Origin: Corallochytrium limacisporum Hawaii
Taxonomy: Eukaryota; Protista; Pluriformea
Direction of reading: 5' to 3'
NCBI GenBank assembly: GCA_002811645.1
Contig: PDIP01000008.1
Coordinates: 175,256 to 239,255 of the forward strand
Length of the DNA: 64,000 nucleotides
In this document: positions 1 to 64,000 of the stretch, piece by piece
Position numbering within the stretch: position 1 is the stretch's first letter
How the letters are laid out: each line of letters starts with the position of its first letter
Notes under the pieces: model-generated
Told to the model about the DNA's origin: nothing
Database searches by the model: none
The model's input: the letters and a program-made list of their open reading frames with translations, nothing else
Position numbers and translations under genes: made by a program

Positions 1-245
1 AAAAAAATTTTTCGACGACTACGAGATCTTCGATGTCAAGTTAATGTGAAAAGGCTCAATTTTTTGAAGTACACTTAAGTGTTTATTCAATCCGTAAACG
101 AAATATTTGAAATTGATTTGGTGTATAATGATATTTAATAATAATGATAATAATCAAAATATATATTACTCAATCATGATTAAAAAGAGTGATCGGGGTT
201 CTCGTTTTCGTGCGATTTGTCTCATACTTAGGAGACAGAGGGTGG
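1..245. mobile_element. Right-hand end of a Tc1/mariner-type DNA transposon (copy 1, truncated by window start)
   Basis: 1-247 matches 39928-40174 throughout, then diverges immediately. Ends in TIR GAGACAGAGGGTGG (232-245) followed by TA (246-247). AT-rich relative to its surroundings. Confidence 0.8.
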
Positions 246-2310
246 TATTTAATAATGAGCAGATGTCCAGCAGCGCGCTGTGGATGTCTTAGTGGCAGTA
301 CAATGATACCTCACCACCTGTGCGATCGCTGACCTTGCTTGTTTGACAGGTTCGGGAATGTGCCACGATCACCTTTCACACACCGTGGCAAGAAAACGAA
401 TCCCCCCTTCAAATGAAATACATAATATATTGGACTACTCGATATGGCAGTCCCCCCCCCCCAGCGCAGAATATATATGATGTTGGAAAAAAACTTGTGG
501 AACACAGTGACTGGTACGTCTCGATTCGGCCACCGGGCACAGCCTGGACACATGTCTTTCGGCGGTCGCAATTACCAAAATATTCAATATACTTAATATG
601 AGTAAAGTTTTACGTCCAGGAATAGTGGCAGAAGGGCCATTGCCATCCTTCCGCACCAACAATGCGCACGCGCAGAATGCTATATACCGCATACCTAGGC
701 AACCGACGACTTTTATCGCAGTCCGTGGAACTGGCTCATAGAATAATATCTTGAACCAGCATACCAACTAGGAAGGTCTATTTCTGTATATACATAATGT
801 ACTTAAATTTAATAGTGGGGAGCGGTGGGGAGGGGGGTTGTTCGGCATCACCTGTCCTATGGTTTGCGGAGTGGGAAACCGACTGAGCACTGTCAACACC
901 GCTTTTCGCTGGGCAACGTTCCATGAAACAAATTTTCACGGACGGGAAAGGGGTTTTGCCTTGCAGTCTTTTGCAAGCCACATTAGGTATAGAGTACGAT
1001 TATGTTGATGAGGGAGAAGTGTGAGGATTAGGTGGCTGGCGGACAAATCGGGGAGCTGGACATGTGGGGCGATTTACATTTGTTGAGGTCAGCTGAAGGG
1101 GGGACTCCGGTTTGAGACGTGTCCAGGGCATAACTGGGGGTAAGGGTATAATTGATTGGGACACCACTCCCTTTAGATTGGCCTCATACATTAGGTACTA
1201 AAAATGGACGACCATAGCCACATCAATGCCAGGGCAAGATAGCGGTTGGCACGGAACACTAGCTCCGCCGAAGGCTATCGTCTGCTGCGCTGCGAGTATT
1301 GCTAGTTATCCACAGCTTCGAAAGATTAACAAGTAAGATCACAAATCACAGGCTTTGTGGGGCAGAGTGTTTGCATAAGTCCCAGACCCGTGGCCGCCAG
1401 TGGGAGCGCAACCATTTTAGACTTCATAAGCAGTGCTCGCATGCAACATGCGACAGCCATTTCATGCAGAGACGGCGGTGCTCCGTCCGTAACGATGGCA
1501 CGGGAAATGGCAATGCGATATTAATTCTTGCCGGTAGGGGAATCGGAATGGAGGGGACAAAAAAGAGGGGTGTAAACAGCGCGCCAGAGCACGCGGCTCG
1601 CGAGATCCAACTCATCCTCCTCGCACCATATTTACACAAAGCTACGCACGCCCAGAGAACACTTGGGAACGATATGAACGGAGGTTTCGGTGAAGTTTTC
1701 CAGAGTGATCTATCTGTTTGCAAGGCTGGAGCTTTATAATGCTTCGCAAAATACCGACGATGCGGATGTGGTAGAGTTCCGATAGGTTGGGGACCGCCAG
1801 TTCGCAAATTGTCTGGCCCCTCTTATCAGAGACGCTTCACCGGGTAGGAAATTGAACTTTTTGTTTCATTCCGGCACGAAACAATCTGAGTCTCTTGGTG
1901 AATAGATTTGCGCCGCACCTCAACGCAGGACGTTGGACGGACGAAGGAGACGGGAGAAGAGAAGGAGAAAAAAAAAGAGGGGGGGGGGGAAGGAGAGGGG
2001 GGAAGAGGGAGAGCGGGGAGTCCTTGTTTGAATCGCTGCGTTCCTCCGCCGGGTTTTCATTTGATTCGTTCTACCTCATTTTGCCACCAATTTAGTATCA
2101 AAATTGGTGGGCAAGTATGATTGATTAATTGGGCGACGAGGCATTGTCGACCTTTCTCACCATCTTTGCACGCTCATGCGAAAACCACAAAGCAAAGCTA
2201 CAACGGAGTAGGTACTTATGTTGCGATGTCAATAGAGCGGAGAGTGTTCATTACTTGAAGCTTTTGTTCCATGGATCTGCAATATATGGTAGCCTAACAC
2301 ATCGTTCAAA

Positions 2311-4506
2311 ATGAGGAACATTTTCTCCGTGTTCTGTATGATCTACGTCGCCTTGGCCTCCCTGGCCAGCGCGATAAAGGTTGACTACAGGTGTGCTGTC
2401 ATCAAGCCTTACTCTTGGGGGTACTATAAAGAACATTGGCGTTTCTTTCACCGCCCCGACAGTGAGATTCAGATTTGGAGCGCCAGTTTCGCAGGTGTTC
2501 CACACAGAGTCTACACCGACTTGTCTGTCCGCGACTGGGAAATAGCGAATGACCACGGAAGGTACAGCTGCATTCTCATGGAGACTACTGACCTTTCAGC
2601 CGGTGATGTGCAGTATATCTTGGATTACGCCAGGAAGTACGGTGCCCGGATTCTGTTAATTGGCGCTCAGGTCGGTAACGTTTTTGAAAACGGTGGTGTG
2701 CAGGGTACCAATTGTGAACTCGGTAGCACTGCTGTCCCCACGAGGGCAGGTCTGGATCTCAACGGCCATAACTTGATGGACCCAGATACCGAATTGTCCT
2801 TGCAAGGCTTCTGGAACTGTGGTGTCAGACTGACTATGGCCAAGAACATCCCTTACCTAGTTGACGCCGACGATCCCAGCTTGGTGTACGCTTACCATCA
2901 CGATTGGAATGGTGCCGAAATTCTGCTGTCCACCGTTCCCGCCCCCATCTGGTTGGACGATGCTAATGCCTACGCCACATATCTCATGGATTTCGTTTTT
3001 GACGGGTTCTATTATGGTGTTCGAGACTTTTCGCGGTACCTTGATACCATGAACGTAGAGAAACTTTGTCACGTTTGGCCTGAGCCCCTTGGCCTCTGGT
3101 ACGATAATGGAAAATACCAAGACCTGAAAGATTACTTGATTGCTGGGAAGCTGAAATTCCCCCCGTCACAGTGCGAAGACACTCTGGATGCGAGAGCTGA
3201 ACGCCGAATTTGGGAACGTGATGAGCTCCAAATGACTGCTGACCTGACTATGGACAAGCCTTGCCCTCGTTGTAGTCCCACATCATTGGAGCTGAACGCT
3301 GCTCGTGCTTCCGCCGAATTGAGCTACCCCATCACAGGTCTCCCTGACCTTGCCCGTTCCTTCCCAAACAGTCGCACTGGCAAATGTGGAACCACCTGGG
3401 TGAGAGTGGCTGCTGGTGCAACAGTGAAAACTGGTGACCCGGAAGACCCCACTGACCCAGAAGACCCCACAGACCCCGGACAGCCAGAACCACCATGCGA
3501 GTACAATCACTACACCCATTCGCACGAGGGCGGCGAATGCTACTGGGATAAAAGCAGGAGTGACTGTGCCCAGTGCAGGAATGGCGGTTGCGCATGTGGC
3601 GAACACAAGCGTGGCGTTTGCGTTCAATGTGGTACTAATCAGTGTGACGCTGTTGAAGAGTGCCGTCCCGGGGACGGTGGCTCCGATCCCACTACTCAAC
3701 CAGAGCCAACAACAACGGAGACAAGTGAACCGGAACCGGAACCCACCAACACCGAACAGCCAGAACCACCGTGCGAGTACAATCACTACACCCATTCGCA
3801 CGACGGTGGCGAATGCTACTGGGATAAAAGCAGGAGTGACTGTGCCCAGTGCAGGAATGGCGGGTGCGCATGTGGCGAACACAAGCGTGGCGTTTGCGTT
3901 CAATGTGGTACTAATCAGTGTGACGCTGTTGAAGAGTGCCGTCCCGGGGACGGTGGCTCCGATCCCACTACTCAACCAGAGCCAACAACAACGGAGACAA
4001 GTGAACCGGAACCGGAACCCACCAACACCGAACAGCCAGAACCACCGTGCGAGTACAATCACTACACCCATTCGCACGACGGTGGCGAATGCTACTGGGA
4101 TAAAAGCAGGAGTGACTGTGCCCAGTGCAGGAATGGCGGGTGCGCATGTGGCGAACACAAGCGTGGCGTTTGCGTTCAATGTGGTACTAATCAGTGTGAC
4201 GCTGTTGAAGAGTGCCGTCCCGGGGACGGTGGTGGCGCGGACAGTGGCTCCGAGACCACCAGTGAAGCCCCGGAGCCCACCAGTGAAGCCCCTGAGCCCA
4301 CCAGCGATACCGGTACCGATGAGTCGTGCTCGCTAAACCAGTACACGGCAGCGTCACATGGTGCTAGATGCTGGTTCGACCCTAGCAGAAGTGACTGTGC
4401 TAGGTGCCATAACGGTGGTTGCGGCTGTGGTCGGACTAATCCTCACGTTTGCGTCCTGTGCCATCATGGTCATCATTGTGACCACGAGATCGCCTGTGTT
4501 CAGTAG
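2311..4506 (+). CDS. Secreted protein, paralog A: conserved ~370-aa region (Agd3/CBM87-like by recalled motifs), acidic P/T/E linkers and four 10-Cys modules
   Basis: 731-aa ORF with an N-terminal signal peptide (MRNIFSVFCMIYVALASLASA). Shares motifs with 10167-11492 and 13476-14918: QIWxxSFA, HGxYSCIL, YAxKYGAR, GxRDxSRYxxTMNxE, VWPxPLGLWxxNGKY, KCG. Product is inferred. Confidence 0.9.
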   Translation: MRNIFSVFCMIYVALASLASAIKVDYRCAVIKPYSWGYYKEHWRFFHRPDSEIQIWSASFAGVPHRVYTDLSVRDWEIANDHGRYSCILMETTDLSAGDVQYILDYARKYGARILLIGAQVGNVFENGGVQGTNCELGSTAVPTRAGLDLNGHNLMDPDTELSLQGFWNCGVRLTMAKNIPYLVDADDPSLVYAYHHDWNGAEILLSTVPAPIWLDDANAYATYLMDFVFDGFYYGVRDFSRYLDTMNVEKLCHVWPEPLGLWYDNGKYQDLKDYLIAGKLKFPPSQCEDTLDARAERRIWERDELQMTADLTMDKPCPRCSPTSLELNAARASAELSYPITGLPDLARSFPNSRTGKCGTTWVRVAAGATVKTGDPEDPTDPEDPTDPGQPEPPCEYNHYTHSHEGGECYWDKSRSDCAQCRNGGCACGEHKRGVCVQCGTNQCDAVEECRPGDGGSDPTTQPEPTTTETSEPEPEPTNTEQPEPPCEYNHYTHSHDGGECYWDKSRSDCAQCRNGGCACGEHKRGVCVQCGTNQCDAVEECRPGDGGSDPTTQPEPTTTETSEPEPEPTNTEQPEPPCEYNHYTHSHDGGECYWDKSRSDCAQCRNGGCACGEHKRGVCVQCGTNQCDAVEECRPGDGGGADSGSETTSEAPEPTSEAPEPTSDTGTDESCSLNQYTAASHGARCWFDPSRSDCARCHNGGCGCGRTNPHVCVLCHHGHHCDHEIACVQ
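3481..4232 (+). repeat. Intragenic tandem repeat, 276-bp (92-aa) unit, ~2.7 copies
   Basis: Units start at 3481, 3757 and 4033 (cagccagaaccacc). Copy 1 differs from copy 2 at ~4 positions; copies 2 and 3 look identical. Unit = one Cys module plus a P/T/E linker. Confidence 0.95.
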
Positions 4507-5234
4507 GTTGCTCAAAGGCTAGGAAATATATCAAATAAAGGCGTTCTATCATATTCCATTGCTACAGGGCATGAAATTTTTGCAAATCAATACTCGCGCG
4601 CTCCACATCCGTTACCTTCGAGCAATGCACCAGGTCCCGATATTTTCTGCAGCGCTGGCTCTGGACTGTCTAAGGGAATGCCACAAGGTATGTGGAACTG
4701 ACTTGCCACCGTGCCCCTCCTCCGGATCTTGGCCCTGCTCACATATAACTTGCATGTACACGCACAAGTGCACTGGTAAAGCAGCGTACATGCTTGCGGA
4801 AAGTAAGCGACACTGCAGAAGGCAAAAGGTAAATAAGGGGAGCGCACAGAAGAATGAGGCGGTGGCAACGTGAGGCCGGTCGAATCCTTTCTAACCATTC
4901 CCTCATTGATTCGATGTTTGCGTCGATATCCTGAACACTCACCATGCTTTTTCTCTGATACTCTGCTCGGTAGGCAAGGGGAGGTGAGTTGGCAACTGCG
5001 GGTTTTATGCGCTACGTCTATTGCTACCAGCTGGGACGTTGTCCACTTTACCCACCGTCCTCATGCCTAAACGGACAGTGGCGGTCACTAACATCAAGAC
5101 CACCCCTATTTTGGGTATGGTTGATAAACGTCGTAGCGGGCGGACTTCACGGTTTCCAAACTACGGCAACGGTCTCGTGTGATAAAATAGGCCCCGAATA
5201 CATATCTGCCAATGACTCCTTTTTCATGATCTGG

Positions 5235-5394
5235 TCGCTCTCTGTGATTGTGCATCGCCCTCTGTCATTATACATCGCTCTCTGTCATTATACATCGCTC
5301 TCTGTCATTGTACATCGCTCTCTGTCATTATACATCGCTCTCTGTCATTATACGTCGCTCTCTCTGACTATACATCGCTGTCTGTGAATATACG
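5235..5394. repeat. Minisatellite, 20-bp unit TACATCGCTCTCTGTCATTA, ~8 copies with degenerate ends
   Basis: Directly visible period-20 array with no spacers, so not CRISPR. Confidence 0.95.
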
Positions 5395-8300
5395 ATTTAA
5401 GGGTGACGGAACGGAACGGACAGTCTTCGCGGTCAGGTTAGCTCCGTTCCACCCTTCGATAGAGAGGCTTTTCAGGTTCTATGGGCTCGAGTTCTTCCGC
5501 GGAATGCGGGTGGGGGGTGGGTGGGTGGGGAACCTACGTGAGCCTGCGGGGTATTAAATTCACCAGTCACAATTTCGCAGGGTACATTGAGTACCAAAGT
5601 GCAAGAACTGTTGAAGGAAAAGAATGCGGTGATGTAACAACTTTTTCTAACCCACATCTTTGATTGGTCCAGCGTGTTGAACGGTTTTGAGGTTTGGCAG
5701 ATAAGAGCCAGGACAACGTCGCACGTTAGGGATAGGCATACACGTTTGATATGATTCTTCGGGATGGCCATGGACCCAATGCAGCGACCTCCACCTGCAA
5801 CGAGAGCCACTCAAAATTCAGGCGACAGCGACGCATACATAATGTACCAAGTGGAGGGATCCTTCCAATATCACCTTTCGAAACTTGCCTTTCAACCCCC
5901 TATAAGTACTACTATTTCAAAGCACACAGTGACCGTTCAGCAGAGCACAAAAAACTCACTAAGAGGCGTCAGCATACGAAGCGGCTAGGTGAGGGTGTGT
6001 AGTGCTTGTTGCAATGACACATCGCTTTGTATTCTGGTCCCTTTTCCTAAACTGGAAATCTAGGGCTTCTGTTCCTCAATAAGGAAAATGTTTACCTCGC
6101 TTTGACGGCAGGTGGTGCCTAATTGTTAGCGCTTGCTAACGAACCCAGTGTACGGCTGGTGGTGGGCCCTACCCCACACTCCCGGATCAGTGAGTTCCCT
6201 ACCAATGGGGAGTCCCATAGTTGGGGCGAGATTCTGAAGAAACAGGTTCGACCAAGGGTCCACATTGACAGCATTCTGAGTCAATTTATGTGATTCTGTC
6301 TGTCGAGTACGTGAGTTTTCGTGCCCTGCAGTCCCAGAGTGTCATGTGAGCTCGTCATCTCCACACGGAAACAAATTGACACCTCGCAAACATATTGGCT
6401 CCGTGATGTCACATCGCACACATCGCGAAAAGAATAACTTCTATGACATCAAAAAGCTCGCGATACGGGTTCCTATCGGTTCCCGGAAGCCTGAGTTTCG
6501 GCACAGCGCACCCCCCGTTGTATTGCACCACAAATTCTGTAGATGCGCTACCACCGACTTGTTTCTACACAGAGATGTCTATGAAACGTAGAGCGAACGG
6601 GTTATAAGAGTTCTAGATGTCCGCGGACACACACAGCATACTCACTATTTGGAAGCAGGAAGCAGGAAGCAGATTGTGAAGCAGAGATGGATAAGACCCA
6701 GCAGGGTGTCAAAACATCTCAGACGCATTCGTTGCCGGGAGTACCTTTCTGGAGTGCAGACAAAAATAGTGCCGGGCCCCCAGTCCTCAGCAAGGGATAA
6801 AATTTCACCTCTTGGACCTTTGCAAAAACCTGCCAGCGCAAAAAAGGGGATGGCCACTACCTTTCGGGGCCAAAAATTTACTCAGAGTGGGCCTATTGAT
6901 ATTAACAGGAGATACGCTGAAGTTTTCGAAGCTGGACTGTCGAGAATTTCCTATCTGTCCGCCTGTCCGTGAAGTAAGTTCATAATGGATAGTTCATTAA
7001 CACTGGTGATGCTTTTCCACCGATTGGTCCCTCGCCCCCCGTCGGTAGTAAGTGAACCGTTGATACTCGTACATTTTTTTTCCGCTAATGAAAGCAGTCG
7101 ACTTAGTCTGCGTGCGGTAATTACTTTTAGCCGCGAAACAACCGCCCTCTTTGCGCTGCGATCGATTGGCGAGCGCCTACCTTCCCTCCCTCCCCCTTCC
7201 TTTCCTCTCCTCTCTCGACATCGAACACTTCCCTCCTCGCCCTGTATGGTACACCGTACAGCAGAAACTGGGCATCAGGATCGTGGAGTACGCACGGGTA
7301 TGGTATTCACTGGAGCCCAAAAAGGGACCGGATGTGCACGGAGAGGCGTACTCGGCAGACCCGAAGGGGGAACGAGAGAGTAGTACGTTGGGAAAAAAAA
7401 ACGTAAAGCAAAATGGCCTTATTCACTCGGTAACTCTACATAATTCGAATTTCGTACATTCAGAATGTTTCGACGGCGATTCTGGCATTCGTGGGCCGGT
7501 GATTAGAACCGGAGTGGGAATAATGCTAGTTGCCTTTTTTGAGACGGGTCGGCAATGTGCCCCCTTTCGGCCGGGCGGGGGAACACATGGTCGGAGAGTT
7601 GGCACAACCAAACTTACATTTCTCGCAGCGATAGACTGACAGAGAGGTTTCTGGTGTACTATAGCAAAGTGCTGGAGAGTTTATTAGGATGACGGGCACT
7701 GTTAATGTCTCTACTCCCTCCCTCTCTCCAGTGGGGACCAAAAAAAAGTCCTTTCGGTAGCCACGGTGGTCTCAGACAGGAGCTTTTTGGGTAAGGTCAC
7801 ACAGCACTGGGCCAGCATCCCCCCCGTGGCCTGTCTTAAGACTCTCCCACTGGGGACCAAGAATTGAGAGAATACTCGCAGTGTAATTACGGAACAACTC
7901 AGTGCCCAAGGATTTGTGCGGGATGGGATGCAAAATTACATCATCGACAGGGTCAGACCCTGCTCCCATTCTTGGGCCACATTGGACAGCTGGGGGACAT
8001 TACCGAAAAGCCGCTAAGACTTCCCTACACTCCCCTCCTTTCCCCGTGCCCCACGGTTTGGTCCTTTCCATATGTCCAGTGTGTTTGTAGTATTTAGTGG
8101 GCTGTCGAAAAGGACCGATACCGTCGCGCGCACCACAAAATTGACTGCTTCTACTATCTGCACAGTACAAAGGCAAAAGAGTGGAGGTATCGTCCCAAAC
8201 GGAAACGGAAAAGGGGGGGGCCGCGGTGAAGTGCTTGAAAATCGATATGAATCGAGTCAGACGTAATTCATTTTGTACCCAATTGGCAGGGATGGTGGGC

Positions 8301-10166
8301 GGCCCGGCCCACCCGGTGAATTGTCGTCTGCGACCATGACCTGTGGGCTGAAACGGGCACACATCACTAGCAAAAGAGGCATCCAAAGAGGGACGGGGTA
8401 GAGCAAGTGTCTGCAGTTGGTTCATGTGCAAATAATAAGGAGTAGACCATTTAAACACAACCGGGCTATCGCTTCGTCAGCCATCACTGAATGGGTGTGA
8501 GGTGTGTGTTCGTTGCGGAAAGGAGCATCGATTTGTTGGTAGTGGTGATGATGTATTTCCAGCGGACGATGGCCCGCCCCGGGGGNNNNNNNNNNNNNNN
8601 NNNNNNNNNNNNNNNNNNNNNNNNNNNNNNNGGGGGGGGGGGGAGGGAGGGAGTGGATCGAAGGATTGTTTTAATAACTGGTGCATCGGGCAGCCTCTTA
8701 TTATCTCTATAGTTGTTTCTACCGTCTTGATAATCGAGGTCTTGCAAGGCACCTGTCTCGCGTGCATTAAAGACAAATTTTTTTCTATTCACCCCCCTCC
8801 CCCCCACATGCACACTTACGCGAAGGAACTTTTTTGAAGAGGTTCTCAAGGGGGGCCCGCTCCAACGCGCCCACTCCTACTCCATCGGGAGATGGTTGTT
8901 ACCAGAAAAACTTGTCGAATGAAGCACAGACCGAAGGATTTGTTTGGCTTTGCCATCTCTTCGGGTCGGACAAAAAACGTGGTGGTGGCTGAAAGTCTTC
9001 TCTTCATCTCGCCCGTCGCGCCCCTTAGGCTTGAAACCAAGGTCACTATTCCCTTTGACGATCGGGAACGAAGTTAAAAAAAATACCTTGCCATTACCGA
9101 GAAACTGGCGATGAGAGAACAGTCAACTCCAAGCGCGAGTGGAGATCTTGTTTGTCCTCTCGCGGTACATTACTGCGTGCGATTTGGGCGACGAAAGCGG
9201 TTCGCTGACGCGCATGATTTCCATAATCTCGCAATACAAACTTTTGTCCATGATGAATTGGGCGCTCGCCAAATGATCCGCCGGTCTTATCAATTGGAAA
9301 AGCTTCATTGCTGAGCTGGCGTGGTGGTTGGACAGGGGTTCCCGGGGAGGAGGTACGACTTGAACATATGAAGTAGTGTCCAAACCTTGGTGGGCAAGCA
9401 ACTGGGTAGATGCGGGAGGTTTGGAGGGGTGCAATCCCATCCCTGAAGACGGATTTTTCTATTTTGTGTTTTGCTTCCGTCCTCCTTGACTTTGACAGCT
9501 TTTTAACGCGCCCTGGAGATTCGGATAGTTTGTATGTCATGAGGGAGGAAGAAAACGCAAGTGAGGTGCTGTTGTGCGAACGCATGGTCGAGTGGCTTTC
9601 ACAGAGACAAAAAATGTGACCCGGCGGAGAGAGGAGGGGTGGGGGGGGAAGAGGAGGGGGGAAAGGTGCTTCGGGCAAAAGATACCCCGGGAGAGAGGTG
9701 GAAGCCCAAAAGAGAGCCGTGGAGAAAAGTTTTCTTTTTTTTGTTCTTTTTTTACCCCTCAGGTGATAAACATGAGGCACTTTGGGTAAAGGGCTGAGCA
9801 CTTGGAAAAAAAAGAGAGGGGAGGAAACGAGGATGACCCCCGGAGTGGGGGGGAAGAGGCGGTTTACCTGCAAAGGCATCCGTGTTCTGTTGAAGTGCCG
9901 GAGGAGCTTTGAATAGGACGTGAAAGAGATGTGAGCATGATGCAGTAAGGATATTCAAATCCTTGGAGGCCTCCATTAAAAGCCGCTCACGTCCTGTAAA
10001 GACCCAATTCGGGTGAAGGACTGTGTAATATCTCCGGGTAAGCTTCGGAATCACCTCAGCTATTTGAATGGTAGTCGCCTGGACAATCAAGTCTTATCAG
10101 GAACTCATTCGACCATTATAGGGATCTGCTGTATCCGTGACCTCGAGAGAATCCAAATCTTCAATT

Positions 10167-11492
10167 ATGAAGACTTCGTTCCTTTCATTTCTTGTAAGCG
10201 GCCTGTTGGCCCTCGCTGTGGAGGTAAATGCGTTAAGGGTTTTCACAGACCAAAGGTGCCTTCACATTAAAGGCAAGACTTGGTTTTGGTACGACAACCG
10301 AGAGTGCCGCTATTCGCATGAGCCCAATAGTGAAATGCAAATCTGGCAAGCGTCTTTTGCAGGCATGCCCCTTGATATTCTTGCTATGGGCGATGACGGT
10401 AGTTGCATCAGCAACCCGGATTATCCTAAAAGTGACGTCCTGAGCATTCAAACTTTCTCTGATGCAGACTGGGTGGTGTTCGAGGACGAGCACTGGCGCC
10501 ATGGTAAGTACTCCTGCATTCTCATTGATGCAACTTGGACTCTTTCCGACGAAGAGTATAACTACACTCTGAAATACGCCCAAAGGTATGGTGCACCCGT
10601 TTTCGTCCTTGGCGCACAACGTGGTACAGACTCTGGTAACCAGTGGGAGAACGGCGGTGTTTCGAGGGGTGCGTCGTTCAGCAGCGGCGCCGCCTACAAT
10701 GGAGTACCCACTCAGGAAGGTATGGCTGAGTGTAAGAACACTATGCTGTCCGCTAACGCCCAAATTAATCTGGCCGGCGTGTATGGTGAGTACGTGCACG
10801 TGACGGGCGCAGGGAACACACCATTCTTCACTGACCGGGACGATCCCAGCAAGGTGTTCGCCTACTACCACAACAATGGTGGTGCTGACATCCTTATTTC
10901 CTATCTTTCTGCTCCCCTCTGGACGGAGGCAGGTAGTGCCTACGCCACCTACCTCATGGATTGGGTATTCCGAGGTAACTACTTCGGTCGCCGAGACTAC
11001 AGCCGCTACTTGGAGACAATGAACACGGAGGTCCTGGCCAACGTTTGGCCTCAGCCTCTCGGTCTGTGGTTCGGCAACGGCAAGTACGGTGGCCTGAGCG
11101 TGCCCAAAATTCTCGCCTGGTTCGATAACCCTCCTATGAACTGTGGCGACGATAGCTTGGCCAAACGTGCTGACCGTAGAAACATGCACACTGTTACAGT
11201 TCCACCACATCAGCAAGTGAACTACAATGACCAGGATGCACAACTGATCTTCCACATGCCGTGCCAGGGTTGCGAAGCAGACAACATGATCTTCTACTCA
11301 AGTCGGACTGACGAGTATCCCATCACTGCCAGCAAAGACATGATCGACCAGGTGGTGAAGCGTTTTCCGAACATCCAACGTATCACCAAGTGTGGCTCTG
11401 AGTGGACTGCATGGGTCACCGCCACTCATCTCGAGAAAGGGGAAACGTACAATAATCCCCCTAAAGAAGTGCCCGTCACCACTGTAGCATGA
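10167..11492 (+). CDS. Secreted protein, paralog B (same family, no Cys-rich module)
   Basis: The first ATG (10167) gives signal peptide MKTSFLSFLVSGLLALAVEVNA; the track start at 10137 is a GTG. Shares all family motifs and ends shortly after WVTATHLEKG. Confidence 0.9.
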   Translation: MKTSFLSFLVSGLLALAVEVNALRVFTDQRCLHIKGKTWFWYDNRECRYSHEPNSEMQIWQASFAGMPLDILAMGDDGSCISNPDYPKSDVLSIQTFSDADWVVFEDEHWRHGKYSCILIDATWTLSDEEYNYTLKYAQRYGAPVFVLGAQRGTDSGNQWENGGVSRGASFSSGAAYNGVPTQEGMAECKNTMLSANAQINLAGVYGEYVHVTGAGNTPFFTDRDDPSKVFAYYHNNGGADILISYLSAPLWTEAGSAYATYLMDWVFRGNYFGRRDYSRYLETMNTEVLANVWPQPLGLWFGNGKYGGLSVPKILAWFDNPPMNCGDDSLAKRADRRNMHTVTVPPHQQVNYNDQDAQLIFHMPCQGCEADNMIFYSSRTDEYPITASKDMIDQVVKRFPNIQRITKCGSEWTAWVTATHLEKGETYNNPPKEVPVTTVA

Positions 11493-13475
11493 ATGATTTA
11501 CAAACATGGCTGGACCATATTCACATGATCTATATAATGGAGAAAACTTAATTGTAGCTGAGACAGCTGGTATGTCTCATGTACTAGTATATAATATTGT
11601 AAGAAGACTGGATCTTCCACGAGAATTAAAACAAGTACCTTCAATTATTCTAACATGGTCCCAAACTCAGCTTTCGTATGGCAATGCCTAAGAGTGTTTA
11701 CTTACTTTGTATATAATATTGTAAGAAGACTGGATCTTCGTTTACTTACTTTGACCCATGTCAAGCTCATGGAAGGGAAAGATGATCATCTTGCTTTCCG
11801 GAATTTCACCGGGTTTGTTCCTTTTGCTTAGAGGTCCACAGCTCCCGCATGCGACGACCGGGCCGCACTCTAGTGGCACACGAGCTGTTGATCAACATGG
11901 CAGATGCGTATCTCTGGAAGCGTTCGTGCAGATTGACTCCCTAGCGTCCACACGCTTTGACTTGCAGGGAGTGACACCACAGTAAAGCAAGGATGAGATT
12001 CGCGAGCCCAAGTCTATTTCTCCCTTACTTGCTCAAATTCCTTCCCCCTCCGTGCCCACGGTCTTCCGCGGCGCTTCACCAACTACCTGGCTGCCGATCC
12101 CTACGTATAACATAATTGGTACATTTGATATGGAAAAGTGGAAGGAAAATGTTTCAACCGCAAGGACGATCGGACGTGCGCTCTCCCAGTCCTTCGAAAC
12201 ATTCTCCCCGGGCGGTGTCAACCCCCCCTTTTCCCCAGACGTCGTATCCGTAAATTTCTAAAGCAAATTGCACGCGAAAACGGTTGCATTTCTAACCAGT
12301 TGGTGGTGGTGTGTAAGAACGGAATCATTTCTTCCCGTCGGTTTCCGGTACATTACAACCTGGAATTGACTCTCGTGTCTGGGAAAATCCCGGGAGTGCA
12401 ATCACTAGCTAGTGGTGGGATCGATGAAACCGCCCTCTGCTTTTCATCGGTAACCAGCCGTTGTGTATACATTTTTAACCAAATCTGCGCCCCAGGTGAC
12501 GGAACGGCGAAGAAAAGGCAGGGTTAGGTGAAAATGAAATAAAGACCCAAGAAGGCAGCGGGCTGGGGCACGCCGTTGTTTGGGGGAGAGGAGACCCCGG
12601 CGGAAAGGGGGGGGAAGGGAGGACAAGACTTGGAGCCTCCTCGGCACGGGGAGGGCGAAAGGGACGGGTCAGAAAATTGCAAGAAGAGAAAAAAAAAAAA
12701 AACAAAATTAGAGAAAGGGAAAAGAAATGAATAAAAGGGGCAAAAAAAAAAGGGGATCCGGCTCGGCTTGGGAGTGGTCAGGGTGCGCCCAGAACAAAGG
12801 CGAAACGTGGTGCATAATCGTTTTCCAAGCAATTCCAATACTGGTACCACCACGCAATGTCCAGTAATTACCAGATGAAAGAAACTCTGGTATGAAGCGG
12901 ACGTTGGTTGGGGAATGAAGCGGCGATGGTAGTGAAGAACCCGGGGCTGTGGGAGGGGAAAGGGGGAGGAGGGACGAACGCACGCGATGGTTGCAAAGAG
13001 CCGGTCCCCGCCTTCCAAAGAGGGGGGGGACGTGCACGCGACTGGGTGTAATGAGCCGGCCTCTCCCCCCCTCTGGACCCAACATAAAACGGTGACCAAA
13101 CGGAAAATTTTCTTTTTAATCGGCTACTGAGCGGTGGGGAACTTTCAGTAGGGATTCCACTGATACTGCTACCATGTTACGATGATACAATGGCTCCTGT
13201 CTGAATTCCTGATAGGTCCATACCAAAGGGGTACATGCGCGGCACCTTTCAGGAAGGGAGGCACCACCTGGTTCTGTGGACTGGTGATTTGAGTCCAGGA
13301 GGCTGTTGGGAACTGAAGCCAACTGGTCGGTCGGAACGGTTGTGTGGGACTGACGAGTCCCACTGGGTAGATTGTCGGCAGCTATTTAAGACATGTTCTC
13401 ATGATGAAATAGTCGGGCCATCGGCACGCCCAGCAATACACTGTAGATCAAACCGGGCAACACGGTTTCATCAAG

Positions 13476-14918
13476 ATGATGAAGAAACTTGTTTCTAGTA
13501 CTTTTGCCAGCCTGATGGCCCTTGCCGCTTTGCAGGTCAACGCGGAAAGAGTCTTTGTCGACTCAAAATGTATTGTCGTCAAGGACTACACTTGGGGCAC
13601 CTACGAAGGCCAGGAGCGCTTCTTCCACGAACCCAACACCGAAATGGAGATCTGGCAGACGTCTTTCGCAAACATGCCAGTTGAGGTTATGGGCATTCCT
13701 AACGTAGTCGACTGGGAATGGGAAGTCTTTAACGACGATGAGTGGCACCACGGTAAGTTCTCCTGCATCCTCATGTGGCTGTATGACAGTAACACACTCA
13801 CTGATGATCAGGTGACTTACATCAAGAACTACGCCAAGAAGTACGGCGCCCGTATCCTCTATTTGGATGCGTACTACGGCAACCCTTTCGAGGGTGAAGG
13901 TATTATCTACCCTAAAAACGAAGACAGCCCTTATCTTGGCTCACATGGAGTCCCGACTTCGGATGGTATGAAACTGAACAAGCTTAATCTGTTGGATCCC
14001 ACGAAAAAGATTCCCCTTGACGGATTCTATGGCGGTGCAGTCCAATTGAACAGCACTGTCAGCGGAAACATTCCTTACCTGGTTGATTCCGAACAACCGG
14101 ATCAAGTATATGCCTACTACCACGAGACGGATGGTGTTCAGACCCTGATTTCCTACATTCCTTCCCCCATCTGGGAAGAGGGCGGTAACATTTACGGTAC
14201 CTACCTCATCGACTTTGTCCTCAACGGTCTGTACTTTGGTCGCCGCGACTACAGCCGCTATATGGAGACAATGAACACGGAAAACTTGCCCAATGTCTGG
14301 CCCGAACCGCTTGGGCTTTGGTACAGCAACGGTAAGTACGGTGACTTGAACGTGACCAGTATCATTTCCTACCTCAAGGACCCTCCACTGTTCTGCGAAG
14401 ATGATAGCCTCGACAATCGTGCCAAACGCCGCCTCTGGGAACCCTACTTCGCCAACAACACTGCCCAATTGATTCAGGATAAGCCATGCGCCACTTGCGA
14501 CCCTGACAACTTCATTTTCTATTCCAGCAAGACCTTGTCGTACCCCATCTCTGGCACGGAGGAATACGTCGTCGACGTCGCCACTCGCTTCCCCAACGCC
14601 TCAGAAGTTATCAAGTGTGGACAGGAGTACACTACGTGGGTCACCGCCACTCACCTTGAGAAGGGCCAAACTGAAGGCCATGCCATGCCCAATCCTCCCC
14701 TTCCAGTGAAAGTCCAGAACCCCGGTGATTGCTCGCTCAATGAGTACACCAAGTCGGCCACTGGTGGATCCTGCTACTGGGAAAAAGACCCGAGTAACAA
14801 CTGTGCAGTCTGCGAAGACAACGGCTGCGCATGTGGTGCAGAGAACCCTCATCTCTGCCTCGAGTGCGGCGCAGCGAATTGCAACTCTGCTGTGGCCTGC
14901 GTGCCCACGAAATCCTAA
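13476..14918 (+). CDS. Secreted protein, paralog C (same family, one C-terminal 10-Cys module)
   Basis: 480 aa with signal peptide MMKKLVSSTFASLMALAALQVNA. Shares GRRDYSRYxETMNTE and WVTATHLEKG with paralog B. Cys module at 14730-14900. Confidence 0.92.
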   Translation: MMKKLVSSTFASLMALAALQVNAERVFVDSKCIVVKDYTWGTYEGQERFFHEPNTEMEIWQTSFANMPVEVMGIPNVVDWEWEVFNDDEWHHGKFSCILMWLYDSNTLTDDQVTYIKNYAKKYGARILYLDAYYGNPFEGEGIIYPKNEDSPYLGSHGVPTSDGMKLNKLNLLDPTKKIPLDGFYGGAVQLNSTVSGNIPYLVDSEQPDQVYAYYHETDGVQTLISYIPSPIWEEGGNIYGTYLIDFVLNGLYFGRRDYSRYMETMNTENLPNVWPEPLGLWYSNGKYGDLNVTSIISYLKDPPLFCEDDSLDNRAKRRLWEPYFANNTAQLIQDKPCATCDPDNFIFYSSKTLSYPISGTEEYVVDVATRFPNASEVIKCGQEYTTWVTATHLEKGQTEGHAMPNPPLPVKVQNPGDCSLNEYTKSATGGSCYWEKDPSNNCAVCEDNGCACGAENPHLCLECGAANCNSAVACVPTKS

Positions 14919-15272
14919 ATGACAGCAGGTCTGTCATCGAGCATATATTAACAGTGAAGCCCTCACTGATTTTTCTTTTGTCTAGTTTCGTTATTCTGGA
15001 CCCGCAGTGAGACGGCTGGTCGGTCTCACCAACATCACACATGTAAAATATGAACTACATAGTTTTTCAAACCAAAATATTAAAGGCCTCGAGAATTCCG
15101 CTGCACAATACAATGGTAACAATCACAGACGAACACCCAAAACAAAATCACCTTTTACCATACGTGTAAACCACCATAGAACATTAGACAAACATTTTGG
15201 CACTGACTCGCTGCACGGACTTCTGCATACGGCAATAAACATGGTTTAATTACACAGAGGAATGAAATGGTT

Positions 15273-16265
15273 TTACATGGCAGAAGAGAAAGTGACGAGG
15301 GAAGCGTTCTCGCGGATGATGCCTTCCGCATCGCGCACAATCTTGGCGACCAGGTCGTGACAAGTTGGGATGTCATCGATAAGGCCAATGACAGGGCCTG
15401 CGGTCCAGATTCCGTGATCGGGGTCACCACGTTTCTCACCCTCACGGCCACGGGTACCGTTGACCAAAGGCGCAAGGTCGGCAAAATCGGTCTGGCCGGC
15501 CTGACTCTCAATGTTCACGACCTCCTCAGCAACCTTGTTTTTGTAGACACGGGCAGTGTTGCGCAGAGAGCGGAAGATCAAAGTCGTCTGGCGCTCGTCA
15601 CTTTCAACACAGCGCTGTTTGAACTCCTGAGGCCAGGGACATTCCTTGGTCACGCAGAAACGAGTGCCCATGTTAATTCCAATGGCACCCATGCTAAGGG
15701 CAGCTGCCAGTCCCGCTCCGTCACCGATGGAGCCGGAAGCAATAAACGGCACCTTCAACTTGCGCTTGCAGATGGGCAAAAGAGTGAAAAGAGTGTTGTC
15801 GTCCTCACCAGGGTGTCCCGCGCATTCGAAGCCGTCCATGGATACAATGTCGACACCGGCACGCTCGGAGCTCTGGGCGTGGCGGATGCTGGTGCACTTA
15901 TGGATGCAAATGAGGCCGGCGTCCTTGAACATACGGACCCACTTCTTGGGGTTGTTGCCAGCGGTTTCGACGATTTTGATGCCTTCCTCGATAATCACCC
16001 GAGCGAACTCTTCGTACGGAGGGGGGGTAATGGCAGGCAGAATGGTCAGATTCACGGCGAATGGCTTGTCAGTCATGCTACGTACTCGTGCGATTTCACG
16101 GCGAAGGTTCTCAGGAGATCCCGTGTTGAGGGCAGTCAGGCACCCGAGAGCACCAGCATTGGACACCGCAGCGGTCAGCTCAGCTGTACCAGCACCAGTC
16201 ATACCACCGCAGACGATGGGGTGCTGGATGCCCAGCATTTCGGTAAGCTTGGTCTTCAGAGGCAT
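15273..16265 (-). CDS. Nitronate monooxygenase / 2-nitropropane dioxygenase family FMN-dependent oxidoreductase
   Basis: 330 aa. Motifs TxLTEMLGIxHPIxxGGM, AAVSNAGALG, TDKPFAVN, DGFECAGHPG, ASGxIxDGxGLAAAL, MGTRF. Confidence 0.9.
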   Translation of the reverse strand: MPLKTKLTEMLGIQHPIVCGGMTGAGTAELTAAVSNAGALGCLTALNTGSPENLRREIARVRSMTDKPFAVNLTILPAITPPPYEEFARVIIEEGIKIVETAGNNPKKWVRMFKDAGLICIHKCTSIRHAQSSERAGVDIVSMDGFECAGHPGEDDNTLFTLLPICKRKLKVPFIASGSIGDGAGLAAALSMGAIGINMGTRFCVTKECPWPQEFKQRCVESDERQTTLIFRSLRNTARVYKNKVAEEVVNIESQAGQTDFADLAPLVNGTRGREGEKRGDPDHGIWTAGPVIGLIDDIPTCHDLVAKIVRDAEGIIRENASLVTFSSAM

Positions 16266-17812
16266 AATGTATCACTGATCTTTTCCGACCTCGATTCTCT
16301 CTCGAACCATCAATTTGCTGATCAACTCTGCAGCTAAACACGCACCGTAACAGCTTTTATACCTGCGGACTGCGCAATTCTCTGTGGGAGGCTGTGTGTC
16401 AATATGGCGGCTGTGAATCAGCCTCGCTCTGGCTATGCCCAACACACAGTCATTCCTTTCGGCAACGCATACTCCTCTGCGATACAAGCCACCTGGAAAG
16501 GGCAAGTGGTGTCTCTGGCTCTCGTACACCCCCAAACTCCCTGTACCATCTCTCAGAAGGGCCGGCGGTTTTGGGCTGTGGTTCCCCATCGACGAGTGAG
16601 ACAACCCAAACCCACGGCTGTGAAAGCCCACATCAAAAAGCTCTGTGCAGGAAGAGAAGCATACATACGGAAGGAACCAAGCACGGGATCTTCACCGCAG
16701 GCAGCGGTGTATCATTCAAGCCTCAGCTGACGGATCCCTAGATTGCTTTGAGCACATACACGCACGTAAATCCAGGAGTCCGCGTGTGTATGTGCAGGCA
16801 TTCGTTGCCGATGGATCAGCACACTTGCCTCGTCGCAGAGCCCACCTTAACCAGTCTTGCGAACCTCGGTGTGCCTAAGTTTAGAACAGAACTTCACATC
16901 CACGGCCGAATGGTCGAAATAATTGCGGGTGAAGCCGAGAAAAGCCCACCCAGCACAGTGTGCCTCAGTACCGCCACCACCGGGGTCACCGACGTGTACG
17001 GCTCGGTGCTGAATAAACGGACACAGAGCCACACTACCGGGCCGTCCAATTAGCCTCCATTTCATCTCCCAACGGGAGGAGCGTCTTCGCGCGAGGGCCC
17101 CCCCCCGGGCAAGGCGGTCGTGTTTTTGCCGTTCCTAGGGCTTGGTTTGCCCGTGCATGGCTGGGTTCTTTGGAGGCAAGCGAGGCCTCCTTAGGTTGCG
17201 CGCTCGCCGGAACAGCGAAGGGCGTTCCAAAAAGGATAAAAAAAATTTAACCCCGGGTTGGCGGCGTGCAAAGCGGCCAGGGGACAAAAAGAACAAAATG
17301 GAAACACAGGCCTGACACAAAAAGGCAGAATGACCCATAAAACCGGGAAAAAGTGCCAAATCCTAACAATGGAACTGAGGATTCATCGTCACCCAGTACC
17401 CTGTCACCATCAGTCAGCCAGTTCTGCAGGGTCGAGGTTGGTTGAAGAGCAGGGTAGACCCACTGTGGCGAAGGCCGGCGTCATCCAAGAAGACATAACA
17501 AACAGGAAGGTAAGTACAGCACACACTGTACGGCAGACACGGGATGAGACCGAAATAACACCACCATCCACAGGGACGACACCAAGTAACAACACAAGGG
17601 GATCGGTCGCGGAGCGCCCCGTCTCGGGCGCTGTGTTCTGTAGTAGCCGAACCCGTAGCACGATTCTGTCTGCTTCCCCGGGTCAAACAGCGGTAGAAGC
17701 ACGGACGAACTTGGGGAGGGGGGATTGAGTGATAATCGCTCCTTGCTGGTGCGGTCCGCGACGGACAGTGCAGTGTGTTTCTATTTTTTTCCCCTTTAAA
17801 AGGAACCCGGGG

Positions 17813-17838
17813 CACACACACACACACACACACACACA
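17813..17838. repeat. (CA)13 microsatellite within a pyrimidine-rich tract
   Basis: Directly visible. Confidence 0.9.
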
Positions 17839-18658
17839 CCGTCTCCTCCCCTCACCCCCACCAAGCGCAAAAAACTCTTTCTTTTTCTTTTTTTTTGTGT
17901 CTTTCCCGGTCGGCCTGATCCAACCCCCCCCCCCTTCCCCCTTCCCTCTGCTGACTCGGACGTGTGCTAAAAATAGCTTTGAATGGGCAGCGCAGTATAT
18001 TCGCTACCTCGGCCAGCCCCCCGACCGCCGGGCTTAGGGAAGCGCTTGGTTCTTTTCCCCCCCCCCCTTCTTTTTGCTCAGTGTTTTCTTTGAAAGACGT
18101 GCAGAACAGACCCATTGGGAGGGGTTCGGAAAGCGCAGTAGTGAAACCGTCGTTGTGGGGATCGGTACTGTAGGTGCTCGCAGCACGCCTTCAAGCCTGG
18201 CGGCTGTATGCATAATATGTCCAACGCAGTGAAGTATCATCGTCAAACATCCTGGCCAGTCCCATTTAGACATCTTCTTCGTCATCATACTTGAGCTTGT
18301 CATATGGTGATTTCGGCGCTCCCACACCACAAGGTATGGTGGTTGGTGAGTGCCCTGGATATGCTTTGCATGTGGCAGATTGTACGGTTGGCGGGTACGG
18401 CTGACAAATACGCAGAGATCCCGAACCACAACCTCGCCAGTGCACATTTTTCTGATTGTACAGGCGCCCCCAGGCGGAGAGAGGAGTGCGCAGCGATGAC
18501 CGGGCCCGTATCACCGACGAAGGTGGTGCGGACACTGAACCAAGTTCCGGGTGCGTACACCACGTACGAAAGGAACGAGGTTTCACCGCACATTTACAAT
18601 GTGTGGCTTAACGTGAACTCCGGTGTTCGGATCGAGTTTGTTGTGGGTCCCAATAGAT

Positions 18659-19996
18659 ATGCCGTCGTCGTCCAAGGTCGCTGAAAGAGCCGCGACCGCT
18701 GGCCGCAAGGTCAATTTTGGCTTGCCTAAAGAAGTCACTGACTATTTGCATGAGTTGGATGGCTTTATTGAGCGAGAGATTAAACCTCTGCAGATGCAGA
18801 ATGACAACATGCGGTTCTTTGACCACCGGCGTGAGGATAGTCGCACTGACTGGCACCGGGGAGGCCTGCCCAACAAGGAGTGGGAAGAGTTGCTGAGTGA
18901 GATGCGCCGGCGCGCCGATAAGGCAGGCCATTTGCGTTTCGCACTGCCCCGCAAATACGGTGGTAGGGACGGTGGTAACCTCGCTATGGCTGCAATCCGG
19001 GAGCATCTGGCTGCCAAGGGTCTCGGCCTGCACAATGATCTACAGAACGAGGCGAGCATAGTGGGCAATATCCCCACTGTGTGGATGTTTGACCTCTTCG
19101 GAACCGAGAAACAAAAACAAACTTTCATCAATGGCATGTTTACAGGTGAAACTATCTGTGCCTTTGGCTTGACTGAACCTGCACACGGGAGTGACGCAAC
19201 TTGGATGGAGACAAAGGCAGTACAGGACAGCACCGGGAACTGGATCCTTGACGGTGAGAAGACCTGGAACACAGGTGTTCATGTCGCCACACACGACCTA
19301 GTCTTTGCACGCACCCACGGCAAGGACGGCGATGCGTTCGGTATAACTTGCTTCATCGTTCCTATGGACAGCGCTGGTGTTAATGTGGAGGAATACCTCT
19401 GGACCTTCAATATGCCCACTGATCATGCCCGGGTGAGCTTCCAGAACGTCAAAGTGCCTAAGGACATGGTCCTCGGGGAGCCTGGCAAGGGTTTAGCAGT
19501 GGCACAGTGCTTTCTACACGAGAACCGCATCCGCCAGGCTGCCAGTGGCATTGGCGCCGCGCAGTACTGCGTAGATGAGGCGGTCAAGTATTCACTGGAG
19601 CGCAAGGTTTTTGGCCAACCATTAGCCCGCAAGCAGGCTATTCAGTGGCCCCTGATCGAGCTGCAGAGTGAAATCGAAGCCGTGCGTCTGTTGATTTATA
19701 AGACTGCTTCTCTAATGGACCAGGTGGACCCCAAGGAGTACCCAGCCAAGGTAGGACACTTGGTCAGCATGTGCAACTACCGGGCGAATCGTCTAGTGTG
19801 CGAGGCAGCAGATCAGGCAATGCAGGTTCATGGTGGTCTCGGATACAGCCGGCACAAGCAATTTGAACACATCTACCGCCACCACCGGCGATACCGGATC
19901 ACTGAAGGTTCCGAGGAGATCCAGAAACGTCGAGTCGGTGCCTGGCTCTTTGGATACATCGGTGAAGCACCGTGGCAGAATCGGTCAAAGCTGTAA
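18659..19996 (+). CDS. Acyl-CoA dehydrogenase, probably peroxisomal (C-terminal SKL)
   Basis: First ATG at 18659 (the track start is GTG). Motifs FGLTEPxHGSDA, GEKTWNT, RKVFGQPL..QAIQWPL, AMQVHGGLGYS, RITEGSEEIQ. Ends in NRSKL, a canonical PTS1. Confidence 0.93.
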   Translation: MPSSSKVAERAATAGRKVNFGLPKEVTDYLHELDGFIEREIKPLQMQNDNMRFFDHRREDSRTDWHRGGLPNKEWEELLSEMRRRADKAGHLRFALPRKYGGRDGGNLAMAAIREHLAAKGLGLHNDLQNEASIVGNIPTVWMFDLFGTEKQKQTFINGMFTGETICAFGLTEPAHGSDATWMETKAVQDSTGNWILDGEKTWNTGVHVATHDLVFARTHGKDGDAFGITCFIVPMDSAGVNVEEYLWTFNMPTDHARVSFQNVKVPKDMVLGEPGKGLAVAQCFLHENRIRQAASGIGAAQYCVDEAVKYSLERKVFGQPLARKQAIQWPLIELQSEIEAVRLLIYKTASLMDQVDPKEYPAKVGHLVSMCNYRANRLVCEAADQAMQVHGGLGYSRHKQFEHIYRHHRRYRITEGSEEIQKRRVGAWLFGYIGEAPWQNRSKL

Positions 19997-20055
19997 GGCT
20001 TTGCTAGATACTTGAAATTCGAAGATTTTGATATATTACAGACTAGTGAATGAAA

Positions 20056-21654
20056 TCAATCTCCCAGAGGGACGTTGCAATCATACTTCGACATCTGGTT
20101 CCGTGTCCTTGCCATGATCGCATCCTCTGTGCCTGTGTTGCGGATGAGTCCCTTGAAGCTTAGCAGGTTTTCAAGCATGCCCTCCATATTTTCTTTCCTG
20201 AAGTCACGACTAAATTGCCGCATCAGTCCCAGACCAAAACTGACCATGGCCTGGTAGCCCTCTAACAAGAAGACGTCCCAAAGGCGAAGCGTCAAGCTGA
20301 ACGGCACCGCATCAATGTATCCCGTCAGGAACCACTTGGTGGTGAACATTGGCATGCCCAGGTCATGAGCTTCCATATGCCGACCCAGCCTGCGGTCGCA
20401 GTGCATGATGCGCTTTTGGAGTACGTCGTTAGTGAGGAATAGCCTCGGGAATCCCGGCTGGTACAGTCCTTCGAGGCCATACTTGGGATCCTGCATCAGT
20501 TTGTGGAGTACCCAGAAGCATTCGTCCTCGTTCCGAATGTACATCAACAGGAACGCTGTCAGGCCGGACATACCCTGACAGTATCCGACGGTTGGATTGT
20601 ATACACTGTAGGCGCTCAGCACGCGAAACAGCTGTTGCTGCTTAACATCGTAGCGGTCCTTGTAGGCGACATGGTTTCGAAAGGTGCGATGAATGTCAAT
20701 GTCAATCTGATGCAGATCATTGCTAGTCTTCTCCGCTCTGGCCAGACAGTCTTCATATACTCCTGCCATCTCCTTCTCCTCACGAATGGCATCAATGTCA
20801 ATGTGTAAGAGGCGAGGCCAAATGGCTGACCTGTAACTGTCGGGAATGCCCTTGTAGATGCGGCCTTTGAGCTTTGCAGATCCTTTGTACTGCTGCCATT
20901 TGCGATCCATTTCTACCCACTTCATGCTGCGTCTCCTTTCTGTTGCCTCTTCTTCGAGTTCTTCTCTCGTCTTGTCTTTGTCGATGATCTTTTCGTCCCG
21001 TATAAACCCATAGCGGTCGACCCGCGCCGCCACGTCGAAAATGGGATCTTCCCAGTCTTCAATGGGTACAGCTTTGTCTTTGCTTCTGCCCTCGCGATAC
21101 TTTTGCACAATCAATGCCCGCTCTGCGTCCGCTTCGGCCTTCAATTCCTCCTCGGTCTTTTCTTCTGGTTCCTCCTCCTCGGTTGAAGAGTCCGTCTTGG
21201 CCGTTGCGGTGCCGTCTCCACCAACAAAGGGCACTGGTCCGGCAAAGTTCTTTAAGTCAATTTTTCGCTCATCTTCTGCAGTCTCCCGCATACGAGCCAG
21301 TACACTTTCACGGGTGGCTTCGTCCAGTCTTGGCACTGGATCCTCCGCACTGCTTATGTCAGACTTGGTTGCGTTGTCGTCGGTTCCGTAGAAGTCAAGC
21401 GTGCTCGATACAGTGCTAGTGCAGTGCGCATGACTTGTTCCCATACCGGAGTCATCTATAGTCTCCTCTTCTTTCTTTGGGTGTATAATTTGTTTACCGT
21501 TTACTTCGGAATCTTCTTCGCTGGCATCATCTCGGTGGTCTTCAAGCACAACTTCAACTGGATCCGTGGCCGGACCGGGTGCCTCATACTCGTCCAGTGC
21601 CGGGGATGTCGGCTTTTCCTCCGGTAAGGGATCATTTTTTGTTACCTCTGTCAT
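20056..21654 (-). CDS. TBC-domain Rab GTPase-activating protein, USP6NL/RN-tre-like
   Basis: DRYGFI, RIYKGIP, IDIDIHRTF (IxxDxxR arginine finger), GYCQGM (glutamine finger), LRLWDVFLLEG. Acidic disordered N-terminus. Confidence 0.9.
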   Translation of the reverse strand: MTEVTKNDPLPEEKPTSPALDEYEAPGPATDPVEVVLEDHRDDASEEDSEVNGKQIIHPKKEEETIDDSGMGTSHAHCTSTVSSTLDFYGTDDNATKSDISSAEDPVPRLDEATRESVLARMRETAEDERKIDLKNFAGPVPFVGGDGTATAKTDSSTEEEEPEEKTEEELKAEADAERALIVQKYREGRSKDKAVPIEDWEDPIFDVAARVDRYGFIRDEKIIDKDKTREELEEEATERRRSMKWVEMDRKWQQYKGSAKLKGRIYKGIPDSYRSAIWPRLLHIDIDAIREEKEMAGVYEDCLARAEKTSNDLHQIDIDIHRTFRNHVAYKDRYDVKQQQLFRVLSAYSVYNPTVGYCQGMSGLTAFLLMYIRNEDECFWVLHKLMQDPKYGLEGLYQPGFPRLFLTNDVLQKRIMHCDRRLGRHMEAHDLGMPMFTTKWFLTGYIDAVPFSLTLRLWDVFLLEGYQAMVSFGLGLMRQFSRDFRKENMEGMLENLLSFKGLIRNTGTEDAIMARTRNQMSKYDCNVPLGD

Positions 21655-22747
21655 AGTGCTTGCCTATGTGAAGAATATTATTTAGATTGCAACAAAAGGT
21701 AGCGATGCTTCACGGAGTACGACCCATTGTGAACGATAACCTGTTTGCCTCCTCCTTTTCAACAGCTCTTTCCGGACCCAAAAGGCTTCCAATCTTTTTC
21801 AAAAATTAATTTTGAACATATGTACTTGTATTCACACCTGTGCGCGTTCAAGTAGCTCTACCAAAGACCGTGAGACCAGTCTTTTCTGCTGGTTAGTGTT
21901 GGCGGTTCCCCCGAGCGACAAAGAGTGTCCACAGTATCAACCCTTTCATCCTGGCCCCTCAGAGCCCTCTGATACGGTGTCGCCGAGCAGTACATTCACT
22001 ACTGGTGTCAAGGCTCCTTCTGTTGTGCTGGACCGCGTAGGGACTATGGTGGGGGACCAGACCAAGGGTAGGATCTGTGAGCTCTCGTTTCTCACGGAAT
22101 CCATAGTGAACATACTGAAATTGTTTCTCAAACCAGGGAAGCAACAAAAAGAGCTTAAAGAATATGATAAGGCGCAATGGGCACCCCCTTTAATGCCCAA
22201 CAAAAGCGAGCTAAGCTGGGTTCATGGAATAACTTCTTTCAGACGGCAACGCGCAGTGAATGTACCGAAACATTTGCGGAGCTGAGAGTGGGTGTTCCTG
22301 TTGGGCGTATAACCAATACACAGAACTACGGGGCGTTGATTTAAATGATTAAATGATTAAAACTATATTTGACTACGAACTGTAAACAAAACACGAGGAC
22401 AGAAGGAGGGGAAGGGAAAGAGAGGGAGGGAGAGGGTATACGGCAAAGGGAGAGAGAGACCCACGGCCCAGCGAGGGTGGGGCTATGGTGTTAGTGTACG
22501 ACAGTACCCGCGGATACAGCGCACGGCAGCACACATATTGCAACACGTCAAGCTCGGACTGCACTTTTTCATTTTCTATTTGGCTTAAGAATGCAAACGG
22601 TCACCAAGGCCATTTACACATTTTCAGTTGTGGTATTTGGAAAATCATGCGCGAACTATGCAACATGAACACATCAGGACAAAAACCACGGAACTCACTA
22701 CCGGGACAGTAGCTTTCACACACTAGACTACACCTCACATATTCACC

Positions 22748-22981
22748 ATGGGCCTCTTCGACACTAAGATTAAGGATCTGCCTCGCTACTTTACCCGCCA
22801 AGTGGTCGGTGGCGGCGTCGTCACCGACGTGTCACGCTCCTTCATGGGTTACGCTCAGACTTACCTCCGGGCGGGCAAGGTCAACCCTGTGTTCCACGTT
22901 ATCATTGGTCTTGGCATTATGGGATATGCTCTGGAATATCCTCACATCTACGAATCTGAGCGCCAGGCCAAGCACCACTAA
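22748..22981 (+). CDS. ATP5MF: Mitochondrial ATP synthase subunit f (ATP17/ATP5MF family)
   Basis: 77 aa with accATGg context. KIKDLPxY, YxxxYL, a PVFHVIIGLGIMGYALEY transmembrane segment and a KHH C-terminus match the subunit f pattern. Confidence 0.75.
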   Translation: MGLFDTKIKDLPRYFTRQVVGGGVVTDVSRSFMGYAQTYLRAGKVNPVFHVIIGLGIMGYALEYPHIYESERQAKHH

Positions 22982-23149
22982 GTCCACTTGTGATTTATGC
23001 GGGACAATAGTACGTTCATGAAAAAGCACATTCACGTGGGATCATTCTCCTAGTAATAGTTAATAAACAAATTCATCACATCGTATAAATATGAGCATGG
23101 GTTACCATTGGCAGCGATTTGAGGCACAATGAGAACATACTACATGGAT

Positions 23150-24934
23150 TTAATGAATACGAACCTTATCAAAGTCAAATGCCAGGGTATTTGAGGCATT
23201 AATTTGCTTGATCAACTTGTTCTTGTAGGCATTGAAGTCGCCCTCAAACTCGACCACCTCCTTATCCTGACCACAAATCCAGATCTTCTCACAGACCTGG
23301 TCGATGAAGTAGCTATCGTGAGACACAGCCACGACGCCACCCTTAAACTCGTTCAGAGCCTTGATAAGGGCGTCAATTGAGTCCATGTCCAAATGGTTAG
23401 TAGGCTCGTCCAACAGAAGAATGTGCGGTGCCTTCCAGCAGATGTAGGCAAACCAGAGTCTAGCCTTTTGTCCACCACTAAGAGTCTGAGTCGGACGCAT
23501 GGCAAGTTCACCGGAAAGACCAAAGGCACCCAAATGGGCACGCACACGCTCGACTCGGGGACGACCCTTATCATCCTTCTCGATGTCAGGAAACTTGTCC
23601 AGCATGTACTGCACTGCAGTGACCTCCAAGTTCAACTCCTCGATGACGTGCTGAGAATACACAGCAGTCCGCAGGAATTTGTTGCGTTCTACATCACCCT
23701 CAACGGCCTCTAGTTCACCACTAAACAGCTTCAACAGAGTGGTCTTGCCACAGCCATTGGGTCCAACCAGGGCGATGCGATCCTTTAGATCGATACCGAA
23801 GCTCAGGTCTTCGTACAGAATGTGTTCCTTGTCGTAACCAAACTTGGCGTCGTGGAATCGCAAGATGGGGTGCTGCAGCTCACCCGGATCGGGAAAGACG
23901 AAGCGAACGTCCTTTTCCTCGGTGAGAGCCTCAACCATCTCCATCTTCTCCAATTTCTTCTTGCGGTCGCTAGCCATACCTGCAGTTGATGCGTTTCCGC
24001 GGGTCCGCTCAATGGTCTCCTTGAACTCCTTGATTTGCTTCTGCTGCTTGTCGTAGATCTTTTGTTGTTCGCGACGACGCTCCTCACGGATCTTGACAAA
24101 CGCATTGAAGTTACCAGGGTAGTCGTTCAGCTTCTGGTTCTCAATGTGCAGGATGTGGTTGCACACACTGTTAAGGATCTCCTTGTTGTGACTAATTAAG
24201 ACGAGGGTCTTAGGATACCGAGTCAGGTAGTCCTCCAGCCAAATTGAGGCGTGCAGATCCAAATGATTGGTTGGCTCATCAAGCAACAGCAGCTGAGGCT
24301 CACGCAGTAGGGCACGAGCCAGACTGATGCGCATCCGCCACCCACCACTGTAGGTGTCTACTAAGCGCTTCTGCATCTCCGGAGTGAATTGAAGCCCCGA
24401 CAGAATGGCCGCTGCACGAGCCTCAGTCCGGTCGGCCTGGATCTCTTCCAAACGTTCATAAACCATCTGCAAGCGCTCAGCATCCTCTTCCGTGATTTCT
24501 TCTTTCTCTGTCAGACGCTTCTCTTCCCTCAGCAGACCCTCACGCTCCCAATCGGCCTCGATAACGGCCTGGAGAGTGTCCTTTCCAAGAATTTCGGACA
24601 CATCCTGTTCAACATACTGCATATCCAATTCCCTGGGAATGCCTGGAATCTGACGCTCCGCAATAGCCTTAACCAAAGAAGACTTACCACTGCCGTTCTT
24701 ACCAATGATACCATAGCGCTTACCCCAGGCAAAGACTACAGTGGCATCATTGATGAGCTTGTTGCCGCCGTGTGCAATGCTCACTTTCTGAAGACTGAGA
24801 TCGAGTTGAGGGTCCTGCCATCCAAGACGGATCTGGAAGGTACCATCACCTTCCTCCTCAAGCTTTAACTGTCGGATCTCTTCCTCTTTCTGCTTCTTGA
24901 CCGCAGCCTTTTTCGCACGATCGCGTTTACCCAT
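23150..24934 (-). CDS. ABC-F family soluble twin-ATPase (translation-associated)
   Basis: Two NBDs: GKNGSGKS / SGGWRMR / LLLLDEPTNHLD and GPNGCGKT / LSGGQKAR / LLLDEPTNHLD. No transmembrane helices. Confidence 0.95.
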   Translation of the reverse strand: MGKRDRAKKAAVKKQKEEEIRQLKLEEEGDGTFQIRLGWQDPQLDLSLQKVSIAHGGNKLINDATVVFAWGKRYGIIGKNGSGKSSLVKAIAERQIPGIPRELDMQYVEQDVSEILGKDTLQAVIEADWEREGLLREEKRLTEKEEITEEDAERLQMVYERLEEIQADRTEARAAAILSGLQFTPEMQKRLVDTYSGGWRMRISLARALLREPQLLLLDEPTNHLDLHASIWLEDYLTRYPKTLVLISHNKEILNSVCNHILHIENQKLNDYPGNFNAFVKIREERRREQQKIYDKQQKQIKEFKETIERTRGNASTAGMASDRKKKLEKMEMVEALTEEKDVRFVFPDPGELQHPILRFHDAKFGYDKEHILYEDLSFGIDLKDRIALVGPNGCGKTTLLKLFSGELEAVEGDVERNKFLRTAVYSQHVIEELNLEVTAVQYMLDKFPDIEKDDKGRPRVERVRAHLGAFGLSGELAMRPTQTLSGGQKARLWFAYICWKAPHILLLDEPTNHLDMDSIDALIKALNEFKGGVVAVSHDSYFIDQVCEKIWICGQDKEVVEFEGDFNAYKNKLIKQINASNTLAFDFDKVRIH

Positions 24935-25899
24935 GGTGATAGTCTGCTTTCACGTTCCTTGTTCTCCAACAGGAAATATACAAACCTATTCACGCTTAGA
25001 TGGCCAGTTACACTGCATGCATATTGCTATCCTCAAATACTAGTCAGTCTACGTCCTAGACCGGCTGCAATGTGCTTATCGATATTTGAAAGGCGAGCGC
25101 ACCTCCGTGTTTACTGTCTTGGCTCTCACAATTCTTTTCGTGGGGAGGTCTCAACAAACATATTTTTTTCTTCGTCCTCCCCCCCTCCCCCTTCCCTCCA
25201 TCCACGCAGGTACGGCGGCAACCACGAGAAAGGCAGCGCAGAATTTTGCTTCGTTTTAGCCCTCTACGTGTTTGTCCGATCCTGGCTGTAGACATTCACC
25301 GGGGTTCGCTCCAACACCCCTGCCCCCCCGGGGGGGGGGGGGGGGGGNNNNNNNNNNNNNNNNNNNNNNNNNNNNNNNNNNNNNNNNNNNNNNNNNNNNN
25401 NNNNNNNNNNNNNNNNNNNNNNNNNNNNNNNNNNNNNNNNNNNNNNNNNNNNNNNNNNNNNNNNNNNNNNNNNNNNNNNNNNNNGGGGGCGTTGTTCCTC
25501 TGCTTCCATTCCTCGGCGCCCTGTGTTCGTGAGGCTCTCCCTGTTTTTCTCCCGGTGTGGTCCTTGTTTCCTCCCCCTCCTGCCCACCTCTTCCGTCCCG
25601 CACTCTTTAGAAATGTCACGCGGGTCGGTCGAGATTTGTGGGGACGGTCACTGAGGGTTCGACTCCTCACTTTAGTGTCATGCAGTCGTACGCTTTGCAA
25701 TGAAAATGATGTGTACTGTGATGGGCTATGACGATCCCTGATGAGCAAAGCAAACTGACGATGATGTACATGGCAAATATGGATACTATGTGTTTCATAT
25801 TATTTTGAAACTATGGATTTCGAAACAAGGAAATTGGAAATGATGAATGATGATGTTTGTGATCTGTTTGCTTTGGATATAATTCAGCCCAGAGCCGAA

Positions 25900-28014
25900 T
25901 TACTGGATACCGTACTTCTTGTAGCGCAAGATCAGGTAGCCAATTACATGGAGTACAAAAATTTCGGCCAGAATGACGACAACGCAGACGGTGCGGCTGA
26001 GGTAGTCGGGCACACCAAGGGAAACCAGGACATCGTTACCATCGCAGACGCCGCCAGGACAACTGGGGCTTGCGTAGTTGTACCGAGTAGAGTCCTGGAA
26101 TTCGTTGATGAGCAGACCATTGAAGGCGTAGGTGAAGGGCGAGATGTAGAAGAGCCAGATCCAGTAGTCGGGAATCTCATCAAACTGAATGAAGAAACCA
26201 GCACCCATAACCAAGACAAGGGGAGCTACACTGGAAATGGCCTGAGCAGCCTCAAAGGTAGGCATGCTCCAGGCCCAGACCGAGCTGATGGCAGTACCAA
26301 AGTCACCCATTAGGATAATGAGGAGGGTGAAGTAGAAGAACTTGCCAGCATCAGGGTCGAACCCAACGCCCCAATAGATGAGCAGAGACCATAGGATGGC
26401 ACGGGCAAGCACGAACGGCCATTCGATGGACAGAAGAGACCAGTAGTATGCTGAAGCCTGGTACGTAACAGCATTGCGTTCACGGGTCACGAGAAGACGT
26501 TCGTTGAAAATGGGCTCAATCAGACCGTTGGAACCAATAGCAAAGAAGAGGACGGAAAGGAAAATCAGAGATTGTTTGTTGCGCACACCCTGCTCATCAG
26601 TGCCAGAATCGGCGTACACAGACAGCAAAACCAGGGCGATGAAGATCCACTGCCCGACACGCTTCAAGACGAAGGTCTTGTCACGGGAAGCACCCCGGTA
26701 GGCCCGACGGGTCAACCAGTTGTAATTCCACCACATCGGGTTCATTTCAGCAGAAGCATGCGGATGAGCTGTTTGGGAGGCTAGACGGGCAGCTTGTAGG
26801 TTCTTTGTGCTCTGGAGACGCTTCTTAGCCATATCCGACTTCACGTACTCATCCGCAAAGTAGCCCGCTCCATGACGGGGTCCCTTGACCATCATATTTT
26901 TGGTCAGATGCTGGCCAGTAATGCTCACAATGAATTCGGCGGGATTGCTGCCTTCCTCGAATACATAGCCATACTCAGAGAAGTGCGGTACCACGTCCTT
27001 GGTCGATCCCTGGTACACCAAACGACCATCTACCAAAAGAATGAGCTTGTCAAACAGAGCAAAGACCTCAGTGCTGGGTTGATGGATTGTGCAAATAACA
27101 GTGGTACCCCGACTGCAAATTCCTTTGACAACCTCAATCACATCCTCTGCTGTCGCACTGTCCAGACCGGAAGTGGGCTCGTCCAGGTATAGCAGCACTG
27201 GCTCAGTGATGAGCTCAATCGCAATGTTGACACGCTTCTGCTGACCACCAGAAATACCACGGGTGCGGTCGTCACCAATAATAGTGTCGGCACATTCAGT
27301 TAGACCGAGCTGGTCGATGACTTCCTGCACACGACGTTCCTTCTGTGACACTTGAAGAGTGCGGGGGAGACGCATGTGTGCCGTGTACATAAGCATCTCG
27401 CGCACAGTCAGAGTTCCCATGAGAATATCCCGCTGCTCGACGTAGGCGCTGAACATGCGAAGATCGTCGTCCATGGGCACACCGTTGAAGAGGACATTAC
27501 CTTGTACATTCTCAACATTTTTGCGACCGGCAAACACATCAAGAAGAGTACTCTTACCAGCGCCAGAGGGACCCATTAGGGCGCACAGCTCACCGGGCTG
27601 AATGTTACCAGTGATATCCTTAATAATAAACTTGCGAATGAGGTGCTGCTTGGGCCTCTTGCTAAGGACCTCGTCGAAAGGACTCACCTTGAAACCGTTG
27701 GCGTAGGTCACCGGACCGTCGGTACCAATGCCCGAGTCCTTTGCGAGCTTCACCTTCAAGTCCACGAAGTAGGACATTTGTTCAAAAGTAACGGTCACAG
27801 GGCGAGGCTTGGGGCGACCAATCAGGGAAACCGCACGCTCCTGGACGTCCGCCTTAACTTTTGAGCGCGGTTGAACAGGTTCGCGGTCATCTTCGTAACT
27901 GGGGGGACTCTTATCCGAACCCGAGCTGGAGGAGGGGCGGTCCTTTGCCTCGTCTGTGTTTCCGGCATCGTCGGCCACCGGATAAGCCTCGTCATTGTGT
28001 GGTTTCGGTACCAT
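25900..28014 (-). CDS. ABCG (White-family) half-transporter 1
   Basis: N-terminal NBD (GPSGAGKS, ISGGQ, LYLDEPTSGLD, CTIHQP) followed by a ~6-TM domain with RER and IPDYWIW...SPFTYAF. Confidence 0.95.
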   Translation of the reverse strand: MVPKPHNDEAYPVADDAGNTDEAKDRPSSSSGSDKSPPSYEDDREPVQPRSKVKADVQERAVSLIGRPKPRPVTVTFEQMSYFVDLKVKLAKDSGIGTDGPVTYANGFKVSPFDEVLSKRPKQHLIRKFIIKDITGNIQPGELCALMGPSGAGKSTLLDVFAGRKNVENVQGNVLFNGVPMDDDLRMFSAYVEQRDILMGTLTVREMLMYTAHMRLPRTLQVSQKERRVQEVIDQLGLTECADTIIGDDRTRGISGGQQKRVNIAIELITEPVLLYLDEPTSGLDSATAEDVIEVVKGICSRGTTVICTIHQPSTEVFALFDKLILLVDGRLVYQGSTKDVVPHFSEYGYVFEEGSNPAEFIVSITGQHLTKNMMVKGPRHGAGYFADEYVKSDMAKKRLQSTKNLQAARLASQTAHPHASAEMNPMWWNYNWLTRRAYRGASRDKTFVLKRVGQWIFIALVLLSVYADSGTDEQGVRNKQSLIFLSVLFFAIGSNGLIEPIFNERLLVTRERNAVTYQASAYYWSLLSIEWPFVLARAILWSLLIYWGVGFDPDAGKFFYFTLLIILMGDFGTAISSVWAWSMPTFEAAQAISSVAPLVLVMGAGFFIQFDEIPDYWIWLFYISPFTYAFNGLLINEFQDSTRYNYASPSCPGGVCDGNDVLVSLGVPDYLSRTVCVVVILAEIFVLHVIGYLILRYKKYGIQ

Positions 28015-31000
28015 TGTGACTTATTTCTGTTAAAACGTGTGTGTTGGTACGCGAAATAGAGCGACCAGATTTGTATACCTTCGATTTAGATAACTCCGTG
28101 TCTGGTATTCTACTGTAGCCCATTGAATACCTGTTTATGCCCTGCAAGTACAGATCACGGGCCATACATATGAATTAATGTGGCGTTTCCTATATTATTG
28201 GCCCTTTTCCCTTCAGCCTTGTCCCAATCCGTGTTCAAATGACACAAGAAGACGTGCACGCTTGGAAATAAGGAAGAAGCCGGCACCCACCTTCGGTCGT
28301 CCCCTGGTCCAACTTCCCAGATGTTCCGTTCCCTTCCCCTCTCCCTCCGGAGAGCCTCTCCGTCGGCCCGAGGTTCTCTCCACCTCCTTCCGCCTCCCTT
28401 TTCAATTGGAAATGTACTACCAAATCACCAGAGAATTTTTGCTCTGTCTCTCGTTCTCTCTCTCCCCCCGCGCGCCCAGGGTGGGTGATTTCTTCTCATT
28501 CCTTTTTCTTATGTTGCCTGTTGCTTTCCCCATGGTAGAATACGCAGGAGTTCGATCCCCAGTTTCACTGTTACCAATTTTCTGTCGTCGTTCCCCTTCG
28601 GCGCTGGTTCTTCTCTAACTGATCGGCCTGGCCTTGGTCGCTTTGGTCAGGTCATGCCAGTCCTAGGGCTCCTCCCAGGATTTTCATATTTTGTGGTATT
28701 CGCCTTGTGCGGGTTCTCCGTTAATTCATCTCGCTCTCTCTCTCTCTCGCTCTCGCTTACTCTGTGACAGTTTCCTCATCTTCCCCAACCCATCCCTCCC
28801 CCTCCCCTCTGCTCTCTCTCTCTCTCTATCTCCCTCTCGCGCGGCTGACTTGTTCGGTATAGAAACGGAAGAAAAGAAGCGGGAAGAGGCGGGACACAAA
28901 GGGTTCCAAAATTTGCGACGACAAAATACAGGCAGGGCAATATTGCCACATAGCATTGCGCAAAATTTTGGGAACGAAAAATTAAAGAGGGGACGTGGGG
29001 GGAGGTGTGAGCCCCCCCGGGGGGGGATTGCCTCTCTTCCTCCGTGTGCGTGTGCGTGCGCGCGAGGTTCTTCAGCTCTTCAGAGTTCGTACGTGATTCA
29101 TCACTCTAAGCTACCCCTCTCACAACCCTCATGGGCGGTTTCGAATCCGGTCAGCTGAGCCGGGGCGGAGGTGACAACCGAACCTATCGCCATATAGTCA
29201 CTATGGAAAACCAGACCTTGCCAGACTGGAAAAACCGTCACCGCATAGAAAATTTTCTTTCCCCTTGCTGGTCACCATACAGGCTGTTGAAAAAGGGCGT
29301 GCTGCAAGAAGAAAAGTCAGAAACTGGCAGCGGACGGTGGGGACCGTCCAAATGATCCTTGCCGCCTTGAAAGGATGGCCAAAGTCCCTACAGGAACAAT
29401 ATACAACCATAGAGACATGAGTTGTAGGTCTGTCAACGACCCCTCCCTCCCCAACAATCCTTGGGTGAGCCGACCACACAAGGAAGGCAAGACCGGTCGG
29501 AGACGGCAGGGGCTCGGTTATTATCGTGCACAACACGAGGCAAGCAACTGCACCGTCAGAATTTTATTTTTCCTTTTGTTTGCGTAAAGTCGGTGCTTAC
29601 GTTATATACCAAGAAGATGATTCGAAGTGCAAAAAAAAAAGGAAGAGAGAGAATAAGGAAACTGAATAAGGTAGCGCAGGCGGGTGGCGAGGGGGCGCAA
29701 CCAGAAGATCCAAAATAAGTCCGAGCAACGGGAGATCGGGTGGCGGGCGGAGAACGGGGGAGAAAGAGAAAGAGAGCAAGAGAGTGAAAAGGGGGGGAGC
29801 TGAGAGAATGGAGTGTGGAAGGGTCAAGGAAACAACCGAGCACTGCTACACGACTGGGGCAGAGTGGCAAAAAAAATAGCGAAAGGGGGGAATGACGAAG
29901 AGGTGAGTCAGTGGCAGTTTGCCCGGCACAGATAAATTGAGGTGTGTACGAGCGGTGTGGTCCTTGATAAGTACCTGACCCGCTCAGCCCCACCGCTTTT
30001 CTATTTTGTATATACTGCAGATACCGACCGGAACATCAGCTGATGGGTTTCCGTGCTGTTGCCCATGAAGAAAATATTTATCGGTTACTCCTTTCATTTG
30101 TTTTGCCTATCGTGGTAGAGGAAAAGGAGGGAGTGGACGTTAGAAACGGGAGACCGGTAAGATAGAGCCCAAGACCTACAAGTTCGAATCAACGTGTTGC
30201 ATTTTTGTGTGTGCCTTTGGAAATTCCTATGAAAGAATTCGTCCACTGCTTGATACTAGTATATCATTATCGATCAAATCCGCATGATGTATGGTCGACC
30301 ACGCAGGCTCTCGCCGAGAGTTGTGCTGCTCCATGGGCTGTCGCAGCGGGATGGTTTGGCAAGTATTGTCTCGGTCAGCCGACACCTGGTCTAATGTGTC
30401 TAACCGACGGCTAGTTTTTTCCCTTGCGCTGTAACTACTACCATGTCTCTATGATTCTCTCATGATCGACGCGCGGCGTCCGGAAAAGACCCGTTTGGAG
30501 AGATTGGGAGAGAGTTCCATTGGACCGGTCACCGTTGAGTGTGTGTGGCCCATTGGGCACAACAGTGGTTCAATCGCACCGGACAGAGTTAGTCGAACTA
30601 CTTTCGCATGTCCATTACTATTCAGCGTACCGCCGCGCTCCCATTTGACCGATTTAGTTTATATAACGTGAGTTGCGGCTTTCATCGCGCGGGTAAGACG
30701 TCGAGCCATCCCGCTGGCAGACAAAGGAAACCGTCCTACGCTATGTATGAAAGATCGAGGTAGCAATTTCCCTCACCTTCAACCAGCATCGGTCCATCTA
30801 TCAACTCACTCCCTTCCCCTCGCCCCGCTGCCCCGGAGGGGGAATGGGGGGTTAACGGTACGGCACTGCGCTGCGGACCAAAGTCCGACAACACACCTGC
30901 CCCTCAGTAGATACTCTATTATCATTCGGGTCAGCTGACCGGCTCATTGGGTGAGTGTGAAAAAAAACACTGCACACCTCATTTTCTCTATCATTCCCGC

Positions 31001-33556
31001 ATTCTGTGCACGCGGTGAACGATAAGCGTACCAGGGAGAAAAAATTGGGATCAGGTACATAGTATGTTCACCATGTGGTATTGAATTGGAGTACTTTCTC
31101 AAGTACCAATAGAGTGAGTGTTGTCCGCCAGCGATAGACATCTCCCGTCGCTGCGAGGTTTCATTGCCTGATACTCTTCTCATTTCTCACAAAGACAGAC
31201 GGTTGCAGGGAATCCACTGCTGATGATCACACATACATGCGGCCATGAGTACTTAACAAGTGAAGAAAAAATCAGTTCCGCTCAAGAAACTAACAGTGCA
31301 ATGTGTGCCGACGTCTCATCACAAGGAGGGCACGCGCGGGTAGAGGTGACAATTTCTCAATGAGCGCTTCTTGTTGAACGGAAGACCGGAGCATGTTAGA
31401 ACTATCCATATAAACTGTACTATCTATTGCGTCGAACTAAAATGATGATGTCCGTAACAAGGTAGGAATTTTCCGCAGATCTGCCTTTGTTCGATTGCTG
31501 GGCTGGAATGTACGCGGCGATTGTTTCACCACGGGAAAGCCGTACTAAATATATGGATAACTTGATGCGGACTGTTCACTGTACAATCTCATTCCTTCAT
31601 CTCCATTTATTCTGTGTCTTGAGGCCACAAGATCCGCCACCGCTTCATTCTTTCTCAACCTCTCTTAGTGCAATGTTTGTCCAGTGCTTAGGTACCGCTA
31701 TTCCGTAAATGAGCCCCCACCATCAATCAGACACTTCTGCGACCCATTTTTGGTAAGAATTCCATTCCTTGGCCCCAGGCGATCCCTAGCAGGACGGGCT
31801 GAAAGTGCCTTAAAGCGATCTGGAAATTAAGTACATTCACTATGCCCATCGCGACCGACGTCAGGTGATCATCCGTTTACTGGCACCCATCCGCCCACAC
31901 GCCCTTGTGGACTTATCCCGCAAACGTCTCTCACTGGCTTTCAATATTTAATGTTCCCGTGGTTTTGAGCGGCGTGCCAACATGGGCACAAGAATCGCAC
32001 GTCTATAACTTCCTCCTCACGTAATATCCTTCGGTGCCAGCAACCAAGTTTGTATTTAAACCAGAGTAGATTAAGTACTTCGAATGGGACTCTATTGGCC
32101 CACGTTTCCTTTGATCCATTGGCAACGACCGTCCGTCTCTGCTTGCGCTCAGTATCTTTGCAGAATTCGTCCCTGTTGCCGTGCAGTGTATGATTGCAGC
32201 GTTGCGTACTGTTGGCACTATATTCCGCATAGAGTGTTTATAGTATTCCATGTCTACCGCGGGCGGCAGTAATGAATCAGCAGACAACTTTTTCCGGACA
32301 ACTGCAAAGCGAAACAAGACAAGCATCCAGATCCCAAGTCTTGTAATTTTCCTTTCGAGATGGCCGTCGGCAAGTTTGCAAACGCGTCCAAATTCTGTTG
32401 TCATATGGCTTACGTGAGAGCTGCCAGTAAGTGAAAGATTTTCGTCACGGAGCCGGTTTCAAATCTTTCCAGCCGTTGTGAGGACGCACTCAGGTGGACC
32501 AGCAGAAACAAGTGACCATGTGCGGGAGTGGCACCTGTGGTTCGTGATGAGGCTGGTACCGCGACATGGTGTAGGGGGGTTCTCAGCTGTGCCCCCCCTG
32601 AGATATTTTGCATGTTTTGACGTGAAATAAACATGTGGAAGGTGCGTAGAGTAGCGGGAAATGCACTCGACCAAAGGCCGTCATTGGCTAACCCAGCAGC
32701 GCAGGCCAACCAAAGAATCAGGTGAGGGGGGTGGGGGGAAAAAGAGAGACCTTGCGCAGACAAGTGTCCCACCCCCGGAAGAAGCGGGGCATGAAACGGT
32801 AGATGAAAATGAATCGGTGGCAGGCGAGAAGAAAGTTTTTTTTTTCAAACAACCGCAACCTTGCTATTCTGGCTTTCGCACATATTTATTTCTCGAATGA
32901 CAAATCCAGAACCGAGGACACGTTAGGTCGCAGATTCTGTTACGTCGGTTGCGCCACAGTTGTGACTCTTCGGCATCATTCATTAAGTTTCCCTTCCCTA
33001 GAGCTCCACGTAGTCTTCATTCAGCTCTCAGCTGACTCAGTTCTCAGATTGTGGTCCATGCAGGACTTGACTTGTTTTTTTTCTTCAACGGTGTGAACGG
33101 CACGAAGGCCAATTAATGTTCTTCAGATACTGTGAAAGATGGTGAGCCTCACAGCGGAGGAACAATTACTATAGCCCGCCACAACCAACGGAATCGTCAG
33201 TTCGACCCCGACGCCGCAAAGTGGACCTAAAACATTCTGCTTCATTGTGCCCTGCCTGCCAGACTCATTGCAGAGCGGGTGCTTTGCCGAAAGAATGCGA
33301 AAAGTTCGCTGTGGAGCTCAATGTACAGCCGAAAGAATAAAACAAAATAAAAACGAATGGAAGGAAAACGTCAATCTGCGCAAATAAGTGTTTGCATCTC
33401 AGGATTCACCGACTTGGTGTTGTGTGGCACCTGAACCCCCGGTCGCGTGCGCTTTGACCTGTCCTCATCTTTAACAGTTTCCCTTGTATTCGGTACGCGC
33501 CGAAGATTGCAGGAAGAAACCGGAACCCCCGGAATTGAAAAGGGGGAACAGAAGGG

Positions 33557-33558
<2 letters not shown>

Positions 33559-33598
<40 letters not shown>
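33559..33598. repeat. (GA)~20 microsatellite in the polypurine tract upstream of ABCG-2
   Basis: Directly visible. Confidence 0.9.
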
Positions 33599-33602
<4 letters not shown>

Positions 33603-34362
33603 AGAGGGTAAGGACTTGGTGGGGAGAGCATTTGGCAACGCTTTCTTTTATCGGCTGACCCTACCCGTCCGGGCCATCATTCGATATCTGCTGAGGCGGG
33701 TGGTGAAGGGGGGAGAGGGGGGAGGGGGGAATGGGCTGCAAGCAAACGAGGGAAGACCGGGGGTGGAAGGGAGAAAGAGAAAGGGAACGGAACGGAACGG
33801 ACGGGAGGGGGAGAGGGGACGAGGACGAGGAGGAGGCAAAGACCGGGGACAAAATGGAACACACAGACAGACAAAGGGGATGAATCGCGCGAGGCAGGAA
33901 AGGAACGGGAGAGAAAGTGAGCGAGGAAACTGTGGTGTGGATTTACCTGAACGGTTGTGCGGGCCCGGAGAGAGAGGGGGCAGGTTGTTCACCCTCTCTT
34001 CTGACTCACTTGTTCCCTCTCGTGCTGGCAAAGTCTTAAGTCTCGGTGGTACCGCCGCGCACTGGACCAGCCGTTGAGTATTTTGTATGCGTGCAGGCCT
34101 CGCTGCCGTGTACACTGAGCACGTTTTCATTGTCAGTAATTTGTTCATAAAGGACTTATACTTTCCCTCTGAGGAGTTGACGAGGGATACGTATGGGTCA
34201 GGAGCATCTATGGTATGGTAAGGTATGTGAGGTACTGACGATGAAGATTAAGCAACGTAAAGAAACAGAACTTCAAGCTATGAACGAGGTACCGTATCCT
34301 ACGGACCCCATTTTCCCGCTAGTCGTTTATTTTATATAGACACAAAATACGAAACAGAAACC

Positions 34363-36441
34363 ATGGCGAACCCGGATCAAACGAACGAGGACCAGCCGAA
34401 GGTCTTCAGTAACACAAAGCAGACGCTGGAGGGTGATACTGATGGTGTCTATGGTAGTGAACCCCCAAAGCCCCCGGCACTGGTCGAAGAGGAGCGCAAC
34501 AAGATGATGTCTGTCATTTCCAACCAGGGCGACGGACAGGAAATGACCATCACTCTCGACCAAGTTGGATACACTGTCCCTATTGCAACAGAGTCCTACA
34601 GTAAGAAAGAGAAGCTCAAGAGCATGGTGACTTGCAATGGCATGCTAAGGGACCACTTTGAGGACAAGGCCCTGTTGAGCGACGTTAGTGCTGTGATTAA
34701 GCCCGGTACCTTGACTGCCATTATGGGTCCCTCCGGTGCTGGTAAGTCCACTCTGCTTGACGTTATTTCTGCACGCAAGAACCAGGGTATCATCAGTGGT
34801 GACATGCAGTTTAACAAGGGCGAGCGTCCGAAGAACTGGAAGCGCCTGGCCGGATACGTTGAGCAGACCGATGTTCTGCTGGCCACCCTTACAGTACGCC
34901 AGACCTTTTACTATGCAGCACGGCTCAAGATTCCAAAGGCAGAGTGGGGTAATAACTGTGAGTTGATTGACAACCGCGTAAATCGCGTTATCGAAATGCT
35001 GGGTCTGGAGAGCTGTGCGGACACCATTGTGGGATCTGCCAGCCTGCGCGGTATCTCCGGTGGTCAGGCTAAGCGTGTAAACATTGGTATTGAGTTAATC
35101 ACTTTCCCAAGTGTGCTCTTCTTGGACGAGCCGACCACCGGTCTGGACTCCCAGACCGCCTACGATGTTATGTTGGTCGTCAAGAAACTGGCTGCAGGTG
35201 GCCGCACCGTCCTGGCCACCATCCATCAGCCCAGTCCGGACACATACCGCTTGTTTGACTCCTTGCTGCTGCTCGTCCTGGGTGAGACTGTCTATAACGG
35301 ACCTCCCCTGGGTGCTGTTAAGTATCTTGAGGACCTGGGCTACCAGTACCCCACCAACATGAACCCGGCTGACTTCATCATCGCTGTCACCGGCGGTGGT
35401 ACGGGCCACGGTCACCGCAACATTGAGGGACCGGAGGTTCAGGACCCCCGCTGGTTTGCCCAGCAGTGGAAGAAGTCCTCCATGGCCCAGGAACGTGCCG
35501 CCTCCCAGATGCGCGCAAACCGCGAACTCAGTTCCAAGAAGCGTAAGCAGATGATTCAGCTGGATGAGGAAAGGTTCAGCAACAGCCGCTGGACCAACTT
35601 TGTGACCGTGCTGAAGCGGTACCTCTACCTGCGTATTCACGACCCGCGCTATCTTGGTGTGCGTTTCACGCGTGTACTCTTCATGGCCTTCCTGATTGCC
35701 ACTTTCTTCAAGAATCAGGGCACGGATAGCCAGGCAGTCTACAATCTGTTCTCCGTTTTCAACTTCACTGTGATGAATTTCTCCTTCGGTGCTCTCGGTT
35801 TCCTGAACAACCTCATTGAAGAACGGAAGGTCTTTGTCCGTGAACGCAACGCCGCAACTTACCAGGTCTTCCCGTACTACATGGCTCAGGTGTGCTCCGA
35901 AATTCCTTTCACGATTCTCCAGGTGATTCTCTGGACCATCATCGTCTACTTCTCCGTCGATCTGCGCTCCGGTGCAGAATTCTTCTTCACCTACATGCTC
36001 ATCACCTATCTATTGGGTGAGTGCGGTCTTGCAATGGTGCAGACATTCTCTGCACTGGCTGACGACTTCACGGAGGCTAACTTCCAGATCCTTCCAGTCC
36101 TGATGATCAGCTTCATCTTTGCCGGTTTCTATATTCGTGCCCCAGAAATTCCCGACTACTGGATTTGGGCCTACTACATCTCCTATATTGGCTACGGTCT
36201 GAACGCCCTGGGTATCAACCAGTTCGATGATAACTTTAGCTACACCCAGGACTGTATTGTTAACGGTGAAGCTCAACAATGCCCATGGGACCCGGATGAC
36301 CTGATGTCCTTCTGGGGTGTCGGTCCAGAGGGTGTGGTGTCCAACAAGTGGTATTCCATTCTCATCCTGGCACTCATTACGTTTGCCTGGCGCACTATGG
36401 TCTACCTGATGCTGCGCTTCAAGAAGCATGGCACCCGGTAG
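34363..36441 (+). CDS. ABCG (White-family) half-transporter 2
   Basis: GPSGAGKS, ISGGQAKRVNIG, LFLDEPTTGLD, TIHQPS; C-terminal TM domain with FVRERN and IPDYWIW. accATGg start. Confidence 0.95.
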   Translation: MANPDQTNEDQPKVFSNTKQTLEGDTDGVYGSEPPKPPALVEEERNKMMSVISNQGDGQEMTITLDQVGYTVPIATESYSKKEKLKSMVTCNGMLRDHFEDKALLSDVSAVIKPGTLTAIMGPSGAGKSTLLDVISARKNQGIISGDMQFNKGERPKNWKRLAGYVEQTDVLLATLTVRQTFYYAARLKIPKAEWGNNCELIDNRVNRVIEMLGLESCADTIVGSASLRGISGGQAKRVNIGIELITFPSVLFLDEPTTGLDSQTAYDVMLVVKKLAAGGRTVLATIHQPSPDTYRLFDSLLLLVLGETVYNGPPLGAVKYLEDLGYQYPTNMNPADFIIAVTGGGTGHGHRNIEGPEVQDPRWFAQQWKKSSMAQERAASQMRANRELSSKKRKQMIQLDEERFSNSRWTNFVTVLKRYLYLRIHDPRYLGVRFTRVLFMAFLIATFFKNQGTDSQAVYNLFSVFNFTVMNFSFGALGFLNNLIEERKVFVRERNAATYQVFPYYMAQVCSEIPFTILQVILWTIIVYFSVDLRSGAEFFFTYMLITYLLGECGLAMVQTFSALADDFTEANFQILPVLMISFIFAGFYIRAPEIPDYWIWAYYISYIGYGLNALGINQFDDNFSYTQDCIVNGEAQQCPWDPDDLMSFWGVGPEGVVSNKWYSILILALITFAWRTMVYLMLRFKKHGTR

Positions 36442-36619
36442 GGTCTCGGTTGTGCACATTATTATTCAAAACAACTCCACAAAAGCGACAAGACATTTTC
36501 ATCTCCTTTTCATACATACATAGTAAATTGGCCTACATGTACACATTTACAATTTTGTTGCTGTTGAGTATGCTACGCAGCATCATCCGACGAATCCCAT
36601 GAAAAGCGTGTTCAGGAAT

Positions 36620-38014
36620 TCAGCTCAGCTGCTTGCAGTGGAAGCTCTTGGGCTGCGTGACAGAATCGAAGCCAAACTGAGACAGGCTGACACCACGACC
36701 AGAATCCTTCACACCCGTCCACGCCAGGGCAGGGTCGAGGTAATCGCAACGGTTCACGAAAAATGTGCCAGTCTGCACCTGGTCGCCAATGGCTAAACCA
36801 GTCTCGTAGTCCTTGGTCCACACCGATGCGGTCAGGCCGAACTCGCTGTCGTTCATGAGCCGTATGGCCTCCTCATCGCCACTGACCTTCATTATACCGA
36901 TCACCGGTCCGAACGACTCGTCCCGCATTACCGACATGGAATGATCCACGTTGGTCAGAACCTGCGGAGCGAGGTACGGACCCTTCTCATCTGCCGCCAA
37001 GGGAAACAGGCTTGCATCAATATGGGTTTGTGCCCCGGCCGCGACGGCGTCGGCGATTTGTTTTCGGATCCAATCGGCCGCTGACACCCGCACACAAGGA
37101 CCCAGTGTCGTACCTGCCTCTCTAGGATCGCCCAGTATCATCTTTTTGGTTTCTTCCACATACTCCGAGACAAACGTGTCGTAAACGTCCTCATGGACGT
37201 AGATACGCTCAATAGCACAGCAGCACTGGCCACAATTGAAGAAAGCGCCGCTCACTAGCTCAGCCACACTGTAAGACAGATCCGCATCCGCGCGCACGTA
37301 CGCAGGATCCTTGCCGCCCAATTCGAGACCAATGGCCATAAACTTATCGGAAGCCGCCTTGACAACTTCGTGACCGCCCTTCACGGAGCCGGTAAAGTTC
37401 ACAAAGCCGACCCGAGGGTCCTGGATAACCGTGGCCGTAACGTCATGGTCCATGTGCAGGTACTGGAAGACGCCATCAGGGAGACCGGCAGCCTTAAAAG
37501 ACGCGGCGAAACGCTCAGCGGCGAGGAGAGTCTGACTGCTCTGTTTCAGGATAACCGTGTTGCCAGCGAGGATGGCCGGTACGGTTGCGTTGATGGTGAT
37601 CAGGTACGGGTAGTTCCACGCTCCGGCAATCAGGCAAACGCCAATGGGATCCTTGCGCACAAAGCGAGTAAATCCTTCCACCTTACCGACTTCCACGTCC
37701 TTCAGACACTCCGGCGCAATCTTTGTCATGTATCGAGCACGTTCCTCTGTGCCACCAATCTCACCACCTGCCTGCCCCACTGGGCGGCCCATCTGCATCG
37801 TTAACTCCATGGCCAGCTCATCCTTCAAGCTCACAAAGTGGTCGATGAATTTGGTCATAATTCCACACCGCTCAGCCACTGGTACCTTGCGCCACTCCCG
37901 CTGTGCCTCCTCTGCCTTGGATATGGCCTTCAAGGCCTCATCCTTGCTCGCCAGTGGCCGTTCCACGAACACGGAACCGTCTACGGGAGACACAATCTTG
38001 ACTGTACCGGTCAT
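36620..38014 (-). CDS. NAD(P)-dependent aldehyde dehydrogenase
   Basis: First ATG at 38014 (the track start at 38026 is GTG). WNYP, FTGS, LELGGKDP (catalytic Glu), FFNCGQCCCA (catalytic Cys), ESFGPV, NDSEFGL. Confidence 0.93.
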   Translation of the reverse strand: MTGTVKIVSPVDGSVFVERPLASKDEALKAISKAEEAQREWRKVPVAERCGIMTKFIDHFVSLKDELAMELTMQMGRPVGQAGGEIGGTEERARYMTKIAPECLKDVEVGKVEGFTRFVRKDPIGVCLIAGAWNYPYLITINATVPAILAGNTVILKQSSQTLLAAERFAASFKAAGLPDGVFQYLHMDHDVTATVIQDPRVGFVNFTGSVKGGHEVVKAASDKFMAIGLELGGKDPAYVRADADLSYSVAELVSGAFFNCGQCCCAIERIYVHEDVYDTFVSEYVEETKKMILGDPREAGTTLGPCVRVSAADWIRKQIADAVAAGAQTHIDASLFPLAADEKGPYLAPQVLTNVDHSMSVMRDESFGPVIGIMKVSGDEEAIRLMNDSEFGLTASVWTKDYETGLAIGDQVQTGTFFVNRCDYLDPALAWTGVKDSGRGVSLSQFGFDSVTQPKSFHCKQLS

Positions 38015-38880
38015 ATTCTTTTCCACCTGCTGCCTATTGCTGTGTATATCTCTAGAGATTATAGATCAGAACCATCTATTGATCAGAACGTTGTCCCGCT
38101 GTGAACGTCCGCACTGGGGCCTACCAGCTCAAGTACCCTATAGTCGCACGCCATGCCTCCCCGCAAGGGCACTGCGCATCAGGACTCCCCTCCTCGACAA
38201 CTCCCCTTTTGCCGCCCAGGGGGGGCCCCCACCGTTTGATGTGTTGTGGCCTTTTCAGCCACTGAACAAGACCCCTTCCCCCTCTGTGCCACCAAACTCG
38301 TAGAAGCCTACACTGAGATTGAGCCCTGGATTTTCGCCACCCTTGCCAGCTTCCTATACAAATAAAATGAGAACAGGAAACAAGGACCGAATCAACACTT
38401 GCATGTAGAGTTCCATTGCTTCAGTATGGAATTGACGGGAGCAAATATGCGTATTGAAAATCAAAACAGGAGTAAAACAGGAGTCCTGTTTTCCTGACCA
38501 TCGCATCAGGGGGTCAGTTGTTAATCGAGGTGCCTCAAGGACTTCCCGTCCGTTGCATATTCTTGCATATTCTTGCATATTGAGTTCAGCCCCGGATGCA
38601 CCATATTTTGTAAAAAACTTGGTGGCTGAACAATATACCTATGGCATCTCCTCAACTTCCTAAGCTGGTCGTTCATGCATCCCGATCAGCGCGGACAAAC
38701 TAGCTGCGGTTGGTAAATGGGATTTCTCCCTGGCGTGGTAGTGCGATGTGCAAGACCTGGTAGTGTGCACAATCACCGACATGTAACGAAACGTGTCAAT
38801 GTATGCCTTGTGCGCAAAAGCGACGGGCCGGCACGCACACCCAGCGATGGCCCACCGTTGGAACCAGACCGCTTGGCATA

Positions 38881-40172
38881 CCACCCTCTGTCTCATAATA
38901 TTAGGTAGAATCTATTCAAATCATATTCATTCGAATCCCGACCGCTGTGGCGGGAAACATTTTGCGCGTTCAAACTCAGCGTAGCCGACTCTATCCCCGA
39001 GCCAATTTTCAGTCCNNNNNNNNNNNNNNNNNNNNNNNNNNNNNNNNNNNNNNNNNNNNNNNNNNNNNNNNNNNNNNNNNNNNNNNNNNNNNNNNNNNNN
39101 NNNNNNNNNNNNNNNNNNNNNNNNNNNNNNNNNNNNNNNNNNNNNNNNNNNNNNNNNNNNNNNNNNNNNNNNNNNNNNNNNNNNNNNNNNNNNNNNNNNN
39201 NNNNNNNNNNNNNNNNNNNNNNNNNNNNNNNNNNNNNNNNNNNNNNNNNNNNNNNNNNNNNNNNNNNNNNNNNNNNNNNNNNNNNNNNNNNNNNNNNNNN
39301 NNNNNNNNNNNNNNNNNNNNNNNNNNNNNNNNNNNNNNNNNNNNNNNNNNNNNNNNNNNNNNNNNNNNNNNNNNNNNNNNNNNNNNNNNNNNNNNNNNNN
39401 NNNNNNNNNNNNNNNNNNNNNNNNNNNNNNNNNNNNNNNNNNNNNNNNNNNNNNNNNNNNNNNNNNNNNNNNNNNNNNNNNNNNNNNNNNNNNNNNNNNN
39501 NNNNNNNNNNNNNNNNNNNNNNNNNNNNNNNNNNNNNNNNNNNNNNNNNNNNNNNNNNNNNNNNNNNNNNNNNNNNNNNNNNNNNNNNNNNNNNNNNNNN
39601 NNNNNNNNNNNNNNNNNNNNNNNNNNNNNNNNNNNNNNNNNNNNNNNNNNNNNNNNNNNNNNNNNNNNNNNNNNNNNNNNNNNNNNNNNNNNNNNNNNNN
39701 NNNNNNNNNNNNNNNNNNNNNNNNNNNNNNNNNNNNNNNNNNNNNNNNNNNNNNNNNNNNNNNNNNNNNNNNNNNNNNNNNNNNNNNNNNNNNNNNNNNN
39801 NNNNNNNNNNNNNNNNNNNNNNNNNNNNNNNNNNNNNNNNNNNNNNNNNNNNNNNNNNNNNNNNNNNNNNNNNNNNNNNNNNNNNNNNNNNNNNNNNNNN
39901 NNNNNNNNNNNNNNNNNNNNNNNNNNNAAAAAAATTTTTCGACGACTACGAGATCTTCGATGTCAAGTTAATGTGAAAAGGCTCAATTTTTTGAAGTACA
40001 CTTAAGTGTTTATTCAATCCGTAAACGAAATATTTGAAATTGATTTGGTGTATAATGATATTTAATAATAATGATAATAATCAAAATATATATTACTCAA
40101 TCATGATTAAAAAGAGTGATCGGGGTTCTCGTTTTCGTGCGATTTGTCTCATACTTAGGAGACAGAGGGTGG
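38881..40172. mobile_element. Tc1/mariner-type DNA transposon (copy 2), both ends visible, interior lost in an N gap
   Basis: TA (38879-80) + CCACCCTCTGTCTC (38881-38894) ... GAGACAGAGGGTGG (40159-40172) + TA (40173-74): a perfect 14-bp TIR with TA target duplication. Gap at 39016-39927; nominal length ~1.29 kb. Confidence 0.85.
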
Positions 40173-40182
40173 TACATGGTAC

Positions 40183-40251
40183 ATGCGATCCGGTCTGCCC
40201 CTTTGATGCGATCCGGTCTGCCCCTTTGATGCGATACGGTCTGCCCCTTTG
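40183..40251. repeat. Three tandem copies of 23-bp ATGCGATCCGGTCTGCCCCTTTG abutting the transposon
   Basis: Units start at 40183, 40206 and 40229, with one mismatch in the third. Confidence 0.95.
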
Positions 40252-43200
40252 TCAAACGACATTTTCTTCTGGACTGTCGATACTGTTTGTTCTGTTGAAA
40301 TGTGTGATTTGGTCGGAATGCTGAACAATTAAATCCATGCGGAAGAAAGCGTGGGTGCTGGATTCGGACAAGGGAGAGGTTTCCCTCTGCCGGCCATACT
40401 GTGGACTGGTGGTGGAGAGCTGAAATCATTCCTTGGGAATTGAGTTTCCACGATTGCTATAATGCCACTATGATACCCCAACGGAAGTCGCGAGTAACCC
40501 CCCCTGGAGTGAGGTGTGCTCAAGCTCAGCGGAAGTCACCTCGTATGGAGTTGGGGTGGGGGGGGGCCGGTGAGGGGGAAGAGAGAGGCAAGGTCAAGAG
40601 AGTTCGAGGATTTTGGTTTCGCATGGTGGGTTCTTTTTTTTTTAATCCTTCTCTCTCTCTCTCTCTCTCTCTCCCCTGCAGGCTATTTGTTGTGCGGCGA
40701 AAGATGGATGTGTTTGGTGCGCCGGGCGGTGGGGGGGGGGGGGGGGGATGGAGGGGAGGTTGAAAAAAAGTTGCCCAGGAAAGGGAAAGAAAAAAGGNNN
40801 NNNNNNNNNNNNNNNNNNNNNNNNNNNNNNNNNNNNNNNNNNNNNNNNNNNNNNNNNNNNNNNNNNNNNNNNNNNNNNNNNNNNNNNNNNNNNNNNNNNN
40901 NNNGGGGGGGGGTGTGATGGATGGGATGATGACAAAAAGTTGGCCAGGAAAGGGAAAGTAAAAAGGGAAATTTACTTTAAAAAAAAAGAATGGGACGTCA
41001 AAAGTGACCAAAAATGGGCAAAAAAGTAGGTCTCCTGGTGGGTACGCGCGGGACATAAACCCGGGTTCCAACGACGACAGTTTCGCAGGGGAGGAGGGGA
41101 GGGAGAAGAGAGAGGGAGGTTGGGTGGTGAGGGTCCGACTGAGTAGGCAAAAAAATTCAGGAGGAAAATCCATAGCGGGGAAGGGAAATTCTGGGGCCGA
41201 GTGAGGTGGTGTGGGCAGGGCAAAGAGTTTCCTTTCTATTTTTCTTTGGCCGGAAACAAAAGGAACATACACCCCAAAGCCAAATCCACAACTTCGCACA
41301 TATTTTACCCCAAATTCCTTTGGCGATGGATTCCATTTACGGCCTCCTTTCTTGGACGGGCATTAGCACCGGAGTGGTGATTATACTTCGCATATTTTCC
41401 CAGCTTTTTTTTTTAACCACTTCCAAGTATGGTATGGGCAACAAGCAGGCGTTTATTACCAGCAACCTGGGCTCGAACATACTGGATGTCGATTTATTGA
41501 CGCTGATTGGTTGGTAAGTGGCATGCACCGTTTCTTCATTACGGGAAATGAAGGGAACGGAGGGAGGGGGAGCAAAGCGAGAGAGCGAGAGAGGTTCTCA
41601 AGTCAATTAGTGCCAAAGTGGGCGGGCTGGCCGGCCCCCCGGGGGGGGGGCTTCTCTTTGTGGAGAGAGTATTATCAACGAGGAAAATGGAGGCCCGGTC
41701 CCGTGCCGGCTGCAATCCCGGAGACTTGAATATAGCGACAATGCGGACGAAAGGGAGGGGAGAGGGGAATGTGTGTGTCCTTTTTTTGCTAACCGTCGTC
41801 AACAAAAAAAAAATTCAACAAAGCAAGAAACTCCCCCCTGGAAGCCCAAGACCCACCTCGACAACCGAGTGGGACCCCAACAACGATTGACCAGTTAAGC
41901 GTACGTTACGTTCTAGCTATCCATACCATACCCTAAGGACTTAAAAATCAAAAAAAGGGAACACCTGTCCTCCTTTTTCTCTTTCTTTTCTTGATTTTTG
42001 GGCTTTGTAGCACACCATTGCATCAATCTCCGTGTTTCAGCTCCGGCAAGGAAGGAGAGTGTCCCCTTCCCCTTTCTCCCCCCCCCCCCACCACCCTTGC
42101 CACAGATTCACTACNNNNNNNNNNNNNNNNNNNNNNNNNNNNNNNNNNNNNNNNNNNNNNNNNNNNNNNNNNNNNNNNNNNNNNNNNNNNNNNNNNNNNN
42201 NNNNNNNNNNNNNNNNNNNNNNNNNNNNNNNNNNNNNNNNNNNNNNNNNNNNNNNNNNNNNNNNNNNNNNNNNNNNNNNNNNNNNNNNNNNNNNNNNNNN
42301 NNNNNNNNNNNNNNNNNNNNNNNNNNNNNNNNNNNNNNNNNNNNNNNNNNNNNNNNNNNNNNNNNNNNNNNNNNNNNNNNNNNNNNNNNNNNNACCCCGC
42401 CGTGGTGTTCTTCCTTGGTTTTTCTTTTTGCTTCCTCCCGCATGTGTCCCCCCCCCCTCTGGCATTCCCACTGCCCACCCCTCTCTGCCCCCCTTGACAC
42501 GTCCGGTAACCTTTCAGTGTTCGCTGGCCTCGCCACCAAAAATCCTGGGCGATAGCCAAGCGCACAGTCTTTTTGCCGCCCCCTCGTTTTTCCTTCTTCT
42601 GAACCGTTCCACGGCCCGAGACGGATTGCCTTGTTTTTTTTTTTAATTTCCGTCCCGTCCTTTATCGGCCCTGTCTGGCAAAGTCGAAGTTTCGGTATTG
42701 ATCTCGTGAGGATCGGTGAGATCCCCATATGGACTCTGGGCAGCTATCGGGCACATACCCATCTTCTCTTTCGTTTTTCTTTCCCTTTCCCTTTCTTTCA
42801 TTCTAGTTTTTTTTTAAACTTTTTTAGGAGGCCTCCTCTTGTTTTCGCCTTCCGGGAATGGGTATTATGCCAGCAAGGCTTACCGCAGCCAAAATGCACG
42901 CTTTGGTGGTCTCCGGCTTTGGGTGGCTCCCGCTTTTGGATGTGATCTTGTTTCGTTTGGTGCCACTCCCTCGTAGTATGGTCCGTTCTCTTCCGTCCAC
43001 CTTTCTGTCGGCGGAATTCTTCGCAGTTCGGTCCGATGTCAGTTTGTCTTTAAACCTTTGCAAGAGATCCACGATGGTATGGAAGAAATACAACCCACTG
43101 AACCATGGTGAAGTCCTTCACACCCCAAGTTGGTGGGCCTGAAGGATGAGATCAGTGAAGTATTTCCTTGGGAAACAGAGAGAACGTGAGGAACAAAGAG

Positions 43201-43263
43201 AAAACACGTACTTTGCTTTGAGTTGGCCCTAAAGAATAAGTGGATTGATCGCACACGAGAACC

Positions 43264-45210
43264 ATGAAGGGTTCGCCAATTCGGATCGGCCAGGACCACC
43301 GCGGTCTGAGTGGGGACTCATACCGTGTCCGCTACGGCCCTATGCTCATGATATGCGCTATGGTGGCTCTGACTCTGCTCGTGCTGAGCCACTTTTTCAT
43401 TAGTTCGAGAGACCCGGCAGGTACGGTTGTCCTCAATCCACGAGTGGAGGGCGAGCCGCCAGCAGAAAAGCATCCCTTGGGAGACGGCAAGAACAAAAAG
43501 TACCCACCCCCCGAGGTTTCATCACAGGAATTCATCGGTCACCCTCTGCCGTATGATGACGAACAGTACCAAAAATGGGAAGGTCGCAGCATGAACATGA
43601 CCATGACCAACGAGCACCCTTGGACGCAGTACCTTAACGCGAAGGACGAAGGCTTCCGTAACTGGCTTCCTGACTTCAGCTACGCCGGCTACCACTACAA
43701 CACTATTCCCATCCCAAATCACCGCGTATGGGACCACAAGACCTACCGTGTAAGTTGGTACGGTGGCCATCCGAATGACGACGAATTTGACGACGAGGCA
43801 ATTCAAAAGGCCATCCATGAAGCTGAGAAGTCCTGTGGAGGTATCATTACATTTGAAGCGGGTACGTACCTCATTTCGCCGACATCGAAACTGAGTGACT
43901 ACATCCAGGTCAACATGGGGAACACTATCTTTTTAGGTATGGGGTCGGATCCTGAGACGGGCACTATTATCAAGCAGGTCAGTGCCAAGGCAATGCAGGC
44001 ATTCCATGTCATCCAGGTGGGTCCCGCACACAAGAGCTACGACAACAAGCGTATCGCTAAGGTCATTGCTGACGTCCCACGGGAGTCATTTTGGATTCCG
44101 GTCGACGATGTGAGCAAGTTCTATGAATGGCAGACCGTGGTGCTGGAGAACACGGAGAAGGACTACTGGAAACATGAATATAAGGGCATGGAAATGCCAA
44201 ATCGGTGGGCACGCATGCACGAGTCCGGTCTGGAAATTTACGAACCCCATCAAATTGAGAAGATTGACTACGGACGCAAGATGGTCAAATTCCTGGAGCC
44301 AATCCGTCACGACATTCTTGTTGAATACGAGTTTACGATTCGTGACAATCCAATGATTGAGGAAGTAGGATTCCAGGGCATCGCTTTCCACGGTGGATAC
44401 GATTGGAATAACGTGCCACAGGACTTTAGGCATCACCAGGGGGGCGAAATCGGAGAGATTCATGACTGGGGCTGGCAGATGGTGCGCTTTGACCAATGCT
44501 TGAACTGCTGGATGCGCGACGTTAGCTTTAAGAACTTAAATGGTGGACTCTACCTCGACCACAACATGGGCTTCACGTTGGAGAACGCGGTCTGGTCCGG
44601 CAAAGCCACCCACCACTCGCTGCAGAATCGCCGCAGCTATGGCTCCTTCTTTAAGAATCTGTACATGAACACCACCATGGAACATGGTCCCACCACCTGC
44701 CACTTGGCCGTTGGCACTGTGTACTACAATCTGACCATGCAAGAGGGTATGCCCATTGATTTCCATGCCGGCAATCCTCGCACCACTCTGTACGATTACA
44801 CTACTGGTGGTCAGTTTGAAGGTTCTGGTGGCCCCTACAAGGCTTTCCCGAATCACGGACATATGCTCGTGTTCTGGAATCTGTTGCATCGCGCCTGGTC
44901 CCCATACCTGATGTCCGAGAGGATCAATTTCTGGTTCAACCCCAAACACCCCGAAGGCCCCTACACACGTCACATCTTTGCAAAACCGGTTGTGATTGGC
45001 CTGGAAGGGGATCCTGTTGGTATGTACAAGAACACGACACTTTTCACTTACTCGTTGGACGAGTTTGTGAAGCCGGACAGTCTGTTCTATGCTCAATTGA
45101 ATGAACGTGGCCCAACCAAGTTGAAGCCTCGCCTGAAGAAGCAAGACTACTGCGACCAGGACCTTCGGACGCGTGTCAAGAAGTACCTGTTCGAAGGTCA
45201 CCATGATTAG
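43264..45210 (+). CDS. Type II membrane-anchored beta-helix polysaccharide-lyase-like protein (Pectate_lyase_3-like N-part plus DUF4955-like C-part)
   Basis: 648 aa: short basic tail, TM segment at ~aa 27-46, Pro-rich stem, then LPDFSYAGYH, YGGHPNDDEFDDEAIQKAI..GGIITFEAGTY, GG..FPNH..LVFWN and VxPDSLFYAQL. I recognise these from Bacteroidetes DUF4955 proteins (recall, not a search). Confidence 0.8.
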   Translation: MKGSPIRIGQDHRGLSGDSYRVRYGPMLMICAMVALTLLVLSHFFISSRDPAGTVVLNPRVEGEPPAEKHPLGDGKNKKYPPPEVSSQEFIGHPLPYDDEQYQKWEGRSMNMTMTNEHPWTQYLNAKDEGFRNWLPDFSYAGYHYNTIPIPNHRVWDHKTYRVSWYGGHPNDDEFDDEAIQKAIHEAEKSCGGIITFEAGTYLISPTSKLSDYIQVNMGNTIFLGMGSDPETGTIIKQVSAKAMQAFHVIQVGPAHKSYDNKRIAKVIADVPRESFWIPVDDVSKFYEWQTVVLENTEKDYWKHEYKGMEMPNRWARMHESGLEIYEPHQIEKIDYGRKMVKFLEPIRHDILVEYEFTIRDNPMIEEVGFQGIAFHGGYDWNNVPQDFRHHQGGEIGEIHDWGWQMVRFDQCLNCWMRDVSFKNLNGGLYLDHNMGFTLENAVWSGKATHHSLQNRRSYGSFFKNLYMNTTMEHGPTTCHLAVGTVYYNLTMQEGMPIDFHAGNPRTTLYDYTTGGQFEGSGGPYKAFPNHGHMLVFWNLLHRAWSPYLMSERINFWFNPKHPEGPYTRHIFAKPVVIGLEGDPVGMYKNTTLFTYSLDEFVKPDSLFYAQLNERGPTKLKPRLKKQDYCDQDLRTRVKKYLFEGHHD

Positions 45211-45422
45211 TGACCATCACAGGGCCCTGTCCGCCACATCAAATGACTCGAACAGTTGCAATTTTGAGCACAGCTTCTACAATTTATAAACATAGTTATT
45301 GTTTTCATAGTCAACCCTTGACAAACAAAGTTGAAACAAGTTCTTGCTGTAGTTATTGACATGTACTATGATTCATACATTGAAATCGAAGGATAGGATT
45401 ATCTTGTGGACACCAGCCTTCG

Positions 45423-46109
45423 TCAACTTGTTTTCCCATTTCCATAAGTCTCAACACTTTCTCGCATTAATTTTATCACATCCGTTGGATCGTCAACCTT
45501 ATACACACTACTGCCAGCAACAATCATGTTGGCACCTGCCTTCGCTGCAGCATCAATCGTAGAGGGTCCCAATCCACCATCTACTTCGATGTCCTTTGTC
45601 GGGTACTTCTGACGCAGAGTGCTTACCTTGGGCATCATGTCCTCCATAAACGACTGCCCACCAAAACCAGGTTCGACTGTCATGACCAGAAGCATGTCTG
45701 CCCCATCTGCGTAGGGCAGGATGTCCTCGACTGGGGTACCGGGCTTGATGCCGATGCCGACCTTCATGCCCGCGTCCTTGATTTGCCTTATAAGGGCACC
45801 CGGGTCCTTAGTGGCCTCTAGGTGAAATGTGAACTGATCCGCTCCAGCATCAGCAATGTCAGCCACCCACTTCTCAGGCTCGCTCACCATCATGTGGCAG
45901 TCGAAGAAAGCGTTCGGGATGTTCTTCCGCAGGCACTTGATGACTGGAGCACCGAAAGTGATATTGGGCACAAAGTGACCATCCATCACGTCCAGGTGTA
46001 GATAGTCAGCTCCGGCATCGAGCACCTTCTGAGACTCCTCCGTGAGACGGCTCAGGTCACTGGCCAGGACAGAAGGTCCAATCTTACAATTGCAAGTGTG
46101 AAATCCCAT
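45423..46109 (-). CDS. RPE: Ribulose-phosphate 3-epimerase
   Basis: [43 protein letters not shown]. Confidence 0.97.
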
Positions 46110-46556
46110 GGTGCATGTGTTGTCGTATGATATGACTGTCGCCTAACGAGTCCGAGTATGTTACAACAGGCGGAGAACCCAATGCGGCTGCAACTGATTC
46201 TTAATACTGTTAGACCTTGTATAACTGATCAGTCCAAGTAAAGTTCATGACATGAACTGTAATCCAAATGTGCTGCCCATATTGACCGCCCAAATTGCGG
46301 GTTTCCCCACTGGACGGGAGACGAACCCTGTATTGTTGTACCCCTTGATCAGCAAGGTGACCGGGGCTTCTGGGGTCTATCACACATGGAGAACTTGCGT
46401 TTCTCCGAACCTGCGGCCTTTGATATTCAAACATGATCCGGATATGTCTGTGTTTTTTTTGTTTTATCGGAAGTGGTGGTGAGATCATCAATGATTACGA
46501 CGAGGTTGTTGTTTGAAAAAAGGAACGGTACTATAAAGAGTTGTCCGTATATTAAA

Positions 46557-48455
46557 TTAACCAGCAGAGCGAATGTGCGCTGCGCGGCGGGCGCGGACAA
46601 GGAACGGCTTGGATCCGGCCAAGCGCTTCTCCCGTTCAAGTTCCATAACAACGTTGTACCAAGCGGTGGTCATGAGACGATCCTCACGGTCACGATAGCG
46701 ACGGTAGTCCTCGTCGAACGTATCACCGGGGCCGGGACGCATTGAGGATCGTTCCGTGCGCAGTGCTTTGGGTTCAGTTTTCTTCTCGTGTGCCTGGGCC
46801 ACGTCCTTGAGTCGGATCATCTCACGCAGGTCCTGAACCTGCTGTTGCAGAATGACAATCTCTTGTTCCTTCTGTGTCATGCCTTCCTGAGCTCGTTGGG
46901 AGTCGTCTGATTGATTGGCCTTGGCCAGGACTTGTCCAATGTGATCTCGACGTACACCATGGGCAGATAGTTGCGCATCAATGGCTTGGAGTTCCCTTGT
47001 CAGCTCTGCGACCTTGGTCTGCAAATGCTTCAGTTCGGCCTCGCCACTGTTCAGACGATTGGCATCAAGAGCTGCATGGTGCAGCTGAGCACGTAGCTCC
47101 TCAACTTGGCAATGTCGACTGGCAGAGAGGGAGAGCGCCTGTTTGAGTTCAGAACGCAGCCTTGCTTCACGCTGCTCCCCACTCAGACCGCTCAGGCCTC
47201 GCAGTACGTCCGCGCTGCCCGAAGACTCAGACTTGGCAGCCAGAGACGCATCATCAATCATGGGGTCGCCTTCAACCATGGCACTATCAGTGACATTCAT
47301 GCCTTCACTGTCACGCACGCCCTCTCGCAGTCGTTGCATCTCGAAAGCGGCCTCTTTCAGGCGGAACTCGAGGTCCTTCTTGTCCTTCTCAAGCAAAACC
47401 ACCTTTTCTTGGGTAACATCGAGCAGTTTCCTGACACCCTGTATCTGTCTTTGCAATGGGATATTGCCATCGGCGGCACCGGACCCGGCTACCGCATCAC
47501 TGCCGACCGTTGCATTTACATTGTCCTCAAGCTGCTGCTCCAGTTCTATGATCCTCCGCTGGGATTTCTCCAATTGTATCTTCACCGCCCGGGACTGTTT
47601 TGCTTGGTGCCGCAACACGTCAAGCTCGTCACGTAGACTTTTTGATGCCTCTAATTCTTTCTTGAGTTCCTTGTTCTCGCGCTCCAGTCCCTGGTACGCC
47701 TGCTTCAGTCCCTGCATCTCTTGGCGTATCTGTTCCTTCTGCGCCTCGGTATCGTCCAGTGCCGTTTGAAGAGCCTCCACATCTTCTTTTGCGATATTCT
47801 CGACAGCAGCGGCGCCTTCAGTATCTACAATGCCAGGGTTTCTCTTCTCTATCTTACTCTCTAGCTCAGCGACGTGCCTCTCCAGCTGAGAAACATAATT
47901 CTTTAGCTCTTGGTTCTCGTCGGCTAGCTCACTCGGAAATGACTTCAATTGTTCACCATCCATGGCCATCATGGGTTCATCAACCCCAACATCCTCCATC
48001 GACTGAATTCGAGTGTGCATTAGTTCCTGAGTTACTTCCATAACTGCCTTCTGCACAGCCTGGGACTGTTGCAATACGCGAGCGATGAACACCTCCTGTT
48101 TAGAGAGCATGGTGGCACCAATAACTAGCTCGAAAAGTGCCTCGATATCCACCAGGGAGGAATCCCGTGCAATGGCATGCTCACTGGGCATTTTTGTGAT
48201 CACGTAGCCAAGCTGTTCCGAATAATACTCACTTAAGCCCTTTGTAAGGCGATTGATGTTCGTCTTTCTGAGCCGCCAATTGTCATCGACTTCTGCGTTG
48301 ATCCGATCTGAGTCAAAATAGTCTGGTGCCACCTCGCTCATCATTTCATAGAGCACCACACCACTGGCCAGGGACTCCACTGAGTCCGGCACCTGCGACA
48401 AATCATCAAAAGTCTGTGCATATTGCAGCAATAGATCTGCCCGTTCTGTACTCAT
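46557..48455 (-). CDS. HOOK: Hook-family microtubule/dynein adaptor
   Basis: N-terminal Hook (CH-like) domain (LASGVVL..APDYF..DNWRLRxxN), long coiled coil with LRDELDVLR, and C-terminal EDRLMTTAWYN..FLxRxR typical of Hook proteins. Confidence 0.85.
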   Translation of the reverse strand: MSTERADLLLQYAQTFDDLSQVPDSVESLASGVVLYEMMSEVAPDYFDSDRINAEVDDNWRLRKTNINRLTKGLSEYYSEQLGYVITKMPSEHAIARDSSLVDIEALFELVIGATMLSKQEVFIARVLQQSQAVQKAVMEVTQELMHTRIQSMEDVGVDEPMMAMDGEQLKSFPSELADENQELKNYVSQLERHVAELESKIEKRNPGIVDTEGAAAVENIAKEDVEALQTALDDTEAQKEQIRQEMQGLKQAYQGLERENKELKKELEASKSLRDELDVLRHQAKQSRAVKIQLEKSQRRIIELEQQLEDNVNATVGSDAVAGSGAADGNIPLQRQIQGVRKLLDVTQEKVVLLEKDKKDLEFRLKEAAFEMQRLREGVRDSEGMNVTDSAMVEGDPMIDDASLAAKSESSGSADVLRGLSGLSGEQREARLRSELKQALSLSASRHCQVEELRAQLHHAALDANRLNSGEAELKHLQTKVAELTRELQAIDAQLSAHGVRRDHIGQVLAKANQSDDSQRAQEGMTQKEQEIVILQQQVQDLREMIRLKDVAQAHEKKTEPKALRTERSSMRPGPGDTFDEDYRRYRDREDRLMTTAWYNVVMELEREKRLAGSKPFLVRARRAAHIRSAG

Positions 48456-48987
48456 GGTTCCTCAGATGTGTATTCTGCCGTGTGGCTGGGGCTTACTTTG
48501 GGAACGTTCCCCTGGTCTCTGTACGGAGTCTAACCTTGAATCCTCCAGCCAAAGAGATCCCCCTTTAATATCCTATTGTCATGCATAAATGTGGGTAGTG
48601 CTAAATGCCTTTGCGGCAATGGATCAGAGCCTTTCGACCGAGCAATGACACATCTGACGGTGCCGAAAAGGTCAACCGCTAAACAAACCGTATACGTCTA
48701 GTCCGGATACGTCCGAGTGTGGTTTCGGTGCCACAGTCAATGTAGGGAGGGGGAGGCCAACCTGTGGGGTCCGTACGCAATTTCCATAGCGAATGACCCA
48801 TCGGACGGCCCCACGGAGTCGCTGGCGGCCGTTCTGCACAGCCCGGGTGAGTCTCATGACCTTTTGCTCCGCAATCGGCAGCTATTTGATATACATGTAC
48901 TACAATCTATACCATCCTGTTACCAAGTGGGTTTCACCAATGGATTTGACTCCCAAAGGCACAGTTCACGTTACGGACAGCCGAAGA

Positions 48988-49893
48988 ATGCTGAGGATTC
49001 CGTTGAGGACGCTCACGAAATCAGGAAGTCTACTCACCAAAGCCACGGACCCATCAGTCGGTTACTCTCTGCAACAGAGGTTTAATCATTCCAGCCAAAA
49101 GTTTGTCGGTCACACCAATATGGACGTTCACATTGTGCCCGTGCTAGAAGACAACTACGCGTACTTGCTCGTGGACAAGGAGACAAACACCTGCGCAGCG
49201 GTCGATCCGGTCCAGGCCGAGGTAGTGACCAAAGCAGCAAAGGCGAAGGGGCTCACCATCAGCAAGATCATGACCACACACCACCACTGGGACCACTCAG
49301 GAGGTAACAATGATATGAAGAAACTGAACCCCAACGTTTCAGTACTCGGCGGCGATGATCGTGTCGAAGGCATGACGGAAATGGTGAAGCAAGGCGATCA
49401 GTTTACCCTAGGAAGTCTGAACGTGAAATGCCTGCATACGCCTTGCCACACCACAGGCCACATAAGCTACTATGTGACTCATCCCAATGGGGAATCTGAC
49501 CCTGCCGTCTTTACTGGGGACACCCTCTTCGTCGGCGGGTGCGGTCGATTCTTCGAGGGCGAGCCCAACCAAATGGTCCAGAGCCTGACCACCTTGGGAT
49601 CGCTGCCACCCAGCACCCGGGTCTACTGCGGACATGAGTACACTGTGAAAAACCTGCAATTTGCTCAAGTTGTGGAACCGAACAACATTGATCTTAAGGA
49701 CAAGCTGTCTTGGTGTCAGCAGCAGCGCGCTGAAGGCAAGCCCACCATCCCTTCAACCATTGGGGAGGAGCTGAAATACAACCCATTCATGCGCTTCAAC
49801 CAGAAAGATGTCAAAGCGTTTGCGAAATCCGATGAAGACACGGAAGTCATGGGCAAAGTTCGGGCGGCCAAGGATTCCTGGAAAGGTCCCTGA
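48988..49893 (+). CDS. HAGH: Hydroxyacylglutathione hydrolase (glyoxalase II); start uncertain
   Basis: DNYAYL, TTHHHWDHSGGN, TPCHTTGH, FTGDTLF..GCGRFFEG, CGHEYT, PSTIGEE..NPFMR. The ATG at 48988 gives a mitochondrial-type presequence; the core begins at ATG 49120. The frame is open back to 48793. Confidence 0.93.
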   Translation: MLRIPLRTLTKSGSLLTKATDPSVGYSLQQRFNHSSQKFVGHTNMDVHIVPVLEDNYAYLLVDKETNTCAAVDPVQAEVVTKAAKAKGLTISKIMTTHHHWDHSGGNNDMKKLNPNVSVLGGDDRVEGMTEMVKQGDQFTLGSLNVKCLHTPCHTTGHISYYVTHPNGESDPAVFTGDTLFVGGCGRFFEGEPNQMVQSLTTLGSLPPSTRVYCGHEYTVKNLQFAQVVEPNNIDLKDKLSWCQQQRAEGKPTIPSTIGEELKYNPFMRFNQKDVKAFAKSDEDTEVMGKVRAAKDSWKGP

Positions 49894-50444
49894 AGCACGA
49901 CGATGAATGTCAGAACAGGATGTGAGACTCTGAAAGGTGGCAATGCGAGTCATTTTGATCAATTCCGCCGGTCGCAGCTGCTCTTGGGAACTTCACCAGT
50001 CTTTCTTTGCCACCAGCAATTTGTTTAAAAGTTTGTCACAATACAATATTGTCCTACCTCTTAATACCCTCAGATCCATCTTGTGTCACATCGCACAGCA
50101 CACGACATATGAAACAGGAAACGGAACAAAACAGGCTGCGAAAGAATGGGTTATAAGTGTTGCTTCTGAATGCCAATGGATAGTAAGATTTTATATGGAG
50201 TTTTGATCGGTTTTAGTGTGTCTGTAAGTACCTCTCAAACCACAATGGAAGATTTTGTTGCTTTGATGACTTGTAAACTAGTAATGACACATAAAGGTGA
50301 TTCATGTGAATTCAAAGAGCTCCTGTTCAATCATAATCATGCAGATACATGATGAACGAGGGAACCCTTACAACTACGCTATGGACATGATGGAACGTTC
50401 AAGGATACATAATAAATAGGGAAAGGGATTAAAATGTTGATACT

Positions 50445-51092
50445 TTAGGCTTCCATCTTGCGGAACAGATCGTCAAGCTTTCCGTGGATAGGGAGAGTCT
50501 TGCAGTAGAAACCGTCGGGAATGATCTTACCCTCGGCACGCAGCTCCTGGTAGTCTTCGCGCAGGAAGTCAGTGAAGCCCCACTTCATGGAGACAGCAAT
50601 GATCTGGCGACCCGGGAATTTCATCTTGGAACGGCGGAAAGCCTCAATGGCGTGACCGCGGTTACCGTCACGAGTGCGCATGGACATGAGAGGCTGGCCA
50701 ATCTTAACGCGAGCAACCTTTCCGTTGGGCTTACCGAAAGCACCACGCATACCCGTCTGCAGACGATCAGCACCGGCGCAACTCAACATCTTGTTGATGC
50801 GGACGACGTGGTAAGGGTGGACACGAATGCGCAAATGGAAAGCGTCCTTACCGCAGTACTTGACCATGTACTTGTTAGCGCAAATGCGGGCAGCCTCCAG
50901 AGCCTCGGAAGACAGCTGCTCAAGTTCGTTGGACAACATATGAACGCACAGAGGGAACTCGTCTACGGTTGCCTTCTTGCGGCCCATATCGTAAATGCGG
51001 ATCTTGGCATCGGGCACACCACGGTTGAACCGAGACTTGGGGTAAGGCTTGTTCTTGCAGTAGCGGTAGCACCGCGCAGGACGACGACCCAT
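50445..51092 (-). CDS. RPL10: 60S ribosomal protein uL16 (L10)
   Basis: [22 protein letters not shown] ... [25 protein letters not shown], essentially invariant. Confidence 0.99.
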
Positions 51093-52089
51093 TTTGAATT
51101 TGAGAATAAATTAACCCGTTTGCTAATAAATCCCGTCTTGGATTCCAAGGACTTTACAGTTATGATTATGAAGTAAGTCAGCTTAAATAGGACACATGAT
51201 GTATTTATGACAACCTATTCAATGCAATAGCATGGCAGTCTTCAAAACCGCTCTATTCCATAATTTGGTATAGTAGAGTGCTCGAAAGGCAGCCCTGCAG
51301 GAATTGAACGCTTGGCACTCCGGCATAGCGAAGGTGCCATTGCAACCAAAAAGTGCCGCACTCCTCAAAGCAGCCCCTTTCAGCGTTGTTGAGCTCCGGT
51401 ACTGAACTCATACACTCCGTGCAACTGAGTACTTGCATCACTCTCAACGTGAACAGCCAAAGTCAGACCCAATGTTGCTGCGGTCTAAGGAATCATTCAG
51501 GAACATATTGCTAAACTCAGCACAGAAGCGTCTGTTCGGTGCAATATATTTAGTATACGCAGACCACCCTCCCACGGGTCAGATCAGGCCATTCAACCAC
51601 TCTCGTTCACAAATTCTACGTCGGCAAAGCAATAGGTTAGGATGGGCCCATCGCGTTCAAGGGATAAATATGTATTCTATTGTATATCAAATATACTGCC
51701 TCCAAATACATCCCACCTATCCATCCCAGTGTATTTGGGAGTTTCTGTACTTGAGAAGAAGTCCATATATTTAGTATGGGAATTATTACAGAAAGGGTTT
51801 TCTATATTGAAAATACTGAAGACACCAGAGCAGGCAAGGAACTGTAAATTGAGGAAATCTTTTTCGTATGCACTCGTTGTACTCTTACTACCGAAAATTG
51901 CCTGCGTCAGAAGGAGGCCGGTCGCTCGCCGTACAAAATCAGATACATTTATATTGTTTTGCTAATATACAGTTTTACGTCGCGAAAAGTTTTGTGTGGT
52001 TTTGAAAATGTGTGTTTCTTGGCCGCTGGAGGACAGCGGAGGGGGGGGGGGTTGGTTTGGGGGCCGGGATGGAGTGCCAGAGGAGCCCT

Positions 52090-53148
52090 TCACGACGACA
52101 CGGAGGTGGCCATTTGCTGGAAACGGGTGATGTCCTCTGTGCCCACGACACTGCCACCACACACAATGAACACAATGGGCCGTCCATTGGCCCCTTGTGG
52201 GTCCAGCAACACGTTCTGAAGTTGCGGGGCTACAGCCAGGGCAGCGCCACAAGCCAATTCAACTAGGATGCGATGGTTCTCAAGTAGATCTAGGCAGGCC
52301 TTCGCAGCCTCCGCGTCAGTACAACGGCAACAGGCTGTTGGGTAGTACTCTGATGAAGCTGGATTCGCAAAGGCAAAGGTCTGGTCGCTTGGGGTGGCCG
52401 CTCCCAGAGATTTGGCGCTGGAAACGATGTCCGTGAGGACGACCTTCTGGCCCTTCTCGACCGACAACTTGAGACAGTCAGCACCCACCGTCTCTGCCGC
52501 GATGACCTGCGGGCAGAACTCAGTTCCACCATTGTTCTTTACACCTGTGATCACTCCATTGTAGAGACCGCCTCCCCCAACGCTACATACTATCGCTTGA
52601 GGACATTGCTTTGCTGTGTTATCCGGGTAAATCTCTCGCAACTGTTGCTTAATTTCATCAATCATCTTGGAATGACCTGTCCAGATGCTGGGATCGTCGT
52701 AAGGATGTATATACCCAATCGATGGATCGTCTGCACAGACTTTCCGAGCCTTCTTGTCTGCCTCGGACCACATGTGCCCGTGAACCTGCACATCCGCGCC
52801 CATGTTGCGCAGTTTAACCCGTGTATGCTCAGGAGTGGTCTCAGGTAGAAAGACTGTAATGGGCACGCCTAACTGTTTGGCCGCATAGGCAGCAGCTAGT
52901 CCAGCGTTACCTCCTGAACTGCTAACCAAGCGGGTAGCACCTTGATCCACCTTGCTCACCGCCATGTGGCCGACACCGCGACATTTGAATGATCCTGCTG
53001 GTTGCGAATTTTCCAGCTTTAGGAAGCATTCTGGGGCCCTCTCAGCACCATGCTTCCAATACTTCTCGCGTACGAGTTCAGTAAGGTAGGCAGACGGTAC
53101 CAAGGGTGTTTCGCTGCAGTGCAAATAGTATTGCTTAATGCTAGCCAT
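52090..53148 (-). CDS. L-serine/L-threonine dehydratase (PLP fold II, SDS/CHA1-like)
   Basis: TPL, LKLENSQPAGSFKCRG (PLP lysine), SSGGNAG, HPYD, SVGGGGL, LVELACGAALA, IVCGG. Start placed at ATG 53148; the track start is GTG and other upstream ATGs exist. Confidence 0.9.
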   Translation of the reverse strand: MASIKQYYLHCSETPLVPSAYLTELVREKYWKHGAERAPECFLKLENSQPAGSFKCRGVGHMAVSKVDQGATRLVSSSGGNAGLAAAYAAKQLGVPITVFLPETTPEHTRVKLRNMGADVQVHGHMWSEADKKARKVCADDPSIGYIHPYDDPSIWTGHSKMIDEIKQQLREIYPDNTAKQCPQAIVCSVGGGGLYNGVITGVKNNGGTEFCPQVIAAETVGADCLKLSVEKGQKVVLTDIVSSAKSLGAATPSDQTFAFANPASSEYYPTACCRCTDAEAAKACLDLLENHRILVELACGAALAVAPQLQNVLLDPQGANGRPIVFIVCGGSVVGTEDITRFQQMATSVSS

Positions 53149-54375
53149 GATTGTGAGCTTCCGCGGTGGCCTACCATTTTGGCCACCATTGACCGAGTAC
53201 ATGCGTATCCATTGATACCTTTCCTCACATTCTTGAGTCATATCCAAGGCCACTCCAGAAACAGAGACACACAGTCACATTGTCTGTGCAGATTCTCTGC
53301 CGCTTCATCTAGTGACCCAACATGTTGACACAATCTCTCCCTACGCACTCATCTCCGGCAGGTCGACAAATATGTCCCTGGCGGCTGAAATATTCTCAGG
53401 GCACGTATTCGAATCTATTGACTACTTAGATTAGTCTTAAGTACTGTTGATTAAAAGTCTTGGGGTTGTGGGCCAGAAGAGGCTGCTGATTGGCCCATGA
53501 GCACCAGTGGTGTGCACGTCGGTACTGAATGTACTGAGGTCGAAATTTTCCTTCCAAAAACGGGAAGATGCCTGGGGAAGGGAGAAGTAACGACCCCCGC
53601 CGGGTCCGGGATCCCTAGGGCGGGGAGGGGAATTATGGATATATCGGTACTTTTACTATGAACACTTTGCCCCAATTGCGTCCCAGGTTGGCGGCCACGG
53701 GGACCCAAATACCCCCCACAGGGATCTTCCGTGGGTGTCCGCGGGACCACTGGAGAGACACACAAGAGGTCCCGGGAGACCAGGCGTTGGTGCGTTGGCG
53801 GTCAGCACCGCCGAGGTACTCGAGTACACTGCTTCCTGGGCCTGGAGCCCTCGCGGGTGTGGGGATATTCTCAGAGGGAAGGGGAGGGGAAGAGGGGTTT
53901 GTGTTGGTGCTACTTTCTTTGTGCCGAATATCCAGCGGTCAACCCGCGACACACACGCACACGGGAGAAAACTACGTCAGAAAAAGAGCTGTGTGTTTTG
54001 TATGGATCACAGTTCTGAAGTTGAGTGTAGGGAAGGCGTGTGGGGCCTCGATTCCCGCGTGCCAGCTAGCAGGTGCAGTGACAGTTTTAAGGGAAAGGGG
54101 GATCAAGAACGGGAAATGAGCGCCTAAATCTTATGTACCATTGCTAGCTCACTTCGGTCCACTCTCTGCGTGAGTCTGTTCTGGTCTCGACATCCGTATC
54201 CCAAACATCTTTTTCAATGTTGTTGAGGGGCATTTGCTTAGTCATGAGGAGAAATGCTGAGATGCTATCCAATGAACAGTGACGCATCAACTGCTTCATG
54301 TACTTCAGGGATGTCGTGGGATCTAGTTCAGAGTGCTAACCCTTCAAGGCAGGGCACACAGTAGAGTTGCTTTCA

Positions 54376-55302
54376 ATGACCATGGATACTGCAATCCATT
54401 TGTCAGCGGGTACGGTTGGTGGGATATCCGGTGTGCTGATCTCACACCCTTTCGACACCCTAAAAGTCCGGCTTCAGGTAAATCAGCACATCACGTTAGG
54501 AAAAGCCATTAGAGATGCTTTTAGGTCCTCATCAGGGTTACGGTCATTGTACTATGGAATTACATCACCAATCATGGGCACGGCCTGGATCAAGGCCACT
54601 GCATTCACCGGAAATAACGTTGGCAGGGATGCGGTCCGCAGCATAGCTGGTAAGCCGAGGGATGCACCCCTCACGCTCACACAGAAATCCCTGGCGAGTG
54701 CTTTTGCAGGGGCAATCACTACCGTGGTGGTCACACCAGTCGAAAGGGTTAAAATTGCTATGCAGACTGCCATCATCGGTACAGGAAGGGAACCAGCAAG
54801 CGCAATTGGCACTGTCACACAACTTTTCCGTCAAGACGGCATTAGATACGGTCTTTATCGTGGATTTTTGGCGACGTTGGCTCGGGACATGCCCTCGTAT
54901 GCTGTGTATTTTGTAGCCTATGATCAGTGCCGTCAGCGCCTGGCACAATTTTGGGGCACTGATCCGCAGAAGTTAAGCAAGGTACAGGTCGCGACCGCTG
55001 GGGCCATGGCCGGTATGCTTAGTTGGTTACCCATTCTGCCTCTGGATTTGATAAAATCGCACCTGCAGTCTAGCACCTCCAACGGAGATGGTCTCCGATT
55101 CCGCGACGGAGTCATGCATGCGTACCAACTCTCTCAGCGCCATGGTATCTCTGTTCTCTGGCGTGGACTTAATGCTGCGATGCTGCGCGCAGTACCCTGC
55201 CACGCTGCTGTCTTTGTCGGCTATGAGACAAGTAAGAGGTGGCTCGAGCAGCAACGGGATATCTTGCATGCCACAAAGGCACGAGCAACTGTGACACTTT
55301 GA
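54376..55302 (+). CDS. Mitochondrial carrier (SLC25), carnitine / basic amino-acid carrier-like
   Basis: Three Px[DE]xx[KR] signatures (HPFDTLKVRLQ, TPVERVKIAMQ, LPLDLIKSHLQ), plus RDMPSYAVYF and LRAVP. Start is ATG 54376 or 54382. Confidence 0.92.
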   Translation: MTMDTAIHLSAGTVGGISGVLISHPFDTLKVRLQVNQHITLGKAIRDAFRSSSGLRSLYYGITSPIMGTAWIKATAFTGNNVGRDAVRSIAGKPRDAPLTLTQKSLASAFAGAITTVVVTPVERVKIAMQTAIIGTGREPASAIGTVTQLFRQDGIRYGLYRGFLATLARDMPSYAVYFVAYDQCRQRLAQFWGTDPQKLSKVQVATAGAMAGMLSWLPILPLDLIKSHLQSSTSNGDGLRFRDGVMHAYQLSQRHGISVLWRGLNAAMLRAVPCHAAVFVGYETSKRWLEQQRDILHATKARATVTL

Positions 55303-55406
55303 CAGGCAAGAATCAAATAAAGAAATATGTATGTACACTTGTATGCGAGATGTGTTGCAAGCAAATGACACACACTGTATGGCGACTGTATCGTGATAAT
55401 TGGAAA

Positions 55407-55847
55407 TCAGGAGAATGCCAATGCTCTACTTGTGATCTCCCTTGCTATCCATTCCGTGGCCATACCACTCTGGGGGTCAGCGTCAGGGAGAGCCACGTAC
55501 TCACCATCTTCTTCGTATCCGCCTTTAGCGTGTACAAACTTCCCGGTTCCCAGGGGCTGGTTGTTTAGCCACTGACCCTCAAACACATAGCGCTCCGTAT
55601 AGCGGGTACCCAGACCTTCACGCCGTCCCTCCTTCCAGGTGCTGACGTACTTGGCGCTGGTTGACTTATGTGAATAGGTGCCCTTGCCATAGCGCTTGCC
55701 GTTCACGTAGTTGCCCTCATAGACGTCACTGCCACCGGGTAGGACCGCCTTGCCGAAACCGTGGCGCTCGTATTCCTCGTTCCGCTCCCCCTCTTAAGTC
55801 CCAAAGGGAGATTCCTCCTCTCCATTCTCACTGTCGTAGTGAGACAC
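55407..55847 (-). pseudogene. RSPH1: Disrupted MORN-repeat gene, radial spoke head protein 1-like
   Basis: One frame reads VSHYDSENGEEESPFGT*EGERNEEYERHGFGKAVLPGGSDVYEGNYVNGKRYGKGTYSHKSTSAKYVSTWKEGRREG...FEGQWLNNQPLGTGKFV..GYEEDGEY. In-frame TAA at 55794-55796, GTG at the expected start, and no upstream in-frame ATG nearby. Confidence 0.75.
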
Positions 55848-58449
55848 GTTGAGTTCCTGTGCAGATCTACAAAGTACGAACGAGTTCAGATAGATAGCCT
55901 TCGCGGACTCATCACCGGTTCGTGATCCCGAATAGCCGTCGGCACCACATCTTCCGATTACCCGCCTTACCGCCCCTCGTCTCCCCTGGCACCCCAGCCG
56001 AAGTACGGGTCCCTGTGAGCAGGCGCAGCGTAACCCACCCACCCCGGGAAGAGTATTTCTGTCTGATTGCCTTGATTGTGTACCTCCTCCACCAAAAAGC
56101 CATATACTTTCCACCGAGTGCGATTGGAATCCGTATATTAAACACGTACGGCGTCTGAGCCACCTAAGCACGGCAGGTTGGTACACTCACCACTGCGCAG
56201 GCGGCTACACACTCGCGCACTGGTGCTTTTGCTGCTCTACGAAGAAAGGAAAAGCGTAAACAAGAGAGAGACGAAACGGTTTTTAATTTGGGGGTTGGGG
56301 GGGGGGGAGAGGAGGAAGCGCGACGTAACGGTGACACCAAGCGTTCTAAGTACTAAATGCCAAAAGAGCCCAAAGGAAAGGAGTGTCGACAAGATATTTA
56401 ATAATACGCGATTGGGTGGTGGGTCCGCCAGGGTAGGCCCCCCCCCGGGGGGGGGNNNNNNNNNNNNNNNNNNNNNNNNNNNNNNNNNNNNNNNNNNNNN
56501 NNNNNNNNNNNNNNNNNNNNNNNNNNNNNNNNNNNNNGGGAGGGGAGATGAGCAAGAAGAAGGAAATGGAAAGAAAAATATTAAAGAGGGAAGGGGGGGG
56601 GGAGCCAAAAACACGGCCCAAACCCTGAGGCAGTGTCTACGTGTGCTCGTTGCTTGTGGGTGTGTACTGTCTGTTGCGTAACCGTAACCCCCGCCGCGGC
56701 CGTCTGCCATCCAACATTGTACCCTGTTGGAGATTGGGTGGTGGCATCAAACTGAGTTTGCGTACGCATGCCCCGTTGTTAAAGGATCTCGGGGCTGTGT
56801 GCCTGAAGTGTGTGAAGCAGGCGTGACCGTAGCACCATGTTACAGTCAGCAAAGATGCCCTGAGGAAGCAACGGATTTGCCAGTGTCCTCGTGAAGGAAG
56901 CGCGTACTCATACAAAAACTATGTGAACATCAAAGCGCCGTGGGAACTGGGTGGGCACCTGTAGGCCAGGCCGCGAGGGGGGGGGTTGGTTGTCCACTTT
57001 CATCACCCTTCGTCGGATTTCCAAAGGGTGAGAATTGCGGGGGAATGCCGGGACTGCTATTTGCGGGCGCATGGAATCACGTAGACAAGGGAAGATCGAG
57101 AGAACCGCCGTGACAGCGAGCACAAGCGCATAACAAAGCGGGTAAACCGGTCTTGGGGACCAGAAAGCCACTTTCCTTTGCAACTTTTGGTCAGGGTTTC
57201 GCGAAATATTTATACATTTTTTGTTTAATTTTCTATTATTCCTGCGACCGGACCCGTTTTCTCGACCAAACGGAGAGAGAGGCCAGGTGGGAGGGAGGGG
57301 TTCACGGGCAAGAGGAGCTGTGTATAGAAAGAGTACGGAATCGGGCGGCGATATCTGAACTCGGAGGACACATTCTTGTGAAAGCGCCAGCTGAGTGCCT
57401 GCGTGTCCGTGGGTGTTGAAATATCTAGGAAATTTGAGTAGTGATTTAAGGACGTCTCGGTTGGGAAACATTAAAAGAAAAAAAGGAGAATCAGGTCCGA
57501 GTGTTTGCCTATGTGGAATCTCGCTCTGTGTGCCTGTACGGTCGTGCTCTTGTACCGTACCGCGATCTCCCCATTGTTGCGCGTGTGTGTGTGTGTGTAC
57601 CCGATCTGTTCTCGTCCTCGCTCCTCCTCAACCCTCCTCCCATCTGTCTGCCCGTTCTGCAGGCAAACGAACTGCCCCTATCGGCTCCTCTCGCTGCCCA
57701 ATACGCAATATGCACCTGCGTGCTTGGTCGACCGCTCGGATGGTGGACTATATAGATCCCGTTGTGTTCCCTGGGCCCGCCCTTCCAAGTTCCTGACACC
57801 CCCCTCCCCTCCTCCCCGGGGTGGGGGGGGGCCTGTGCGGTAGTGCCACAATCGATCCAGTCCGCCCGTGAGTACTTTGGGAGGAGGATTTTTTCTTTTT
57901 CGGAAAAATTTGCCAGGTCATATACCTTTCGGGCTCGCAATATTTCTGCTTGCCACACAGGACCGTCACCGCCCCCAGGACACACCCCTCCCTATACACA
58001 CAGCCCTCACGGGAGCGATCACACAGGCAGATAAAACTACTCACTGGGGACGGGCGGTCTCACACACTTACACACACACCCGCGCAGAGGACGGGGGACC
58101 GACCCAGAGGTCAACAAAAAGTAGTGGAAAATTAGAAGGGGGAGGAGACGTGAGTGTGAGTTGCTCGGGGTCCGTTTCACATGAATTCAAGACTGTTTCG
58201 TGCCCGTCTGGCACGCTTGGTTCTCAGAGATGGTGTGTATCTTCGGTTTCGGCTGCAAGCGTTGGTGCTGGTGGTACGTTCCGGTTAGATGGAATGGTGC
58301 GATGGCTTGCGGAGCGATGGAACATGTCGCCAGACCGGTGTCATCAACCTTCAGAGTGTGGGTACTTGATGAACCACGGTTGAATATCATAATGGTCCGT
58401 ACAGATCTTTCACTGGTTTTAATTCGGGTAATATTTTCAAAGACAAAGG

Positions 58450-60018
58450 ATGCTGTTCGTGAAATCCGCCCATACCGTGGCGAAGAGCACGCCAACTCGG
58501 GTCACAGCTCTGAACACCGCTGCCAAGGCTTTCTACAGTGTTCAAGCCAAAGGCTCAGTACAGATCTTCGATGACGCCACCAAGGCTGTGGCTGATGTCA
58601 AAGACGGATCCAAACTGCTGGTTGGTGGTTTTGGTCTGTGTGGCATCCCTGAGGGCCTGATTAATGGTCTGCTAAAGACTGGAGCCAAAAATCTGACTGC
58701 TGTAAGCAACAATGCAGGTGTTGACGATTTCGGTCTCGGTCTTCTGTTGCGTAGCCGTCAGATCAAGCGCATGATTTCTTCCTACGTAGGTGAAAACAAG
58801 GAATTCGAGCGCCAGTATCTGTCCGGTGAGCTTGAAGTCGAGCTGACGCCCCAGGGTACTCTCGCTGAGCGCATTCGTGCCGGTGCCGCGGGTATCCCAG
58901 CCTTCTTCACTGCGACCGGCTATGGTACCCTCATTCATGAGGGTGGCTCCCCGATCAAGTACAATACTGATAAGAGCATCCAGATTGCCAGCACGCCTCG
59001 CGAGTCTCGCGAGTTCAACGGTCACAATTATATCATGGAGGAAGCCATTACAGGCGACTACGGCCTGATCCGCGCGTGGAAGGCTGATGAAGTGGGAAAC
59101 CTTGTCTTCCGCAAGACGACCGCAAATTTCAACTTGCCGATGGCCAAAGCAGCAAAAACCACTATCGTCGAGGTTGAGGAAATCGTGCCCCTTGGAGAGA
59201 TTGACCCGCACCACGTTCACGTCTCTGCGGCCTATGTGGATCGCCTGGTGGTGAATAAGAACTTGGAGAAGCGCATCGAGAAACGTACCACACGCAAGGA
59301 GGACACAGGCGACCACTCCGTCACTGGTGACAGCCCGCAGGCCCGCCGCGAGCGCATCGTCCGTCGTGCCGCCCTGGAATTCAAGGACGGTATGTTTGTG
59401 AACCTAGGTATCGGTATGCCCATGCTGGCCTCGAACTACGTAAAGGACGATATGACCATCTATCTGATGAGCGAGAACGGTGTGCTGGGTCTTGGACCGT
59501 ACCCCACTGAAGCAGAGGTTGACCCAGATCTCATCAATGCTGGCAAAGAAACCGTGACAGTGGTCCCTGGTTCCTCATTCTTCGGCTCTGAGGAGTCCTT
59601 TGGAATGATTCGTGGTGGACACATCGATCTGACCATCTTGGGAGGCATGGAGGTGGCCGCGAACGGTGACATTGCCAACTGGATGATCCCCGGCAAGATG
59701 GTCAAGGGCATGGGTGGCGCCATGGATCTGGTCGCCAGTGTGGGAACCAAGGTCGTAGTGACCATGGAGCACAATGCCAAGGATGGGAGCAGCAAGATCC
59801 TGGAGCGCTGCACTTTGCCCCTGACTGGTCTCAACTGCGTCGACGCCATCATCACCGACAAAGCGGTATTCTCCATTGACCATGCCAAGGCTGCCCAGAC
59901 TGGCAACGGTCTGGTCTTGCTCGAGTACGCCGAGGGCATGGATATTGAGAGTGTCAAGGCTGCCACCAAGGCTTCCTTCACAGTTGCAGATGACGTCAAG
60001 GTCATCCAGTATGCCTAG
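58450..60018 (+). CDS. OXCT1: Succinyl-CoA:3-oxoacid CoA-transferase (SCOT), mitochondrial, fused alpha/beta
   Basis: Basic presequence; [47 protein letters not shown] (catalytic Glu), GMGGAMDL. Confidence 0.96.
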
Positions 60019-63000
60019 AGTGTTACGTCCCACCTGGCACCAGACGGCCAGCTCCGGGCCCACAAGGATGGGACCAATTCTACTGTTCTTTGACAGTCTC
60101 ATCTTCTTTCGGTCCTTGAAACATAGCATATAACACACAGGAACAAAAGAATCATCACAATACATTCATCAATGTCGTAGTAACAAACCCTCCAAAGCAG
60201 GGCGGTAATGAACCGGCACCGACCCCTCCTTGGGAAGCACACCACCAGAATCTCTGCACCCCCACACTCTGCCTTGGCCGTTCAACCTCGTGAGGATGTA
60301 TTGGGGAGGTGTTCAGTTCTGACCATCACCACTGCGAAACCAAGGTCGGTCGTCTCTTCTGACTATGGTACATCTTGCTAGAGTGCGGTCGGGTGATCTC
60401 ATGTATGTGGTGTTGGTTGGATCTTGACCATAGTGTACAAAGAGTACCGTGCTACGGTATCATAAGAGGAAGTCACCATCGCCGAGGATGCCCTCCGTAG
60501 CCACTGGTTTAAAGGAATGTAAGCGGTCTTGACACGACGCAAACAGCAAGAGATGGAATGAGGTGAGATGAATTTTGAGAGAGCACAGGGACAGTCCATT
60601 CCCTGGGCCATCCATACATACCCAAGGGGGGAGACATGAAGTGCTTGGAGCAATACGAGGGAGAGAGCGGTCAAGAAGCTGTTCATGTCAGCGACCGGGC
60701 TATTCCTCCGCCATTCATCACCAAGACAAATACGCAGTGTCAATCCAAACAAGGTCCAGCATGATCATTTGCTGGCTATTTTGCCCTCCATTCACTGCCT
60801 TGGTTCTACGTGGTATATCATTTATGTCCATCCAGGTTCCGTTCATCGTTCCGTTCCCTGTGCCCAGCGGCGCGCTTGGAAGCCATCACACGTCTGGGCT
60901 CAGGAACTCCCCCGGTCTCACCCCGCATTCTGGGACGCTCACCTCCGTAACAACCCCGCCGCGGCCCGCAGCAACCGAAGACGAAAAAGGTTGTGAGGGT
61001 CTCCAAAAGAATGACCCACCTCTCGACCCGGTGAATTCCTTTCTTTTTTTTTTATCTTTCCTAATTTTTGGAGGGGAAAATAGACTCCCGTAATATATAG
61101 GAAATGTACTGAAGAAATTCCAAGTTTTGACTGTTCCCTTCGTGGCTCTGACGTGCCCGCCCTTCCGGCCGTGGCTGACAACCGATCGTCCCCGCCGTGC
61201 CTTTTAGTCGGGTCCTCCCGACCCCGACCGTTGGAGGCCTCTTATTTTTCCTCGGTCTCTCCCCCCCCCCTCCTTTTGTTTTGGTTTCTTTGCTATGGAG
61301 AGCGGGTGAAGAGAGCGCCACAGAAAGGGGAGCAGCGGGCCAGGTGGAGAGAGAGATGGAGGGAGAGAGAGAGAGTGGGAAGAGCGATCGAGCGAGTAAC
61401 ACTTCCCCCCTTCCCAACTCCCCTTCCCAACTCCCGTCTTCCCGGAACCCCCACCTCTCCCGAAAGCGGTCAGAAATGCACCGAAAATGGGAGTAAATCC
61501 AGGGCGGGTCCTGGGCAACACAACAACCGCCCTCCCCGGGCCACACACCAAAGTGCGATATATCTCTATCTCTCTCTGTGGGCACCAAGGGACTTTGTGA
61601 GGTGAAAGCGTAGAAAAGAAAGGAAAGAAAAAAAAAGAACGGTGGTAACTCTGAGTAAACGGAGGAGGGGATAAAGAGAGGTATCATCGTTGGCGGTGGG
61701 GGAGAGATCGAGCCACAGGCACGAGAACCTCCCGACGGCAGTGAGGAAAGTTTTTTCTTCTTCTTTCTCCTTCGTCTTTATTTTCCCTTTCCCTATGTTC
61801 CGCTTTTTCTTTGGGGGNNNNNNNNNNNNNNNNNNNNNNNNNNNNNNNNNNNNNNNNNNNNNNNNNNNNNNNNNNNNNNNNNNNNNNNNNNNNNNNNNNN
61901 NNNNNNNNNNNNNNNNNNNNNNNNNNNNNNNNNNNNNNNNNNNNNNNNNNNNNNNNNNNNNNNNNNNNNNNNNNNNNNNNNNNNNNNNNNNNNNNNNNNN
62001 NNNNNNNNNNNNNNNNNNNNNNNNNNNNGAGGGGGAGGAGGAGGGAGGGAAAATGTTTCCATATGCGCAGTTCTGGAAAATATCCTCAGTAGTTTTCTAG
62101 TATTCAATCGATAAGACGTTGGGCAACTCGGGTGTGCCTTCACCGCCCGCGGGTTGATTGTGTGTGGTACCAGAGACAGATTTGCCTGCCAACACTTCCC
62201 GGTGCCCCAGCAAGGCAAGCTAAACGGCAAGGGACGATTTGAGTGAGTGTGTGCGAGAGAGAGAGAGAGTGTGTGTGTGTGTGGTGGGAGAGGGGTTGGT
62301 TGTGTTAGACTTGAGACAGAGGGTGCTATTGAAAGACCAGAATGGAGCAGCAGCGGGGCAAAAAACTCTGAGAAGGATATTAAAAAAAAATGAAAATAGC
62401 GAGGCAAAAAAAATTTTGTGATCGAGGCTGCCGGGTTGGCTTTTTCAGGTACATTGATCACTTGAGCCACGAGTTCCGGGGAAATGTGGCGGTAGATAGC
62501 GAAGTTTTAGGCCCCCGCTTGCCCGAGGCCCGTGGTGGGTGAGGACGGTGGTAGGGAAAGTCAAGACGGGAGGTTTTTTTTTCTTTTGGATCTTTAACTG
62601 CCCGCAACCGACCCTAGACCCACTACCCGCGAGGGGGGGGGGAGGGGAGAGGGAGCTTGGAACCAAGAGAAAAGGCTACCGCACTTGGGAGTGGGAGCAT
62701 TGGCGGGGGCTGCTTGGCTGTAGCCATACTGAAATAGCTCACTTGGCCCATGTTTTAAGAAATTAGGAGGATTGGATGAGGGGGGCAAGACCTCTGGGGT
62801 TTGGCTGGAGACCGATCTACAATTTTTTTTTGATTCATTCTCTCCTATTGGAACCCACTTGGAGTAGACGTGTGGCTTAAAGGAGGCGTGTGGGGGATGT
62901 GTCCTCCTCCCCCGCTCTCTGTCGCCCTCTCTCTCCCTGCTGAGGTAAGGGGGGAGGGGGGCCAAGCCAACGCAAGTTGGCTACCGTTGTTAATGGAGTG

Positions 63001-64000
63001 GTCACGAGGCTGCTTTTTTCTTAAAGACGTTCAAGAGATTAAAAATACAGGCACTGTGACACCTTTTTGTCTCCGGTTCCAAGGGGCAACCGACCGCTGT
63101 AAGGTTACCTGTCCCATTCAACTTTTTTCTGAATTAAGGAGGGAGGGGGGGTCTCGGGGGGGGGTTTTCGGGAGGAGTGAGAACGGGGGAAGGGGGGATG
63201 GGCTGTCAGTTTTTTTGATAGCTTTTCTGCCCTCAAATGACGGGTGATGATGGGTTCCCCCCGGAAGAGGGAAGGGGGCAGAGAGAGAGAGAGATCTTGG
63301 GGCTTTCTGCTGCGTCCCGTTTCCAGTACAGAGCGGTGTCTGCTTCCTGAAACAGACAGACAGACAGGGAGAGAGAGAGCGAGAGAGAGAGAGAGAGGAG
63401 GGTTTGTGTGTGTGTGTGGAGAGAGAGAGAGAGACTCACCTTTGCAACCGACAGTTTCTCTCCTGCGGGAGGTCTGAAGAAAAAAAAATGAGAAAAAAAA
63501 AAGGGAGAGAGAGAGGGTGGACCCGCAGTAAATGATGCGTTGCAGAGCCCAGCCCTCACACAGCGGGGCGAGATACCCAGGCACAGACACAGGAGAGAGT
63601 GCGAGACGAGACCCTGACACTTCTTTTTCTTGCTGCTTGTCCATTGCTGACATAGGGGCCCCAATTGCGTGTAGTGGCCAGGTCGGGACACGAACGGTTG
63701 TGAGCCCACTACGACGAATGCGAGAAGTGGTAAGTCGGATGAAGCCAACGAGGGTTATCCGCCAATGGCGGGCATGTGTTCACCACTGTTGGTAGAAAGG
63801 CTTGTCCGATCATTTGGTGGCTGTGTTGGTGTTTCAGGAGACCAACACAATGAAAGGGAGGTCGCCAGCAATCCCTATACCAGAACACATAGAGCCCCAC
63901 GTCTCGGGATAGCATTCAATCTGCCTAAGGTATCCTAACGGGGCAGGATTGAACTTTTCGTGACCTGGACTTGACTAGCTCCATCCCGTCGAAGGGATTA

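Follow-up and report, generated by a model that had tools for sequence, protein, structure and literature searches.

Three tandem genes of Corallochytrium limacisporum Hawaii, a single-celled relative of animals, encode proteins whose architecture is very likely that of Agd3, a deacetylase of biofilm sugar, without its catalytic CE barrel. The three proteins are probably secreted, non-catalytic derivatives of Agd3 (CE18) that bind an aminosugar polymer without modifying it. Among known structures, Agd3 of Aspergillus fumigatus (6NWZ) is by far the closest; it is made up of a CBM87 domain, a CE18 domain, and a C-terminal domain (PMC7229062). The trio shares with it the CBM87 fold and, in the predicted model, a C-terminal β-sandwich in the same relative arrangement. 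In contrast, the ~370-residue (β/α)7 barrel of Agd3 is missing, with about 65 residues at its position. The identity to Agd3 is only ~15%, and the tail modules with ten cysteines (10-Cys modules) belong to the trio and not to Agd3.

Organization of the Three Genes

The window, that is the whole stretch of 64,000 nucleotides that was analyzed, contains three intact open reading frames of this type, all on the + strand, intronless and devoid of internal stop codons. Gene 1 (2311-4506) encodes 731 amino acids, gene 2 (P0002; 10137/10167-11492) 441 amino acids counted from the MKTSF start, and gene 3 (P0001; 13476-14918, stop codon 14916-14918) 480 amino acids. In alignments, the paralogs are 40-51% identical across a common core of ~345-420 amino acids. 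On inspection, all three N-termini are hydrophobic and signal-peptide-like. No transmembrane segment or GPI-type tail was seen in the trio, and past the N-terminus no Kyte-Doolittle window exceeds 1.6. The reading frames and the hydropathy bear out the sequence-only reading of this DNA, which had described three co-oriented, signal-peptide-bearing paralogs devoid of membrane anchors.

In gene 1, a signal-peptide-like segment (2311-2376, +) precedes a CBM87-like domain (2377-3027, +), the junction with the C-terminal helix and β-sandwich (3028-3420, +), and Pro/Thr/Glu linkers with four 10-Cys modules (3496-3672, 3772-3948, 4048-4224, and 4327-4503, +); the gene also carries a 276-nt triple repeat. 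Gene 2 has a signal-peptide-like segment (10167-10235, +), a CBM87-like domain (10236-10997, +), and the junction with the C-terminal domain (10998-11459, +), and is devoid of the 10-Cys module. In gene 3, the signal-peptide-like N-terminus (13476-13544, +, by inspection) is followed by a CBM87-like α/β/α domain (13545-14249, +; core residues 1-235, ending at GRRDY), a junction of ~61 residues in place of the Agd3 CE18 barrel (14250-14432, +), a helix and β-sandwich that superpose on the C-terminal domain of Agd3 (residues 723-799; 14433-14678, +), and one 10-Cys module of 59 amino acids (14730-14906, +).

A Divergent CBM87 Domain at the N-Terminus

Judged by homology, the first ~230 residues of the trio are a divergent CBM87 domain. 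With hhalign, the trio matches five full-length Agd3 proteins of its own genome at 96.6% and E 6.3e-10, residues 3-230 of the trio lying on 22-246. When all seven proteins of the genome that have this layout without the CE domain (CE-less proteins) are compared with 16 of its full-length proteins, the values become 98.4% and E 6.7e-15. The alignment spans the CBM87 domain from its first strand through its G.RR end; the N-terminal strand, YSC, (K/Q)YGAR, and this G.RR end are common to Agd3 and the trio. The relation to the N-terminal CBM87 region of Agd3, proposed by the sequence-only reading, is thereby borne out (96.6-98.4%, E 6e-10 to 7e-15). Moreover, the Agd3 strings given in that reading, LTTDQWNQLYAYQLEYGVRMV, DGREQMAFFI, WITWLTRGLYAGHRR, QIDD, WVETIVQEFVRLVDWP, and LARYQR, are all present in the 6NWZ sequence.

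The Pfam model of the domain (PF25116, CBM87_Agd3) has a gathering threshold of 27.6 bits. The trio stays below it: gene 3 reaches 14.9 bits (E 0.022, residues 92-139), and the proteins of genes 1 and 2 have no match to this model. The CE-less paralog P0003, which is joined to the trio at E 1.6e-12, exceeds the cutoff with 30.4 bits. In the AlphaFold model described below, the N-terminal domain adopts an α/β/α fold, mostly at pLDDT 70-89, and 6NWZ, in which the CBM87 corresponds to residues 141-364, is its best match by both Foldseek and VIA.

In Agd3, the aromatic residues W292 and W344 contact the ligand, and the CBM87 domain steers the site of deacetylation (PMC7229062). When mapped through two chained sequence alignments, the position of W344 holds an aromatic residue in 7/7 CE-less proteins, invariably W within the trio. 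The position of W292 is Y or W in 6/7 of them, as mapped in the same way through a loosely aligned loop. Gene 3 carries an aromatic residue at the W344 equivalent (PIW) and near that of W292 (GFYG).

Absence of the CE18 Barrel

CE18 domains are distorted (β/α)7 barrels whose catalytic and metal-binding motifs are QxDD (D377/D378) and a pair of histidines. The Pfam model PF25115 (Agd3_CE) has no match in the trio at E<=1. Between G.RR and the helix leading into the β-sandwich, about 61-75 residues are found, vs. the ~370-residue barrel of Agd3. A confident, gapless hhalign path places ETMN of the trio in register with QIDD, so that MN stands where Agd3 has DD; the corresponding pairs in the other CE-less paralogs are TN, TN, WN, and IW. 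No His is conserved across the trio in the junction, and the metal-binding histidines of Agd3 are missing. The trio proteins are devoid of the CE18 barrel and its catalytic motifs, and no deacetylase activity is expected of them.

The excision of the catalytic domain proposed by the sequence-only reading is supported by the lack of an Agd3_CE match and by the barrel being skipped in the VIA alignment (see below). A clean join within about five residues is ruled out, since the gapless path puts ETMN on QIDD. When profiles were slid along the sequence, the identification of YxETMNTExLxxVWP with the last CE helix of Agd3 could not be told from noise. The position of the junction was correctly located: the motif G(R/V)RD(Y/F)SRY begins at nt 3016, 10986, and 14238. 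The sole repeat between paralogs at the DNA level (10860-11159 vs. 14112-14411, 71%) covers the junction, in agreement with its earlier description as one of the best conserved stretches.

This conservation raises the question of whether the ~65-residue junction has itself evolved into a new site of binding or catalysis, the Agd3-derived domains being a mere scaffold. Among the trio paralogs, the junction is the most conserved stretch in both DNA and protein, it has no significant Agd3 match past the first few residues, and no confident structure is predicted for it. However, it is poorly conserved across the seven-member family, it is devoid, in the trio, of the conserved His, Asp-Asp, or Cys arrangements that usually mark metal-binding or catalytic sites, and its conservation could reflect packing between the flanking domains. 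We regard a new active or binding site in the junction as quite unlikely.

Structural Comparison With Agd3

A template-free AlphaFold model was built from seven sequences; its mean pLDDT is moderate (62.5) and falls below 50 in the junction. Its top Foldseek match is 6NWZ (E 1.8e-10). VIA also ranks 6NWZ first (Z 25.2, rmsd 2.9), with 275 residues aligned, model residues 2-371 lying on chain residues 142-794; the runner-up reaches 12.6. The VIA alignment takes in both the N-terminal domain of Agd3 and its C-terminal one and skips chain residues ~365-722. Since 275 residues are aligned vs. 224 in the CBM87, no fewer than ~50 of them fall outside this domain. At the moderate confidence of the model, the match to both terminal domains with a gap at the barrel, anticipated from the sequence, is thus obtained. 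The atlas neighbors are all full-length three-domain Agd3 proteins, aligned over query residues 1-384.

The α/β/α fold of the trio is also that of class I glutamine amidotransferase (GATase1)/ThuA-like proteins and of human NDST1 (9F6Z) in its N-terminal domain, at Z 10-12.6. The resemblance of CBM87 to these folds was noted in the Agd3 paper (PMC7229062). The GATase1/ThuA folds rank below 6NWZ, with Z 10-12. In contrast to Agd3, the GATase and NDST1 folds reach only half of its Z and are without a counterpart of the C-terminal domain, and on a cursory look the Cys-His-Glu triad of GATases is not evident in the trio.

In the whole model, a prediction of moderate confidence, a β-sandwich sits against the CBM in the manner of residues 733-806 of 6NWZ. 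When the C-terminal module was folded alone, residues 723-799 of 6NWZ ranked first among 48,161 chains, with 72 residues aligned, at a Z of only 3.9, level with many unrelated β-sandwiches. By sequence alone, homology of this module is not established (E 0.004-0.1 vs. 0.1-0.3 for the reversed null); collinear hhalign with Agd3 proteins of the same genome gives a weak signal (E 0.004-0.006, null 0.16-0.24). The motif of the last strand is common, G.EYTTWV in the trio and EGRYTWI (EG.YTWI) in the genome's full-length Agd3. Pfam PF25117 (Agd3_C) has no match in the trio and also misses all 18 or more full-length Agd3 proteins of the genome, so this model is too narrow to decide. Altogether, the predicted structure suggests that the C-terminal module is homologous to that of Agd3. 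The earlier assignment of this part to Agd3 stands on the whole-model VIA alignment, at the moderate confidence of the model; its sequence signal is at or near the null.

Integrity and Expression of the Genes

An assembly gap (N; 8586-8631, no strand), with G-runs on both sides, lies in a poly-G tract of the spacer that separates genes 1 and 2. The span of the three genes thus includes a gap, and the genome is fragmented (286 contigs). Hence, the reading frames might be what mis-assembly or pseudogene decay has left of full-length Agd3 genes, or the barrel might be missing through assembly error or an unrecognized intron or exon. However, the gap is intergenic, 4080 nt past the stop codon of gene 1 and 1536 nt ahead of the start of gene 2, so that no reading frame of the family crosses it, and all three frames are open throughout. 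Gene 2 is covered by transcript-sized contigs from two strains and from a marine metatranscriptome. A 1647-nt contig of run X1 follows gene 2 collinearly through the junction and skips nothing within the coding region, and the second strain shows the same structure. The depth of the run X1 contig is 1103, which is a poor measure of expression level. Between strains, the variable positions of gene 2 change fast, with dN/dS near 1; none of the 18 replacements falls in trio-invariant columns (P 0.0016). Gene 2 is transcribed and its core positions are under constraint. Finally, the CE-less layout is common to seven paralogs on four contigs. An artefactual or decaying origin is therefore very improbable, and we retain that of intact genes.

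A Family of CE-Less Paralogs

When the complete genome was searched with a profile, the contig of the window yielded these three copies and no others. Four further CE-less paralogs, all membrane-anchored, lie on other contigs, giving seven in all: P0003 (contig C249), P0004 (C250), L005:1393-3123 (C231), and L021:1890-4889 (C250), the last with TSP1 repeats. They have the same layout of CBM87-like domain, junction, and C-terminal module as the trio, and carry transmembrane or GPI-like anchors; identity in the C-terminal module is 17-32%. In contrast, the trio is soluble, in tandem, and forms a tight clade of its own. No relatives were found among 1.84 billion proteins searched.

The genome also encodes at least 18 CE18 proteins, for instance L016:1908-4313, L027:2256-4694, and L030:2290-4848, as well as six GH114 proteins. 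The full-length Agd3 proteins share with the trio the secreted layout, a homologous CBM87, and 10-Cys modules after the C-terminal domain. They differ in that their Agd3_CE domain is intact and includes QxDD (Pfam E 1e-28 to 1e-67); the trio has no such domain. Among the homologs that the sequence-only reading had looked to, full-length Agd3 and Ega3 are present, and GH135/Sph3 was not found in the genome search.

In an unrooted tree, the CE-less proteins lie on one side of a branch with support 88/95 and the trio clade receives 100/99. A single origin of the CE-less proteins is consistent with this topology. The tree supports the proposal that the deletion is older than the triplication, and would also place it before the split from the four other CE-less paralogs.

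Possible Origin and Function

The ancestor would have had a signal peptide, a CBM87 domain, a CE18 barrel, a C-terminal β-sandwich, and 10-Cys modules. This gene probably lost nearly the whole barrel once, with ~65 residues left there, and the two flanking domains could have stayed folded together without it. The resulting CE-less gene would then have given rise to seven paralogs, the secreted tandem trio and four membrane-anchored proteins elsewhere. Sugar binding, ligand, and biological role are proposed by analogy, the function of CBM87 being transferred by homology at ~15% identity. The target would be the same extracellular aminosugar polymer, GAG/Pel-like and rich in α-1,4-GalNAc/GalN, on which the CE18 deacetylases and GH114 hydrolases would act, and the proteins would serve as lectin-like components of the matrix, wall, or adhesion system.

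Alternatively, the CE-less proteins could be pseudoenzyme regulators of the Agd3-type deacetylases or GH114 hydrolases, setting the deacetylation pattern either through competition for stretches of the polymer and their shielding or through association with the enzymes via the N- and C-terminal parts that they retain. Domains and tail module shared with enzymes, the steering role of CBM87 in Agd3 (PMC7229062), the very deep run X1 contig (as said, a poor expression measure), and the fast change of gene 2 at variable positions would fit. However, the membrane-anchored, TSP1-bearing paralogs look more like adhesion proteins or receptors, and regulation overlaps with the main explanation, polymer binding being needed there too. 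We consider regulation unlikely and binding without modification the better account.

More tentatively, stand-alone CBM87 lectins might be represented here for the first time, by a lineage-specific set born by barrel excision from an Agd3-type deacetylase, whose secreted and membrane-anchored TSP1-bearing forms read or organize a GAG/Pel-like aminosugar matrix. GAG/Pel-like polymers are known from fungal and bacterial biofilms. If the proposal is true, such a polymer would figure prominently at the cell surface close to the origin of animals, and the proteins would be natural non-catalytic probes for it.

At least eight full-length Agd3 proteins have the 10-Cys module after their C-terminal domain, and GH114 enzymes carry it as well. 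Since a phosphatase-like protein and proteins without Pfam match also bear it, the module is not specific to the GAG/Pel-like polymer.

A trio of genes for secreted Agd3-like proteins

The trio is best read as encoding secreted, non-catalytic derivatives of the deacetylase Agd3, which would bind the same aminosugar polymer that their enzyme relatives modify. The domain layout, the homology of the N-domain, the missing catalytic parts, the transcription of gene 2 and the constraint on the core are shown by the analysis, and polymer binding, the ligand and the biological role are inferred. Genes 1 (2311-4506), 2 (10167-11492) and 3 (13476-14918) are co-oriented open reading frames of 731, 441 and 480 aa, respectively, with no internal stop codon. 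Their products are paralogs sharing 40-51% identity over a common core. By inspection, each has a hydrophobic, signal-peptide-like N-terminus and no other Kyte-Doolittle window above 1.6, so that the proteins are read as secreted and soluble. In a profile search of the whole genome (24.1 Mb, 286 contigs), these three genes were the only family copies on their contig.

An artefactual layout, to which an assembly gap between genes 1 and 2 might lend itself, is nearly excluded. The gap (8586-8631, between G-runs) begins 4.1 kb past the stop codon of gene 1 and ends 1.5 kb before the start of gene 2; hence, no family ORF crosses it. In addition, a sequencing run, X1 ('organism A'), yielded a 1647-nt contig (depth 1103) identical to 10186-11586 and 11709-11954, with the coding region of gene 2 unskipped. 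The gap surroundings (8575-8650) lie inside a long G homopolymer/GGGA tract, a likely cause of the sequencing break. The spacer past gene 1 also holds an array of about 10 units of a 20-nt tandem repeat (5215-5413). Within gene 1, three tandem 276-nt units (3463-4290; identity to the first unit 97% and 81%) code for a linker and a 59-aa cysteine-rich unit (10-Cys module), and are a recent intragenic expansion.

Transcription and strain variation of gene 2

Gene 2 is transcribed. Besides the X1 contig, a second run, X2, gave a 1450-nt contig with 27 differences, and is therefore assigned to another strain, and a third, X3, a 2025 marine metatranscriptome, contains 359 nt of gene 2 sequence. X1 and X2 are recorded as RNA by guess only, but their contigs are transcript-sized. 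An exact-sequence contig look-up with the gene 2 protein returned nothing on record. Since X1 contains 64% of the words sampled from 10000-15000, of which the gene 2 contig spans about a third, gene 3 may also be present in this run. The X1 contig lacks 122 nt located 3' of the gene 2 stop codon (11586-11709). This segment is flanked by 31-nt direct repeats and has GT..TT rather than GT..AG ends; an intron was thus rejected, and the skip is more like a repeat-mediated length variant.

Between the two strains, 26 coding sites of gene 2 (10167-11489) differ, and 19 of the 24 touched codons alter the amino acid, with dN/dS near 1. The replacements all fall at positions variable among the paralogs, and the 18 located in the core all miss the 114 columns invariant in the trio (P 0.0016). 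Thus, the fold core is constrained while the variable positions, presumably at the surface, change fast.

The N-terminal domain is a CBM87

The genome encodes bona fide full-length Agd3-type proteins of 802-871 aa, containing CBM87 and Agd3_CE domains. When the trio was compared with five of them using hhalign, residues 3-230 aligned with residues 22-246 (probability 96.6%, E 6e-10), a region that corresponds to the entire CBM87, as far as the G.RR motif preceding QIDD. With seven proteins devoid of the CE18 (Agd3_CE) barrel (hereafter CE-less) and 16 full-length sequences, the match rose to 98.4% (E 6.7e-15). The N-terminal domain of the trio is therefore a CBM87, and the homology proposed in the sequence-only reading is borne out by profile comparison. 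The stretch of protein 3 named there is exactly where Pfam CBM87_Agd3 scores, though below threshold (14.9 bits for a cutoff of 27.6 bits). A distant CE-less paralog, P0003, matches the trio at E 1.6e-12 and itself exceeds the Pfam CBM87 threshold. Simpler searches were silent: protein 3 retrieved nothing but itself in a word-indexed homolog search, its only phmmer match among PDB sequences worth naming was a neutral protease that is due to chance (E 0.028), and the trio profile had no match in the same set.

Agd3 residues were mapped onto the trio through an own-genome homolog bridged to the sequence of the Aspergillus fumigatus Agd3 crystal structure (6NWZ). W344, a ligand-contact residue of Agd3 (PMC7229062), corresponds to the invariant W of the P(I/L)W motif of the trio, and the position is aromatic in 7/7 CE-less proteins. 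W292 falls near the aromatic of G(F/V)(Y/W), aromatic in 6/7 CE-less proteins, within a loosely aligned loop.

Predicted structure and the C-terminal module

A model was built with AlphaFold2 without templates from an alignment of seven sequences (mean pLDDT 62.5, pTM 0.69). pLDDT is mostly 70-89 in the N-domain, 65-76 in the C-terminal beta module (306-370) and below 50 in the junction that links the two (233-305). The sequence-only reading had anticipated a resemblance to the Agd3 crystal structure; for this predicted fold, 6NWZ is indeed the best match by two methods. Foldseek against the PDB ranked it first (E 1.8e-10), ahead of NDST1 and GATase1-fold proteins. VIA-align, run on 48,161 chains, superimposed 275 residues (model 2-371 on chain 142-794) with a Z of 25.2 and an rmsd of 2.9 Å, the runner-up scoring 12.6. 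Agd3 is made up of CBM87 (141-364), the CE domain (365-733) and a C-terminal sandwich (733-806) to which residues 146-149 lend a seventh strand (PMC7229062). Of the 275 residues superimposed, no more than 224 can belong to CBM87; part of the alignment, which ends at residue 794 within the C-terminal domain, must therefore fall beyond it. The closest ESM Atlas models, of bacterial and ascomycete (Ascomycota) origin, are without exception full-length Agd3-type proteins (650-709 aa) with all three domains. Their alignments comprise 320-336 residues across query 1-384, with a TM by query of 0.67-0.70, and these neighbours include no CE-less cluster.

The C-module (C-terminal helix/beta-sandwich) gives fainter signals. 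Folded alone, it reaches a pLDDT of 55 (70-82 in its beta part), and its first VIA rank is 6NWZ residues 723-799 (72 residues aligned). As the Z of 3.9 is tied with many glycosidase beta-sandwiches, this match counts only alongside the whole-model result. Foldseek with the module alone returned nothing at E<=0.001. In shallow alignments, hhalign found no match between the module and the five full-length proteins (probability 0.08%). Deeper alignments gave E 0.004-0.006 against the C-terminal region only (reversed null 0.16-0.24) and a score equal to the null against whole full-length proteins. At the sequence level, the relationship of the C-module as a whole is thus at most suggested, and the last strand looks alike by eye (G.EYTTWV in the trio, EG.YTWI in the full-length proteins). 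Pfam Agd3_C (PF25117) had no genome match, an uninformative result as the full-length Agd3 proteins were missed too.

The junction in place of the barrel

Where Agd3 has a barrel of roughly 370 residues, the trio has ~61-75 junction residues, containing neither a DD nor a conserved histidine: the catalytic parts are lost. Several placements of these residues on Agd3 were compared. The proposal that YxETMNTExLxxVWP corresponds to the last CE helix, WVETIVQEFVRLVDWP, could not be supported. 6NWZ does contain this helix (residues 691-706), but the placement was not in the top ranks for the trio in a sliding profile scan. With its confidence threshold left at default, hhalign runs on ungapped from the CBM and sets GRRDYSRYMETMN onto GSRLININTQIDD, with a confidence falling to ~0.3 at the end of the path. 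The MN of the trio is then aligned with the catalytic, metal-binding DD of Agd3, the other CE-less paralogs having TN, TN, WN and IW. In the wider family, the sliding scan ranked this in-register QIDD placement 1st of 723 offsets (z 4.7-5.7) with the G.RR anchor included, and nothing rose above noise without it (top z 3-4). A non-significant collinear alignment sets SYLKDPP…EDDSLDxRAxRR onto the end of the last CE helix and the next helix (EFLNLP…KHDDIAEIFRQR), dispensing with a 33-residue insertion. Conservation of the junction would also suit a less likely rival explanation, in which it is a new functional site.

The CE-less family and its history

Seven CE-less members are present in the genome: the trio, P0003 (contig C249), P0004 and L021 (C250), and L005 (C231). 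The four outside the window have TM or GPI-like tails. One of them, L021 (1890-4889, 1000 aa), combines a CE-less Agd3-like N-domain and C-module with three spondin-type TSP1 repeats and a TM segment, so that an adhesion domain of animal type is carried by a putative sugar-binding scaffold. A further protein, L022 (1953-3164 on C174, 404 aa), combines a CBM87 that scores above threshold (E 2e-16) with a Pro-rich stalk and a TM segment; lacking both a CE domain and a C-module, it represents a second, separate CE-less architecture.

In an unrooted tree of CBM87 domains, a single branch (88/95) separates the seven CE-less members, which sit among full-length clades, and the trio forms a clade (100/99). 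The tree is consistent with one CE loss predating the triplication, in agreement with the order of events suggested from sequence. When 1.84 billion representative proteins were searched exhaustively with HMMER, four matches emerged, all from this genome, so the family appears to have no close relatives elsewhere in that set. The statement is limited to close relatives because, at this library size, homologs as remote as L005 or L021 fall below significance. The ordinary reading would be that the trio is one more lineage-specific domain-loss paralog family.

A large aminosugar-polymer system

In the biofilms of fungi and bacteria, Agd3 and its CBM87 domain act in the maturation of galactosaminogalactan/Pel-type polymers, which are important for adhesion and virulence (PMC7229062). 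In this genome, an Agd3_CE domain (CE18) scores above threshold in at least 18 open frames, many in tandem arrays (C7, 21-32 kb; C50, 110-127 kb; C178, 413-425 kb; C240, 19-26 kb; and others). Six GH114 (Ega3-type) genes likewise pass the threshold. The full-length Agd3 and Ega3 homologs that the sequence-only reading proposed to look for are thus encoded, and GAG/Pel-type modifying enzymes have undergone a large expansion. GH135/Sph3 (Spherulin4) had no genome match, with an uninformative control.

The 10-Cys module is found in four copies at the tail of protein 1 (3496-4503) and in one at the tail of protein 3 (14730-14906). Genome-wide, it occurs at least 44 times (for example at L028:2627-6016, L044:1525-2856 and L041:1038-2639), and, according to a local HMM, at least eight full-length Agd3 proteins that bear QxDD have it immediately behind their C-terminal domain. 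Hence, the trio has the layout of local full-length Agd3 minus the barrel. GH114 enzymes, one protein resembling purple acid phosphatases and several others without a Pfam match carry the module too, which makes it a general extracellular accessory that is enriched in the CE18/GH114 set and not exclusive to it. It has no Pfam match and an ESM Atlas feature search gave no usable one; it may be a new module for extracellular binding or anchoring.

In a less likely rival explanation, the trio would regulate the deacetylases or hydrolases. No description of CBM87 proteins without an esterase domain, nor of Agd3 in Corallochytrium, was found in the literature. If the trio binds the polymer, it would be a clean natural case of an enzyme turned lectin, in which an inserted catalytic domain was removed and both flanking domains still pack together. 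It would also provide a non-catalytic probe for GalNAc/GalN polymers that is ready for use. Taken with the 18 or more CE18 and six GH114 genes, it would then suggest a heavy matrix investment by a close unicellular relative of animals, bearing on the pre-animal evolution of extracellular matrices and aminosugar-modifying enzymes.

Finally, the second-best structural match of the model (Z 12.6) is human NDST1 (PDB 9F6Z), a heparan sulfate N-deacetylase/N-sulfotransferase, the predicted fold of the trio resembling the N-terminal part of animal NDST. NDST HSNSD-CE (Pfam PF12062) had no genome match, the control again being uninformative. One Atlas cluster mixes Agd3_CE and HSNSD-CE annotations, and it may be worthwhile to ask how the Agd3 expansion in this holozoan relates to the way animal NDST arose.
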